Below the pieces are notes generated by a model. The model did no database searches and was not told the origin of the DNA. It was given only the letters and a program-made list of their open reading frames with translations. The translations under genes and the position numbers were made by a program. DNA of 40,341 bases from a virus (lineage: Duplodnaviria; Heunggongvirae; Uroviricota; Caudoviricetes), in IMG/VR virus record IMGVR_UViG_2619619135_000001, positions 1 to 40,341 of that record, one strand, 5' to 3'. This document shows, piece by piece, positions 1 through 40,341 of this stretch. How positions within the stretch are numbered: position 1 is the first letter of the stretch; each line of letters opens with the position of its first letter.

Positions 1-405
1 ATGGATCAGGTCGTTGTTTTTCAAAAGATGTTTGAGCAAGTGAGAAAAGAGCAAAACTTCTCCTGGTTTTATTCAGAATTAAAACATCACCGTATTGCAC
101 ATTACATTTATTATCTGGCTACGGATAACATCAGAATTATTACTCACGATGATACGGTTTTGTTATTAAGAGGAACCAGAAACCTGTTAAAAGTTAGTAC
201 GACCAAGAACCCTGCTAAAATAAAAGAGGCCGCATTGCTTCATATTTGCGGAAAATCTACATTTCGGGAATACTGTTCAACACTGGCAGGCGCGGGCGTT
301 TTCCGGTGGGTTACTGATGTTAATCATAACAAACGCAGTTACTACGCCATTGATAATACGCTTTTATATATTGAAGATGTAGAAAATAATAAACCATTAA
401 TCTAG
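1..405 (+). CDS. ycgX: YcgX-like host protein, 134 aa (DUF1398, family name from memory)
   Basis: Full-length ORF starting at window base 1. Identity rests on size and synteny with iraM/icdC as I recall it in E. coli K-12; not searched. Confidence 0.5.
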   Translation: MDQVVVFQKMFEQVRKEQNFSWFYSELKHHRIAHYIYYLATDNIRIITHDDTVLLLRGTRNLLKVSTTKNPAKIKEAALLHICGKSTFREYCSTLAGAGVFRWVTDVNHNKRSYYAIDNTLLYIEDVENNKPLI

Positions 406-611
406 CTAAAGTTGGATACTTAAGAAATGCTTCATAATTCAGTAAGGCATTAGCATAATGGAAATAAAAGTGCAGAGACTATCTCTATGGATGATTAATA
501 CTGTCTTTTTATTGTCACCCATAAATAATCACCAGACTAATACTATCAACTTGATATTTGAAATGTGATCACTTGACTTTTGATACGTTATTTTATAACG
601 GTTAACATATT

Positions 612-648
612 TATAAAAACAACGGCCGTGCCACACGTCCGTTTCAAT
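612..648. terminator. Intrinsic terminator-like hairpin downstream of ycgX
   Basis: Seen: ACGGCCGTG-cca-CACGTCCGT (one mismatch) followed by TTT at 622-645. It is a diverged direct copy of the element at 1478-1512. Confidence 0.4.
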
Positions 649-1104
649 ACTTAACGCACATGTATTTTGGTTTAGTCATCATCCGGTTATATGTATTTTA
701 GCCAGGAACAGGTTAAATCATTCCTATATAACTCAAAAATTGAAACCTTATTCTCATGTCATGCTTATATTCATTATTATCGTTATATAAAAAGGCAACC
801 ATAATGTTTAGCAAATTGGCACAAAGTAGCATAAAGGCTATGTTTTAATTACAGGATGTTCAGTCATTTGAATGTATAACATTATAGCTAAACAAATCTA
901 AAACGAAGTCAATAATTTATTGCTTTCACAAAATCTCATTTTGTTTAACATCCATTGAGATTCCTTGCTTTAAATTTTATTTTATATAAGCCATCATTTT
1001 AATTAATTTATTTTTTTGAGGAGGGGGTAATATACTCATATGCAAAATCAAGAAATAAACATCCTAATGAACCATATTAAATACCGTGGGATAAGACATA
1101 ACAA

Positions 1105-1428
1105 ATGAAGTGGATAGTAATTGACACGGTAATTCAACCTACATGTGGTATATCTTTTTCAGCCATATGGGGTAATATGAAAATGATCATCTGGTATCAA
1201 TCTACTATATTTCTCCCTCCTGGCAGTATATTTACACCGGTTAAGTCTGGTATTATCCTTAAGGATAAAGAATATCCTATTACTATTTATCACATCGCAC
1301 CATTCAACAAGGATTTATGGAGTTTACTCAAAAGCAGTCAAGAGTGTCCTCCAGGAGAAAGCAAAATAACAAATAAATGTTTACATAATAGTTGCATTAT
1401 AAAAATATGCCCATATGGGCTCAAGTAA
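1105..1428 (+). CDS. iraM: Anti-adaptor protein IraM (RssB inhibitor), 107 aa
   Basis: 107-aa ORF starting [11 protein letters not shown], matching IraM in length and sequence as I recall it, and in its position next to icdC. Preceded by a long AT-rich leader. Confidence 0.6.
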
Positions 1429-1477
1429 TGGGCTTCATATAAATATGCTCGATATGCTATTAATAATATCCACATAA

Positions 1478-1512
1478 ATAAAACAACGGGCGTGTTATAC
1501 GCCCGTTTCAAT
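1478..1512. terminator. Bidirectional intrinsic terminator between iraM and icdC
   Basis: Seen: perfect 8-bp stem ACGGGCGT-gttat-ACGCCCGT at 1486-1506, with a T-run after it on the plus strand and TGTTTTATTTAT after it on the minus strand, immediately 3' of the icdC stop. Confidence 0.6.
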
Positions 1513-1530
1513 ATTTAACACATGGAGAGA

Positions 1531-1696
1531 TTACATGTTTTCGATGATCGCTTCACCAAACTCTGAACATTTCAGCAGCTTAGCGCCTTCCATCAGACGT
1601 TCGAAGTCATAAGTTACGGTCTTGGCATTGATTGCGCCTTCCATACCTTTAACAATCAGGTCAGCCGCTTCAGTCCAACCCATATGGCGCAGCATT
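1531..1696 (-). pseudogene. icdC: icdC: displaced 3' fragment of the isocitrate dehydrogenase gene (prophage attR junction)
   Basis: Seen: minus-strand translation [54 protein letters not shown]-stop, which matches the Icd C-terminus as I recall it. An in-frame stop lies two codons upstream, so no 5' icd sequence is present. Known: e14 and phage 21 integrate in icd. Confidence 0.85.
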
Positions 1697-1928
1697 AGTT
1701 AGATGACTAAATCGTAACTATTTGACATAGCAACATAATTTTACTAATTTGCATATAACTCATTAGCCCTTAGCATTTCTATAACTCATTGAGTATAAAC
1801 ATGTGTTTTTGAGTTTTGATAACCATTTTTAGCATAAAAATAGCAGTTAACATTTGCAGAGGTTAAGATCAGAGAAAATTTTTACCCTGTAGGGTATTAC
1901 GTCTTAAATGTGACTTTAATAAATAATT

Positions 1929-2762
1929 TTATTTCTGTAATCGGTTTATATTAACGTAAAGCATCTCGATTAGTTCTTTTGCATTTTTACTATAGTGCAA
2001 TTCTCTATGGCAATTCGGACAAAGGGCAACACAGTTATCTGTTGTATCAGCACCACCTGAAGACAGGGGAATTACATGATGCACTTCCAAATATGGGTTT
2101 CCATCATTTAAATAAAACGGAGCATTTTTACCACAGTTTTCACATATACCTTTACTTTGCTGTAAAATCCAAGCTTTTACCATCGGGTCTCGGACATAAA
2201 CTTTTTGTAGTCTTTCTACCTCAACTGGTTTCCTGGAGCCCTCGGGTTGACTCAACGTTTTCTTAATTAATTTACTAACCCTCATATTCAGAAGCGATTC
2301 ATCATCTGTAGGCTGTGAAAGCTCTGATAGTTCTCCACGTATTATAGACGCCCAAAAACTGTCACTATAAATACCTGGAACATTTATCAATATTCGTTTC
2401 GTTCTATTGCCGGAAGGAATTTCCTTTCTCCCCGTACGACTAAAATAAGCCTGATAACCACACATCTTCAAGCGTATATCGCGGGGGCTATTACCAATCA
2501 AAGTAAAATATTCACCAGGATGGATTTTTCTTTCATCCAAAGAATGCATATGTTTTCTGACTGATGATGACGCCAGATATACTACGACTTGGGATACACC
2601 AGAATCAACCAACCGTTCAATGATATAATCAAGAGCGATATTGTAATCTTTGTTTCTGTCACCCGGCCCCCACGACTCAAGGATTAGACCATAAACACCA
2701 TCCTCTTCACCTATCGAACACTCAGCTTTCAGTTCAATTCCATTATTATCAAAAACATGCAT
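1929..2762 (-). CDS. mcrA: 5-methylcytosine-specific restriction endonuclease McrA (HNH nuclease), 277 aa
   Basis: 277-aa ORF with a C-terminal HNH motif (CENCG...HHVIPLSSGG...CPNCH). Sequence and position next to pinE match e14 McrA as I recall it. Confidence 0.9.
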   Translation of the reverse strand: MHVFDNNGIELKAECSIGEEDGVYGLILESWGPGDRNKDYNIALDYIIERLVDSGVSQVVVYLASSSVRKHMHSLDERKIHPGEYFTLIGNSPRDIRLKMCGYQAYFSRTGRKEIPSGNRTKRILINVPGIYSDSFWASIIRGELSELSQPTDDESLLNMRVSKLIKKTLSQPEGSRKPVEVERLQKVYVRDPMVKAWILQQSKGICENCGKNAPFYLNDGNPYLEVHHVIPLSSGGADTTDNCVALCPNCHRELHYSKNAKELIEMLYVNINRLQK

Positions 2763-2868
2763 AATATTAACCTTTAATCAATTTTTCACGACAATACTAC
2801 TTTTATTGATAAAATTGCAACAAGTTGCTGTTATTTTACTTTCTTTTGTACACAAAGTGTCTTTAACT

Positions 2869-3423
2869 TTATTTATCCCCTGCAGGAAACCTCTTATACA
2901 AAGTTGACACACCAACATCATAGATAATCGCCACCTTCTGGCGAGGAGCTCCTGATGCAATTAATCGTCCGGCCTGTTCCCATTGTTCTGGTGTAAGTTT
3001 GGGACGACGTCCACCAATTCGTCCCTGTGCGCGAGCAGCTTCCAGTCCAGCTTTTGTTCTTTCAACAATCAGTTCACGCTCCATTTCAGCCAGGGCACCC
3101 ATCACATGAAAGAAAAAGCGCCCCATTGGGGTACTGGTATCAATTGAATCCGTCAGACTACGAAAGTTGATGCCTCGTTCGCGCAACTCCTCCACCAGCA
3201 CGACAAGATGCCGCATACTACGCCCCAGCCGATCCAGCTTCCAGACAACCAGAGTGTCCCCTGCCGATAATGTCCTGAGCAGTTTTTTCAGTCCCGGCCT
3301 TTCGGACTTTGTACCGCTTACCTTGTCTTCAAAAATCAGCTCGCATCCTGCACAGTTCAGCGCATTACGTTGTAGATCTGTGTTCTGGTCATTTGTTGAT
3401 ACGCGTACATAGCCAATAAGCAT
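2869..3423 (-). CDS. pinE: Serine DNA invertase Pin (Hin/Gin/Cin family)
   Basis: Seen: MLIGYVRVSTNDQNTDLQ resolvase N-terminus with the catalytic serine, and a C-terminal HTH. Start moved to ATG at 3421-3423 rather than the upstream in-frame MASFLLL extension. Adjacent to the invertible segment. Confidence 0.9.
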   Translation of the reverse strand: MLIGYVRVSTNDQNTDLQRNALNCAGCELIFEDKVSGTKSERPGLKKLLRTLSAGDTLVVWKLDRLGRSMRHLVVLVEELRERGINFRSLTDSIDTSTPMGRFFFHVMGALAEMERELIVERTKAGLEAARAQGRIGGRRPKLTPEQWEQAGRLIASGAPRQKVAIIYDVGVSTLYKRFPAGDK

Positions 3424-3449
3424 GGTAGATCCCCCTGACAAAAGCAGGA

Positions 3450-3959
3450 ATGATGCCATTTGCTCGTTATTTCTGCATTTTCATAAACGTTGGTTTGGGA
3501 GAAACGATAAATAAAGCCTCCGGAGCTATGCAGAAATCGGCTAATGGAGCTGATATTTCTGATGTATCAGCCTTCCGAAATGCGCTCCAGTTAGGGACCG
3601 CCGCAACACGAGATGTTGGAGCAGATAATGCCTCGAAGTTACTGGATTTAGACAGCTTCAGGTCAATGATGTCAGGGAATGGCTACATCTACATTCCATG
3701 CATTGCGACGACAGGAAACCCGGTGAAACTTATGTTGCAGTGGGGAACGGTGGCAACACAAAAGGGAGCTGATGCTGGATATGCCTTACCATTTGCTTTT
3801 CCCTATGCAGGCTTATTTGCGACCGGAAACCGTGGAACATCTGGCTACAATGCCGCGATGAATGTGCGTATTGCCAGCAGAACGCATATCAGTATTCAGA
3901 ACTGGTCGCCATCCGGAGAGGGCACCGAAGATTGTTGTTTTATCGCGCTGGGGTATTAA
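3450..3959 (+). CDS. Silent alternative tail-fibre C-terminal cassette (promoterless Stf variable part)
   Basis: Seen: the ORF has no tail-fibre N-terminus; it encodes NVGLGE across the recombination site and would be fused in frame to the Stf constant region after inversion. Confidence 0.65.
   Translation: MMPFARYFCIFINVGLGETINKASGAMQKSANGADISDVSAFRNALQLGTAATRDVGADNASKLLDLDSFRSMMSGNGYIYIPCIATTGNPVKLMLQWGTVATQKGADAGYALPFAFPYAGLFATGNRGTSGYNAAMNVRIASRTHISIQNWSPSGEGTEDCCFIALGY
3478..3503. other. Pin recombination site, pin-proximal (gix/hix-like 26-mer)
   Basis: Seen: TTTTCATAAACGTTGGTTTGGGAGAA. Its reverse complement shares the first 14 nt (TTCTCCCAAACCAA) with the site at 5399-5424. Confidence 0.7.
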
Positions 3960-3961
3960 GA

Positions 3962-4378
3962 ATGAATAAATTTTATAAAGGCTCTTTCTATCCGGAAGCA
4001 CTAAAAGATGTATATATCAGCGCCGGTTCATGGCCTGAAAATGGCGCTGATGTTGATGATGAAACAATGGCAATTTACACAGGCGTAGCGCCAGAAGGCA
4101 AAACGCTGGGGGCTGAAAAAAATGGTAATCCTGCGTGGATTGATATCCCGCCACTCTCCGCTGAACAACAGATTATTCAGGCTGAACAGAAAAGAACGGT
4201 ATTGCGTTCTATGGCTGATAAGGAAATAGTCTGGAGACAGGATGCTTTTGATGCGGAAATCGCGACGGCAGAAGAAACCGCCGCGTTATCTGAATGGAAA
4301 AAATACCGGGTCTTGCTGATGCGCGTTGATACATCAAATCCCGTCTGGCCTACGCCTCCGGGGGAGCAGGCCAATTGA
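3962..4378 (+). CDS. Tail fibre assembly protein, alternative (silent-orientation) copy
   Basis: 138-aa ORF starting MNKFYKGSFYP immediately after the silent Stf cassette. Its C-terminal region parallels the opposite-strand Tfa (both end ...PDINWPAPPEA / ...VWPTPPGEQAN). Confidence 0.65.
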   Translation: MNKFYKGSFYPEALKDVYISAGSWPENGADVDDETMAIYTGVAPEGKTLGAEKNGNPAWIDIPPLSAEQQIIQAEQKRTVLRSMADKEIVWRQDAFDAEIATAEETAALSEWKKYRVLLMRVDTSNPVWPTPPGEQAN

Positions 4379-4952
4379 TATCCGGCGCGGTGCTGGTATC
4401 AGTTGCCGTCACCGCGTCAATGTAATCCAGCACAGCGTTAAGTCGGGTGTTTTCTGTCTGCGTCAGCTTCCGCCCGGTCTGCAATTTCAGTTGAATCAGA
4501 CTAATGGAAGCCATTGCAGTATCAATCAGTGACTGACGCTGTGCTTCTGCCGCGCCTACTGCGGCACTATGCTGTGTCTCAGTATCTGTCACCCATTTCT
4601 CACCATCCCATTTATCGTATGGCGTTAACGGTGCGAGAGTGGTTGTATTATCAGGGTAATCACCCGGTGCTGTGATTTCTTTTGATTCTCCTGTTTCGGT
4701 GCTAAAGACAATTTCACCGCGATGGTCTGGCGCATATTCCCATGAGTTAAAATCTGCAGAACGGCAGATTGCATAACCAGCTTTATGTGTAACTGGTGCA
4801 TCTAAACAAGAACATGCCGGTATACCGACGCCAACCGCAAGATATTCAGTTGATGTGGAAATATATTCCCGCGTTTCACCATCATAATTATAAATGGTAA
4901 TGTCTCCCGCTTTTATGGCAATGAGTTCGTTATTTAATACGGCTTTATTCAT
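4350..4952 (-). CDS. Tail fibre assembly protein Tfa (currently expressed orientation)
   Basis: 200-aa ORF directly downstream of stf on the same strand, starting [17 protein letters not shown], a typical Tfa N-terminus. Confidence 0.75.
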   Translation of the reverse strand: MNKAVLNNELIAIKAGDITIYNYDGETREYISTSTEYLAVGVGIPACSCLDAPVTHKAGYAICRSADFNSWEYAPDHRGEIVFSTETGESKEITAPGDYPDNTTTLAPLTPYDKWDGEKWVTDTETQHSAAVGAAEAQRQSLIDTAMASISLIQLKLQTGRKLTQTENTRLNAVLDYIDAVTATDTSTAPDINWPAPPEA

Positions 4953-5701
4953 CAGGCAGCCCTCACGATATAATTAAAGGCAATGTTACGAGGTCGGTTT
5001 TCGTTTGCAGTTGGAACAACTCTGGAAGCATCGAATGTTACTCGCTTTGCATAACCACCTTTAATTGAATCAGATGAAGCATCTCCGATGACGCTGGTTG
5101 TAAAAACGCCAGAATCAGAAGGGTAGGTATTAAACCTGACATCCACTAATGCACCAATTATATTTCGAATGGCATCTCCCTGTGACGAAAGCAAGCTACG
5201 GTTAGTATCTATTCCTCTTCCGTCATCCCAGCCACGAATGAACTCACCACGTAAATCAGGCAATTTATTTGTCGGGTAAGCCTTTGCCAGTTCCGGGTAT
5301 TCTTCAGCAGAAAAAGCCGCACCGTTGCATTTCAGCCAGCCTGTTGGCGGAGTGGCGGAAGGCCACGGAACAGGCACACCAACGGGTAATGCCGAACCTT
5401 CTCCCAAACCAAGGTTTTCGAGAGCCGTTTGCACAGTGCCATCCGATTTGATATCGCCAAACGGATTCTTGCGGCTTAACAGCAGCGCACGAAGTGCGGT
5501 AAGCAGCTGGTCATGCCGCCCTTTCTCCAGGCTGGCACCGGAGGCCTCCACCACGCTACAAAGTTCTTCCTGCAACATGTCAAAGTAGTCATCATCCAGA
5601 TCGGTGGCAGGTGTGCCGGTCTGGGGGTTACCACGGGTAAAACCGTTCTTACCCGCGCCGAACTTATCCTTCTGCGCGGTTTTCGTGTCTATACGATGCA
5701 T
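4952..5701 (-). CDS. Side tail fibre protein Stf (constant N-terminus plus currently fused variable C-terminus)
   Basis: Seen: GGAG SD 7 nt before the ATG; N-terminus [22 protein letters not shown] is typical of Mu/P2-type fibres; the recombination site lies inside the codons for LENLGLGEG. Confidence 0.8.
5399..5424. other. Pin recombination site, distal (inside stf)
   Basis: Seen: TTCTCCCAAACCAAGGTTTTCGAGAG, an imperfect palindrome around a central AA and the inverted partner of 3478-3503. Confidence 0.7.
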
Positions 5702-5704
5702 GGA

Positions 5705-6289
5705 TTACTCCGGATATTTAAAAATTACGTAGGTATGCGACGGGCAGAGTTTGTTAAGCACGCACTCGACAACGGTGTCACCCCAGATACGCAGTGCGGA
5801 ATCACAGGGATCACCACATGTCATCCAGGTGGTGTTGGTGGCGGCTGGCATGTTGACCTGCCAGTAATACCGCCATTCCGGCGCATTCACCGCGTCAGTA
5901 CAGGCCGATGAGCAGGTGAACGTGCTTTTATCGTATCGCGTGATAGTGGCGTCTGGTCTGCCCAGGGCAGCAAGCTGTGCAAGGTAAAAATCCTCATTGA
6001 TGCCGCCCGCCAGATTAACCTTCGCATCCAGCCGTTGCTGACGCTGGCGAAGGGTCTGTGTCCCTGCGGGAATACATTCATCCGGCAGACCGCACAAACG
6101 CTCCCAGCGGTTTATCAGTTCAGTGGTGGTGCGCGGATCCAGCTCCCGCATCAGGGCATCCGCACGCTGATGAACACGGGTTAATGACGGTGCCGCACCT
6201 GCAATCGCCGGATCGCTGGCTGACCACGCCGGACCGGGCGGCAGCAGTGCCGACAACAGACGGATGTAATCATCGTTTGTCACGTCCAT
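5705..6289 (-). CDS. Tail/baseplate protein (Mu gp48-like, e14 YmfQ position)
   Basis: Position between the baseplate J gene and stf; family assignment from memory. Confidence 0.55.
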
Positions 6290-7338
6290 GAAATCGTCCC
6301 CAGAACCGCCAGTTCATTTTTTGCAATGGAGATATTGTCCGCCGGTGCAAGCAACTGATGGCTGTATTCCCCGTTCGCACCGGAAATCGCTTCACTGATA
6401 CGTGACACCTTCAGTTCTCCCTGCGGATAACCATCACGCAGCAGGAACGAACGCAACTCGGCGGTGATGGCAGCCCGTATTTCCGGTGTGTCCGGCGTCA
6501 CGCGGATATGAAAATCCACTTTATGCGCCACCGGCCTGAACACATACAAATCAGAGCCTGCCACCGGGGCCAGTGGCCCGATATGTTGTCTTGCCGCCGT
6601 TTCCGTTGATTCTTCCGGAATGGGATTAATCAGGTCACTGCCGGCAATCATCACACCGACAGTTCCCGTTCCCATCCAGTGACGGTATGTCCATGCGCGG
6701 GTAATGCCGGGCACTTCTTTAGCCCAGACGACATAGTCCCCGTCAGCCCCGCCCTGCGGCGTCCAGTAATACCGCTCAATGACGCGGGCGCGCCACGTTT
6801 CCAGATCTTCAGTATCGAATCCGCCAGTCAGGGTATCTGCAACACCGGAAGACGGCAGACCATTCACCGGCGTGACCAGGATTAATGCCGTACCGTCGTC
6901 AGCGTTACCGACCGCGCCTGCACTTGAGCAGGCGATCGGCACGCGCAGGACACCACCGGAGCTGGTTGCATCAGCAGTTGCCGTGTACTGAACCAGGTCA
7001 TCGCGCTGAATCACGCTCCCGGCGGTCACCTTCAGGCCATCGCTGACACCTTCCCAGCGCATATACCCGCTGGCAGCCGTGGCCCCCTTGCGCGGACACC
7101 GTTTCATCGCAGCATGTCGCGCCAGCCAGGACTCATCGCACAGGTCAGGCAGCATGTTCATTGCCAGATAATCGATGTAACCGTAAACCGTATGCAGCGC
7201 CGCCGCATACACCTTTGCCCGCACGTCTTCATCCATGCGCCGGAGCGTGTCGCTGACGTCCAGCCTGGCGAATAAATCGTTACGGAGCATACTGATATTT
7301 TCTGCCAGCGTCGGGCGCTGAAATTCACTGTCCGCCAT
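6280..7338 (-). CDS. Baseplate J-like protein (Mu gp47 / e14 JayE-like)
   Basis: 352-aa ORF in the canonical baseplate order upstream of the fibre genes. Confidence 0.65.
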
Positions 7339-7753
7339 GCGTTATCGCACTCCACAGATCATCAAAAGAAATCATTACCGGTCCGTCACGACGCCAGAGA
7401 GTGATACTGTTACCCAGTTCATTAATCCCGGTGCGGCGGATATCCAGATCAATACGGGACACCACGCCGTCATCAATCATCCATTGCAGGCATTCGCGGA
7501 TATACCCCCTTACCGTCTGCACCAGCTGATTGGTCAGTTTGCTGCGCTGAAGCAGCCACAGTCGGGAGCCGTAACGGTCATTCTGTACCGCAGGCCAGGT
7601 ATCCCCCCACCATCCCATCGGGACGTCGGCGTTGTCATCAGGCCCCGCCCGCCGCCAGGTAAACAGGGAAATCACCACGGCGCGGGTCAGCGGATCCAGC
7701 GGTGCGCTGGCGCAGGTGCGTTTACCGTTCACCGTCAACCACAGTTCCATCAT
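7325..7753 (-). CDS. Baseplate protein (Mu gp46 / gpW-gp25-like)
   Basis: 142-aa ORF in the conserved position; its stop overlaps the next start. Confidence 0.5.
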   Translation of the reverse strand: MMELWLTVNGKRTCASAPLDPLTRAVVISLFTWRRAGPDDNADVPMGWWGDTWPAVQNDRYGSRLWLLQRSKLTNQLVQTVRGYIRECLQWMIDDGVVSRIDLDIRRTGINELGNSITLWRRDGPVMISFDDLWSAITHGGQ

Positions 7754-8298
7754 GCCTCCATCGCTTTATCAGGTTTGTCGGTGTTACTGCCCTGACCGTT
7801 CTCTCTGTGACGATGCCCGTTATAGGCAAGCCGCATCGCTGACATGGTGGTGCCGCTGGAGTCGCACAGGTCTTTCACCTGTCCTGTCACTTCCAGGTCC
7901 ATTTCAAAACGTGCTTTAGGTGAATTGCGAAACGTGATCGTTTTACCTGCACCGTCCACCACGATCCCCTCCCGGGTCAGCGTCACGGACTGCCCCTGAT
8001 CGTCATAGACCGCCACCTCACCCGTCTGCAGCCCTTTCAGGCGGTAGCGCCGGTCCGACACCGTAACAACCACCGCATGAGAACGGTCGCCATCCGGAAA
8101 CAACACCACCGCTTCCGCACCGCTGTTTGCCCTTGCGGTAAAACCGTAGGGTTCAAGATGTTCAACCCCGGCTTTGGGTTCACCGGCAATCAGGGACACA
8201 TCCACGGTCTGACATTTCGTGGCGGCACTGATGCTTTTCACCACTGCCCGCCCAATCAGGCCGAGGAGTTGTCGCTGCATGGCTTCAATCGTCCTCAT
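7750..8298 (-). CDS. Baseplate spike/assembly protein V-like (Mu gp45)
   Basis: 182-aa ORF in the conserved position between the hub and gp46-like genes. Confidence 0.55.
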   Translation of the reverse strand: MRTIEAMQRQLLGLIGRAVVKSISAATKCQTVDVSLIAGEPKAGVEHLEPYGFTARANSGAEAVVLFPDGDRSHAVVVTVSDRRYRLKGLQTGEVAVYDDQGQSVTLTREGIVVDGAGKTITFRNSPKARFEMDLEVTGQVKDLCDSSGTTMSAMRLAYNGHRHRENGQGSNTDKPDKAMEA

Positions 8299-9377
8299 CA
8301 GAACGGGTCCTCCTGTACTCTGGCTTTTTTCTTTTTCCGCGCGCCGGGGGCTTCGGGTTCAGGCAGATAAGCATCAGGTGGGCCGACACGGATTTCCGTC
8401 AGGGTGCCGTTCTGGTTCTGAGTAAACGTGACTTCCGAGACAAGCAGTTCGGTATTGTCGAAACCACAGACCGGATCGAAGACAATCACCCGCTGGTTGG
8501 GTTGCCACAGCGTACCGTTACCCTGTCGCCAGCCCTGCACCACATAGGTGGTTTCATCCGTCCGCGCCGCCCGTTGCCGGGCTTCAAAGTCCGCACGGGC
8601 AATACAGCCTGCCCCCGTAGCCTGCCCTGTCTGCCTGATATACATCGGACGGTAACGGGCAATAAATGCGTCTTCTGTGCGGGCCCGCAGCGCGGTGGTG
8701 GTGGCCTCACCGAAATCATCGTCATTTCCGGCACGCTGCCCCGCCACCTGGTAAACTGAAAACCGCTCCCGGATACTCTTCTCCGTATCACAGGAAAGGA
8801 TGTTTTCCCCAAGTACCAGCGCGGTATGTGCCCGCGTTGAGCCAATACCGCCAATCACCAGCCTGCCATGCGGGTCGTCGTAAGCCAGTGCCTGCTGCTG
8901 ACCGAGTATTTTGTTGATCACCTCGATCACCGTTTCGCCGTGATCAGGCTGGACATCCGGAATAACACCCGACGGCGCACCGTTGTTCACCACCTCAATG
9001 CCGAAAGGCGCAGCAAGCGCCTGCGCAATCTGTACCAGCGATCGTCCGTTAAACTGTGTCGATTCGGCTGCACAGTCAATCAGGTCAGCGGTCAGACTGC
9101 GTCCGGCAATACCGGTGCTGACCGAACGGGCATCGTAACGAACGGGCGTCGCCTCCACCCAGCCGGTGATCACCAGCTCATCACCAATCAGAACTTCCAC
9201 TTTTGAACCGTTTTTAATACGCGGCTGAAGCGTGGTGATACCCTCATCTCCCGGCCACTGGCGGGGGATCTCCACACTGAAATCCCGTGCCAGCCGTTCA
9301 ATACCGGCACCGATGCGCACCGATGTCCAGCCATTCCACTCCCGGCCATTTACCCGTAGCGTGACGTTATCGTTCAT
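8298..9377 (-). CDS. Baseplate hub protein (Mu P/gp44, P2 gpD-like)
   Basis: 359-aa ORF following the DNA-circularisation-like gene in the Mu tail gene order. Confidence 0.6.
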   Translation of the reverse strand: MNDNVTLRVNGREWNGWTSVRIGAGIERLARDFSVEIPRQWPGDEGITTLQPRIKNGSKVEVLIGDELVITGWVEATPVRYDARSVSTGIAGRSLTADLIDCAAESTQFNGRSLVQIAQALAAPFGIEVVNNGAPSGVIPDVQPDHGETVIEVINKILGQQQALAYDDPHGRLVIGGIGSTRAHTALVLGENILSCDTEKSIRERFSVYQVAGQRAGNDDDFGEATTTALRARTEDAFIARYRPMYIRQTGQATGAGCIARADFEARQRAARTDETTYVVQGWRQGNGTLWQPNQRVIVFDPVCGFDNTELLVSEVTFTQNQNGTLTEIRVGPPDAYLPEPEAPGARKKKKARVQEDPF

Positions 9378-10702
9378 TGCACTGGCACCTTCAGAGGGAT
9401 CACCGGCACAAAGCCGGGATGTGTAATGGCATTGCGCCGGATAATGTCCGCGTCACGCGCCGCGTTATCAAACCAGGTCGCCGCCAGCACCAGCGCGGGT
9501 AAAACCTCATCCGGCGTACGCTGAATGATCCGCGCAGACTGTTCAAGGCGCGTGTTGATATCCGCATTCAGATCTGCTTTCACCCGGCGCAGCGCCAGAA
9601 ACAGCACATCACTGGTTGTACGGGACAACTCCTTATCAATTGCCGTATTCAGTGTGTCGCGAATGTCGGTCAGTTCTTCCCACGTTGGCAGGTCAACCGT
9701 GTTTTTCACCGCCGGTGCATTGTTCAGTGCCGGATGCGTGACGGAAGGCCAGCCGGTGCTCTGCGCGGGTGTTGTTGACTGCCCCACTGCGGCATTCTGC
9801 ATCACCGCGGAAGTTGTTGGCGCAGGCAATCGGGTAACGGCATACGCCGCTTCGCTGATTGCAGTCGTACGAAGGGTGCTGGCAACCACGTTACGCTGCT
9901 GCGTCGCTGTGGCGGTGGTTTTACTGTCCGTTTTCCAGACACCGCGCGGTTGCAGATCGCTGCCGAGGCTGACACCGGAAAGCGTTTTGATCATGGTGAC
10001 CAGGTCGCTGGCGTTACCATAAAGGCGCTTCCCGGTACGCCACATTTTCTGCACCTGCTCAACGAAATTTTTGCCTGACGATGGCGGCGGCAGAAGTACC
10101 GAGATATCCCCCTGCAACAGCCTGGCGGCATCCGATACAGCAGAATCCACCACTTTCATCGCATCAGAAACATACCCCAGCATTATGCTGGCATTACCGA
10201 TAACGTCGTTCTGCACAAAATCTGCCACGCCATCGATACTGAAACCACTGAAACTGTCACTGATGCAGTCATCCAGTGCAGAACAGGATGACATCAGCGT
10301 CTGCGCCGTCGCCGCACCTGATGTGGGGTAAGAGAGTTCTCCCGCTTCGACAAACTTCAGGTCAAAGCGGACAATACGCCCTTCACTCTTCGATGTGCTG
10401 ACCCGAACCTCCCCGTCAACACAGACTTTCAGCTCACCGTATGTCGGATGGACAAGCGTGCCGGGACCGGGTTTATTCAGCGCGTCAATCAGGCGATCGC
10501 GCTGGTCAAAGCAGTCATCTCCCACCACATAAGCTGTGATGGACGGGCGGAAAGTGACTTTTCCCAGATCTTCGGTATAGGGCTTGTCGCGGTTCGGGTA
10601 TTCATGTGTTTCCACACGGCGACCGGTTCCCGCACTTTCTTCTTCAACCTTAAACGGTACGCCGCGAAATGACGCATCCTGAAGCCTGCCTTTCCACGTC
10701 AT
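9374..10702 (-). CDS. Tail protein, Mu gp43 (DNA circularisation protein N)-like
   Basis: 442-aa ORF downstream of the tape measure gene; family from memory. Confidence 0.55.
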   Translation of the reverse strand: MTWKGRLQDASFRGVPFKVEEESAGTGRRVETHEYPNRDKPYTEDLGKVTFRPSITAYVVGDDCFDQRDRLIDALNKPGPGTLVHPTYGELKVCVDGEVRVSTSKSEGRIVRFDLKFVEAGELSYPTSGAATAQTLMSSCSALDDCISDSFSGFSIDGVADFVQNDVIGNASIMLGYVSDAMKVVDSAVSDAARLLQGDISVLLPPPSSGKNFVEQVQKMWRTGKRLYGNASDLVTMIKTLSGVSLGSDLQPRGVWKTDSKTTATATQQRNVVASTLRTTAISEAAYAVTRLPAPTTSAVMQNAAVGQSTTPAQSTGWPSVTHPALNNAPAVKNTVDLPTWEELTDIRDTLNTAIDKELSRTTSDVLFLALRRVKADLNADINTRLEQSARIIQRTPDEVLPALVLAATWFDNAARDADIIRRNAITHPGFVPVIPLKVPVQ

Positions 10703-10713
10703 ATAAACTCCGG

Positions 10714-10775
10714 ATACAAAAAACCCGCCAAATCTGCTTTGTCAGTTATTTACATCGCAGAAGATGTGGCGGGGT
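10714..10775 (-). terminator. Candidate intrinsic terminator after the secreted-protein moron
   Basis: Seen (minus strand): CCGCCAcATCT...AGATtTGGCGG imperfect stem with a loop of about 21 nt, followed by TTTTTTG. The long loop lowers confidence. Confidence 0.35.
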
Positions 10776-10792
10776 TCTAATATTTTCAATTA

Positions 10793-11287
10793 CTATCTGA
10801 GTTGAACATCAATGGAATAAACATTACCACTCTTTATAAATTTAGAGTCCGTCCTTTCATCAAAGGATTCAAATGACTGTACCTTTGAAAACTTTTTCAT
10901 TTTATTTTCAAAAATACTTTCATTAACACCAGTTAAATACTTGAATGCTCTACCAGCAAGGACCTCATTACTTAAAGTTTGTGTGTTTTTATTGTCCTTG
11001 AAAAACCAAATAATAACCTTTTGTGGACATGATGGATTATAAACAGATATATAAAACTGCGGCTCATATTTTTCATCAGCATCATCGCCAAGCATTTCTT
11101 CAAAAGACAATTCTCTCCTGAATTCATATTGACGCTTAGTTATTCCTTCATCCTTTACTATCTCTTGCTTAACTGGTGCAATACCTATAGAAGAGATTAA
11201 TTCTGACTCATTAAAGCTGAACTTACACTCTTCCGCTGCCAAGTTAAAAGATAAAAGTGCAGATATAAAAAACACAAAGATACGCAT
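10793..11287 (-). CDS. Secreted protein of unknown function (AT-rich moron in the tail operon)
   Basis: Seen: signal-peptide-like N-terminus MRIFVFFISALLSFNLA|AEE; AAGGG SD 6 nt before the third ATG; a TATAAT element upstream; codon usage is visibly more AT-rich than the neighbours. Confidence 0.6.
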   Translation of the reverse strand: MRIFVFFISALLSFNLAAEECKFSFNESELISSIGIAPVKQEIVKDEGITKRQYEFRRELSFEEMLGDDADEKYEPQFYISVYNPSCPQKVIIWFFKDNKNTQTLSNEVLAGRAFKYLTGVNESIFENKMKKFSKVQSFESFDERTDSKFIKSGNVYSIDVQLR

Positions 11288-11386
11288 AATCATCCCTTCA
11301 ATCATTTGTAAGGAATGATTATATTAACTACTTAAAGTTGAAAACCCAAATTATGCCAGACAAAAACACATTAATCATTTTGTACA

Positions 11387-13219
11387 CTACCTGAACCGCG
11401 TATAGCCAACATCATGGCTGACATCAATACCGCTGGATCGCGTTTCCATAACCCGCATACCTGGTGGCATATTCACAAAAGATACCTTGATCTCACCATC
11501 AACTTTTGGCGCAGAAGCTTTGTTAATCATGAAGGGATTCGGGCCTGTGGCACCGGAGGCGTTGTTTGCCTGAGCCGGATCCACCTCCGGATAAGGAGTG
11601 TATCCCCGTGGCGGTATTCCCGTCCCATAAGCATCATAAGCACCCGCGCCCCACTGCGCCGAGTTAATGGCATCGACCGTGTCACCGGAACTGTCGGTAA
11701 ACCATTCAATAATCGGCTTCAGCTTATCCCACATATCCTGAAACCACTTAACAACCGGTCCCCAGTTATTGATCACCATCCCCAGCGGCGACCAGGCAAA
11801 AACCTTCTTAAGAAGTTCCCAGCCAGTCTCAAAATAAGGACCAATGGTTTCCCAGAGTTTCTTAAAATAAGGTCCGACAACATCCCAGTTAGTGATAATT
11901 AATCCCGCAGCCAGGGCTATCGCCGTCGCAATCATGCCAATCGGCGTCATCGACATGATCCTGCTGACAATACTGATGGCACTGCCCACGCCCATCAATC
12001 CCAGTTTCAGAATCGCAAGACCGGCAGCAAGCCCGACGACGCCGCGAATAACCCGGGGATTTTCATCCGCAAACTTCGTGAATTTCTCCCCCAACTCCCC
12101 CAGCCATTGCGTGATGTTCTTAGCGTCACCAGAAAATGCGCCGCCAATAGCCGCAAGGCCGTTAGTTGCGGTCCCCGTCATTGCCTCCCACAGGTTGGAC
12201 AGCGTACCAAGCTGAGCCTGAACACGTTTATTCAGGCTGGCCTGTTTATTCATCTTCTGCTGGATCTGATCGTAGCCATCCTTTCCTTTATCGATCAGCG
12301 CATTGACCACCTGAAGGGTTTCGGCATCATCACCAAATATTGCCTTAAGTACACCGGTTCGCTTAACGTCGGTAAGTTTTCGCAGCTTTGCCAGTTGCTT
12401 AAACATGTTATCAAGACCGCCAAAACTTCCTTTGCCGTCAGTAAAATCGAGCTGTACCCCGAGTTTCTGACGGGCCATAACTTTATTGACGTCCCTGATT
12501 TTCTTAACGCTTAATCCGGACTGGATAACTTTTCGCAGGGCATTACCTGCCGACTCCCCGTTCATCCCCATCTGATCCATCATGACGCTGATGGGGGCAA
12601 GGCTCTGTGCAGCCTGAAGACCGTCCTTGTTCACCATCTTCAGAACAGAGCTGGTTTTAGTGAAGAAGGACAACATGTTGGTATCGTCAACGCCCAGATA
12701 AAACGCCTTCTGGATAGTGTCGAACAGCCCCATCATGTCTTCTGACGCCGTTCCGGTAGCATCCTGCATCTTTGCGGCAAACTCAGCAGCCGCTTCCGGT
12801 GTTTTTTTCAGTTGTACCGCAAGAAAAGCTGTCGCTTTACCCACACCGCCAAGAATGTTTTCTGCCGGGATCCCCTGACGCACCAGCATCTGCATCATGT
12901 TCTGAAAATCAGCTGTTGTACCGGGTAGCTGGTTACCCAGGCCAATAGCCAGTTTATTGATGTCCTGAAAGCTCTTTCCAACCTCGCCGTTCGCATCCAT
13001 CATGGCGACTTTCAGCCCGGTGGCGGCGTTTTCCTGATCGGCATAAGATTTCAGGGAAAGCGTCAGACCCGCTGCCAGTCCGCCACCAAGCGCCAGCCCA
13101 CCCTGTGACGCTTCTTCCGCCTGGCGTTTAAATCCCCGGATTTTCTTTTGCATTTTCGACAGCGCGGGAGAAAGCCTGTCGACACCGGTGATCAACGCCT
13201 TAAGCTCAAATTCAGCCAT
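11387..13219 (-). CDS. Tail tape measure protein
   Basis: 610-aa ORF, Gly/Ala-rich with hydrophobic segments, immediately downstream of the frameshifting chaperone pair. Confidence 0.8.
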   Translation of the reverse strand: MAEFELKALITGVDRLSPALSKMQKKIRGFKRQAEEASQGGLALGGGLAAGLTLSLKSYADQENAATGLKVAMMDANGEVGKSFQDINKLAIGLGNQLPGTTADFQNMMQMLVRQGIPAENILGGVGKATAFLAVQLKKTPEAAAEFAAKMQDATGTASEDMMGLFDTIQKAFYLGVDDTNMLSFFTKTSSVLKMVNKDGLQAAQSLAPISVMMDQMGMNGESAGNALRKVIQSGLSVKKIRDVNKVMARQKLGVQLDFTDGKGSFGGLDNMFKQLAKLRKLTDVKRTGVLKAIFGDDAETLQVVNALIDKGKDGYDQIQQKMNKQASLNKRVQAQLGTLSNLWEAMTGTATNGLAAIGGAFSGDAKNITQWLGELGEKFTKFADENPRVIRGVVGLAAGLAILKLGLMGVGSAISIVSRIMSMTPIGMIATAIALAAGLIITNWDVVGPYFKKLWETIGPYFETGWELLKKVFAWSPLGMVINNWGPVVKWFQDMWDKLKPIIEWFTDSSGDTVDAINSAQWGAGAYDAYGTGIPPRGYTPYPEVDPAQANNASGATGPNPFMINKASAPKVDGEIKVSFVNMPPGMRVMETRSSGIDVSHDVGYTRFR

Positions 13220-13394
13220 GTGTGCGTTTCTCCTGCTCTATCCTGTTTGCCTGACTGACCAGCAAGGGAATTTCACTGATCGGCATATTCAGCAATTCGA
13301 AGGGATTAATGCGCCAGTAGCTGGCGCAGTCAAAGAAGCGATCAGTGAGGTATTCAGCCGTCAGGCCTGGAGGAAAAAACCAGCCACAAGCCAC
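13212..13394 (-). CDS. Tail assembly chaperone -1 frameshift extension (G-T / E-E' type fusion)
   Basis: Seen: this -1 frame ORF overlaps the chaperone 3' end, has no independent ATG/SD, and ends at the tape measure start. Slippery site T-TTT-TTC at 13373-13379 (minus strand). Confidence 0.5.
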   Translation of the reverse strand: MACGWFFPPGLTAEYLTDRFFDCASYWRINPFELLNMPISEIPLLVSQANRIEQEKRTHG

Positions 13395-13630
13395 GCCGCT
13401 GCATTCAGGTCTGCCGGAGACATCTGGTCGACAGAGCTTTGCGGCACTTTCGCCAGCCGCACAATGTATTTCGATACCACATGCGCCAGAAGTCTGACGG
13501 ACTCATCCTGATTCATCTGGTAGGGATACCCCAGCTCGCGGACATCTTTCCCGGTGGGCTCATCAAACTCCAGTACGGAGAGTGTCTCGCCATGAGCGGT
13601 AATCGGTTTCTTTAACTCAAGCTCTTTCAT
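13361..13630 (-). CDS. Tail assembly chaperone (zero-frame product)
   Basis: 89-aa ORF between the tube and tape measure genes; it contains a TTTTTTC slippery heptamer 4 codons before its stop. Confidence 0.65.
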   Translation of the reverse strand: MKELELKKPITAHGETLSVLEFDEPTGKDVRELGYPYQMNQDESVRLLAHVVSKYIVRLAKVPQSSVDQMSPADLNAAAWLVAGFFLQA

Positions 13631-13986
13631 TACTGGTAATCCCCTTCTTCACCGTGGAACTCAAGATCGACCGTGCCTTCTTCGGCATTATGGTTCGCTT
13701 CGCCGTGCAGCCAGGCAGACGACAGTACATAGACCTGACCGTTCGCCAGCTCGGCAGTGATGGTCATCTCATCAGACGAGGTGATTTTGCTCACCGGAAA
13801 ATTCTTCGGCACCTTGAAGGTCCCTTTGACATAAGGCGCACGGTGAGTTTCCTTGCGGTCCACTGAACCGTCCAGGCCGATGATGTCATCATTGACCGTC
13901 CTGTTCATGGGCACCTCAATGCCGCCGGTCAGCGATAGCTGCTGACCGTCAATTTTGAAATAACAGGTTCCCCCGATACGGGCCAT
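13630..13986 (-). CDS. Tail tube protein
   Basis: 118-aa ORF directly downstream of the sheath gene, with an overlapping stop/start. Confidence 0.7.
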   Translation of the reverse strand: MARIGGTCYFKIDGQQLSLTGGIEVPMNRTVNDDIIGLDGSVDRKETHRAPYVKGTFKVPKNFPVSKITSSDEMTITAELANGQVYVLSSAWLHGEANHNAEEGTVDLEFHGEEGDYQ

Positions 13987-15482
13987 TATGCAGACTCCTC
14001 TGAATACTGAAGACGGAACTGGTTAACCACTGCAAAGACACGCAACTGGTTAACATAGTCAGGCGGGAACAGCGTGTTCAGGCGGTTCGGATCGCTGGCA
14101 TCACGCTCCACAACCAGGTACTGCTTAAACAGTTCGTAGTTTTCCACGATCCCCGCACGCTCAAGCTGACGGTAGGTTGCCAGCAGTTCCCCTTTGATCA
14201 CCGCCGGGGTGACAATCGCCTGACCGGGACCAAAGCGGGTACCGTCACTGGCAAGCTTGTGACGCCCGTACTTACTGGTAATGACGGATTTCAGTTTGCG
14301 CAGCACATACGCGCTGGTATGCAGCGTCTCGCTGTCGAGGTAGCTGTTATCCGCAACACCGTAAGCGTTTTTCCTGTACGTGGTGACATCACGCTGAATG
14401 CGCAGCACCCCGCTTTCGACATACGCCGTTGCCACGCCATGAGACAGCAGGGTCTGTTGTTCGGTCATCGTGAACCGTTTCCCCTTCGGCGCAGGCAGCA
14501 TACCCACCAGCTCACCGGTCTGTGTGGGACGTGCCGGATCGTTGCGAATAAACACCGCTGCGCGGGCGGTACGGCTTGCCGCCAGCTCGTCGGCAGGCGT
14601 CTGGGTCTCTTTTTCGTACCCCGCCAGGGTAATGTGCTGCTGGTTAAACTGGTCACCTGCGGTCACAAGTTCTGACAGCGTGCCGATCTTTGCCGTATAC
14701 ACATGACCATACAGCTGACGCGCATAGCTCCAGCGACCGCTGGTATCGTTCATCTCGGTCACCAGCGTGTTAACGGAGGCCGTGTCGTTGAACGGCAGGC
14801 CGATATAATCAAACGGCTCATCCGCCATTGCAGCCACCGCGCCGGTGAGAACCGGAGCACCCGTTCCGGCGGTACCCGTCGCCACGGCAATCTGTACGCC
14901 CGCTGGCAGCACTTCGCCCCCACCAAAGCCGTAGTAATTGAGGCTGACAGGAATTTCATTCCCGCAAAGCCCCTTATGACGCGCGGTCAGTGTGACCACG
15001 CCTGCCGAAGATGAAGCCGTAAACGGCAGGGTCGGAACGGCATTGATGGCATCCTGGATACTGCTGGCAATCATCGTGACGTTATCGCCGTTAGTCACCG
15101 GTGCCTGCACGCGGGTACGTCCCACATACACATTCACCGTGCCGGTTTCGGTTGCCGCCCCGGTCACCGTCAGCGTAACCGTTGCCGCCGCGCCGGTGGA
15201 TTCAGGAACGGCAATCACATACAGCTCGCCAAACGGGTCAGTCTGGCGATAAGCCTCGACCATACGCGCCAGCTGACTTCCCGCACCACAAATCTGGCGT
15301 GCATAGTCTGCCGACGGCATCAGTACCAGACTGTTGGCAACAATCTCTGCACCGTTATTGGCATGACCAATCAGCAGCGATGCTCCGCTGTCCTGTGCAG
15401 TATTCGCCGCCTGGTTATCCATTTCCGCATAAAACAGCGGAACCAGCGTATTCGACGGAATGGTGTTAAAGCTTATCGTCAT
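13986..15482 (-). CDS. Contractile tail sheath protein
   Basis: 498-aa ORF in the sheath-tube-chaperone-tape-measure order. Confidence 0.8.
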   Translation of the reverse strand: MTISFNTIPSNTLVPLFYAEMDNQAANTAQDSGASLLIGHANNGAEIVANSLVLMPSADYARQICGAGSQLARMVEAYRQTDPFGELYVIAVPESTGAAATVTLTVTGAATETGTVNVYVGRTRVQAPVTNGDNVTMIASSIQDAINAVPTLPFTASSSAGVVTLTARHKGLCGNEIPVSLNYYGFGGGEVLPAGVQIAVATGTAGTGAPVLTGAVAAMADEPFDYIGLPFNDTASVNTLVTEMNDTSGRWSYARQLYGHVYTAKIGTLSELVTAGDQFNQQHITLAGYEKETQTPADELAASRTARAAVFIRNDPARPTQTGELVGMLPAPKGKRFTMTEQQTLLSHGVATAYVESGVLRIQRDVTTYRKNAYGVADNSYLDSETLHTSAYVLRKLKSVITSKYGRHKLASDGTRFGPGQAIVTPAVIKGELLATYRQLERAGIVENYELFKQYLVVERDASDPNRLNTLFPPDYVNQLRVFAVVNQFRLQYSEESA

Positions 15483-15636
15483 CGGTGTTCACCTTTTTAT
15501 TCACGCGCCGGATATCACCCGCTGCTTCACGGCGCAGCCAGTAGTTGTTCTCGTCAACATTTCGCCCTTCGGCGGGCAAAAGGTCGCCGCGGGCAGGGTC
15601 AGGAACTGACCGCCCTTTAACAGGTTTGACAAACAT
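15466..15636 (-). CDS. Small tail-module protein (56 aa)
   Basis: Not in the supplied track (under 60 aa). Seen: ATG at 15634-15636 with GAGGA 6 nt upstream; its stop overlaps the sheath start. Confidence 0.35.
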   Translation of the reverse strand: MFVKPVKGRSVPDPARGDLLPAEGRNVDENNYWLRREAAGDIRRVNKKVNTDDDKL

Positions 15637-15644
15637 GAGGATCC

Positions 15645-16205
15645 TCAGGAAGGAAGGGTTATTTCGGTGTGATGTTCGATATCGCCGTCAGGCCCGTTAC
15701 CGGGCTCGAGATAATCAACATCAATCGCCAGCGTTTGCAGTTCATCCAGACTGTTCAGATCATCCTGCTGGCGGGTATCGTCTTCAGTCAGCTCGCTGAT
15801 GACCGAAAAATCGAACTGATAAATCAGCTCATGACGATTCAGATCCAGCAGCGTGCCGCCGTCATAGGTAATCGGGTTACCGCACGCTTCCGGGTTCCAG
15901 CCCAGCAGGGCCTTAAAGAGCATCTGCCGGACATCGTCCACCACATCATACGAGGCAAACTGACCGCGCTCATCACGCCCGTTACTCAGTATGACAACCA
16001 CGGAGAAGCCCTCTTTCAGCTCCTGCCAGTAGTCGGTCTGGCTTTTGTTTTCTCCCGGAGAGTCATCACCCGGTACCACATACGCCGCCGGGAGTCTCAG
16101 CTTTCCGACCTCCGGCAGATTTTTGAACTGTGCCGCGCCTGCCACCCGGTTTTCAAAATACGGGCAGCGGGCACGCAGCGCAGCAATAACAGGCGTCAGT
16201 TTCAT
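15645..16205 (-). CDS. Tail neck/terminator-like protein
   Basis: 186-aa acidic ORF between the head-tail joining genes and the sheath; function from position only. Confidence 0.4.
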   Translation of the reverse strand: MKLTPVIAALRARCPYFENRVAGAAQFKNLPEVGKLRLPAAYVVPGDDSPGENKSQTDYWQELKEGFSVVVILSNGRDERGQFASYDVVDDVRQMLFKALLGWNPEACGNPITYDGGTLLDLNRHELIYQFDFSVISELTEDDTRQQDDLNSLDELQTLAIDVDYLEPGNGPDGDIEHHTEITLPS

Positions 16206-16708
16206 CTGTGTCGTCGCTCCGGCTTCAGTGATTTACGCAATTCCCGCGCCAGAAAATAGCGTGTCCAGCTGCGGTTCTTTTCAAGAGTTTCCACCATAAA
16301 GTTATTACGTGGAGCTAGTCGCCAGCCGCTGCCACCGGATGCACCACGATGATGGCTGCGACGACGCTTTGCCCCTCGCCTCACGCCATAGAACAGAAAA
16401 GCCGGATAAAAATCACCGGTGATACGGCGGTTTCCCTCTCCATTACGCTGGTTAGGGGCTATACGTGCCATAAAACCAGGGCGATGTTTACTGGCTCTGG
16501 GTACCATGTAACCAATCGAACGAGCCAGGCGTCCGGTCTGATAACCGGGGTTTTCACCCGGTGCCGACCGCGCACGGCGCATCACCAGCCGACGGGCATC
16601 ACGCATATGACGCTGACCAATCGTGACAAACGCCCGCCTGACACGGGCGCGGTTAAAGCGCATCTCCGCGGGCTGCTGAAAATCAACGTGCAAAAAGGAA
16701 GTCGTCAT
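16202..16708 (-). CDS. Arg-rich tail completion protein (HK97 gp10-like?)
   Basis: 168-aa strongly basic ORF in the head-tail joining block. Confidence 0.4.
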   Translation of the reverse strand: MTTSFLHVDFQQPAEMRFNRARVRRAFVTIGQRHMRDARRLVMRRARSAPGENPGYQTGRLARSIGYMVPRASKHRPGFMARIAPNQRNGEGNRRITGDFYPAFLFYGVRRGAKRRRSHHRGASGGSGWRLAPRNNFMVETLEKNRSWTRYFLARELRKSLKPERRHR

Positions 16709-17093
16709 TGTTGCCTCCGTGACTCTGCCTACATTCGCCCAGCTCCGTACACTCCAGCAGCAGAAAGCGCCGCGCCCCGTTCAGATCGCGCTGACGTTTC
16801 ACCCGGTACACACTGTCACCGCAGACCACCTCATAATCAGCGGTGATCCCCCGGCGGTAACGAATGGTGATGTAATGGGTGATGGCGTCCCCGGTCTGCG
16901 CGGTTTCCTGCCAGGTGGTGGCACTGGTCTGGATAACCTTCGCCCATGTCCGGAACGTAACCGGGTATTGAGGCTCCACGCCAAAGTTATCCGCGGGCAT
17001 ATCCACCCGCAGGCGGATCAGGACGCGTTTATTCAGTTCACCGGGGTCCGGCAGAATGTAGGTTGCGCTGGTCTGCGCCTGACGAATTTTCAT
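16683..17093 (-). CDS. Head closure / head-tail adaptor protein
   Basis: 136-aa ORF following the connector gene. Confidence 0.45.
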   Translation of the reverse strand: MKIRQAQTSATYILPDPGELNKRVLIRLRVDMPADNFGVEPQYPVTFRTWAKVIQTSATTWQETAQTGDAITHYITIRYRRGITADYEVVCGDSVYRVKRQRDLNGARRFLLLECTELGECRQSHGGNNDDFLFAR

Positions 17094-17413
17094 TGCGGAA
17101 AGTACCTGTACGGGCCGACAAGCCAGCCAAAACTCTGCGGCATGTCGAGTTTCTCCACTTCCGTAACCGACGAGCGGTTTTCGTAAAAATGGCTGATAAG
17201 CATCAGCATCCCCAGACGAATATCATCCGGCAGGTGCAGCCCGTCCGGATCGCTGTCCGGAATGGTTTCATCCGGAGCATAGAGCTTCCGGTTCAGATAC
17301 GTTTCCGTCCGCTTTTGCGCCGCACAGGCCAGCAGTTGCAGATGGCGGTCATCAGCATCGAAATCCTCATCCAGCCGGAGTTGGGCTTTAATCTCTTCCA
17401 TTGTCAGAAGCAT
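17090..17413 (-). CDS. Head-tail connector protein (gp6-like)
   Basis: 107-aa ORF with an MEEIKAQLRLD-type N-terminus, common in this family (from memory). Confidence 0.55.
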   Translation of the reverse strand: MLLTMEEIKAQLRLDEDFDADDRHLQLLACAAQKRTETYLNRKLYAPDETIPDSDPDGLHLPDDIRLGMLMLISHFYENRSSVTEVEKLDMPQSFGWLVGPYRYFPQ

Positions 17414-17415
17414 AC

Positions 17416-17616
17416 TCAGCCCTCTTTACTGGTCGTGGCTTTTTTCTCTTTTGTCGCTTTACTGCTTTTTGCACTGGTTCCGCGCTCTGCTAACCCGGCC
17501 TGAAGTGCAATCTCCTGCACCCGGGCAGGAAGCGCCCCGTCGTCATACTCACCGGCCCGAATGACCTCAACACGCATACCGTCCGGTGACCATTTCAGAT
17601 CTTGTTTCAGGATCAT
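17416..17616 (-). CDS. Small head-module protein
   Basis: 66-aa ORF between the capsid and connector genes. Confidence 0.35.
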   Translation of the reverse strand: MILKQDLKWSPDGMRVEVIRAGEYDDGALPARVQEIALQAGLAERGTSAKSSKATKEKKATTSKEG

Positions 17617-17665
17617 GATTCTTCACCCGTCAGAACAGGGGGCGCGGTTCCACGCCCCTGAGTGA

Positions 17666-18871
17666 TTACGCCGCTGCAATCTTCAGCAGTTTGATGGCCT
17701 GCGAATCGACCAGCATCCCGCCGGTGCGCTTGGTGGTATAAAAACCGACAAACGGTTTATTGGTGTACGGGTCACGCAGAATGCGGGTGCCGATACGGTC
17801 AACGATGGTGTAACCCCGTTTGAAGTTACCAAATGCAATGGCTTTCGCATCAGCGGCGATATCCGGCATCTGTTCGTTTTCAGCGATACCGTAACCCGCC
17901 AGAGAGGACGGCTGCCCCAGTTCCAGCCCCGGACGCCACAGATAGTTACCCTCGGTGTCTTTCAGCAGACGGATGGCAAACAGGCTGTTGTTGTTCATCA
18001 TGAACTTCGCGCCAGTGCGGTGTGCCTTACGCAGCGTGTAAATCAGTTTGATAATGGCGTCTGCGGTCACCGCGGTCGCTTCGCCGGATACAATATGCTG
18101 AAGTTTGCCGAACGCCCGGACCTTGTCGGTTTCATCAGTGGATTCATACGCCAGGAACCCTTTCGGCTTCTTGGTGCCATCGCCTGAGGTAAAGGCAATT
18201 TCTTCCTGTTCGGCAAATTCGGTTGCCAGCTCGCTGTTGATCCAGGCCTCCACGTTGAAGAAGGCATCGTCCAGCATTTTCTGGGTAGCCTGCGGGTTGC
18301 CGTAAATTTCCCCCATGAGAGGTTCAATCAGCTCCAGTCTGGAGGTGGCTGTCTGGGATCGCGTATCCGTTTCCCCCACCCATCCGGAAGCCGTACCGCC
18401 CAGATTCACCAGTTTTTTGTAGTCGGAACCGCCAACGGTGATCACCGTGGCTTCCTGACGCATCACCACTTCATCTTTCAGCAGGTTAAGAATGTTGCGA
18501 TCCAGTGCTTCCGGCACGGCGTAGCCACCGTCTTCATCGGTACCCACCTGCAATGCCTTACGCTCCAGATCGCGCAGACCGTCTTCACGGCCTTTACGCA
18601 GGAAGCCCACAAACGCCTCTTTATGCTCGGTGGCCAGTTTATTTTGCGCTCCACCAGCCGGACGTTTCAGCTCAAGCAGCTCTTTTTCAAGATCACTTTT
18701 GAGATTTTCCAGCTCGCTGAGTTTCCCGTTCAGGGTTTCCACCTGCCCGGCAAGCTTGCCTTTTTCCTGCTCAATCGCATCCACGCGCTTGTCGTTCTTT
18801 GCTTTAAAGTCGTCAAACTTCTGCTGCAGCTCCTGCGCGACCTGTTCGACATCTTTAATATCAACCGCCAT
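17666..18871 (-). CDS. Major capsid protein, HK97 fold
   Basis: 401-aa ORF with a coiled-coil N-terminal delta-like region, downstream of the prohead protease; AGGAG SD 7 nt before the ATG. Confidence 0.85.
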   Translation of the reverse strand: MAVDIKDVEQVAQELQQKFDDFKAKNDKRVDAIEQEKGKLAGQVETLNGKLSELENLKSDLEKELLELKRPAGGAQNKLATEHKEAFVGFLRKGREDGLRDLERKALQVGTDEDGGYAVPEALDRNILNLLKDEVVMRQEATVITVGGSDYKKLVNLGGTASGWVGETDTRSQTATSRLELIEPLMGEIYGNPQATQKMLDDAFFNVEAWINSELATEFAEQEEIAFTSGDGTKKPKGFLAYESTDETDKVRAFGKLQHIVSGEATAVTADAIIKLIYTLRKAHRTGAKFMMNNNSLFAIRLLKDTEGNYLWRPGLELGQPSSLAGYGIAENEQMPDIAADAKAIAFGNFKRGYTIVDRIGTRILRDPYTNKPFVGFYTTKRTGGMLVDSQAIKLLKIAAA

Positions 18872-18885
18872 CGTATTTCTCCTGA

Positions 18886-19572
18886 TTAGAAGTTCAGATT
18901 TTTCAGTGCATTCAGTGCAGAGCCCACATCCTCAGCGTCGCGCAGGGACAGTGCGCCATAGCCCCCGGTCATGAATGCTTTGGCCTGGGTACGGGAGAGT
19001 CCGACATCACGCAGGACTCTTTCGATTTTTTTCTGTTCGGGGATTTCCCCGCGGGCCAGTGCGTTCTTGACGTCGCTGATCCGCGCCTCGTCGTTAGACG
19101 GGAACGTCACCAGGCTGACTTCCCAGAGGTCGATTTCTTTCAGCAGAAAGGCTTCTTTGCTCCGGTCGTATTCCCAGTCTTTCAGGACGTACCCAATAGA
19201 AAGGCCGGTTAACGAACCGGCCTTCATGTGTGCATGTGCGCGTTTTGCGAGGGGATCATCATCAATAAGCAACCGTCCCCTGACGTAAAGCCCGACATCG
19301 TCTTCCTTCATTTCGGTGTAAACACCGATGGGTTCATCCATGCGGTGCTGCCAGAGCAGCGCAGGTAACGCTTTTCTGTCACTCCACGCCCGCAGGGAAG
19401 CAGCAAATGCCCCGGACATCACCACATCATCGTGGCTGTCCTTTACACCAAAGACGGAGCCATACCCTTCAAACTCACCGGAGTCACTGACAGATTTCAG
19501 ACTCAGCGGTACATCAAGACGTTGTTTCGTCTGCATTGGCGTTATCCTTCTGCTTACCGGCTTTACTGCCAT
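18886..19572 (-). CDS. Prohead maturation protease (HK97 family)
   Basis: 228-aa ORF between portal and capsid; the true start may be the internal Met at about 19536. Confidence 0.75.
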   Translation of the reverse strand: MAVKPVSRRITPMQTKQRLDVPLSLKSVSDSGEFEGYGSVFGVKDSHDDVVMSGAFAASLRAWSDRKALPALLWQHRMDEPIGVYTEMKEDDVGLYVRGRLLIDDDPLAKRAHAHMKAGSLTGLSIGYVLKDWEYDRSKEAFLLKEIDLWEVSLVTFPSNDEARISDVKNALARGEIPEQKKIERVLRDVGLSRTQAKAFMTGGYGALSLRDAEDVGSALNALKNLNF

Positions 19573-20755
19573 CGGAGGGTTTCGTGGTCATGTTCATCGG
19601 TGTGAGATAGACATCACCACCGGGACGCGGATTCATATCTTCCAGGTCGCGGCAGTCATTGGGAGAGTAAATTCCCCAGTTGATCCCGGTGGCGTAGGCT
19701 TCAAAACGGGACTTCATATCCCCGCGCAGTAACGCCCCGGCGTTAAATTTGGCGTAATAAACGCCCTGCTTACTTTTTCGTACCAGTCCGGTGTTGATCC
19801 GCTGTTCGATGCGGGTCAGATACGGCACCAGTGAATAGTTGATAAATCCCAGCCCCAGCTCTTCGATATTGTTGAAGGTGGCGCGATCGGTGTTCTGCAC
19901 CATGTGCAACGGCACCCGGAACAGACGACAGATTTCTTCAAGCTGAAACTTGCGGGTTTCCAGGAACTGGCTGTCCTCGGCGTTCAGCGCCATCGACTTC
20001 CAGTCCAGCCCCATCTCAAGGATCATCGGGCGGTGAGCATTGCCAAGCCCGGTGTGACGCTCCTCAAAATCTTTCTTCAGGCGCTCATAAGCCTGATCTG
20101 ACAGCGTCTGCTCTGTACGCAACACACCCGACGTCACCGCGCCATTGCTGAACAGTCTGGCCCCGTGCTCTTCGGTCGCTGCCGCCAGCGATATTGCCTC
20201 GCGGGCATAGGCGATGGGATTCAGCCCCACCAGTCCGTCCAGCGTCAGCGTGCGCACATGCCAGATATCCTCCTGGCTCAGTACATCCGTGGAGCCATCC
20301 GGGAATGTGACCTGATAGATCGGCTCCCAGCTACTGTTAAGCTTCGGTACCACACAGCCGGGATCGACGGGCAGCAGTTCAGCCACTTCGCCAAATGCTT
20401 TCACTTTGTAGGCGTAAAAGTTTCCCCGCAGGCACAGACAGGTGACCACCAGCTCCCAGAACTCCTGCGGCGTCATATAGCCATTGGGATGCGTGGAGAT
20501 CAGTTTATGCAGACGTTCGCCGGTGGCTCTCTGCTTCAGGCTGCCGTTCAGGTGATACAGATTGCAGGGCAACATCCCGACCGACTCTGCCAGCACTCTG
20601 ACGCAGGAAAAAACCGCCGTCAGTCGCATGGCCCGCTGACTGCTGATCTGCTTTCCGGTATAGGTGTCGTAGGACAACCCGATGGCATCCGCCAGCTCTG
20701 CTGGCGTGGTCACCGGTGCGTCACTTTTTCGTTGAAATAATCCCGAAAAGAACAC
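19514..20755 (-). CDS. Portal protein (HK97 family)
   Basis: 413-aa ORF downstream of terL. Confidence 0.85.
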   Translation of the reverse strand: MFFSGLFQRKSDAPVTTPAELADAIGLSYDTYTGKQISSQRAMRLTAVFSCVRVLAESVGMLPCNLYHLNGSLKQRATGERLHKLISTHPNGYMTPQEFWELVVTCLCLRGNFYAYKVKAFGEVAELLPVDPGCVVPKLNSSWEPIYQVTFPDGSTDVLSQEDIWHVRTLTLDGLVGLNPIAYAREAISLAAATEEHGARLFSNGAVTSGVLRTEQTLSDQAYERLKKDFEERHTGLGNAHRPMILEMGLDWKSMALNAEDSQFLETRKFQLEEICRLFRVPLHMVQNTDRATFNNIEELGLGFINYSLVPYLTRIEQRINTGLVRKSKQGVYYAKFNAGALLRGDMKSRFEAYATGINWGIYSPNDCRDLEDMNPRPGGDVYLTPMNMTTKPSDGSKAGKQKDNANADETTS

Positions 20756-20937
20756 TATTTACCTCCACCAACAGACAGCTGTGTACGATCGAGATATCGC
20801 GCTACCAGCCACGACCAGAACAGGCACAACGCCCCGGCAACAACAAACCCCGCCGGGGGATAAATCAGCCAGGCACCATACGCCAGCAAAAGCGCCCCCA
20901 GCACGCCCACCAGAGGCGCGAGAATCAGCATGATCAT
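20755..20937 (-). CDS. Small hydrophobic protein
   Basis: 60-aa ORF with two hydrophobic segments between terL and portal. Confidence 0.35.
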
Positions 20938-20948
20938 AATTACCTCAG

Positions 20949-22682
20949 TTAAAGCGAGCGGATCCCATAGGACTCAATGTGGTCAGACAGCGTGTCTTCT
21001 TTCTCGTACAGCATGGCTCTGCCAACCGCCATAATCAGCGCAACTGCACCGTCAATTTTGTTTTCCGCCTGCTCTTTGACGGGTTTCACCACATCATCGT
21101 TACCCGGAATGGTTTTGCCGACCACATTGCCGATACACCAGGTCATGATGGGATTGCCATCATGATGAAAGCGCCCCGATTCAATTGCCGCTTCCAGCTC
21201 TTTCATCGGGTCGGACATGTTGGTGTAGTTCTGAATGATAGTGACGGGATTCAGGTCTTCATCAGCAAGGTCATGTGACAACCCGGTCGCCCCGAAGGGG
21301 TCGATGGGTGACTCACTGACCGGGCTGATTTTGTTCGCCGCTTTGGCCTCCTCGAGGATGTAGCGATAATCCACCTCCGCACCATCGGTAACGGTCAGAA
21401 CGCCCATTTCCACCCATTTCTGAAAGCGTTCGGCTGTCCGGCGATCTTCATTTTTCTCGACGCTGTACACCGTGTCATACGGTACCCAGAAGCGCGGAGC
21501 CACACTGTAGTAATGCGTTTTACCGTCAATCTCGCGGGTATAAAGTCGCGCCATGCTGTTCATATCCAGCTTACGCGCCAGGTCAAAGGCCAGAATGCAC
21601 GGTTGCCCCTCGAACTGCTCAAGGGTCAGTGATTTATCCTCGCAGCTCTGCCAGCTCACCAGGTTGAAATACGCCGAACGCGCCGACACCCAGATATTGA
21701 GGTGTTTTGTTTTAAAGACGTTTGCCAGACGGGCGTTATTTTTCGCACGCTGCTGCTGACTTAACAAAAATTCGCGATAAACCGACACGCCAATATTCGG
21801 GTTAGCTTTTTCCAGCACCTGCGGGTCGGTCCAGTCATCGCCTTCGTCAACGGTATAGATGATCCCGAACAGTTCATCGTTGGGTACCGAACCGTTGAGC
21901 ATCTCGATAACTTCCCGCCGCTTGTCGTAGCACGGCCCCTCAATGTTGTACCCGGCGGTGGTGATGGCCCACATCAGTGGCTGACGTCGCGCGCCCATCC
22001 CGGTAAGCATCGTGGTATAAAGCGCATCGGTGGCGTGCTCGTGATATTCATCCACCACGGCACAGTGGGGTGATGAACCATCACCGGGGTTACCGATCAG
22101 CGGTTCAAACCGCGCGCCATCCTCCGGACGGTTCATGTTTGAGGCGTTAACCTCAATCCCGAACGCTTCCGTCAGCATGGGTGTGCGTTTACACATCAGT
22201 CGCGCCGGGCGAAAGACTTCCCACGCCTGTTTCTCTGTCGTGGCACCGGAATACACTTCCGCGCCAAACTCGTTATCACAGGCAAAACAATACAGGGCAA
22301 CACCGGCAGAGATTGCCGATTTGCCGTTCTTACGGGGGATTTCGGTATACACCTCCCTGAAGCGGCGCAGCCGGGAGCCTTTATTGACCCAGCCAAACGC
22401 ACAGCAGATCACAAAGAGCTGCCACGGTTCCAGCGTGATGGGCATCCTCTTGAATGCCCACTCCCCCTTGGTGTGTGGCAACAGCTGAATAAATTTCGCG
22501 GCCCGTTCAGCCAGGTCCTTGTCGAAGCGGTAACGAAACGACTTACTTTTTTCCGCCATCAGGTCATCAAGATGGCGCTGGCAGGCCTGAATCACAAACT
22601 GGCAGGCCACAATCTTTCCGCGCACGACATCACGGGCATACTGATTGGCAGCATTTACGTTGGGGTAAGATTTCCGGCTCAT
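20949..22682 (-). CDS. Terminase large subunit
   Basis: 577-aa ORF with a Walker A-like PRKNGKS motif and a nuclease-type C-terminus. Confidence 0.9.
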
Positions 22683-23173
22683 GATTCGATGATTTTCAGA
22701 AACGGGTTAGTGGCTTTCTTCTGCCCCGCCAGGCCAATCAGACGCTGGCGGCTGCTGGGGTCGAGTCCGAGCATTGCCCCCGTGCTGCTCATCTCGGACT
22801 CCTGTTCTTTCTTGGCGGTCAGCTCCGGATTTTTGACCATGCCACCCATTGCACCGGTGATGGTGTTGCCCTGTCTGGCAATATTTTTCACGGCACGCCG
22901 CCAGAACTCGTAGGCCACGCACCACCGCTCAAGCACCGCGAGGTCAGTCACGCACAGCAGGCCCTGACCGCAGAGTTCTTTGGTTGTCAGTTGCCACATG
23001 ATCGTGGCGAGAGGGAGATCTTCTTCAGCGAACCACTCCGGTGGCTCAACACCTTTGATGGGCGTAAAAACAGGTTCATCTTTATTCAGGGCTCGCTTGC
23101 CGGGGTTTCCGGCCAGCGCCTTGCGCGCCGTTGGCTTGGGGCGACGCCCGGAACCCCCCGCCGTTCCAGCCAT
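22679..23173 (-). CDS. Terminase small subunit (P27 family)
   Basis: Start moved to the ATG at 23171-23173 (MAGTAGG), which has AGGAG 8 nt upstream, rather than the upstream GTG. Confidence 0.75.
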
Positions 23174-23189
23174 ATGCGGCACTCCTGGT

Positions 23190-23298
23190 TAAATTTCATT
23201 TTTCGCGGGTATAAAAAAACGATGGGGCGGGCAGTCCGGAAGACGTCAGGTCACAGGGATTTGCCCCGCCCCTCCCCTCTGGCAGTGGGAACTGGTTC
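23190..23298. other. Candidate cos region
   Basis: Seen: GC-rich imperfect palindrome GGGGCGGGCA...TGCCCCGCCCC at 23224-23271 between HNH and terS. Known: HK97-type cos phages place cos here. Confidence 0.3.
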
Positions 23299-23649
23299 TC
23301 ACCTCAGCCGTTCACGGGCCGTCTTCGCCTTATGACACGGCCAGCACAGGCTCTGCAGATTACTGTCGGCATCTGTGCCGCCATGCGCTTTAGGGATGAT
23401 GTGGTCAACGGTTTTCGCCTCACGCACCACACCAGCACGCAGACATAACTGACACAGGCCTTTGTCACGCTTCAGCACACGTTCACGGATAGCATCCCAT
23501 TTCGAACCATAACCGCGCTGATGACGGGATTGTCCTGGCTTGTATTGCTTCCAGCCTTCGTTTTTGTGGCTTTCGCAATAGCCTGACGGGTCAGTGGTGG
23601 TGTGGCGGCAGCCGCGAACGCGGCAGGCTTTTGGGGTTCGCGGTGGCAT
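23299..23649 (-). CDS. HNH endonuclease (terminase-associated)
   Basis: 116-aa ORF with Cys pairs and HGG...N...H motifs (CQLC...DHIIPKAHGG...CWPCH). Confidence 0.8.
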   Translation of the reverse strand: MPPRTPKACRVRGCRHTTTDPSGYCESHKNEGWKQYKPGQSRHQRGYGSKWDAIRERVLKRDKGLCQLCLRAGVVREAKTVDHIIPKAHGGTDADSNLQSLCWPCHKAKTARERLR

Positions 23650-23687
23650 TAATGCTTCCCCTTAAACTATTACGATAGAGCAAACCA

Positions 23688-23725
23688 TGGAGATAAAAAT
23701 AAAAAGCCGCCCGGAGGCGGCGGTA
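23688..23725 (-). terminator. Intrinsic terminator directly after the protease moron
   Basis: Seen (minus strand): GCCGCC-tccg-GGCGGC followed by TTTTTATTTTTAT, beginning 4 nt after the protease stop. Confidence 0.6.
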
Positions 23726-23726
23726 A

Positions 23727-24629
23727 TCAAAATTTGAATATTACACTCTTACCATCTTCGCTTAATTGAAGACCATTACCTAATTTCAGATTCGCTTGTA
23801 ATGCAGACTGTCTAAATCCCTGAAGCCAAGATTCAAGGTTGAAATTATTAACTATATCGTCAATTAATGACGCCTTCCAAATTATTCCAAGCTGCAATGA
23901 CTCGGTATGCGTAACAAATTTTTTAGCATCATTTGAAACTTGCTCAAGATTCAGCTCACTGTTGAACATATTCATGCTGGCGTATATACCTAAGAAATGA
24001 TAAGCATTACCTGCATACATATTTCCATCTTTATCACCATACCCTCCTTTGGCCACTATCATGGCAGGAGATCCAGACATTCCAGGGAAAGCTGAGATAT
24101 CTAATACAATTGTTTTTTCACCATTGAAATCATATTCAGGCTCACTGGCGACACTTCCTGTTTTCCAAACAGGAAGCATATTTGCAGCATCATGAAAACC
24201 ATATGGATAGCCAATTAGTGTTACTCGTGCTGTCGGACCTTTATAAACACCCTCGTTCTTGACTCCACTGTTTAATGCTTCGAATTCGCAATCTTTAAGA
24301 TTATCTCCAAACAATGGAATTACTGCTATATCAGCATTTTTCTCACTTGCATGCTGAAGCCAAGTTGGTTTGCCGTTTTTAAAAAGAGGAATCTCAATGG
24401 TTTTGCTGCCACCTGATTTCACCCTAACTTTGAAGGAAATTGAGTCACCTAAAGGCGATTCTTTTGATTGTGGGCTATGTCCGGTGACAACATGATAATT
24501 TGTTACCAAGAATAAAAGTTGTTCTTCAATAGATTGATAAAAGAACCCTGTTCCCTGTGAAACTTGCACGCCATTCAAATTAAGACTAACCATTGTAGTC
24601 ACTAATGATAATGGATCTATATTTCCCAT
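23727..24629 (-). CDS. Trypsin-like (PA clan) serine protease, cytoplasmic, AT-rich moron
   Basis: Seen: catalytic-triad-like motifs TNYHVV (His), ADIAVIPL (Asp), GMSGSP (Ser); no signal peptide; AAGGAG SD 8 nt before the ATG. Confidence 0.7.
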   Translation of the reverse strand: MGNIDPLSLVTTMVSLNLNGVQVSQGTGFFYQSIEEQLLFLVTNYHVVTGHSPQSKESPLGDSISFKVRVKSGGSKTIEIPLFKNGKPTWLQHASEKNADIAVIPLFGDNLKDCEFEALNSGVKNEGVYKGPTARVTLIGYPYGFHDAANMLPVWKTGSVASEPEYDFNGEKTIVLDISAFPGMSGSPAMIVAKGGYGDKDGNMYAGNAYHFLGIYASMNMFNSELNLEQVSNDAKKFVTHTESLQLGIIWKASLIDDIVNNFNLESWLQGFRQSALQANLKLGNGLQLSEDGKSVIFKF

Positions 24630-24694
24630 TCTGACATCTCCTTCAGGACATAATATAGCATCCTATCCTTTAATGAAGGCTATAGTCCACTATA

Positions 24695-25159
24695 TCATTT
24701 TTGGCACTGTCCCTTGATATAGCTCTGAAGATAGCTGACTTGCTTCGTCACTGTGACGATTCGCTCTCTAAGGGCGAAATAATCCCGTTCAGCGGAGTCA
24801 GTAAGTCTGGGGGAGGAAGCATCGCCCATGCCACCGGTGCCGGTCGCTCCGTTTGCTGAACAGTTTGCTTTGACCCGCAGCCGCTTACGGCCAGCATCAA
24901 TATCCCTACGCAGATTACTGATAGTGATTTTCGCATTAGCTAACTCCTTTGTATATCTGGCATCGAGTTCTGCTACATCACGTTGACGCTTCTGCATATC
25001 AGCGATGGTCGCCATAGCCGAATCTAATGCCATAGCATTCTCATCACGCTGCTTTTTGTATTCAATGGCTTTATTGTGGTAATGATTCACTGAACAGATA
25101 AAAGAACCAATGACAGTAACGAAGAATGCAGCGATAACCAGCTTATAGCTCAACTTCAT
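24695..25159 (-). CDS. Rz: i-spanin Rz
   Basis: 154-aa ORF with an N-terminal TM segment; similar to lambda Rz as I recall it (e.g. ASPRLTDSAERDYFALRER). Confidence 0.85.
   Translation of the reverse strand: MKLSYKLVIAAFFVTVIGSFICSVNHYHNKAIEYKKQRDENAMALDSAMATIADMQKRQRDVAELDARYTKELANAKITISNLRRDIDAGRKRLRVKANCSANGATGTGGMGDASSPRLTDSAERDYFALRERIVTVTKQVSYLQSYIKGQCQK
24748..24936 (-). CDS. Rz1: o-spanin lipoprotein Rz1 (embedded in Rz, +1 frame)
   Basis: Seen: lipobox LAVSGC and a Pro-rich segment (PPPDLLTPLNGIISP) resembling lambda Rz1. Confidence 0.8.
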   Translation of the reverse strand: MRKSLSVICVGILMLAVSGCGSKQTVQQTERPAPVAWAMLPPPDLLTPLNGIISPLESESSQ

Positions 25160-25619
25160 TTATCACTCCACCAGCCTCTTTAAACCTGGCAATCAGGTCA
25201 CCAATTTTATGTTCATACTGACCGTAACCAGCGCCCGGCAAAGAAGCCCATATATTGCTGCAACGGTCGATTGCCTGACGAATATCGCCGCGATCAATCA
25301 TCGTCAAAGCGCCACGCTCTTTAATCTGTTGCAGTGCCACAGCGTCCTGGCTTTTGGGGGAGAAGTCTTTCAAACCAAGCTGTTTACGGTAAGCATCCCA
25401 CCAGCGTGAAAGAAGTTGATAACGGCCTGCGGCTGTTGATTTGAGTTTCGGGTTTAGTGTGACAAGTTTGCGAGGATGATCGGAGTAATCGGTAAATAGC
25501 TCTCCGCCAACAATGACGTCATAACCATGATTTCTGGTTTTCTGCCGTCCGTTATCCGTTCCCTCTGACCATGCCACCATATCCAGGAAAGCTTTACGCT
25601 GGGAATTTAGTACCTGCAT
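25143..25619 (-). CDS. R: Endolysin, lambda R-type lytic transglycosylase
   Basis: 158-aa ORF nearly collinear with lambda R as I recall it (NSQRKAFLDMVAWSEGTDNGRQKTRNHGYDVIVGG...). Confidence 0.9.
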   Translation of the reverse strand: MQVLNSQRKAFLDMVAWSEGTDNGRQKTRNHGYDVIVGGELFTDYSDHPRKLVTLNPKLKSTAAGRYQLLSRWWDAYRKQLGLKDFSPKSQDAVALQQIKERGALTMIDRGDIRQAIDRCSNIWASLPGAGYGQYEHKIGDLIARFKEAGGVINEVEL

Positions 25620-25622
25620 AAA

Positions 25623-25949
25623 TTACTCCTTAGAGCCACCAAACTTGTTACCGATTACTCTCATTGCAGCCCCTCGAATAGCATCAACACCGATCAGCCC
25701 CACCCCACCACCAATGGCAACAGATAGTGATTTAGGCCATCCGACATACTCAAGAGCGGATGCAAAAGTCAGCGTCAGAGCGCCACAGAGTAGAATTTCG
25801 AGTGTTTTTCGCTTCCAGCCGCCACCACCGCCAAAATAGGCAATACGTAAACCAGCCATAACAATCGACATAATCACTGCGCCCAGCGGTGTGTCTCCAC
25901 GCCACCAGCTCTGGACCAACTCCAGCCAGGTATTTGGGTTATGAGGCAT
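25623..25949 (-). CDS. Putative holin
   Basis: 108-aa ORF with hydrophobic segments immediately upstream of the endolysin; not lambda S-like. Confidence 0.5.
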   Translation of the reverse strand: MPHNPNTWLELVQSWWRGDTPLGAVIMSIVMAGLRIAYFGGGGGWKRKTLEILLCGALTLTFASALEYVGWPKSLSVAIGGGVGLIGVDAIRGAAMRVIGNKFGGSKE

Positions 25950-26087
25950 TTGTAGTTATCTCTCACCTCGCTGATACAGCAGGTGCAAATTGAGGGAACA
26001 TCATGTACCGCAAATCAGAAGCGGAAACGTCAAAGAAGCCGAACCGATGGACAACTGCGGAATAGGCCAGGACCAACGAATCCCCAG

Positions 26088-26123
26088 CCCCAGAAACGAC
26101 AAAACCCGCTCGACGGCGGGTTT
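26088..26123 (-). terminator. tR'-like intrinsic terminator upstream of the lysis genes
   Basis: Seen (minus strand): AAACCCGC-cgtcga-GCGGGTTT followed by TGTCGTTTCT, about 140 nt upstream of the holin start. Confidence 0.45.
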
Positions 26124-26210
26124 AAGCTGTGTGGCGAAGTAACCACTCTTAACACGATACAATAGTTTTTGCGTACGCGTTAACTTTTTATTATCCTCAT
26201 ACAACCTATA

Positions 26211-27365
26211 TTGTCCCCAACAAAAACGAAAAAAATGCCAAACCTAAAAATCAACCACGTTATTGTTCACGAGCTATTAAAAGAGAAAGATAAAGATTTT
26301 GACCACTCGAAACGATACAACCTGCGTGATTCTGAACTTGATAAAACAAACGCTGTTGTAATTTCCCTTGTTGAAGGGGTCGTTGCTCTTTATGGCTCTA
26401 AAGGCAACTCAGCACATTACGGTGTATTCAAAAGCGCCCCAAAAGAACAAGGTCCAATCCCGGTATTATTTGATCAGTATCACCAAACAGCAACTTCTCA
26501 ATCTATTGACTTTATTAACTTAACAAAGAAAATAATGGAACAAATGTATCATTCAGCCAAATCTCAATCTTGGTCTTCTGGAGGATACATTGTTTTTACT
26601 GATTATATTTCAGCAGGCATCAGATATTTTCTTGTAGCTATGATAAAAAAAACGAATGGAGTAACAATTAGCGAAAAACTCGAGCCAGAAGAAATGATAC
26701 ATCTGGAGTTAAATAATATTAACCAAGCTGCAAAAATAAATTTTCACTTATACTATCAATATCACCAAGCTGATGATGTTCAAAAAACAGAATTAAGCTA
26801 CTTAAGCTTCATCAACAAAACTACGGGACAGTCTGCTGCTGCATATTTCATCGCAGCTCTTGGGTGTGATAAGGGGATCGCATCAGCTGGAGCAACCCGC
26901 AAACTTCCAAATGAGGTAAAAAAGTTTTTTAAAAAACACAAAGAATTACGCCCTCATGCAAATGCAGTAAGAAACGCAGTAATAAAATATTTAGAATCCC
27001 AGTTCGGAAACAATTGCTCTGCAAAGCTTACAGATATTGAATCTATTTCTGCAACTCACATGGCATTTTTAGATGATGATAAAAAAGCCCCCCTAGTAAG
27101 AGAGCTCATGCAATATTTAAACAGCGAGGAGGTTAGAGTTCCTTCGGAGTTCGTCATAAATAAAACATCTCTTGACAAATTAAGGAATGTTATTTTCAAA
27201 GCAGATCAATATAGTTTTAATTTCGACAAAGATTTGCTTGGCATAACTACTGATGCTACAATTTTCTATGACGCTGAGCATGGGAATCTTACATTTAACA
27301 GACTCCCTATAGAAGCACAAAAAAAAATAAAAGATGCCTTAAAAGAAATGAATTTGTTAAACTGA
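26211..27365 (+). CDS. NdpA/YejK (NA37)-family nucleoid-associated protein homologue, moron gene A
   Basis: Seen: AT-rich ORF on the opposite strand to the late genes; track start is TTG at 26211, alternative ATG at 26235. Motifs match NdpA as I recall it: INHVIVHELLK, GGYIVFTDYISAGIRYFLVAMIK, SYLSFINKTTGQSAAAYFIAALG. Confidence 0.65.
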   Translation: MSPTKTKKMPNLKINHVIVHELLKEKDKDFDHSKRYNLRDSELDKTNAVVISLVEGVVALYGSKGNSAHYGVFKSAPKEQGPIPVLFDQYHQTATSQSIDFINLTKKIMEQMYHSAKSQSWSSGGYIVFTDYISAGIRYFLVAMIKKTNGVTISEKLEPEEMIHLELNNINQAAKINFHLYYQYHQADDVQKTELSYLSFINKTTGQSAAAYFIAALGCDKGIASAGATRKLPNEVKKFFKKHKELRPHANAVRNAVIKYLESQFGNNCSAKLTDIESISATHMAFLDDDKKAPLVRELMQYLNSEEVRVPSEFVINKTSLDKLRNVIFKADQYSFNFDKDLLGITTDATIFYDAEHGNLTFNRLPIEAQKKIKDALKEMNLLN

Positions 27366-27384
27366 GTTATAAAAGAAAAATAAA

Positions 27385-28605
27385 ATGAATCAGTTGAAAA
27401 TTGTAGTAGATTTATTTAGAAAATCTAAAACACCCCATTTCGACGGTGTTAAGTTTTCGGCGTCAATAGATTATACAACAGATATTAAAATGCTGTTGAC
27501 TACTATGCTAGATGATAATTTCAACGAAGGTTCATTCGATGAAATTGAAATTGATGGTTGCGAGATTTACGATGGAAATGATCTGCCTAATTCAGGAACC
27601 ACTTTAACATATTCATTTAAAGTCGCACGTAGAAGTGCAGATAGATTTTATGCTTCAAAAAGAGAGTTTATAGAAATTAATACTCTTCGAAAAGGCGTAA
27701 TGCCTAAGAACTATTACATTGCAGAAAGTGATTTTTATTCTTATGATGCCCAAAAGCCTGACTATATAATGACAATTGAAAAAATTTGTCAATTAATTTC
27801 ATGTTTATCGAACATAGCTCATTTCCACGATACCAAAAGTGATAGAAACACCAGTTTCTATCGCCTTGTTTTTGTACTACATTCAGAATCGAAATCAACA
27901 ACAGCAGTAATTGAAACTAATTTAACAGAGGAGGTCCTTGATATTGAAGACCTAAATATCAATCTTATAGCCAATTTATCTAAATCCGATGCAAGCAAAG
28001 ATAATCACTATCTTGAAAAACTGAACACATTCAGAAATACACTGATTGAATATATTTCAAAGACAAATGGCTCATTTATCAATATAATAAAAAACTGGAA
28101 CGATATCAATGAGTTATATAGCAACAACCTTGCTGTATATATGTCTGCATTCTCTTTCCATAAAACAAGAAAAGAGATTGCAGATGCTGAAATTGATTAT
28201 GCAGACAAAATATCTAAAGTCGTATCTGAAATAGCCAACAAAGCTTTAGCCATCCCTGTATCACTAGTTGCTGCAATATCGATATTTCAAATGACAGGGG
28301 AATTAGTTTCTATAGTGGCATTTTTAGGGATCTTATTGACATCTATTATTACTTATCTAGTCGCAGTGTCTCAAAAACGTCAACTTGAACGCATAATTCA
28401 TGCAAAAGATACCTTATTCGATACTATGATGAACAGATTGAGTGAAGAGCAAAATGAACTCAAACTCAGATTACAAATAGCTCAAATAGAGTTAAACAAA
28501 AATGAAGTATTCTGCATAAGAGTATTGGACTTAATGCGCTGCTTATCATGGATGCCAACATGTGTTGGCATATTAGCTTTATTAATAAATGACGTGCTAA
28601 TTTAA
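27385..28605 (+). CDS. Membrane-anchored protein of unknown function, moron gene B
   Basis: Seen: 19 nt after gene A; about 280-aa soluble N-domain then hydrophobic stretches (AIPVSLVAAISIFQ...VSIVAFLGILLTSIITYLVAV and C-terminal CVGILALLINDVLI); its stop overlaps the Q stop convergently. Confidence 0.65.
   Translation: MNQLKIVVDLFRKSKTPHFDGVKFSASIDYTTDIKMLLTTMLDDNFNEGSFDEIEIDGCEIYDGNDLPNSGTTLTYSFKVARRSADRFYASKREFIEINTLRKGVMPKNYYIAESDFYSYDAQKPDYIMTIEKICQLISCLSNIAHFHDTKSDRNTSFYRLVFVLHSESKSTTAVIETNLTEEVLDIEDLNINLIANLSKSDASKDNHYLEKLNTFRNTLIEYISKTNGSFINIIKNWNDINELYSNNLAVYMSAFSFHKTRKEIADAEIDYADKISKVVSEIANKALAIPVSLVAAISIFQMTGELVSIVAFLGILLTSIITYLVAVSQKRQLERIIHAKDTLFDTMMNRLSEEQNELKLRLQIAQIELNKNEVFCIRVLDLMRCLSWMPTCVGILALLINDVLI

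Positions 28606-40341: not shown

Follow-up and report, generated by a model that had tools for sequence, protein, structure and literature searches.

A Pin/pix tail-fibre inversion switch in a complete-looking e14-type prophage of Escherichia coli

Introduction

At the end of a tail-fibre operon in a complete-looking prophage, two sets of tail-fibre genes face each other between inverted repeats, beside a gene for a DNA invertase. The question which this locus raises is whether the segment is a genuine inversion switch, whether it still turns, and which partner, the virion or the lysogen, would benefit from its two states. A first-pass annotation had read it as a host-range switch of the Gin/Pin/Cin design. 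The Pin/P-segment switch of e14 has been known since the 1980s. In K-12 the system comprises pinE, stfP/tfaP and tfaE/stfE (Plasterk & van de Putte 1985, cited in PMC4272514), and the sequences of its crossover sites, pixL and pixR, are given in Table 3 of PMC3241671. Here we examine this reading in the window, by which we mean the whole 40,341-bp stretch of DNA that was analysed, and compare the locus with related genomes and with known switches (Table 1).

Table 1 Features of the invertible tail-fibre locus.
Feature	Coordinates	Strand	Description
Fis-dependent recombinational enhancer homologue (putative)	3334..3405	-	pin nt 19-90
pin (pinE), 184-aa serine DNA invertase	2869..3423	-	Pfam Resolvase E 1e-51, HTH_7 E 1.5e-13
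Fixed leader, ATG + 13 codons (MMPFARYFCIFIN)	3450..3489	+	Outside the segment, in the pin-pix spacer and outer half-site
pixR (published name), pin-proximal site	3478..3503		Central dinucleotide 3490-3491
Invertible P segment	3491..5411		1,921 bp between crossover centres
Parked Stf C-terminal cassette, 151-aa tip	3492..3959	+	Pfam Gp53-like_C E 1.7e-8
Parked tail-fibre assembly chaperone, 138 aa	3962..4378	+	Pfam Caudo_TAP E 1e-30
Current tail-fibre assembly chaperone, 200 aa, TfaE orthologue	4350..4952	-	Pfam Caudo_TAP E 1e-32
Current Stf variable C-terminus, 148 aa	4952..5410	-	Pfam Collar E 1.8e-15, residues 108-155
pixL (published name), distal site inside stf	5399..5424		Central dinucleotide 5411-5412
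stf constant N-terminal part	5413..5701	-	Residues 1 to ~97 plus site-encoded LGLGE; 100% identical to K-12 StfP over 1-101

Results

The crossover sites are the published pix sites

The segment is bounded by two 26-bp sequences in inverted orientation, which the first-pass annotation had placed correctly to the base. On the plus strand they read TTTTCATAAACGTTGGTTTGGGAGAA (3478-3503) and TTCTCCCAAACCAAGGTTTTCGAGAG (5399-5424); as an inverted pair they match at 21 of 26 positions and have in common an exact 14-nt core, TTCTCCCAAACCAA, and a repeat search recovered the same pair independently (19 nt, 95% complementary). The reverse complement of the pin-proximal site, TTCTCCCAAACC AA CGTTTATGAAAA, is identical both to pixR in Table 3 of PMC3241671 and to the K-12 site, and the distal site, TTCTCCCAAACC AA GGTTTTCGAGAG, has the same letters as pixL in that table. 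Both sites are therefore of the form TTCTCCCAAACC AA (G/C)GTTT..., with AA as the core of both and half-sites agreeing at 8-9 of 12 positions, and both align with hix, gix and cix (PMC3241671 Table 3); the alignment to known sites which the first-pass annotation had proposed as a check thus comes out in its favour.

Allowing up to 2 mismatches, the 14-nt core occurs twice in the 40,341-bp window, against 0.35 occurrences expected, and the central palindrome AAACCWWGGTTT is present in the window at the two sites only. No additional pix-like site was found in the window, either with the core at up to 2 mismatches or with the central palindrome at up to 1 mismatch. Such sites would have pointed to a multi-site system of the Min or shufflon type, of which the window shows no sign.

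Two convergent cassettes are readable in either orientation

Between the sites lie two convergent cassettes, each made of an Stf C-terminus followed by a Tfa chaperone. The constant part of stf lies outside the segment. It follows directly downstream of baseplate genes resembling Mu gp48, gp47/J, gp46, V and P, and no constant gene of the minus-strand tail/baseplate operon comes after it. In the present orientation it continues into the collar tip to form a single ORF of 249 aa (4952..5701, minus strand; 101-aa head and 148-aa tip), whose stop codon overlaps the ATG of the 200-aa tfa, and the 3' end of this tfa in turn overlaps the other tfa by 29 bp. On the opposite strand, the 138-aa tfa starts 3 nt past the stop of the pin-proximal cassette ORF.

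The sites themselves are coding. The minus strand of 5399-5424 encodes ALENLGLGE in the stf frame and the plus strand of 3478-3503 encodes I-F-I-N-V-G-L-G-E-T, so that the two fusion motifs named by the first-pass annotation are readable as claimed. Flipping the segment in silico gave an open, in-frame Stf of 252 aa (residues 1-101 joined to the gp53-like tip) followed by the 138-aa Tfa. The joint falls in the codon phase that is also used by Mu S (NLGLQE) and P1 S (YLGLRE). The locus therefore has the constant N-terminus outside and the two convergent C-termini, each with its own Tfa, inside and in frame, as in the tail-fibre host-range cassettes of Mu (G), P1 (C), e14 (P) and Shigella (B). 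The earlier statements that inversion exchanges about 150 aa of Stf together with the matching Tfa, and that the segment now stands in the orientation expressing the 200-aa Tfa, agree with the tip lengths (148 aa current, 151 aa alternative), with the flipped product and with the position of that gene (4350..4952, minus strand) downstream of stf. The description of the other cassette as silent stands in part: it is indeed parked opposite to stf, but it also forms a complete 169-aa ORF (3450..3959) with its ATG outside the segment.

Pin is an intact invertase of the Din family

The invertase half of the Gin/Pin/Cin reading is borne out by an intact gene with Resolvase and HTH_7 domains, separated by 54 bp from the proximal site (pin starts at 3423 and the site ends at 3478). 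Its product is 97.3% identical to K-12 PinE, with 5 substitutions in 184 residues, 82.6% identical to P1 Cin and 78.3% identical to Mu Gin, and the best matches among solved structures are to Gin (3uj3 and 4m6f, E 3e-94). The catalytic serine lies in the N-terminal MLIGYVRVSTNDQ, which Pin has in common with Gin, Cin and PinE, and the protein has the build of a small serine recombinase of the Din family (~185-195 aa, serine at about position 10, C-terminal HTH). A longer ORF of 196 aa starting at 3459 is a mechanical extension of the gene. A consensus scan of the 54-bp spacer found no sigma-70-like promoter for pin.

Inversion by Hin, Gin and Cin requires the host proteins Fis and HU as well as supercoiled DNA, and Din systems carry a cis-acting enhancer with two Fis sites, usually in the 5' part of the invertase gene. 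In the P1 record, nt 19-90 of cin bear the annotation 'enhancer of Cin-mediated C-segment inversion', and in pin this stretch, which is coding and strongly conserved, is identical to cin at 57 of 72 positions and to gin at 55 of 72. A degenerate Fis pattern has one match, at nt 71-85, common to pin, gin and cin; the strict pattern GNNYRNNWNNYRNNC gave in pin this shared site only, the partner expected ~48 bp upstream being unmatched. When synonymous conservation in codons 7-30 was set against that of the remaining codons, a constraint on the enhancer could not be told in pin from one on the coding sequence (pin/gin p 0.44, pin/cin p 0.21, neither significant; gin/cin marginal, p 0.047). From its resemblance to cin and gin, inversion at this locus may be expected to depend on Fis and on an enhancer.

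The element is an e14-type prophage

One end of the element carries an icdC fragment (1531..1695), McrA (1929..2762; PADLOC mREase_IV E 6e-203) and pin (2869..3423), and the flank ycgX-iraM-icdC-mcrA-pin occupies the same chromosomal position as in K-12 e14, to which it is 99.6% identical. Read from this end, with icdC as a duplicated 3' end of icd and with mcrA and pinE at the right end, the element is of the e14 type. In the window are genes for terminase, portal, capsid, sheath, tape measure and baseplate, a set that makes the myovirus look complete. When icdC was compared with the far end in search of an att duplication, an 11-bp match was all that came up, and Pfam gave no hit for the ORF at 39697..40341; the prophage probably runs on beyond the window at that end.

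No record in the phage collection covered at least 80% of the whole module, which was found there as mosaic pieces only, in P2-like, HK106-like and Klebsiella phages. The exact prophage was absent from the complete E. coli genomes, in which the best matches were 96-97% identical over 83-91% coverage.

Both orientations occur in nature

In a related prophage of strain ECSD228 the same cassette pair is found flipped: it stops being collinear with the window at 3480-3503 and 5399-5417, between which the segment aligns on the opposite strand. Likewise, the MG1655 assemblies NC_000913.3 and NZ_CP032667.1 have 100% identical flanks and an inverted segment (99.9% identical), the orientation in the window being opposite to that of the reference NC_000913.3. 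Among 5,426 complete genomes all four junction types are present. The collar cassette is joined to the stf constant part in 513 cases and to the pin leader in 897, and the gp53-like allele is joined to the pin leader in 86 and to the stf constant part in 4, so that the flipped junction, with the gp53-like tip on the stf head, exists in 4 complete E. coli genomes. We rejected the figures of 86 and 4 as a sign of orientation bias, since the pin flank occurs in many prophage types and the stf constant flank in e14 alone, which makes the two counts not comparable.

Clonal MG1655 cultures contain mixed orientations, as seen by sequencing and PCR (PMC4272514), and in K-12 about 30% of the segments are inverted by qPCR, a fraction which is raised by production of PinE or PinQ and is locked in pinE mutants (PMC12529663). 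Orientation heterogeneity, on which the first-pass annotation had staked its reading, is thus found in related genomes, in two assemblies of MG1655 and in published cultures. The identity of the invertase and sites to those of active copies suggests that the segment also flips in this particular strain.

Comparison with known inversion systems

The closest relative is the switch of K-12 e14, with which the locus has in common both 26-bp sites and Stf residues 1-101 (all identical), Pin at 97.3% identity, TfaE at 86.5% identity and the same 29-bp overlap of the two tfa genes. The current tip corresponds to the K-12 StfE cassette, with 75% identity over the whole flipped K-12 Stf, although the middle of the collar tip diverges. 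The second cassette (gp53-like tip and 138-aa Tfa) is another allele than StfP/TfaP, the parked Tfa bearing a weak resemblance to TfaP, and the segment measures 1,921 bp against ~1.83 kb in K-12. Moreover, e14 of K-12 is a 15-kb remnant with truncated jayE and beeE, whereas the prophage described here looks complete, at ~38 kb or more.

The Gin/G system of Mu has the same order (constant S, then Sv, U, U' and S'v, then the invertase), with the invertase on the strand of the fibre operon, the same 54-bp spacer between site and invertase (locus L003: gixR 4513-4538, gin start 4593), the same codon phase at the joint (NLGLQE in Mu, NLGLGE here), Mu-like baseplate genes upstream (gp46, gp47, gp48) and an invertase 78% identical to Pin. 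It differs in its G segment of ~3 kb and S of 504 aa, against a fibre of ~250 aa here, in its gix core of GA rather than the AA of pix, in its 34-bp inverted repeats, which form a perfect 26-bp match, and in its tips, which are unrelated at the DNA level. In the Cin/C system of P1, Cin is 83% identical to Pin, the inner half-sites of cix match those of pix at 10 of 12 positions around the same AA core, and the enhancer stretch (cin nt 19-90) is 79% identical in pin; in P1, however, the 3' end of cin lies against cixL, the gene is convergent with S, and the C segment is 4.2 kb. The Min system of p15B, with six sites and multiple overlapping segments, differs from the two sites of the window.

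Discussion

We conclude with high confidence that the locus represents the site-specific Pin/pix inversion switch belonging to an e14-type prophage that is inserted at icd in E. coli. Recombinase, sites, frame, flip and the existence of both orientations all held when tested, and the first-pass reading of a Gin/Pin/Cin host-range switch design is correct, for a switch that is ordinary and already known. Pin, a serine invertase of the Hin/Gin/Cin family, would bind as dimers to the two inverted 26-bp pix sites 1,921 bp apart, with host Fis presumably bound to the enhancer inside the 5' end of pin, and would cut both sites at the central AA/TT with a 2-bp stagger, after which the strands would rotate and be religated, leaving the segment inverted. 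Because the inner half-sites are perfect inverted copies, each coding for G-L-G-E, both the sites and the reading frame are regenerated in either orientation. The constant 101-aa head of Stf, predicted to be transcribed with the minus-strand baseplate operon, would thus be joined either to the 148-aa collar tip with the 200-aa TfaE-like chaperone, as now, or to the 151-aa gp53-like tip with the 138-aa Tfa. By analogy with the G(+) and G(-) states of Mu, virions of the two states are expected to carry different receptor-binding tips. The complete-looking myovirus gene set makes such a role in virion host range plausible, and a change of host range is the consequence that we infer for the switch.

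Two other readings would deny the segment any present activity. An inverted pair of 14 nt in 40 kb is not improbable by itself, as 5 of 100 shuffles gave at least 2 matches to the core (2 mismatches allowed), and the repeats might be taken for a coincidence with no role in recombination. We regard this as extremely improbable, since the full 26-bp sequences match the published pixL and pixR base for base, the sites exactly bracket the two convergent stf-C/tfa cassettes in the right reading frame, and the inversion breakpoints of other genomes fall inside them; the breakpoints in ECSD228 and in the MG1655 assemblies, together with the identity to pix, refute it. The segment could instead be a frozen relic, in which sites and cassettes were inherited but inversion has ceased, for instance through lack of pin expression. 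The spacer without a promoter-like site for pin, the frameshifted pinE of some related loci, such as that of strain G47-1, and the degraded state of many e14 copies, K-12 among them, would fit such a history. Against it, Pin is full length and only 5 of 184 residues away from the active K-12 PinE, neither site differs from its active K-12 counterpart, the 54-bp spacer is nearly identical to that of K-12, which does invert, and the paralogues PinQ and PinR can act in trans on pix sites, all of which makes a relic very unlikely.

A different kind of alternative accepts the switch and questions what it is for. The pin-proximal ORF (3450..3959, plus strand), a complete 169-aa protein with the gp53-like tip, is the counterpart of K-12 StfE2, and its fixed leader is the counterpart of the K-12 stfE start. 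Kirigo et al. 2025 (PMC12529663) reported that inversion of the e14 P segment yields StfE2, which consists of the leader and a gp53-like tip, that production of StfE2 cuts adsorption of phage T2, and that inverted cells resist T2. The switch could accordingly serve the lysogen instead of, or besides, the virion, if the pin-proximal ORF, a fixed leader followed by whichever cassette happens to be parked, were expressed and its fibre tip masked outer-membrane receptors and so blocked adsorption of other phages. The mechanism of recombination would be unchanged, only the selected output being different. The locus is of the type studied by those authors and its ORF has the StfE2 architecture, with another tip allele and no pinQ/Qin context in the window. 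Besides this report, the completeness of the ORF, the position of its ATG outside the segment and the retention of the leader, MMPFA(R/C)YF(C/F)IFINVGLGE, in all six related loci examined (among them L001, L002, L004, L006 and L007) speak for such a role, as does the S' cassette ORF of Mu (Mup52), which also runs past the boundary of the G segment and starts in the gix-gin spacer. Nevertheless, the effect was reported mainly for K-12 cells in which a plasmid drove production, and the tip allele found here has no detectable similarity to the K-12 StfP tip past the first dozen or so variable residues. The signals for expression are poor as well: a gap of 0 to 3 nt separates AGGA from the two ATGs, a poor Shine-Dalgarno spacing, and the promoter scan for the ORF yielded nothing convincing, the nearest plus-strand candidate upstream being a 9/12 match at 3242-3271, inside pin. 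PADLOC gave no hit for the ORF, and conservation of the leader may simply reflect the promoter or 5'UTR of pin together with the outer half-site. On balance, a switch selected for defence of the lysogen seems possible but unlikely. We would also put forward, as a decidedly doubtful proposal, that the parked ORF and its downstream Tfa are expressed in the lysogen as a receptor-masking form of superinfection exclusion, in which case a single inversion would toggle virion host range and phage resistance of the lysogen together, and would do so in an intact, possibly inducible e14-type prophage and not in the K-12 remnant only.

The Pin/pix switch has little weight as a discovery, as that of e14 is long known and its sites are in published tables. 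It is of modest use in that both fusion states of Stf can be annotated cleanly on a complete e14-type prophage, of which the customary K-12 reference has a truncated remnant only. Genome assemblies of strains of this kind will disagree here for a trivial reason, since turning the segment round mutates nothing. Finally, because the parked cassette is a complete ORF of a type recently claimed to inhibit phage adsorption, strains with intact e14-type prophages would be natural subjects in which to examine the claim for another tip allele.

Genomic setting of the switch

From ycgX to the recombinase gene the flank shares 99.6% sequence identity with E. coli K-12, where the same genes form the right end of the cryptic prophage e14. 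The e14-type prophage at icd looks complete in the window, encoding terminase (TerL), portal, capsid, sheath, tape measure and full Mu-like baseplate genes, together with DNA-circularisation protein and integrase genes (5700-40341), whereas K-12 e14 is a 15-kb remnant. The last ORF, of 214 aa and without a Pfam match, lies beyond int, and the window stops at its start codon, so the far attachment site falls outside it.

Two other loci in this prophage may be mentioned. A 300-aa ORF at 23727-24629 (minus strand), between the terminase/packaging side and the lysis genes, matches the PADLOC candidate defence family PDC-S45 (E 1e-44) and, more weakly, LmuA and RT-protease. A two-gene plus-strand insert (26211-28605) in an otherwise minus-strand stretch encodes a 384-aa homologue of NA37, a YejK-like nucleoid-associated protein, followed by a 406-aa protein that had no match in Pfam or PADLOC; this insert is possibly a moron or the cargo of a defence hotspot.

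Features of the invertible segment and its flanks in the window
Feature	Position	Strand	Details
ycgX, iraM	start of window		
icd C-terminal fragment	1531..1695	minus	54 codons
McrA	1929..2762	minus	277 aa
serine recombinase gene (pin)	2869..3423	minus	184 aa; Pfam Resolvase + HTH_7
proximal site (pixR)	3478-3503		26 bp; TTTTCATAAACGTTGGTTTGGGAGAA
gp53-like C-terminal cassette	to 3959	plus	inside segment
Caudo_TAP gene	3962..4378	plus	138 aa; inside segment
Caudo_TAP chaperone	4350..4952	minus	200 aa; 86.5% identical to K-12 TfaE
stf	4952..5701	minus	249 aa; phage tail collar domain
distal site (pixL)	5399-5424		26 bp; TTCTCCCAAACCAAGGTTTTCGAGAG

Crossover sites and recombinase

The first-pass annotation had placed two inverted 26-bp sites around a Pin-invertible tail-fibre segment, and both are present at exactly those positions. 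They agree at 21 of 26 positions as inverted copies, with the exact 14-mer TTCTCCCAAACCAA common to both, and the pair was also recovered independently as inverted repeat I2 in a repeat search of the window. The 40 kb contain no further copy of the 14-mer at up to 2 mismatches or of the central palindrome AAACCWWGGTTT at up to 1 mismatch, so this is a two-site, not a multi-site, system. With the TTC half placed first, the sites read TTCTCCCAAACC AA GGTTTTCGAGAG and TTCTCCCAAACC AA CGTTTATGAAAA. They are identical to the two sites of MG1655, match pixL and pixR base-for-base in a table of Din-family recombination sites (Table 3, PMC3241671), and align over their whole length with the Mu and P1 sites, which we extracted from the annotated records. 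The crossover in the P1 record is the central dinucleotide; its equivalents in the window are 3490-3491 and 5411-5412, which gives a segment of 1,921 bp. Between the inner half-sites (3492-3503 and 5399-5410) the inverted match is perfect, while the outer halves differ, and therefore inversion regenerates both sites unchanged.

Pin shares 97.3% identity with K-12 PinE, 82.6% with P1 Cin and 78.3% with Mu Gin; the catalytic-serine motif at its N-terminus is retained, and the Gin structures 3uj3 and 4m6f are its best solved relatives (E 3e-94). Between the pin start codon and the proximal site there are 54 bp, as many as separate gin from gixR in Mu. The P1 record annotates an enhancer of inversion at cin nt 19-90, to which pin 3334-3405 is 79% identical, with one Fis-pattern match shared with gin and cin. 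This stretch is a putative enhancer by homology only, because we could not tell constraint on an enhancer apart from coding constraint.

Fusion frame and orientation

A minus-strand tail/baseplate operon (Mu-like P, V, gp46, gp47/J and gp48) leads into stf, whose stop overlaps the ATG of the 200-aa chaperone gene. The distal site lies within stf codons as claimed, reading ALENLGLGE, and the proximal site, translated in the parked-cassette frame, gives FINVGLGE, in agreement with the proposed NVGLGE; the codon phase across the site is no different in Mu S (FIQNLGLQE) and P1 S (VIQYLGLRE). An in-silico inversion of 3491-5411 leaves an open 252-aa Stf, made of unchanged residues 1-101, 100% identical to K-12 StfP, and a 151-aa gp53-like tip. 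The present orientation joins the constant part to the E-type tip and TfaE, as had been read from the 200-aa Tfa partner, and runs opposite to that of the MG1655 reference NC_000913.3. The 3' ends of the two convergent tfa genes share 29 bp (4350-4378), exactly as those of tfaP and tfaE do in K-12. Both Tfa proteins carry a WP.(P)P motif in their C-termini; the two motifs are read from almost the same stretch of DNA, one from each strand.

Evidence for inversion

We judged flipping from comparative evidence, namely related genomes, assemblies and published work. In E. coli ECSD228, a related prophage at dusA has the four cassette genes of the window (~96% identical) the other way round; its collinear alignment with the window ends at 3503 and restarts at 5399, with the interior (3480-5417) on the other strand, which places the breakpoints within the two sites. 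Two MG1655 assemblies (NC_000913.3 and NZ_CP032667.1) have flanks that are 100% identical and a 1.84-kb segment, itself 99.9% identical, that is inverted. Each of the four possible junctions is found among 5,426 complete E. coli genomes. The collar tip is joined to the stf constant part in 513 and to the pin leader in 897; these numbers do not give a clean orientation ratio, since more prophage types share the pin flank than the stf flank. The gp53-like allele of the window stands beside the pin leader in 86 of these genomes and is fused to an e14-type stf constant part in only 4, a skew which may reflect orientation bias or the presence of the pin flank in more prophage types.

Clonal MG1655 cultures hold both orientations together, by sequencing and PCR (PMC4272514). 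Wild type is ~30% inverted by qPCR, a proportion raised by PinE or PinQ production, pinE mutants are locked, and inversions were found in 33% of 562 database genomes (PMC12529663). The first-pass annotation had named uniform orientation in deep sequencing despite an intact pin, or a site pair unlike known Pin/Gin sites, as evidence against a Gin/Pin/Cin-type host-range switch. The opposite was found on both points: orientation varies across related genomes, MG1655 assemblies and published K-12 cultures, and the sites are the published pixL/pixR. The comparative and published evidence thus answers both in favour of that interpretation.

Decay of the switch was observed in two related loci: pinE is frameshifted in E. 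coli G47-1 (L002, 4370-4925), and E. coli EC7 (L005) is missing one tfa and the greater part of one cassette, so that a single fibre variant is left beside pin.

The parked cassette

A parked tip cassette is present, as proposed, yet "silent" needs refinement, since the ORF (3450..3959, plus strand) is a complete one of 169 aa, whose ATG and 13 leader codons occupy the pin-pix spacer and the outer half-site and do not belong to the segment. All related loci examined keep this leader, MMPFA(R/C)YF(C/F)IFINVGLGE. The K-12 pin-proximal ORF is stfE, and inversion creates stfE2 (leader plus gp53-like tip), whose product, when made, was reported in 2025 to block T2 adsorption (PMC12529663). In its present orientation the pin-proximal ORF of the window has exactly the StfE2-type architecture with a different tip allele. 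However, Shine-Dalgarno spacing read from the sequence is poor, a promoter scan gave nothing convincing and PADLOC returned no match for this ORF, and we regard its expression as an StfE2-type output as a secondary and rather unlikely reading, which bears on the selected output and not on the recombination mechanism. In Mu, the S' cassette ORF Mup52 (L003, 3568-4554) likewise starts outside the G segment, within the 54-bp gixR-gin spacer, which is identical in length to the pin-pix spacer, and so mirrors the e14 leader ORF.

Relation to known systems

In layout the design comes closest to Mu G; its sites and recombinase are closest in sequence to those of P1 C. Locus and sites are shared with K-12 e14, the recombinase is 97% identical and the Stf constant region identical, which makes this the e14 Pin/P-segment system itself, not merely a similar one. 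It differs from K-12 e14 in its apparent completeness and the orientation described, in a segment ~90 bp longer and in one cassette of a different allele. The original observation is confirmed and its interpretation supported; the system is already known, and the switch in this prophage holds no surprise for a specialist.

What the first reader, a model, noticed from the sequence alone, without database searches (positions are those of the whole stretch)
13212..13630. Programmed -1 ribosomal frameshift (T-TTT-TTC) in the tail assembly chaperone upstream of the tape measure gene
Seen: the 89-aa chaperone ORF contains the heptamer T-TTT-TTC at 13373-13379 (minus strand), four codons before its stop. 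A -1 shift there continues for 53 more codons (FFPPGLTAEYLTDRFFDC...) and ends at the tape measure start. The downstream frame has no ATG or SD of its own. Known: this matches lambda G/GT and P2 E/E' frameshift chaperones.
Basis: partly seen in the sequence, partly recalled or inferred. Interest (0 to 1): 0.45.

Follow-up and report, generated by a model that had tools for sequence, protein, structure and literature searches.

The report
Unannotated frameshift in prophage tail chaperone
A small tail-assembly gene of an SfV-type E. coli/Shigella prophage almost certainly makes a second, longer protein when some ribosomes slip back one base on a run of T's. This is the same trick proven in phage P2, so it is ordinary biology, but no public record examined here for this phage group annotates it.

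Summary
On the minus strand, the 89-aa chaperone gene (13630..13361, Pfam PF10109) carries T_TTT_TTC at 13379..13373 in X_XXY_YYZ register. The -1 frame stays open for 55 codons, and its TGA (13214..13212) overlaps the tape-measure ATG (13219).

Comparison with relatives makes this much more than chance:
- 35 of 38 related bacterial loci and 6 phages keep an in-register T_TTT_TTY and a 52-61-codon -1 ORF ending at the tape-measure start.
- The -1 ORF changes mostly synonymously (23 synonymous vs 3 nonsynonymous codon changes in one pair; 1 vs 22 in another frame).
- 28 of 37 distinct sequences have no start codon for the -1 ORF.
- Synonymous variation drops to zero exactly at GGT TTT TTC.
- The predicted 139-aa fusion aligns with P2 E+E' over both domains (hhalign E 3e-6), with the slip sites aligned.

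I found no downstream stimulatory structure and no conserved upstream SD-like sequence.

None of the 11 GenBank, RefSeq or PGAP records examined annotates the fusion. About 1,086 of 5,426 complete E. coli genomes carry the locus.

Verdict: a real, conserved, unannotated member of the known tail-chaperone frameshift class. Low novelty, modest annotation value.

The parts
13361..13630 (-). Tail assembly chaperone gene, short product (gpE-like, 89 aa). Its ATG overlaps the tube gene stop by 1 nt (TAATG).
   Evidence: ORF and translation. Pfam PF10109 Phage_TAC_7, E 1.9e-16, 60 bits against a cutoff of 25. Annotated 'phage tail assembly protein' by PGAP.
13373..13379 (-). Slippery heptamer T_TTT_TTC in X_XXY_YYZ register (0-frame GGT TTT TTC).
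   Evidence: Sequence. T_TTT_TTY is invariant in 37 of 37 distinct relatives. The X position is T in all 37 although the preceding codon encodes G, R, N, S or V; background T at third positions is 23%. Synonymous variability is 0.00 here against about 0.5-0.8 in flanking codons.
13212..13379 (-). -1 frame extension (E'-like): 55 codons plus TGA. It is read only after the shift. Predicted fusion is 139 aa = residues 1-86 of the chaperone + PPGLTAEY...RTHG.
   Evidence: Translation. Conserved as protein across clades. Synonymous changes far exceed nonsynonymous ones in this frame only. Matches phrog_32181 'unknown function' at E 3e-41, meaning others have called it as a stand-alone ORF.
13392..13394 (-). 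GTG in the -1 frame, 15 nt upstream of the heptamer. It is not a conserved start codon.
   Evidence: Used as a start in ON470584. 28 of 37 distinct relatives have no ATG, GTG or TTG at all between the upstream -1-frame stop and the heptamer.
11387..13219 (-). Tape measure protein gene (610 aa). Its ATG (13219..13217) overlaps the E' stop (ATGGCTGA). Its own SD, AGGAG at 13234..13230, lies inside E'.
   Evidence: ORF. PF10145 PhageMin_Tail, E 1.2e-25. Sequence.
13630..13986 (-). Tail tube gene (118 aa), immediately upstream.
   Evidence: PF10618 Tail_tube, E 2.4e-33.
13986..15482 (-). Tail sheath gene (498 aa).
   Evidence: PF04984, PF17482 and PF17481.
13310..13328 (-). Hairpin UGCGCCAG-CUA-CUGGCGCA, 44 nt after the heptamer. 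Probably not part of the frameshift signal; listed because it is the only local structure that is conserved.
   Evidence: all 8 stem pairs kept in 12 of 14 close relatives, but with 0 compensatory changes. There is a local dip in synonymous variation at codons 18-23 of E'. The corresponding SfIV/ST64B/YeP1 sequence (peptide ...NVAWFWK...) is not palindromic; this site was not folded in those relatives.

Best explanation
This is a programmed -1 ribosomal frameshift in the tail assembly chaperone gene of an SfV-type myovirus prophage.

Most ribosomes read GGT TTT TTC CTC CAG GCC TGA and release the 89-aa chaperone. A minority shift instead. With tRNA-Phe on UUU in the P site and on UUC in the A site, both tRNAs slip back one base and re-pair with U_UU and U_UU. 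The ribosome then continues with CCU CCA GGC... for 53 more codons and stops on the TGA that overlaps the tape-measure ATG. The product is a 139-aa fusion with junction ...LVAGFF|PPGLTAEY...

By analogy with P2 E/E+E' and lambda G/GT, the shared N-terminal domain would coat the tape measure protein. The rarer C-terminal E'-like domain would recruit tube subunits so that the tail polymerises around the tape measure. Neither protein would end up in the virion, and the fixed ratio would be set by slip efficiency.

Shown here:
- the signal, its register and its conservation;
- protein-coding selection on the -1 ORF;
- absence of independent initiation;
- homology to P2 E+E'.

Inferred, not shown:
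- that the shift is ribosomal rather than transcriptional;
- its efficiency;
- the roles of the two products.
For: 1. Anatomy. An in-register T_TTT_TTC lies 4 codons before the stop of a PF10109 chaperone gene between tube and tape measure. The -1 ORF of 55 codons ends on ATGGCTGA at the tape-measure start.

2. Conservation.
- Six annotated phages keep the arrangement: EPP-1, AH07, SfIV, phiP27, ST64B and YeP1.
- So do 35 of 38 loci from the GTDB genome scan, reaching Derxia and Methylococcales. All have T_TTT_TTC or T_TTT_TTT in the same register and a 52-61-codon -1 ORF ending at or overlapping the tape-measure start.
- The 0-frame tail after the heptamer varies from 3 to 26 codons and is not conserved.
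- The 3 exceptions are in insect-symbiont genomes. They still hold the T run but carry indels.

3. Coding selection in the stretch read only in the -1 frame.
- Window vs L013 (81% nt identity): 23 synonymous and 3 nonsynonymous codon changes in the -1 frame, against 1/22 and 1/21 in the other two frames.
- Differences by -1-frame codon position: 556, 330 and 1112.

4. No independent start. 28 of 37 distinct sequences have no start codon upstream of the heptamer in the -1 frame.

5. Nucleotide-level selection at the site.
- Synonymous variability is 0.74-0.81 at codons -3 to -1 and 0.00 at GGT, TTT and TTC/CCT.
- X is T in 37 of 37 sequences against a 23% background.
- The first Phe codon is TTT in 37 of 37 against 38:26 TTT:TTC elsewhere.

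6. Homology to a proven case.
- A profile of 19 fusions against a profile of 11 P2-type E+E' proteins gives probability 88% and E 3e-6 over 118 columns spanning both domains, with the GF slip position aligned.
- P2 is annotated with a -1 frameshift at TTTTTTG, E 91 aa, E+E' 142 aa, and E' ending 8 nt into gene T (PMC3091744).

7. Motif competence (PMC4066793). H_HH.U_UU.Y heptamers are among the most shift-prone in E. coli. Measured values there: UUUUUUC 0.12% alone and 7.6% with a pseudoknot; UUUUUUU 0.33% and 10.2%.
Against: - There is no direct protein evidence for this phage group.
- No stimulatory element was found. Folding the 53-93 nt downstream gives z-scores from -1.8 to +0.9 across relatives, with no shared structure at 5-9 nt. 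The alignment fold found 0 compensatory pairs. There is no Rfam match, no upstream dip in synonymous variation and no conserved SD.
- The bare heptamer gave only about 0.12% in an E. coli reporter. So the native efficiency is either low or depends on something I did not identify.
- The sequence cannot distinguish ribosomal slippage from RNA polymerase stuttering on the T6/T7 run. Both give the same protein.
- The E' part does not reach Pfam PF06528 (P2 GpE) by hmmscan.
- The AlphaFold model was too poor to use (pLDDT 50.6).
Confidence: 0.85

Rival explanations
1. The same fusion protein arises by transcriptional slippage. RNA polymerase stutters on the template run of 6-7 A's and adds one extra U to a fraction of the mRNAs. 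Ordinary translation of those mRNAs then yields the 139-aa protein.
For: The conserved element is a homopolymer: T6 in the window clade, T7 in the SfIV/ST64B/YeP1 clade and T8 in one locus. Every constraint I measured (invariant X=T, invariant TTT) is also what a need for run length would predict. PMC4066793 notes that UUUUUUU is under-represented in all three frames of E. coli genes, possibly because of transcriptional slippage.
Against: From my own knowledge (Baranov et al. 2005, not read here), E. coli RNA polymerase slips appreciably only on runs of about 8-9 or more. Here the run is 6 in the window clade and in P2. There is no trend toward longer runs: 20 of the 37 distinct sequences have T6 followed by C. 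The run is always in the exact X_XXY_YYZ register, and Z is always a pyrimidine, the class that works best for A-site tRNA-Phe re-pairing. The homologous P2 event is described in the literature as translational (PMC3091744, PMC5009743).
Confidence: 0.08
2. The -1 ORF is a separate small gene of about 60 aa, translated from its own start (the GTG at 13394), as annotated in ON470584 and grouped in phrog_32181. No recoding is involved.
For: A GTG exists 15 nt upstream of the heptamer in the window. One GenBank record annotates a 60-aa 'hypothetical protein' from it. PHROGs holds a 63-position family for this ORF.
Against: The GTG arises at a synonymous position before the Trp codon and is not conserved. 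28 of 37 distinct relatives have no ATG, GTG or TTG at all in the -1 frame between the preceding stop and the heptamer. In several relatives that open stretch is only 5-10 codons. By eye there is no AGGAG-like SD in the 20 nt before the GTG (context).
Confidence: 0.02
3. The heptamer and the open -1 frame are coincidental. The 141-nt stretch between chaperone and tape measure is untranslated spacer, which is how PGAP and most GenBank records leave it.
For: TTTTTTC alone is not rare in the window: 18 seen against 11 expected. PGAP, RefSeq and most GenBank records annotate nothing there.
Against: The codon-position pattern and the synonymous/nonsynonymous contrast are specific to the -1 frame. 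The peptide is conserved across clades that share only 30-40% identity. The ORF length is kept at 52-61 codons, always ending at the tape-measure start. It is homologous to P2 E'.
Confidence: 0.01

Closest known systems
Phage P2 gpE / gpE+E' (-1 frameshift on T_TTT_TTG in the FETUD tail operon; Christie et al. 2002; Xu, Hendrix & Duda 2004)
   Same: - N-terminal domain in the same Pfam family (PF10109).
- Gene lies between the tube and tape-measure genes.
- U6-type heptamer in the same register, at the aligned 'G-F' position near the end of the short ORF.
- Product sizes 89/139 aa against 91/142 aa.
- The extension stop overlaps the tape-measure ATG by 8 nt in both.
- Full-length profile-profile match, E 3e-6.
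- No downstream hairpin in either (PMC3091744).
   Different: - Z is C here (T in the sister clade) against G in P2.
- The E' part does not reach PF06528 by hmmscan and is only about 22% identical.
- The surrounding tail module is Mu-like (PF07157 DNA circulation, Mu gpP domains), not P2-like.
- NCBI annotates P2-type fusions as 'GpE family phage tail protein' but not this group.
Phage lambda gpG / gpGT (-1 frameshift on G_GGA_AAG; Levin et al. 1993; Xu et al. 2013, 2014)
   Same: - Same logic and position: a chaperone gene just upstream of the tape measure.
- A low-frequency -1 shift near its end gives a C-terminally extended form.
- No stimulatory RNA structure is needed (my recollection of Levin et al. 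1993, not read here).
- Lambda supplies the functional model: the G part binds the tape measure, the T part binds the tube protein, and the ratio is about 30:1 (PMC5009743).
   Different: - No detectable sequence similarity; no lambda-type chaperone family appears in the Pfam scan.
- A different heptamer and different tRNAs (Gly/Lys against Phe/Phe).
- Lambda has a non-contractile tail.
Phage Mu gp41 tail assembly chaperone (-2 frameshift; Xu et al. 2004, as cited in PMC5009743)
   Same: - The neighbouring genes (sheath, tube, DNA circulation, gpP baseplate hub) are Mu-type.
- Mu gp41 occupies the same slot and weakly matches PF10109 (24.7 bits, just under the cutoff).
   Different: - Mu gp41 is 144 aa and belongs to PF23746, which the window protein does not hit.
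- Mu's extension lies in the +1/-2 frame after a G-rich site, not after a T run (PMC5009743).

Membership tests
Programmed -1 ribosomal frameshift site (tandem-slippage type) | X_XXY_YYZ heptamer in register with the upstream (0) frame | tested here: met
   0-frame GG[T TTT TTC] at 13379..13373. Same register in all 37 distinct relatives.
Programmed -1 ribosomal frameshift site (tandem-slippage type) | -1 ORF that is protein-coding, extends past the 0-frame stop and has no initiation signal of its own | tested here: met
   Open for 55 codons. Synonymous changes far exceed nonsynonymous ones in the -1 frame only. No start codon in 28 of 37 relatives.
Programmed -1 ribosomal frameshift site (tandem-slippage type) | Conservation of the heptamer at synonymous positions | tested here: met
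   Synonymous variability is 0.00 at the heptamer codons against 0.74-0.81 just upstream. X=T in 37 of 37 against a 23% background.
Programmed -1 ribosomal frameshift site (tandem-slippage type) | Stimulatory element: downstream hairpin or pseudoknot at about 5-9 nt, or upstream SD-like sequence. Common, but not obligatory in phage chaperone cases. | tested here: not met
   No significant or shared fold. No Rfam match. No upstream dip in synonymous variation. An SD-like GGGAGG occurs only in a few relatives such as L021.
Programmed -1 ribosomal frameshift site (tandem-slippage type) | Trans-frame protein detected, and the shift shown to occur at translation rather than transcription | not testable with these tools
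   Needs mass spectrometry, reporter assays or cDNA sequencing.
P2 gpE / gpE+E' tail chaperone pair | N-terminal domain belongs to PF10109 (Phage_TAC_7) | tested here: met
   60.3 bits against a cutoff of 25. P2 E+E' itself scores 47.8 bits.
P2 gpE / gpE+E' tail chaperone pair | C-terminal trans-frame domain belongs to PF06528 (Phage_P2_GpE) | tested here: inconclusive
   No hmmscan hit even at E <= 1. However, the profile-profile alignment covers the E' region (AVIFHWPPSELY aligned to A.FWRINPLELL), overall E 3e-6 and probability 88%.
P2 gpE / gpE+E' tail chaperone pair | Gene located between the tail tube and tape-measure genes, with the extension ending in overlap with the tape-measure start | tested here: met
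   for the window; for P2. The overlap is 8 nt in both.
P2 gpE / gpE+E' tail chaperone pair | Both products essential for tail assembly and absent from virions | not testable with these tools
   Genetic and proteomic experiment needed.
Mu gp41 chaperone (-2 frameshift) | PF23746 Gp41_Mu domain, with the extension in the -2/+1 frame | tested here: not met
   PF23746 is not among the window protein's hits. The extension is in the -1 frame. Mu's extension is in the other frame.

The most novel reading that the evidence does not exclude
The site may depend on a stimulator of a kind not yet described for phage chaperone frameshifts.

The bare UUUUUUC heptamer gives only about 0.12% shifting in E. 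coli reporters. P2's UUUUUUG gives a similar 0.12% in reporters, yet the review cited (PMC5009743) puts native P2-type frameshifting at 2-3 times lambda's roughly 1-in-30 level. No nearby RNA structure or SD is conserved in either group.

Candidates are the conserved nascent peptide ending ...[LIV][VI]xGF[FL], and, in the window clade, the hairpin 44 nt downstream (13328..13310). That hairpin shows reduced synonymous variation.
Probability: 0.12. Interest if true: 0.5.

Novelty: new member of a known kind. Interest (0 to 1): 0.22.

Why it matters
The main value is for annotation. This prophage family occurs in about one in five complete E. coli genomes: 1,086 of 5,426. It includes the Shigella serotype-converting phages SfI, SfII, SfIV and SfV, the Stx phage phiP27 and Salmonella ST64B.

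All 11 records I examined, PGAP included, omit a probably essential tail protein. Either 141 nt is left blank or a spurious 60-aa ORF is called. Adding a ribosomal-slippage rule for PF10109 genes with T_TTT_TTY, as already exists in effect for P2-type genes, would fix thousands of records.

It also gives a clean natural series for asking why these heptamers shift efficiently without a recognisable stimulator: Z is C, T or G, and the 0-frame tail runs from 3 to 26 codons.

It does not change understanding of tail assembly.

Tried and rejected
1. Downstream stimulatory structure.
- Single-sequence folds were run on 53-93 nt after the heptamer in the window, 8 relatives and P2.
- An RNAalifold was run on 14 relatives.
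- Nothing significant or shared lies at the usual spacing.
- The only conserved hairpin is 44 nt away, has no compensatory changes and, judging from the aligned sequence, has no counterpart in the sister clade. I rejected it as the stimulator.

2. Rfam scan of 13000..13800 at E <= 1. Only a chance CRISPR-DR hit on the other strand.

3. Upstream SD-like stimulator. No conserved motif and no dip in synonymous variation upstream.

4. IMG/VR scan. It returned 80 near-identical loci and added no diversity. The GTDB genome scan was the useful one.

5. Search for an already annotated fusion protein. The only 137-139-aa hits are garbled singletons from short contigs, probably homopolymer or assembly errors.

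6. Structure.
- AlphaFold2 of the fusion with a 15-sequence alignment gave pLDDT 50.6. That is too poor to use, so I ran no fold search.
- A PDB sequence search found nothing relevant.

7. NCBIfam has no model for either the fusion or the extension.

8. Literature.
- Christie et al. 2002 (PMC135442) and the SfV genome paper (PMC134923) are not held.
- No accessible paper describing this group's frameshift was found.
- I could not check whether Xu et al. 2004 listed SfV.
Full report
WHAT IS THERE

On the minus strand the window carries a contractile-tail module:
- sheath, 15482..13986 (PF04984, PF17482, PF17481);
- tube, 13986..13630 (PF10618);
- an 89-aa ORF, 13630..13361 (PF10109 'tail assembly chaperone E/41/14', 60 bits against a cutoff of 25);
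- tape measure, 13219..11387 (PF10145);
- a DNA-circulation protein and a Mu gpP-type baseplate hub.

The DNA is 99% identical to Shigella phages SfI, SfV and SfII and to E. coli phage 689R6. It occurs in 1,086 of 5,426 complete E. coli genomes. The window also holds a lambda-type integrase, so it is an SfV-type prophage.

CHECK OF THE OBSERVATION

All coordinates hold.
- TTTTTTC is at 13379..13373.
- The 0-frame codons are GGT TTT TTC, so the register is X_XXY_YYZ. After them come CTC CAG GCC TGA.
- The -1 frame from 13379 reads FFPPGLTAEYLTDRFFDCASYWRINPFELLNMPISEIPLLVSQANRIEQEKRTHG and stops at TGA 13214..13212. That stop overlaps the tape-measure ATG at 13219 (ATGGCTGA).
- The tape measure has its own AGGAG at 13234..13230, inside the extension.

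One correction is needed. The -1 frame does contain a GTG at 13394, which one GenBank record uses as a start, and an internal ATG at 13286. Neither is conserved.

The motif alone is weak evidence. TTTTTTC occurs 18 times in the window against 11 expected. Of 44 in-register XXXYYYZ heptamers in long ORFs of the window, only 2 have a -1 extension of 55 codons or more, and only 3 pass the 0-frame stop.

COMPARATIVE EVIDENCE

I fetched six annotated phages with diverged versions: EPP-1, AH07, SfIV, phiP27, ST64B and YeP1. I also fetched 38 loci from one-genome-per-species bacterial assemblies.

Conservation of the arrangement:
- 35 of the 38 loci and all six phages have T_TTT_TTC or T_TTT_TTT in the same register, followed by a -1 ORF of 52-61 codons. 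That ORF ends at, or a few bases into, the tape-measure gene.
- The set reaches beyond Enterobacterales to Derxia, a Methylococcales MAG and uncultured proteobacteria.
- The 0-frame tail after the heptamer varies from 3 to 26 codons and is not conserved.
- The -1 peptide is conserved, with invariant F85, F86, A103, P110, A128 and R130, even where the N-terminal domains are about 30-40% identical.
- The three exceptions are in insect-symbiont genomes (Pantoea bathycoeliae and two Arsenophonus loci). They keep the T7 run but carry indels, as expected for decaying prophages.

Coding selection in the stretch read only in the -1 frame:
- Window vs L013 (81% nt identity): 23 synonymous and 3 nonsynonymous codon changes in the -1 frame, against 1/22 and 1/21 in the other two frames.
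- Pairwise differences by -1-frame codon position are 556, 330 and 1112.

Independent initiation and nucleotide-level selection:
- 28 of 37 distinct sequences have no ATG, GTG or TTG in the -1 frame between the preceding stop and the heptamer. This excludes independent initiation as the general mechanism.
- Synonymous variability is normal (0.74-0.81) in the three codons before the site and exactly 0 at GGT, TTT and TTC/CCT.
- The base at X is T in 37 of 37 sequences although the codon holding it encodes G, R, N, S or V. The background for T at third positions is 23%.
- The first Phe codon is always TTT, against 38:26 TTT:TTC elsewhere.

RELATION TO KNOWN CASES

P2.
- P2 (NC_001895) is annotated with E (91 aa) and E+E' (142 aa, joined CDS, 'site of -1 translational frameshift'). 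The heptamer is TTTTTTG in the same register, and E' ends 8 nt into gene T (PMC3091744).
- P2 E+E' matches PF10109 plus PF06528. The window fusion matches only PF10109.
- A profile of 19 SfV-type fusions against a profile of 11 P2-type E+E' proteins aligns 118 columns across both domains. The G-F slip position is aligned. Probability is 88% and E is 3e-6.
- So this is the same ancestral recoding site in a diverged lineage.

Mu.
- Mu shares the rest of the tail module. Its gp41 is a different family (PF23746) and, according to the review PMC5009743, uses a -2 shift. Its extension lies in the other frame.

Lambda.
- Lambda G/GT is an analogue only.

MECHANISM

The best reading is tandem -1 slippage of two tRNA-Phe on U_UUU_UUC. 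This gives the 139-aa fusion with junction ...AGFF|PPGL...

H_HH.U_UU.Y heptamers are in the most shift-prone class in E. coli (PMC4066793).

I found no stimulator:
- no significant or shared downstream fold;
- no Rfam match;
- no conserved upstream SD and no upstream dip in synonymous variation.

This matches what is reported for P2 (PMC3091744).

In reporters the bare UUUUUUC gives about 0.12% and UUUUUUG about 0.12%. The review PMC5009743 puts P2-type native frameshifting at two to three times lambda's roughly 1-in-30 level. My recollection of Christie et al. 2002 is about 10%; I could not read that paper. The gap between reporter and native values is unexplained. It is the only part of this locus with research interest.

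Transcriptional stuttering on the T6 run would give the same protein and cannot be excluded from sequence. I rate it unlikely because the run is short and shows no tendency to lengthen.

ANNOTATION STATUS

- None of the 11 records inspected annotates slippage.
- PGAP leaves 141 nt blank.
- PHROGs files the extension as phrog_32181, 'unknown function'.
- Among the best hits in 5.8 billion protein clusters the 89-aa form dominates, and no correct fusion exists.
- P2-type fusions, in contrast, are annotated as 'GpE family phage tail protein'.

VERDICT

This is an ordinary, strongly conserved and so far unannotated member of the well-known tail-chaperone frameshift class, orthologous to P2 E/E+E'. 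Novelty is low, and the practical value is in annotation.

Noticed in passing
window 10700..11400 (ORF 11305..10793, minus strand): A segment of about 650 bp at 32-35% GC lies between the tape-measure and DNA-circulation genes; the flanks are about 52% GC. It encodes a 170-aa protein with a hydrophobic, signal-like N-terminus and no Pfam or PADLOC match. It is present in phage SKA5 (95.8% identity) but absent at this position from SfV, SfI, SfII and 689R6. It looks like a moron-type insertion.
   Followed up: partly
window 13328..13310, minus strand: An 8-bp GC-rich hairpin (UGCGCCAG-CUA-CUGGCGCA) lies 44 nt after the slip site, over the conserved DCASYWRI codons. It is kept in 12 of 14 close relatives and shows a local dip in synonymous variation (TGC 15/15, TAC 13/13). 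There are no compensatory changes, and the corresponding sequence in the SfIV/ST64B clade is not palindromic. Its purpose is unknown, and it is too far away to be a canonical stimulator.
   Followed up: partly
window + strand 27320, 39602 and 7666: Three other in-register slippery heptamers have a -1 frame that runs past the 0-frame stop. A_AAA_AAA lies 12 codons before the end of an NA37-family nucleoid-associated protein gene (26211..27365). G_GGA_AAA lies 7 codons before the end of the integrase gene (38505..39632). G_GGA_AAT is at 7666. They are probably incidental.
   Followed up: no
L041, L044, L047 (Pantoea bathycoeliae and Arsenophonus symbiont genomes): Decaying copies of the locus keep the T7 run but have indels. 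L041 would need a +1 shift. L044 is fused in frame and then broken further downstream. L047 is broken in several places.
   Followed up: partly
PHROGs phrog_32181; GenBank ON470584 (L001 2107..2289): The trans-frame extension has been catalogued as a free-standing protein family of unknown function, built from GTG-start miscalls.
   Followed up: yes
L015, L019, L025-L027, L039, L042: Some relatives have two overlapping in-register heptamers, G_GGT_TTT followed by T_TTT_TTY. This gives a 10-nt slippery tract. The window itself has GCT GGT, so it has only one.
   Followed up: no

Follow-up and report, generated by a model that had tools for sequence, protein, structure and literature searches.

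A predicted chymotrypsin-fold serine protease encoded as a moron after the lysis genes of an e14-like lambdoid prophage, and its possible role in phage defence

The whole stretch of DNA analysed, hereafter the window, is 40,341 nucleotides long, and the element that it represents is an intact e14-like lambdoid prophage of E. coli. On the minus strand, an ORF of 300 aa with an ATG start (23727..24629), assigned to the Trypsin_2 family, lies between the Rz and Rz1 genes (24695-25159 and 24748-24936) on its upstream side and an HNH gene (23299-23649) on its downstream side, beyond which come a P27-type TerS and then TerL. These neighbour genes confirm the location between the lysis genes and the HNH-terminase block given by the initial annotation, which had also described a 300-aa ORF with a His/Asp/Ser motif context, an AT-rich composition and an AAGGAG before the gene. 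All three motifs were located in the ORF (TNYHVV at residues 43-48, DIAV at 100-103 and GMSGSP at 183-188), and the Shine-Dalgarno AAGGAG is found on the same strand (24638..24643), 8 nt before the ATG. Past the TGA stop codon (23729-23727), an intrinsic-terminator-like hairpin followed by a T-run was read on the minus strand (23696..23721): the hairpin GCCGCC-TCCG-GGCGGC at 23721-23706 has 6 G-C pairs and is followed by TTTTTATTTT. The terminator announced earlier is thus present, but it starts 5 nt past the stop and not 4 nt. A similar hairpin and T-run stands 3' of the stop in most other prophage alleles of the protease.

The GC content of the protease gene is 0.373 (GC3 0.279), against 0.575 for HNH, 0.595 for TerS and 0.543 for TerL, while Rz has a value of 0.467 and the upstream lysis genes are intermediate between the protease and the packaging genes. 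The dN/dS ratio between alleles ranges from 0.05 to 0.12, which indicates purifying selection and, together with the 526 homologues found, rules out a pseudogene or a chance ORF. The leader from the Rz stop to the protease start is 65 nt long, and a length of 61-66 nt is kept in most prophage alleles despite differing upstream genes; small ORFs precede the protease in some clades and are absent here. A consensus scan of the 65-nt leader gave no sigma-70 two-hexamer promoter, and comparison by eye of the leaders of the prophage alleles gave only AT-rich -10-like hexamers. In the leader studied here, a candidate extended -10 element, TGCTATATT, can be read on the minus strand (24652..24660).

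Nucleotide comparison shows that the gene belongs to a variable module of the mosaic type (23651..25074), made of the 3' part of Rz/Rz1, the 65-nt leader, the protease and the terminator, the borders of which are the flanks conserved in sister prophages. Homology to three of these (L015, L017 and L077) and to Shigella phage SfII ends at 23650-23653, exactly at the HNH start, and returns at 25075; in two others (L076 and L078) it returns at 24820. In the sister prophages the flanking proteins are 93-100% identical and the protease merely 46% identical. A prophage of unrelated backbone (L004) yet shows 86.6% identity over 23669-25019, and the same protease allele (92% protein identity) is found in an unrelated backbone. 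Other sister prophages carry different small genes in the slot, or nothing: on a common HNH-terminase backbone, CP053736 has nothing in the slot, and CP070115 and CP122923 have other small genes there. The initial view that phages usually have nothing at this place has therefore to be modified, the relatives having it either empty or filled. Since the same HNH gene occurs in relatives without the protease, HNH as a pro-nuclease partner of the protease was rejected.

The initial annotation had suggested a survey of the post-Rz slot, and homologues do occupy it in other prophages. In at least 21 of the 25 viral loci, and likewise in prophages of Serratia, Enterobacter and Leclercia, the protease gene comes immediately after the spanin genes and shares their strand, whatever the lysis cassette (at least four types) or the terminase (several types); virtually all enterobacterial loci have it in this place behind the lysis cassette, co-oriented with the late operon. 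The slot is conserved and the allele within it is replaced. We conclude that the protease is a moron-type accessory gene, as seen from its presence or absence between otherwise near-identical phages, its deviating GC and its own terminator. The moron concept comes from Juhala and Hendrix, and bor of lambda lies downstream of Rz. As in other lambdoid morons, an extra gene of deviating composition with its own terminator stands between genes that are adjacent in relatives, in a cargo slot between the lysis genes and the terminase; it differs from them in that the exchanged unit takes in part of Rz/Rz1 and is not a clean insertion, and its own promoter is represented only by the candidate TGCTATATT (24660-24652).

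The trypsin-like nature of the product, for which a profile check had been proposed, is borne out by a match to Trypsin_2 (PF13365) over residues 26-189 (39.8 bits for a gathering cut-off of 27.6, E 9.6e-10), the protein having no other significant Pfam match. It also matches PHROG 7688 (E 1.3e-102), and NCBIfam gave no family. Loss of the triad among homologues would have spoken against a protease; His46, Asp100 and Ser185, together with the GMSGSP motif, are invariant in an alignment of 30 homologues from several phyla (A1), and the triad is also invariant in a second alignment of 26 sequences (A2). Two further motifs, LPxWKTGxxASEP and SLxLGxxWK, are invariant and specific to the family. 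The AF2 model (pLDDT 82, pTM 0.81) has the double beta-barrel of the chymotrypsin fold, and a fold search of the PDB retained 170 chains at E <= 0.001, the 50 best of these 170 being chymotrypsin-fold proteases. The best matches were Esp, V8, Spl and DegS (Foldseek E 1e-7, TM 0.4-0.47), and exfoliative toxin B was the only PDB match at the sequence level (E 0.003). From the conserved triad and the modelled fold, the enzyme is predicted to be catalytically competent.

An export signal was looked for at the N-terminus. Residues 11-33 form core beta-strands of the model (pLDDT ~95), the most hydrophobic N-terminal stretch of 15 residues has a Kyte-Doolittle value of 1.29, below the threshold of 2.0 for a signal or membrane segment, and no further in-frame start lies upstream, so that an N-terminal extension is impossible. 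The reported lack of a signal peptide is accordingly retained, and a secreted virulence protease was ruled out on the same grounds. The wider family is not uniformly cytoplasmic, because approximately 16% of its members have signal-peptide or membrane-like N-termini. The last 90 aa, which had been singled out for analysis, consist in the model of the final two extended strands of barrel 2, followed by a pair of C-terminal helices and a low-confidence tail of ~26 aa, which rules out a separate C-terminal domain. The tail ends in F-x-K-F, a feature specific to the enterobacterial clade, and a second AF2 run on an alignment limited to this tail-bearing clade, made to look for docking of the tail, gave a poorer model (pLDDT 67) with the tail again at low confidence (~34). 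A sensor domain is absent from the protein, and Pfam gave no PDZ match. We thus describe it as a stand-alone, single-domain serine endopeptidase of predicted chymotrypsin fold and predicted cytoplasmic location, with an intact triad. A prohead protease was also ruled out, the HK97-type prohead protease being a different gene (18886-19572).

The staphylococcal V8/Esp, SplA-D and exfoliative toxins (S1B) and HtrA/DegS (S1C), which give the best fold matches, are high-specificity endopeptidases. These relatives are secreted or periplasmic enzymes and carry signal peptides, pro-peptides or PDZ domains, whereas the protein studied here has none of them and shows elongated last strands of barrel 2 and the family-specific motifs. 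The C-terminal PDZ and the export signal of HtrA/DegP/DegS were not found, the two barrels being followed by two helices and a disordered tail.

The protease gene is present in 3 of 5426 complete E. coli genomes. Among deposited phages, a nucleotide search with the gene gave no match and a protein search gave Shigella phage SfII alone, with a copy disrupted by an insertion sequence. An IS3-family element interrupts it both in E. coli 20A24 and in SfII, a characterised temperate phage, and from these interruptions the protease is dispensable. The enterobacterial clade is strictly phage-borne. Outside phages, some homologues are neighbours of an AAA_15/21 ATPase, a Zeta toxin and ParE, others are found near TIR, HNH and caspase-TPR genes, or adjoin a TraG-like ATPase and DUF4062, and further ones adjoin ParDE or transposases. 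Defence, toxin-antitoxin or mobile-element neighbours were annotated by Pfam in all six non-phage lineages inspected, a raw tally with no background control. No partner gene is conserved across phyla, and synteny is only lineage-specific, with lysis genes in Enterobacteria and RND/ECF genes in Vicinamibacterales.

These data can be confronted with the hypothesis of an accessory protease that works late, in connection with lysis, to the benefit of the phage that encodes it. Its synthesis would depend entirely on the Q-dependent late transcript, which also supplies holin, endolysin and spanin. From the moment of lysis onwards it would attack, for instance, envelope or receptor proteins of the dying cell or its debris, or else host proteins at a late stage of infection, and so favor the release or survival of the progeny. 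The co-orientation of the gene with the late operon, directly after the lysis cassette, fits such a function equally well as it does defence, and the constancy of this position after the spanins in so many loci and at least four cassette types, the joint exchange of the gene and the 3' part of Rz/Rz1 and the leader without a two-hexamer promoter all point in the same direction; the export signals of some family members elsewhere make extracytoplasmic substrates possible for the fold. We nevertheless consider this hypothesis unlikely, as a strong terminator right after the gene, of a kind conserved across alleles, makes sense only for transcripts that are not antiterminated. Moreover, the gene is missing from most phages of the same backbone and disrupted in the viable SfII, its close homologues outside phages lie in defence, toxin-antitoxin and transposon neighbourhoods, and the protein itself has no export signal.

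The lineage of Vicinamibacterales bears on a second alternative, in which the protease of the lysogen would cleave a host regulator or another host protein and alter the physiology of the host, for example its stress signalling, without a role in defence. In these bacteria the homologue keeps a conserved chromosomal position, with an RND efflux operon on one side and an ECF sigma factor and Ser/Thr kinase on the other, an arrangement suggestive of regulatory proteolysis in this lineage, and since this synteny is housekeeping-like, the family is not exclusively a defence family. The moron architecture also suggests expression in the lysogen. However, the Vicinamibacterales homologues are only ~39% identical, chromosomal and in a non-mobile context, whereas the enterobacterial clade is borne by phages and undergoes an allelic replacement typical of conflict genes, and the family matches a defence-candidate profile and adjoins defence genes. 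Such a lysogenic conversion therefore seems to us quite unlikely.

The profile in question is PDC-S45 of PADLOC, matched with an E value of 1.3e-44 (150 bits) over positions 18-283 of the 293 in the profile; weaker matches were obtained with the protease effectors LmuA (E 1e-7) and RT-Protease_XI (E 5e-7). PDC-S45 is one of 145 candidate phage-defence families, which are predictions only, based on genes that lie inside BREX, DISARM and type I RM loci (Payne et al., bioRxiv 10.1101/2024.01.29.577857), and it has been reported in a Sinorhizobium prophage. Judged by this match, the protease is a member of a candidate defence family and not a new kind of system; like PDC-S45 it is a single gene with no conserved partner, and no structural difference separates the two. 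To what is known of the family, the present locus adds a fixed place after the lysis genes of enterobacterial lambdoid prophages, the replacement of one allele by another and an F-x-K-F tail that is specific to the clade. A literature search, extended to lambdoid hotspots and to S1 family peptidases, found no experimental work on PDC-S45 or on stand-alone trypsin-like defence genes and no stand-alone S1 protease that had been tested as a single-gene defence, and the main text of the DefensePredictor paper names no protease among the validated systems.

Protease domains are already known as effector modules inside multi-domain immune systems. In Hachiman (HamMAB), AVAST, Lamassu (LmuA-protease) and DRT/RT-protease, a trypsin-like protease performs the executing immune step, being fused to a sensor protein and activating a separately encoded MBL pro-nuclease (Tuck et al., PMC12799240). 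The enzyme studied here shares with them a Trypsin_2-type domain and differs in standing alone, with no adjacent MBL gene, its neighbours being Rz and the packaging HNH.

The initial annotation had compared the gene with Lit. Lit of prophage e14 is a zinc metalloprotease (Peptidase_U49, HExxH), which cleaves EF-Tu once the T4 Gol peptide appears. In both cases a lone protease gene is carried by an e14-type prophage, and a logic in which the enzyme stays dormant until a phage trigger could be shared. In contrast, the present protein is of the Ser/His/Asp chymotrypsin type and not a metalloprotease, occupies another position on the prophage, and has no match to Lit in Pfam or PADLOC. The comparison thus stands for the proposed logic and falls for relatedness, and what links the two proteases is analogy only, with no kinship.

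Several observations lend indirect support to an anti-phage role: the PDC-S45 match, the TIR, ATPase and toxin-antitoxin neighbours of the non-phage homologues, and the presence on the same prophage of mcrA and of a DS-1/PANGU type II-like gene pair. The interpretation that we favor, with confidence evenly balanced between belief and doubt, is that of a narrow-specificity protease expressed in the lysogen and blocking superinfecting phages, with a Lit-like logic in an unrelated fold. The following steps could be proposed: (i) in the lysogen, the gene would be transcribed from a weak promoter in the 65-nt leader, and its own terminator would halt this transcript, leaving the late genes silent; (ii) during the lytic growth of the prophage itself, the protease would also be read within the Q-antiterminated late transcript; and (iii) a superinfecting phage would bring a trigger or a substrate, upon which the protease would cut a protein of the phage, or one that is essential to the host, and block phage production. 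The narrow specificity is suggested by the fold neighbours of the V8, Spl and exfoliative-toxin group, and, more speculatively, the clade-specific F-x-K-F tail may keep the enzyme in check.

A bolder form of this defence interpretation, which we hold to be doubtful, is that the ~270-aa single-domain protease alone is a complete anti-phage immune protein, with neither sensor domain nor partner. It would be latent in the lysogen, possibly with the F-x-K-F tail as a tethered pseudo-product, and would be set off only by a particular phage protein or by a complex of host and phage proteins. If true, a self-sufficient protease working on the Lit principle in an unrelated fold would account for the exchange of divergent alleles at a single fixed slot of lambdoid prophages.

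The insertion sequences can also be read differently, as two independent disruptions could indicate a cost to the host, in agreement with a counter-defence protease degrading host immune proteins or with the toxin of an addiction module stabilising the element. Counter-defence genes are typically early genes, which makes the late-operon position unusual, and the occurrence of homologues of the protease in chromosomal defence-type islands is hard to reconcile with counter-defence. Proteases do serve as toxins in ietAS, according to work cited in PMC13069673, but no conserved antitoxin-like partner accompanies the gene, the upstream small ORFs being confined to some clades. Both variants are in our opinion highly improbable.

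The locus is a sound and testable lead, and a compact one: with its native leader and terminator it measures ~1 kb, comes from E. coli and is easily cloned. Were it protective, escape mutants would reveal the trigger or target and how a sensor-less protease stays harmless; were it not, the strict linkage to the lysis cassette would point to an unrecognised late phage function. The natural alleles, 46-92% identical in isogenic prophage backbones, are handy for the mapping of specificity. The protease, mcrA and the DS-1/PANGU-like pair give this intact e14-type prophage three cargo loci of defence type, each separate from the others.

The 300-aa open reading frame of the initial annotation is real and was correctly described: it occupies 23727–24629 on the minus strand with an ATG start, and no in-frame start was found upstream of this ATG in the window. 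The Shine-Dalgarno sequence attributed to the gene was located as an AAGGAG ribosome-binding site (24643–24638, minus strand) 8 nt ahead of the ATG, and the sole promoter candidate is a putative extended -10-like TGCTATATT (24660–24652, minus strand). Past the stop codon (23729–23727, minus strand), the hairpin and T-run that had been claimed are present, but at a distance of 5 nt and not 4: GCCGCC-TCCG-GGCGGC (23721–23706, minus strand) is followed by TTTTTATTTT. The gene has holin, GH24 lysozyme and Rz/Rz1 on its 5′ side and HNH endonuclease, P27-type small terminase (TerS) and large terminase (TerL) on its 3′ side. Its reported AT-richness holds, with a GC content of 37.3% (GC3 27.9%) against 46.7% in Rz, 57.5% in HNH, 59.5% in TerS and 54.3% in TerL. 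Since a strong terminator in a Q-antiterminated operon is useful solely for transcripts from a local, non-antiterminated promoter, the best-supported reading is that the protease gene would be a moron expressed in the lysogen.

The protein scores above the gathering threshold of Pfam Trypsin_2, the type of model anticipated for it; it falls into phrog_7688 of PHROGs (E 1e-102), listed as function unknown, matches no NCBIfam model and is named 'S1 family peptidase' in RefSeq. Across 30 aligned homologues, drawn from Enterobacteria, Nitrospira, Bacteroidota and further lineages, the triad is invariant (His46, Asp100, Ser185); the same is true of motifs peculiar to the family, among them GYPYG, LPxWKTGxxASEP and SLxLGxxWK. 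The AlphaFold model (pLDDT 82, pTM 0.81) shows one chymotrypsin-type double barrel (residues ~10–252), the final two strands of which are unusually long (209–227 and 238–252), then two helices (253–270) and a low-confidence tail (275–300). The C-terminal 90 aa, which had been set apart as a region for analysis, therefore form no separate domain. The nearest solved folds are the staphylococcal Esp, V8 and Spl proteases and DegS/HtrA (E 1e-7, TM 0.4–0.47), and the only sequence-level match to a solved structure, exfoliative toxin B, is marginal (E 0.003). Examination of the N-terminus by alignment, model and hydrophobicity revealed a conserved core strand and no signal peptide, in agreement with the initial annotation. 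The dN/dS values between protease alleles (0.05–0.12) indicate purifying selection.

The enterobacterial clade (P0001–P0031) carries a C-terminal tail of 26–48 aa (residues ~253–300 of the window protease, 23727–23870, minus strand), with a variable linker and nearly always the ending F-x-[K/R/G]-F; FKF, TKF, MRF, FGF and CKF were seen among its prophage members. The wider family stops approximately 25 aa beyond the WK motif. Two AF2 runs gave the tail no confident position (tail pLDDT ~34); it might act as a motif for autoinhibition or docking.

A word-indexed protein search returned 526 homologues, and an exhaustive search gave 25 clusters at 50% identity for E ≤ 1e-30 and 1694 for E ≤ 1e-10; most of these proteins are full-length (250–300 aa). 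By sequence similarity, the protease is assigned to a broad family made up of small Trypsin_2 proteins that stand alone. Approximately 16% of the examined members have Sec-signal- or membrane-like N-terminal extensions (e.g., P0070, P0077, P0082, P0121, P0125, P0126 and P0128), so that part of the family is probably extracytoplasmic; no such extension occurs in the enterobacterial prophage clade. The PADLOC profile PDC-S45 matches the protease over nearly its entire length (E 1.3e-44), and weak matches were obtained to LmuA and RT-Protease_XI, both protease effectors. The PDC families are 145 predicted candidates, derived from genes that lie inside BREX, DISARM and type I RM loci (bioRxiv 10.1101/2024.01.29.577857). 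Our literature search found one further mention of PDC-S45, a PADLOC match in a Sinorhizobium prophage, and no experimental study. The locus is a further member of a candidate family already catalogued.

Outside phages, no conserved partner gene stands beside the homologues across the inspected neighbourhoods. The neighbours are an AAA_15/21 ATPase, Zeta toxin and ParE in Echinicola, TIR, HNH and caspase-TPR genes in Nitrospira, a TraG-like ATPase and DUF4062 in a JGI metagenome lineage, and transposases, ParDE and a serine recombinase in other lineages, while distant plasmid relatives (29% identity) adjoin a dGTPase or a RelE/ParE pair.

The exact protease gene is found in 3 complete E. coli genomes out of 5426. 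The HNH gene, by contrast, has matches in many E. coli prophages; query matches occur in 2106 of the 5426 genomes, mostly to the HNH or Rz part. A survey of the post-Rz slot, proposed in the initial annotation, placed homologues of 43–92% identity directly 3′ of the lysis cassette and co-oriented with it in at least 21 of 25 IMG/VR loci, as well as in prophages of Serratia, Enterobacter and Leclercia; the lysis cassettes involved are of at least four kinds, and the terminases of several types. The idea that this slot is usually vacant is only partly borne out: among three inspected E. coli prophages with the HNH-terminase backbone, it is empty in CP053736 but otherwise holds unrelated small genes. 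In the sister prophages (L015–L019, L025 and phage SfII), holin, lysozyme, HNH, TerS and TerL are 93–100% identical to those of the window, the protease is just 46% identical and the spanin is of another type. Nucleotide homology ends precisely at 23650, the base immediately preceding the HNH start codon, and picks up again within Rz, at 25075 or 24820. Locus L004, with an unrelated backbone, shows 86.6% nucleotide identity across 23669–25019. These breakpoints and the L004 match indicate that the exchanged unit comprises the 3′ part of Rz/Rz1, the leader, the protease and the terminator. The transfer of the gene together with Rz, and its almost invariant co-orientation with and adjacency to the spanins, would also suit a late, lysis-linked function serving the phage itself, the main rival explanation, which we consider unlikely. 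Most alleles share a hairpin and T-run past the stop and a leader of 61–66 nt ahead of the start, regardless of the upstream gene.

Some clades have a 75–94-aa ORF between spanin and protease (L007 5696–5935, L011 4808–5035, L012 5707–5934, L020 2087–2371, L021 5654–5938 and L022 5655–5939). These ORFs are dissimilar except for a common C-terminal motif, W-x-x-P-x-[D/E]-L-G-[R/K]-P-V, and lie 61–66 nt from the protease ATG, a spacing matching that of the window, which has no such ORF. In a Leclercia prophage (L095 7019–7657), a 212-aa gene with Pfam PhageMetallopep immediately follows the homologue, so that this slot holds two putative proteases there.

The protease gene is interrupted by an IS3-family element in E. 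coli 20A24 (L002 6078–8316), one of the three genomes with the exact gene. In the characterised phage SfII (L087 3515–5241) it is disrupted by IS911, also of the IS3 family, and the phage is thus viable without it. The two alleles share only 46% identity and the insertions are two independent knock-outs, compatible with either a carriage cost of the gene or an AT-rich target preference.

The window amounts to a virtually complete lambdoid prophage of the e14 type, with lambda-type integrase, S24 repressor, Q, HK97-type head genes and ymfR. It carries mcrA (1929–2762, minus strand; a 277-aa HNH protein, DNA 99.9% identical to K-12 mcrA) and an adjoining Pin-type invertase (2869–3459, minus strand). 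These genes identify it as an intact relative of e14, itself a defective element, whose known restriction gene it carries. Between Q and holin, against the late operon, lies an AT-rich two-gene unit (26211–27365 and 27385–28605, plus strand; GC 0.32–0.35) encoding an NA37/YejK-like nucleoid-associated protein (Pfam E 4e-46) and a 406-aa protein with hydrophobic C-terminal segments, judged by eye from the translation. PADLOC gave no match for this pair; its weak matches to NCBIfam DS1_1_antiphage and DS1_2_antiphage (E ~1e-29), far under the curated cut-offs, make it a diverged relative of DS-1 (DefensePredictor) and type II PANGU. With mcrA and this DS-1-like pair, the protease is one of three defence-type cargo loci. 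In this phage lineage, the Q-holin slot forms a second hotspot for cargo. A candidate PDC-M53A/B pair (E 2e-32 and 3e-54) occupies it in the sisters L023/L087 (SfII 36173–37195 and the adjacent gene), L017, L018 and L025, and yet another gene pair in L015, L016 and L019. In the tail-gene region, a 170-aa ORF (10793–11305, minus strand) in an AT-rich dip (GC 0.36–0.41), with no Pfam or NCBIfam match, may be another moron.

Taken together, the PDC-S45 match, the non-phage neighbourhoods, the fixed-slot allelic turnover, the IS knock-outs and the other defence cargo favour an anti-phage role by proteolysis, to which we give an even chance. Because the protease has no sensor domain, the simplest model would be a narrow-specificity enzyme needing a phage-derived substrate or co-factor. 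The interpretation offered in the initial annotation finds support in part. Its abortive-infection analogy with Lit, the EF-Tu-cleaving protease of e14, is retained for this similar logic but not for the fold, Lit being an unrelated zinc protease. Known fused protease modules activate MBL pro-nucleases (PMC12799240); the window protease differs from these, as no MBL pro-nuclease gene is adjacent. The locus is a clean and cheap experimental lead, and not a new category.

The Vicinamibacterales are an exception among the non-phage neighbourhoods. Chromosomal homologues of ~39% identity in Vicinamibacterales/Acidobacteriota MAGs (L043, L048, L051, L058, L060, L065 and others) lie in conserved synteny, with a divergent RND efflux operon (membrane-fusion protein, pump and outer-membrane factor) upstream and an ECF sigma factor and Ser/Thr kinase downstream on the same strand, an arrangement that hints at a regulatory-proteolysis role in this lineage.

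Follow-up and report, generated by a model that had tools for sequence, protein, structure and literature searches.

A putative DS-1-like sensor-effector gene pair between Q and the probable late promoter of an Escherichia coli lambdoid prophage

The window, a 40,341-nucleotide stretch of viral DNA (IMG/VR record IMGVR_UViG_2619619135_000001), derives from an E. coli lambdoid prophage and carries a two-gene cassette in the gap between the Q and holin genes. Both genes, A followed by B, lie on the plus strand and are separated by a 19-nt spacer. The features of the locus are as follows.

25623-25949, minus strand: holin gene, which opens the set of lysis genes downstream of the conserved block (PF05106, E 5.7e-25; RefSeq 'phage holin, lambda family').
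26102-26123, minus strand: intrinsic-terminator-like hairpin with a T-run, separating the holin gene from the conserved block (8-bp stem with 5 GC pairs, then TGTCGTTTCT).
26122-26189, minus strand: conserved non-coding block directly 5' of A, common to many lambdoid phages.
26190-28621, no strand assigned: variable cargo segment, comprising the cassette and 45 bp 5' of the ATG of A, delimited by the positions at which homology to phage SfII breaks off.
26235-27365, plus strand: gene A, 376 aa from the ATG that is also used by RefSeq; NA37/YejK-like, PagA/DS-1A-like putative sensor.
27385-28605, plus strand: gene B, 406 aa; membrane protein, PagB/DS-1B-like putative effector.
28602-28964, minus strand: Q antiterminator gene, convergent with B (PF06530, E 1e-44; RefSeq 'antiterminator Q family protein').

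The stop codons of B and Q overlap by 4 nt. GC content is 0.32-0.34 across 26500-28500, as compared with approximately 0.53-0.58 for the flanking late and early genes. An earlier sequence-only reading had described a linked, AT-rich, plus-strand pair between Q and the holin, and the spacer, the base composition and the PF06530 and PF05106 neighbours agree with that description. The ORF finder placed an alternative TTG start of A at 26211, giving a 384-aa ORF. Upstream of A, a scan for consensus promoters gave no credible candidate on the plus strand. Terminator-like hairpins were also observed within the AT-rich genes, at 27839-27864 and 27085-27107.

Comparison of the window with SfII by blastn revealed 90.7% identity over 25075-26189 and 90.8% identity over 28622-29975, with nothing between; SfII carries a different opposite-strand gene pair at the position of the cassette. 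Different cargo likewise replaces the pair in SfIV, mEp460, Stx2a and phiP27 phages. The conserved block itself is 91-98% identical in SfII, mEp460 and Stx2a phages, with shorter matches of 97-100% in phiP27 and SfIV and weaker matches of 84-87% in some other phages. In most of 62 related loci it is located no more than about 75 nt 5' of the A ORF, even at 35-47% identity of A and B. The block at 26122-26189 is probably PR'/qut, the Q-recognised late promoter site, and we infer that the hairpin at 26102-26123 is a tR'-like element. A minus-strand promoter-like site at 26217-26190 was rejected as PR' because it sits in cassette-specific DNA.

The cassette had been likened to the stx genes, as cargo of a classical moron slot at the junction of Q and the lysis genes. 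However, in Stx phages the stx genes belong to the late operon and are found beyond the conserved promoter-like block as seen from Q, whereas the cassette occupies the stretch from Q to the block and is encoded on the opposite strand. Thus, the slot of the cassette is not the stx slot; the assignment as an accessory prophage moron was upheld. Defence-related cargo, namely PDC-M53 and a PD-Lambda-1-like gene, was also found between Q and the block in sister phages. The tight abutment of B to Q was rejected as a trait specific to the pair; since other cargos abut Q as closely, abutment is a property of the slot. A literature search for the Q-adjacent slot as a known hotspot returned nothing relevant.

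Protein A matched Pfam NA37 (PF04245) along its full length with a score of 158.4 bits, above the gathering cutoff of 24.6; residues 18-365 of the 384-aa ORF corresponded to profile positions 1-320 of 325. Its membership of the NdpA/YejK family had been proposed from two sequence blocks, and these blocks aligned with E. coli YejK (PDB 9be2; E 8e-13 for A) exactly as claimed. The score of A against the NCBIfam YejK equivalog NF001557 was 132.6 bits, below the cutoff of 341, and by this measure A is a paralogue distinct from housekeeping YejK. A also matched phrog_3767 (E 1.6e-80) and is entered in RefSeq as WP_341860198.1, 'nucleoid-associated protein'. Homology and a computed pI of 8.2 suggest that A is a YejK-like putative DNA-binding protein.

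Protein B was predicted to consist of an acidic alpha/beta N-domain (residues ~1-205), conserved stalk helices (~206-285), a hydrophobic hairpin (~286-328), an amphipathic helix and a C-terminal hydrophobic helix (~385-406). The expected layout, a soluble N-domain followed by hydrophobic helices, was thus borne out, with hydrophobic segments at ~286-303, 307-328 and 385-406, all C-terminal to the soluble region, as detected by hydropathy. An AF2 model (pLDDT 87.6) placed helices at 289-302, 306-351 and 390-405. The net charge of residues 1-205 is -9, which is only moderate, with a pI of 4.9; the N-region is acidic in 41/41 family members (pI 4.7-5.6). Conservation of the stalk helices was evident from a regional conservation analysis of the family. 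B matched phrog_5023 (E 1.6e-126). A sequence search of B against the PDB found no match, and a fold search found neither a solved structure resembling the N-domain nor a clear pore or enzyme fold.

Both proteins were related to those of DS-1 (working ID D390), a defence system comprising DS-1A (WP_000355468.1) and DS-1B (WP_000150292.1) that was reported with DefensePredictor (DeWeirdt et al., bioRxiv Jan 2025 / Science Apr 2026, PMC13092281). By BLASTP, A matched DS-1A with an E value of 4e-13 and B matched DS-1B with an E value of 4e-8. Against the NCBIfam models for the DS-1 pair, A scored 101.5 bits with DS1_1_antiphage (NF053868; profile positions 25-367 of 369), below the equivalog cutoff of 330, and B scored 103.1 bits (E 1.6e-29) with DS1_2_antiphage (NF053869; positions 31-335 of 337), below the equivalog cutoff of 315. 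Alignment of the B family (41 sequences) with the DS-1B family (32 sequences) by hhalign gave a probability of 99.3% and an E value of 1.5e-20 over 302 columns, with the first ~85 residues of B lying outside the match. On this profile evidence, B and DS-1B are homologues through most of the length of B. Both DS-1 and a Klebsiella homologue are located in the very slot next to Q that holds the window pair.

A survey of 5,426 complete E. coli genomes found 6 with the window allele and 106 with DS-1. E. coli carries at least three discrete alleles, and the family has approximately 1,000 representatives. Gene A directly precedes B in all 62 related loci; in 61, the gene that abuts B is a convergent Q. 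The identities of A and B diverged together (Spearman 0.90-0.93), and the divergence of A tracked that of the B N-domain (rho 0.88). Q did not co-diverge (-0.10), and its identity was uncorrelated with that of B; Q and the cassette were thus rejected as one co-evolving module. The pair is not a conserved core gene: it is rare (6/5,426 genomes), sister phages carry other cargo in its place, and it is an accessory prophage moron, as earlier proposed. The RefSeq accessions of the window proteins were not among the DefensePredictor table rows that were listed. Two accessions among those rows that are predicted as defence genes may correspond to the allele of another locus, L002, judged by their lengths and by an accession number adjacent to that of the L002 Q.

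A system of similar composition is type II PANGU, in which the nucleoid-associated protein (NAP) Pag2A is paired with the transmembrane effector Pag2B, as in PANGU-Ecu from E. coli (Li et al., bioRxiv Apr 2026, 10.64898/2026.04.06.716658). Both genes of PANGU-Ecu are needed for abortive infection (Abi) against T4, and T4 denA mutants escape; on infection Pag2A leaves the degraded nucleoid, and it binds the acidic N-domain of Pag2B at 19 nM (10.64898/2026.04.06.716658). For DS-1 expressed from the native promoter, the reduction in plating is 7.6 logs for Bas1, 2.7 for Bas26, 1.7 for Bas3 and T3 and 1 for T5 (PMC13092281). The earlier proposal, a DNA-binding sensor coupled to a membrane effector, remains the best reading of the cassette, both DS-1 and type II PANGU having been shown to defend. 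Its claim to novelty, that no characterised system has such a composition, does not hold: both systems have been published, and NCBIfam already contains paired models for DS-1. PADLOC v2 (2023) returned no match for A or B; since its database predates DS-1, this result is uninformative on novelty.

We consider it likely, with a probability of roughly 0.65, that the cassette is a prophage two-gene abortive-infection system of the NAP-sensor and transmembrane-effector class, a divergent allele of DS-1 with the composition of type II PANGU. In the proposed mechanism, A would coat the lysogen chromosome non-specifically, as a YejK-like protein might, and B would be held in the inner membrane by its C-terminal helices with the acidic N-domain and stalk in the cytoplasm. 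Degradation of the host chromosome by an infecting lytic phage would release A; free A would bind the acidic N-domain of B, and B would then compromise the membrane. The infected cell would stop growing, and the phage would not spread. The strict co-divergence of A and B and the acidic N-domain fit such an A-to-B binding switch. We infer the activity, trigger and membrane action of the window allele by analogy: the anti-phage phenotype, the two-gene requirement, Abi, NAP relocalisation and binding of the NAP to the acidic domain come from the literature on relatives only.

An unlikely alternative is that the pair is a defence system with a different trigger or output, in which A would sense phage DNA or protein directly and B would act in superinfection exclusion or as a block to injection, with no killing. 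Membrane-anchored proteins of prophages often act in exclusion, which counts for this alternative, as does the lack of a clear pore or enzyme fold for B in the fold search. PANGU-Ecu blocks T4 but not T1 or T5, and the authors assign Pag2B no mode of activation or action (10.64898/2026.04.06.716658). DS-1 stops phages that PANGU-Ecu does not, and the two spectra overlap little; because the DS-1 spectrum (Bas1, Bas26, T3 and, weakly, T5) differs from that of PANGU-Ecu, triggers may differ between alleles. However, the only system of like composition that has been studied mechanistically displays Abi, escape by denA mutants and NAP relocalisation, and the co-divergence of A with B and the acidity of the N-domain suit a switch operated by binding of A to B.

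It is very unlikely that the pair serves the prophage's own cycle through nucleoid remodelling, lysis timing, or transcription antisense to Q that stabilises lysogeny. YejK-family proteins are general chromatin proteins, and the pair adjoins both the holin and Q, with a 3' end that overlaps Q convergently in nearly all loci. However, the abutment belongs to the slot, where other cargos are equally tight, and the pair lies on the opposite strand, behind the putative late promoter. Further, the pair is rare (6/5,426 genomes), close sister phages lack it and carry unrelated cargo in the slot, and its homologue DS-1, carried on a plasmid, protects a prophage-free host. A toxin-antitoxin or addiction module that stabilises the prophage, in which A would counteract a membrane toxin, B, would suit two tightly linked, co-evolving genes on a mobile element, one of them encoding a membrane protein, but is highly improbable given that type II PANGU shows no toxicity from either gene or from the pair, that its authors exclude a classical toxin-antitoxin system, and that the type I PANGU NAP activates its effector instead of neutralising it (10.64898/2026.04.06.716658).

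Beyond the abortive-infection reading of the cassette itself, a wider interpretation of the slot can be drawn, which in all its parts taken jointly we regard as rather doubtful. The gap between Q and the late promoter would be a hotspot for defence genes in lambdoid prophages that has not been described before, where recombination between two conserved anchors exchanges highly diverged NAP-transmembrane alleles and unrelated defence systems. The convergent, stop-overlapping orientation would be functional: lytic transcription through Q would run antisense to the cassette and silence Abi, so that the prophage would not trigger its own Abi, and transcription of the cassette would damp leaky expression of Q in the lysogen.

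The class to which the cassette probably belongs was validated only in 2025-2026. The cassette adds an allele that is ~20% identical to DS-1 and reveals no new kind of system. What is new is the genomic context: DS-1 and its relatives are carried by prophages at a single fixed site, from Q to the probable late promoter; this slot is described in the available portions of neither the DS-1 nor the PANGU paper. The natural allelic series will be useful for mapping sensor-effector specificity, and the conserved stalk motif of B is a target for mutagenesis. Reading the cargo between Q and the conserved block offers a simple route to further defence genes.

Among known systems, the window pair most resembles DS-1, of which it appears from sequence to be a divergent allele. 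In both, an NA37/YejK-like gene is tightly linked to a following gene whose ~405-aa product is soluble in its N-part and has a C-terminal transmembrane region, and the pair faces a convergent PF06530 Q gene in Enterobacterales lambdoid prophages. The transmembrane helices of window B fall where the authors placed the transmembrane region of DS-1B, at residues 269-404 (PMC13092281). However, identity is only 25% for A and 19-22% for B, both proteins falling below the equivalog cutoffs. DS-1A has an N-terminal CxxC...CxxC zinc ribbon (MDITCLECG...CDKCG), with NA37 starting at residue 42; in window A (376 aa), NA37 starts from about residue 10 and the N-terminus has no Cys pairs. Anti-phage activity has been measured for DS-1; for the window pair it is predicted.

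Type II PANGU is likewise a bicistronic operon encoding a YejK-like NAP and a partner whose N-terminal domain is acidic and whose C-terminal domain is transmembrane, and the label 'type II PANGU-like' for the window pair refers to this composition and charge, not to sequence homology. The acidic domain of the PANGU partner is classed as a DNA-mimicking (DMK) domain that binds the NAP; the N-domain of window B is a candidate for such a role. The PANGU systems were found through defence-island linkage, and the text of the paper makes no mention of prophages (10.64898/2026.04.06.716658); in contrast, every member of the window family that was seen sits in the prophage slot adjoining Q. Type I PANGU pairs the NAP Pag1A with Pag1B, a GRel toxSAS, which the NAP activates and does not neutralise (10.64898/2026.04.06.716658). 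It resembles the window pair in that its NAP sensor belongs to the Pfam family of A, and its effector carries an acidic NAP-binding domain, a role proposed for the N-domain of B. Its effector is, however, a cytoplasmic alarmone synthetase, a domain that window B lacks. E. coli YejK (NdpA, PDB 9be2) belongs to the same Pfam family as A, with ~265 residues alignable. Unlike YejK, which is a housekeeping NAP, A is prophage-borne, AT-rich and obligately paired with B.

The window is a lambdoid prophage of E. coli whose layout resembles those of SfII, phiP27 and e14, and in E. coli strain 20A24 the same element is flanked by tRNA-Thr and proA. Two plus-strand open reading frames, separated by a 19-nt spacer, are enclosed by a minus-strand region, and their GC content is 0.32-0.34 vs ~0.53-0.58 in the flanks. 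The features of the locus are as follows.

25623-25949, minus strand: holin, left neighbour of the cassette
26235-27365, plus strand: gene A, 376 aa, counted from RefSeq's ATG
27385-28605, plus strand: gene B, 406 aa
28602-28964, minus strand: Q antiterminator (PF06530), right of B; the stop codons of Q and B share 4 nt

The sequence-only reading had described this locus accurately, with the open reading frames, the AT-rich dip and the Q and holin neighbours as stated. Between 25500 and 29200, 10 terminator-like hairpins were counted vs 2.7 +/- 1.5 from shuffles, although the AT-rich sequence may inflate this count; a bidirectional terminator-like hairpin lies inside gene B (27839-27864).

Protein A is a full-length NA37/YejK-like protein (Pfam score 158 bits vs a cutoff of 24.6), and the blocks that the sequence-only reading matched to this family align with the solved E. 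coli YejK as had been claimed. A was also matched by the NCBIfam model DS1_1 ("nucleoid-associated anti-phage protein") over nearly the whole profile (E 4.6e-29), far under the equivalog cutoff. The possibility that A is the housekeeping YejK was ruled out by a score of 132.6 bits vs an equivalog cutoff of 341. B was matched by the paired model DS1_2 ("anti-phage protein"), likewise over nearly the whole profile and far under the equivalog cutoff (E 1.6e-29), while a Pfam search of B found no domain. AlphaFold2 modelled B with confidence (pLDDT 87.6), as an alpha/beta N-domain (~1-205) followed by long helices; hydropathy and the model place a hydrophobic hairpin at ~286-328 and a further hydrophobic helix at the C-terminus (~385-406). 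Residues 1-205 carry a net charge of -9 (pI 4.9), and an acidic N-region was present in 41/41 members of the B family and also in DS-1B of the published anti-phage pair DS-1. When the N-domain was modelled alone (pLDDT 90), it matched no solved fold and showed no catalytic fold.

The window-B family formed 70 clusters at 90% identity, all of about 400-418 aa, and every cluster with a name was from Enterobacterales. Searching 1.84 billion representatives by profile recovered 1,026 relatives of B (194 at E <= 1e-30); nearly all have 400-430 aa and match over their full length, and their range extends at least to Xanthomonas. Mean pairwise identity within B was highest in the stalk ahead of the membrane hairpin (0.60), where conservation with DS-1B also peaks, and lowest in the first half of the N-domain (0.36). 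Divergence of A correlated with that of the B N-domain at rho 0.88 and with that of the stalk plus transmembrane region at 0.75, in correlations not phylogenetically corrected. This pattern fits, while not proving, a layout in which the conserved membrane-effector core of B carries a variable N-domain that binds A.

The surroundings of the cassette were compared across 62 loci with a B relative (11 from general assemblies of six genera and 51 viral contigs), which hold 44 non-identical B sequences. In every one of the 62, A lay directly upstream of B (gap -47 to +39 nt), and in 61 a convergent PF06530 Q abutted or overlapped the 3' end of B. The lone exception, L064 (3830-6227, plus strand), carries the most divergent B relative (27% identity) and keeps the NA37-then-B order; its pair is co-directional and lies between a Dam methylase and a GH19 endolysin/lysis cluster, without Q. 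A and B co-diverged (rho 0.93), whereas Q did not follow (rho -0.10) and kept 55-90% identity where B dropped to 35%. In most loci a ~60-bp block (window 26122-26182) lay within about 75 nt of the start of the A reading frame, and it is also common to many lambdoid phages without the cassette. On the minus strand, a strong terminator-like hairpin (26123-26102) comes next, ahead of the holin. We infer that the block represents the PR'/qut site cognate to Q, and the hairpin a tR'-like terminator.

In three Salmonella enterica loci (L009-L011, 3402-8746), the cassette adjoins a 171-aa PF06530 Q, and a second Q-like gene (DUF1133/antitermQ), hok/gef and rem lie between it and the lysis genes; this prophage thus has two antiterminator genes. 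An IMG/VR contig (L014) encodes a B 100% identical to that of the window, and its best A reading frame, of only 223 aa and starting 500 nt from the block, suggests a disrupted A gene.

The same slot holds other cargo. Against Shigella phage SfII, homology broke cleanly at 26189/26190 and 28621/28622, and SfII itself (L012, 3112-4726, plus strand) carries a different opposite-strand pair there, SfII_50 and SfII_49, annotated as hypothetical and matching a PADLOC candidate system (PDC-M53A, E 2e-32; PDC-M53B, E 3e-54). In phage phiP27 (L013), the space from Q to the block is taken by L22 (3069-4298, minus strand), a hypothetical protein of 409 aa. Its C-terminal half matches the validated defence gene PD-Lambda-1 (E 2e-89) and, unlike the other cargos, it shares the strand of Q. 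In SfIV, mEp460 and an Stx2a phage, the slot is filled by further unknown cargo. The stx genes of the Stx2a phage are found past the block, within the late operon; thus, the cassette slot is not the stx slot.

Several further loci of the element were noted. An AT-rich gene for a 300-aa trypsin-like peptidase (23727-24629, minus strand; Pfam Trypsin_2, E 1e-9), between the HNH/terminase and lysis genes, matches the PADLOC candidate defence family PDC-S45 (E 1.3e-44); its 20A24 equivalent is split by an IS3 element. At the AT-rich left end, a 277-aa HNH protein (1929-2762, minus strand) is matched over the full length by PADLOC's model for type IV methyl-directed restriction enzymes (E 6.5e-203) and resembles the McrA of the e14 prophage. 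With the other loci counted, the element carries three or more that are defence loci or candidates for defence. An AT-rich 170-aa reading frame (10793-11305, minus strand; GC about 0.36-0.41) lies between the DNA-circularisation and tape-measure genes, which are only about 60 nt apart in the otherwise near-identical 20A24 prophage; Pfam and PADLOC searches gave no match, and it is possibly another moron, in the tail module. A resolvase/invertase gene (2869-3459, minus strand) abuts a reading frame with a tail-fibre C-terminal domain (3450-3959, plus strand), and 2869-3959 looks like a Gin/Cin-type invertible host-range switch.

The best reading of the cassette is a prophage-borne abortive-infection system. 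A would coat host DNA and be released when a phage degrades the chromosome; free A would bind the acidic N-domain of B, and B might then damage the membrane. The basis for this reading in the window is architecture, homology, linkage, co-divergence, charge and context, and the phenotype and sensing steps are carried over from DS-1 and PANGU. A defence system with a different trigger, or an exclusion mechanism, is less likely. So is a role in the prophage's own cycle. A toxin-antitoxin module is also a less likely account. Beyond the abortive-infection reading, interest remains in the unsolved effector, the allelic series, the putative Q-to-PR' hotspot and a possible self-silencing, in which convergent transcription from Q would shut the cassette down while the prophage itself grows lytically.

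DS-1, listed as system D390 in the DefensePredictor study, consists of a 391-aa NA37 protein followed by a 404-aa protein annotated by its authors as transmembrane at 269-404 (PMC13092281). In MG1655, a low-copy plasmid carrying DS-1 with its native promoter lowered plating by 7.6 logs for Bas1, 2.7 for Bas26, 1.7 for Bas3 and T3, and 1.0 for T5; no mechanism was proposed (PMC13092281). By BLASTP, A and DS-1A shared 25% identity (E 4e-13) and B and DS-1B 22% (E 4e-8). Alignment of the window-B family with the separately gathered DS-1B family (69 clusters) by hhalign spanned 302 columns at 19% identity, with a probability of 99.3%. Thus, the two pairs are homologous but deeply diverged. DS-1A bears an N-terminal zinc ribbon, whereas A does not; DS-1 and a Klebsiella homologue occupy exactly the Q-adjacent slot of the window cassette, a context not found in the accessible parts of the DS-1 and PANGU papers. 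Among 5,426 complete E. coli genomes, DS-1 was present in 106 and the window allele in 6; 30 carried a second allele, with identities of 68% in A and 53% in B. Each allele was at least 99% uniform internally.

The pair also resembles, by description, type II PANGU as defined by Li et al. (bioRxiv 10.64898/2026.04.06.716658), in which the YejK-like nucleoid-associated protein Pag2A is coupled to Pag2B, which has an acidic "DNA-mimic" domain at its N-terminus and a transmembrane domain at its C-terminus. In an E. coli example both genes are needed and neither is toxic, T4 is stopped by abortive infection and escapes through a denA (EndoII) mutation, Pag2A-GFP departs the nucleoid upon infection, and the KD of Pag2A for the acidic domain is 19 nM; the authors call both the activation and the action of Pag2B unknown (10.64898/2026.04.06.716658). 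The sequence-only reading had proposed a defence or exclusion module of uncharacterised composition. It was right in kind as to defence, and its claim of novelty has been overtaken by the paired NCBIfam models and the published DS-1 and type II PANGU systems. Judged by its sequence, the window pair is a divergent member of this known defence class and a candidate allele within it.
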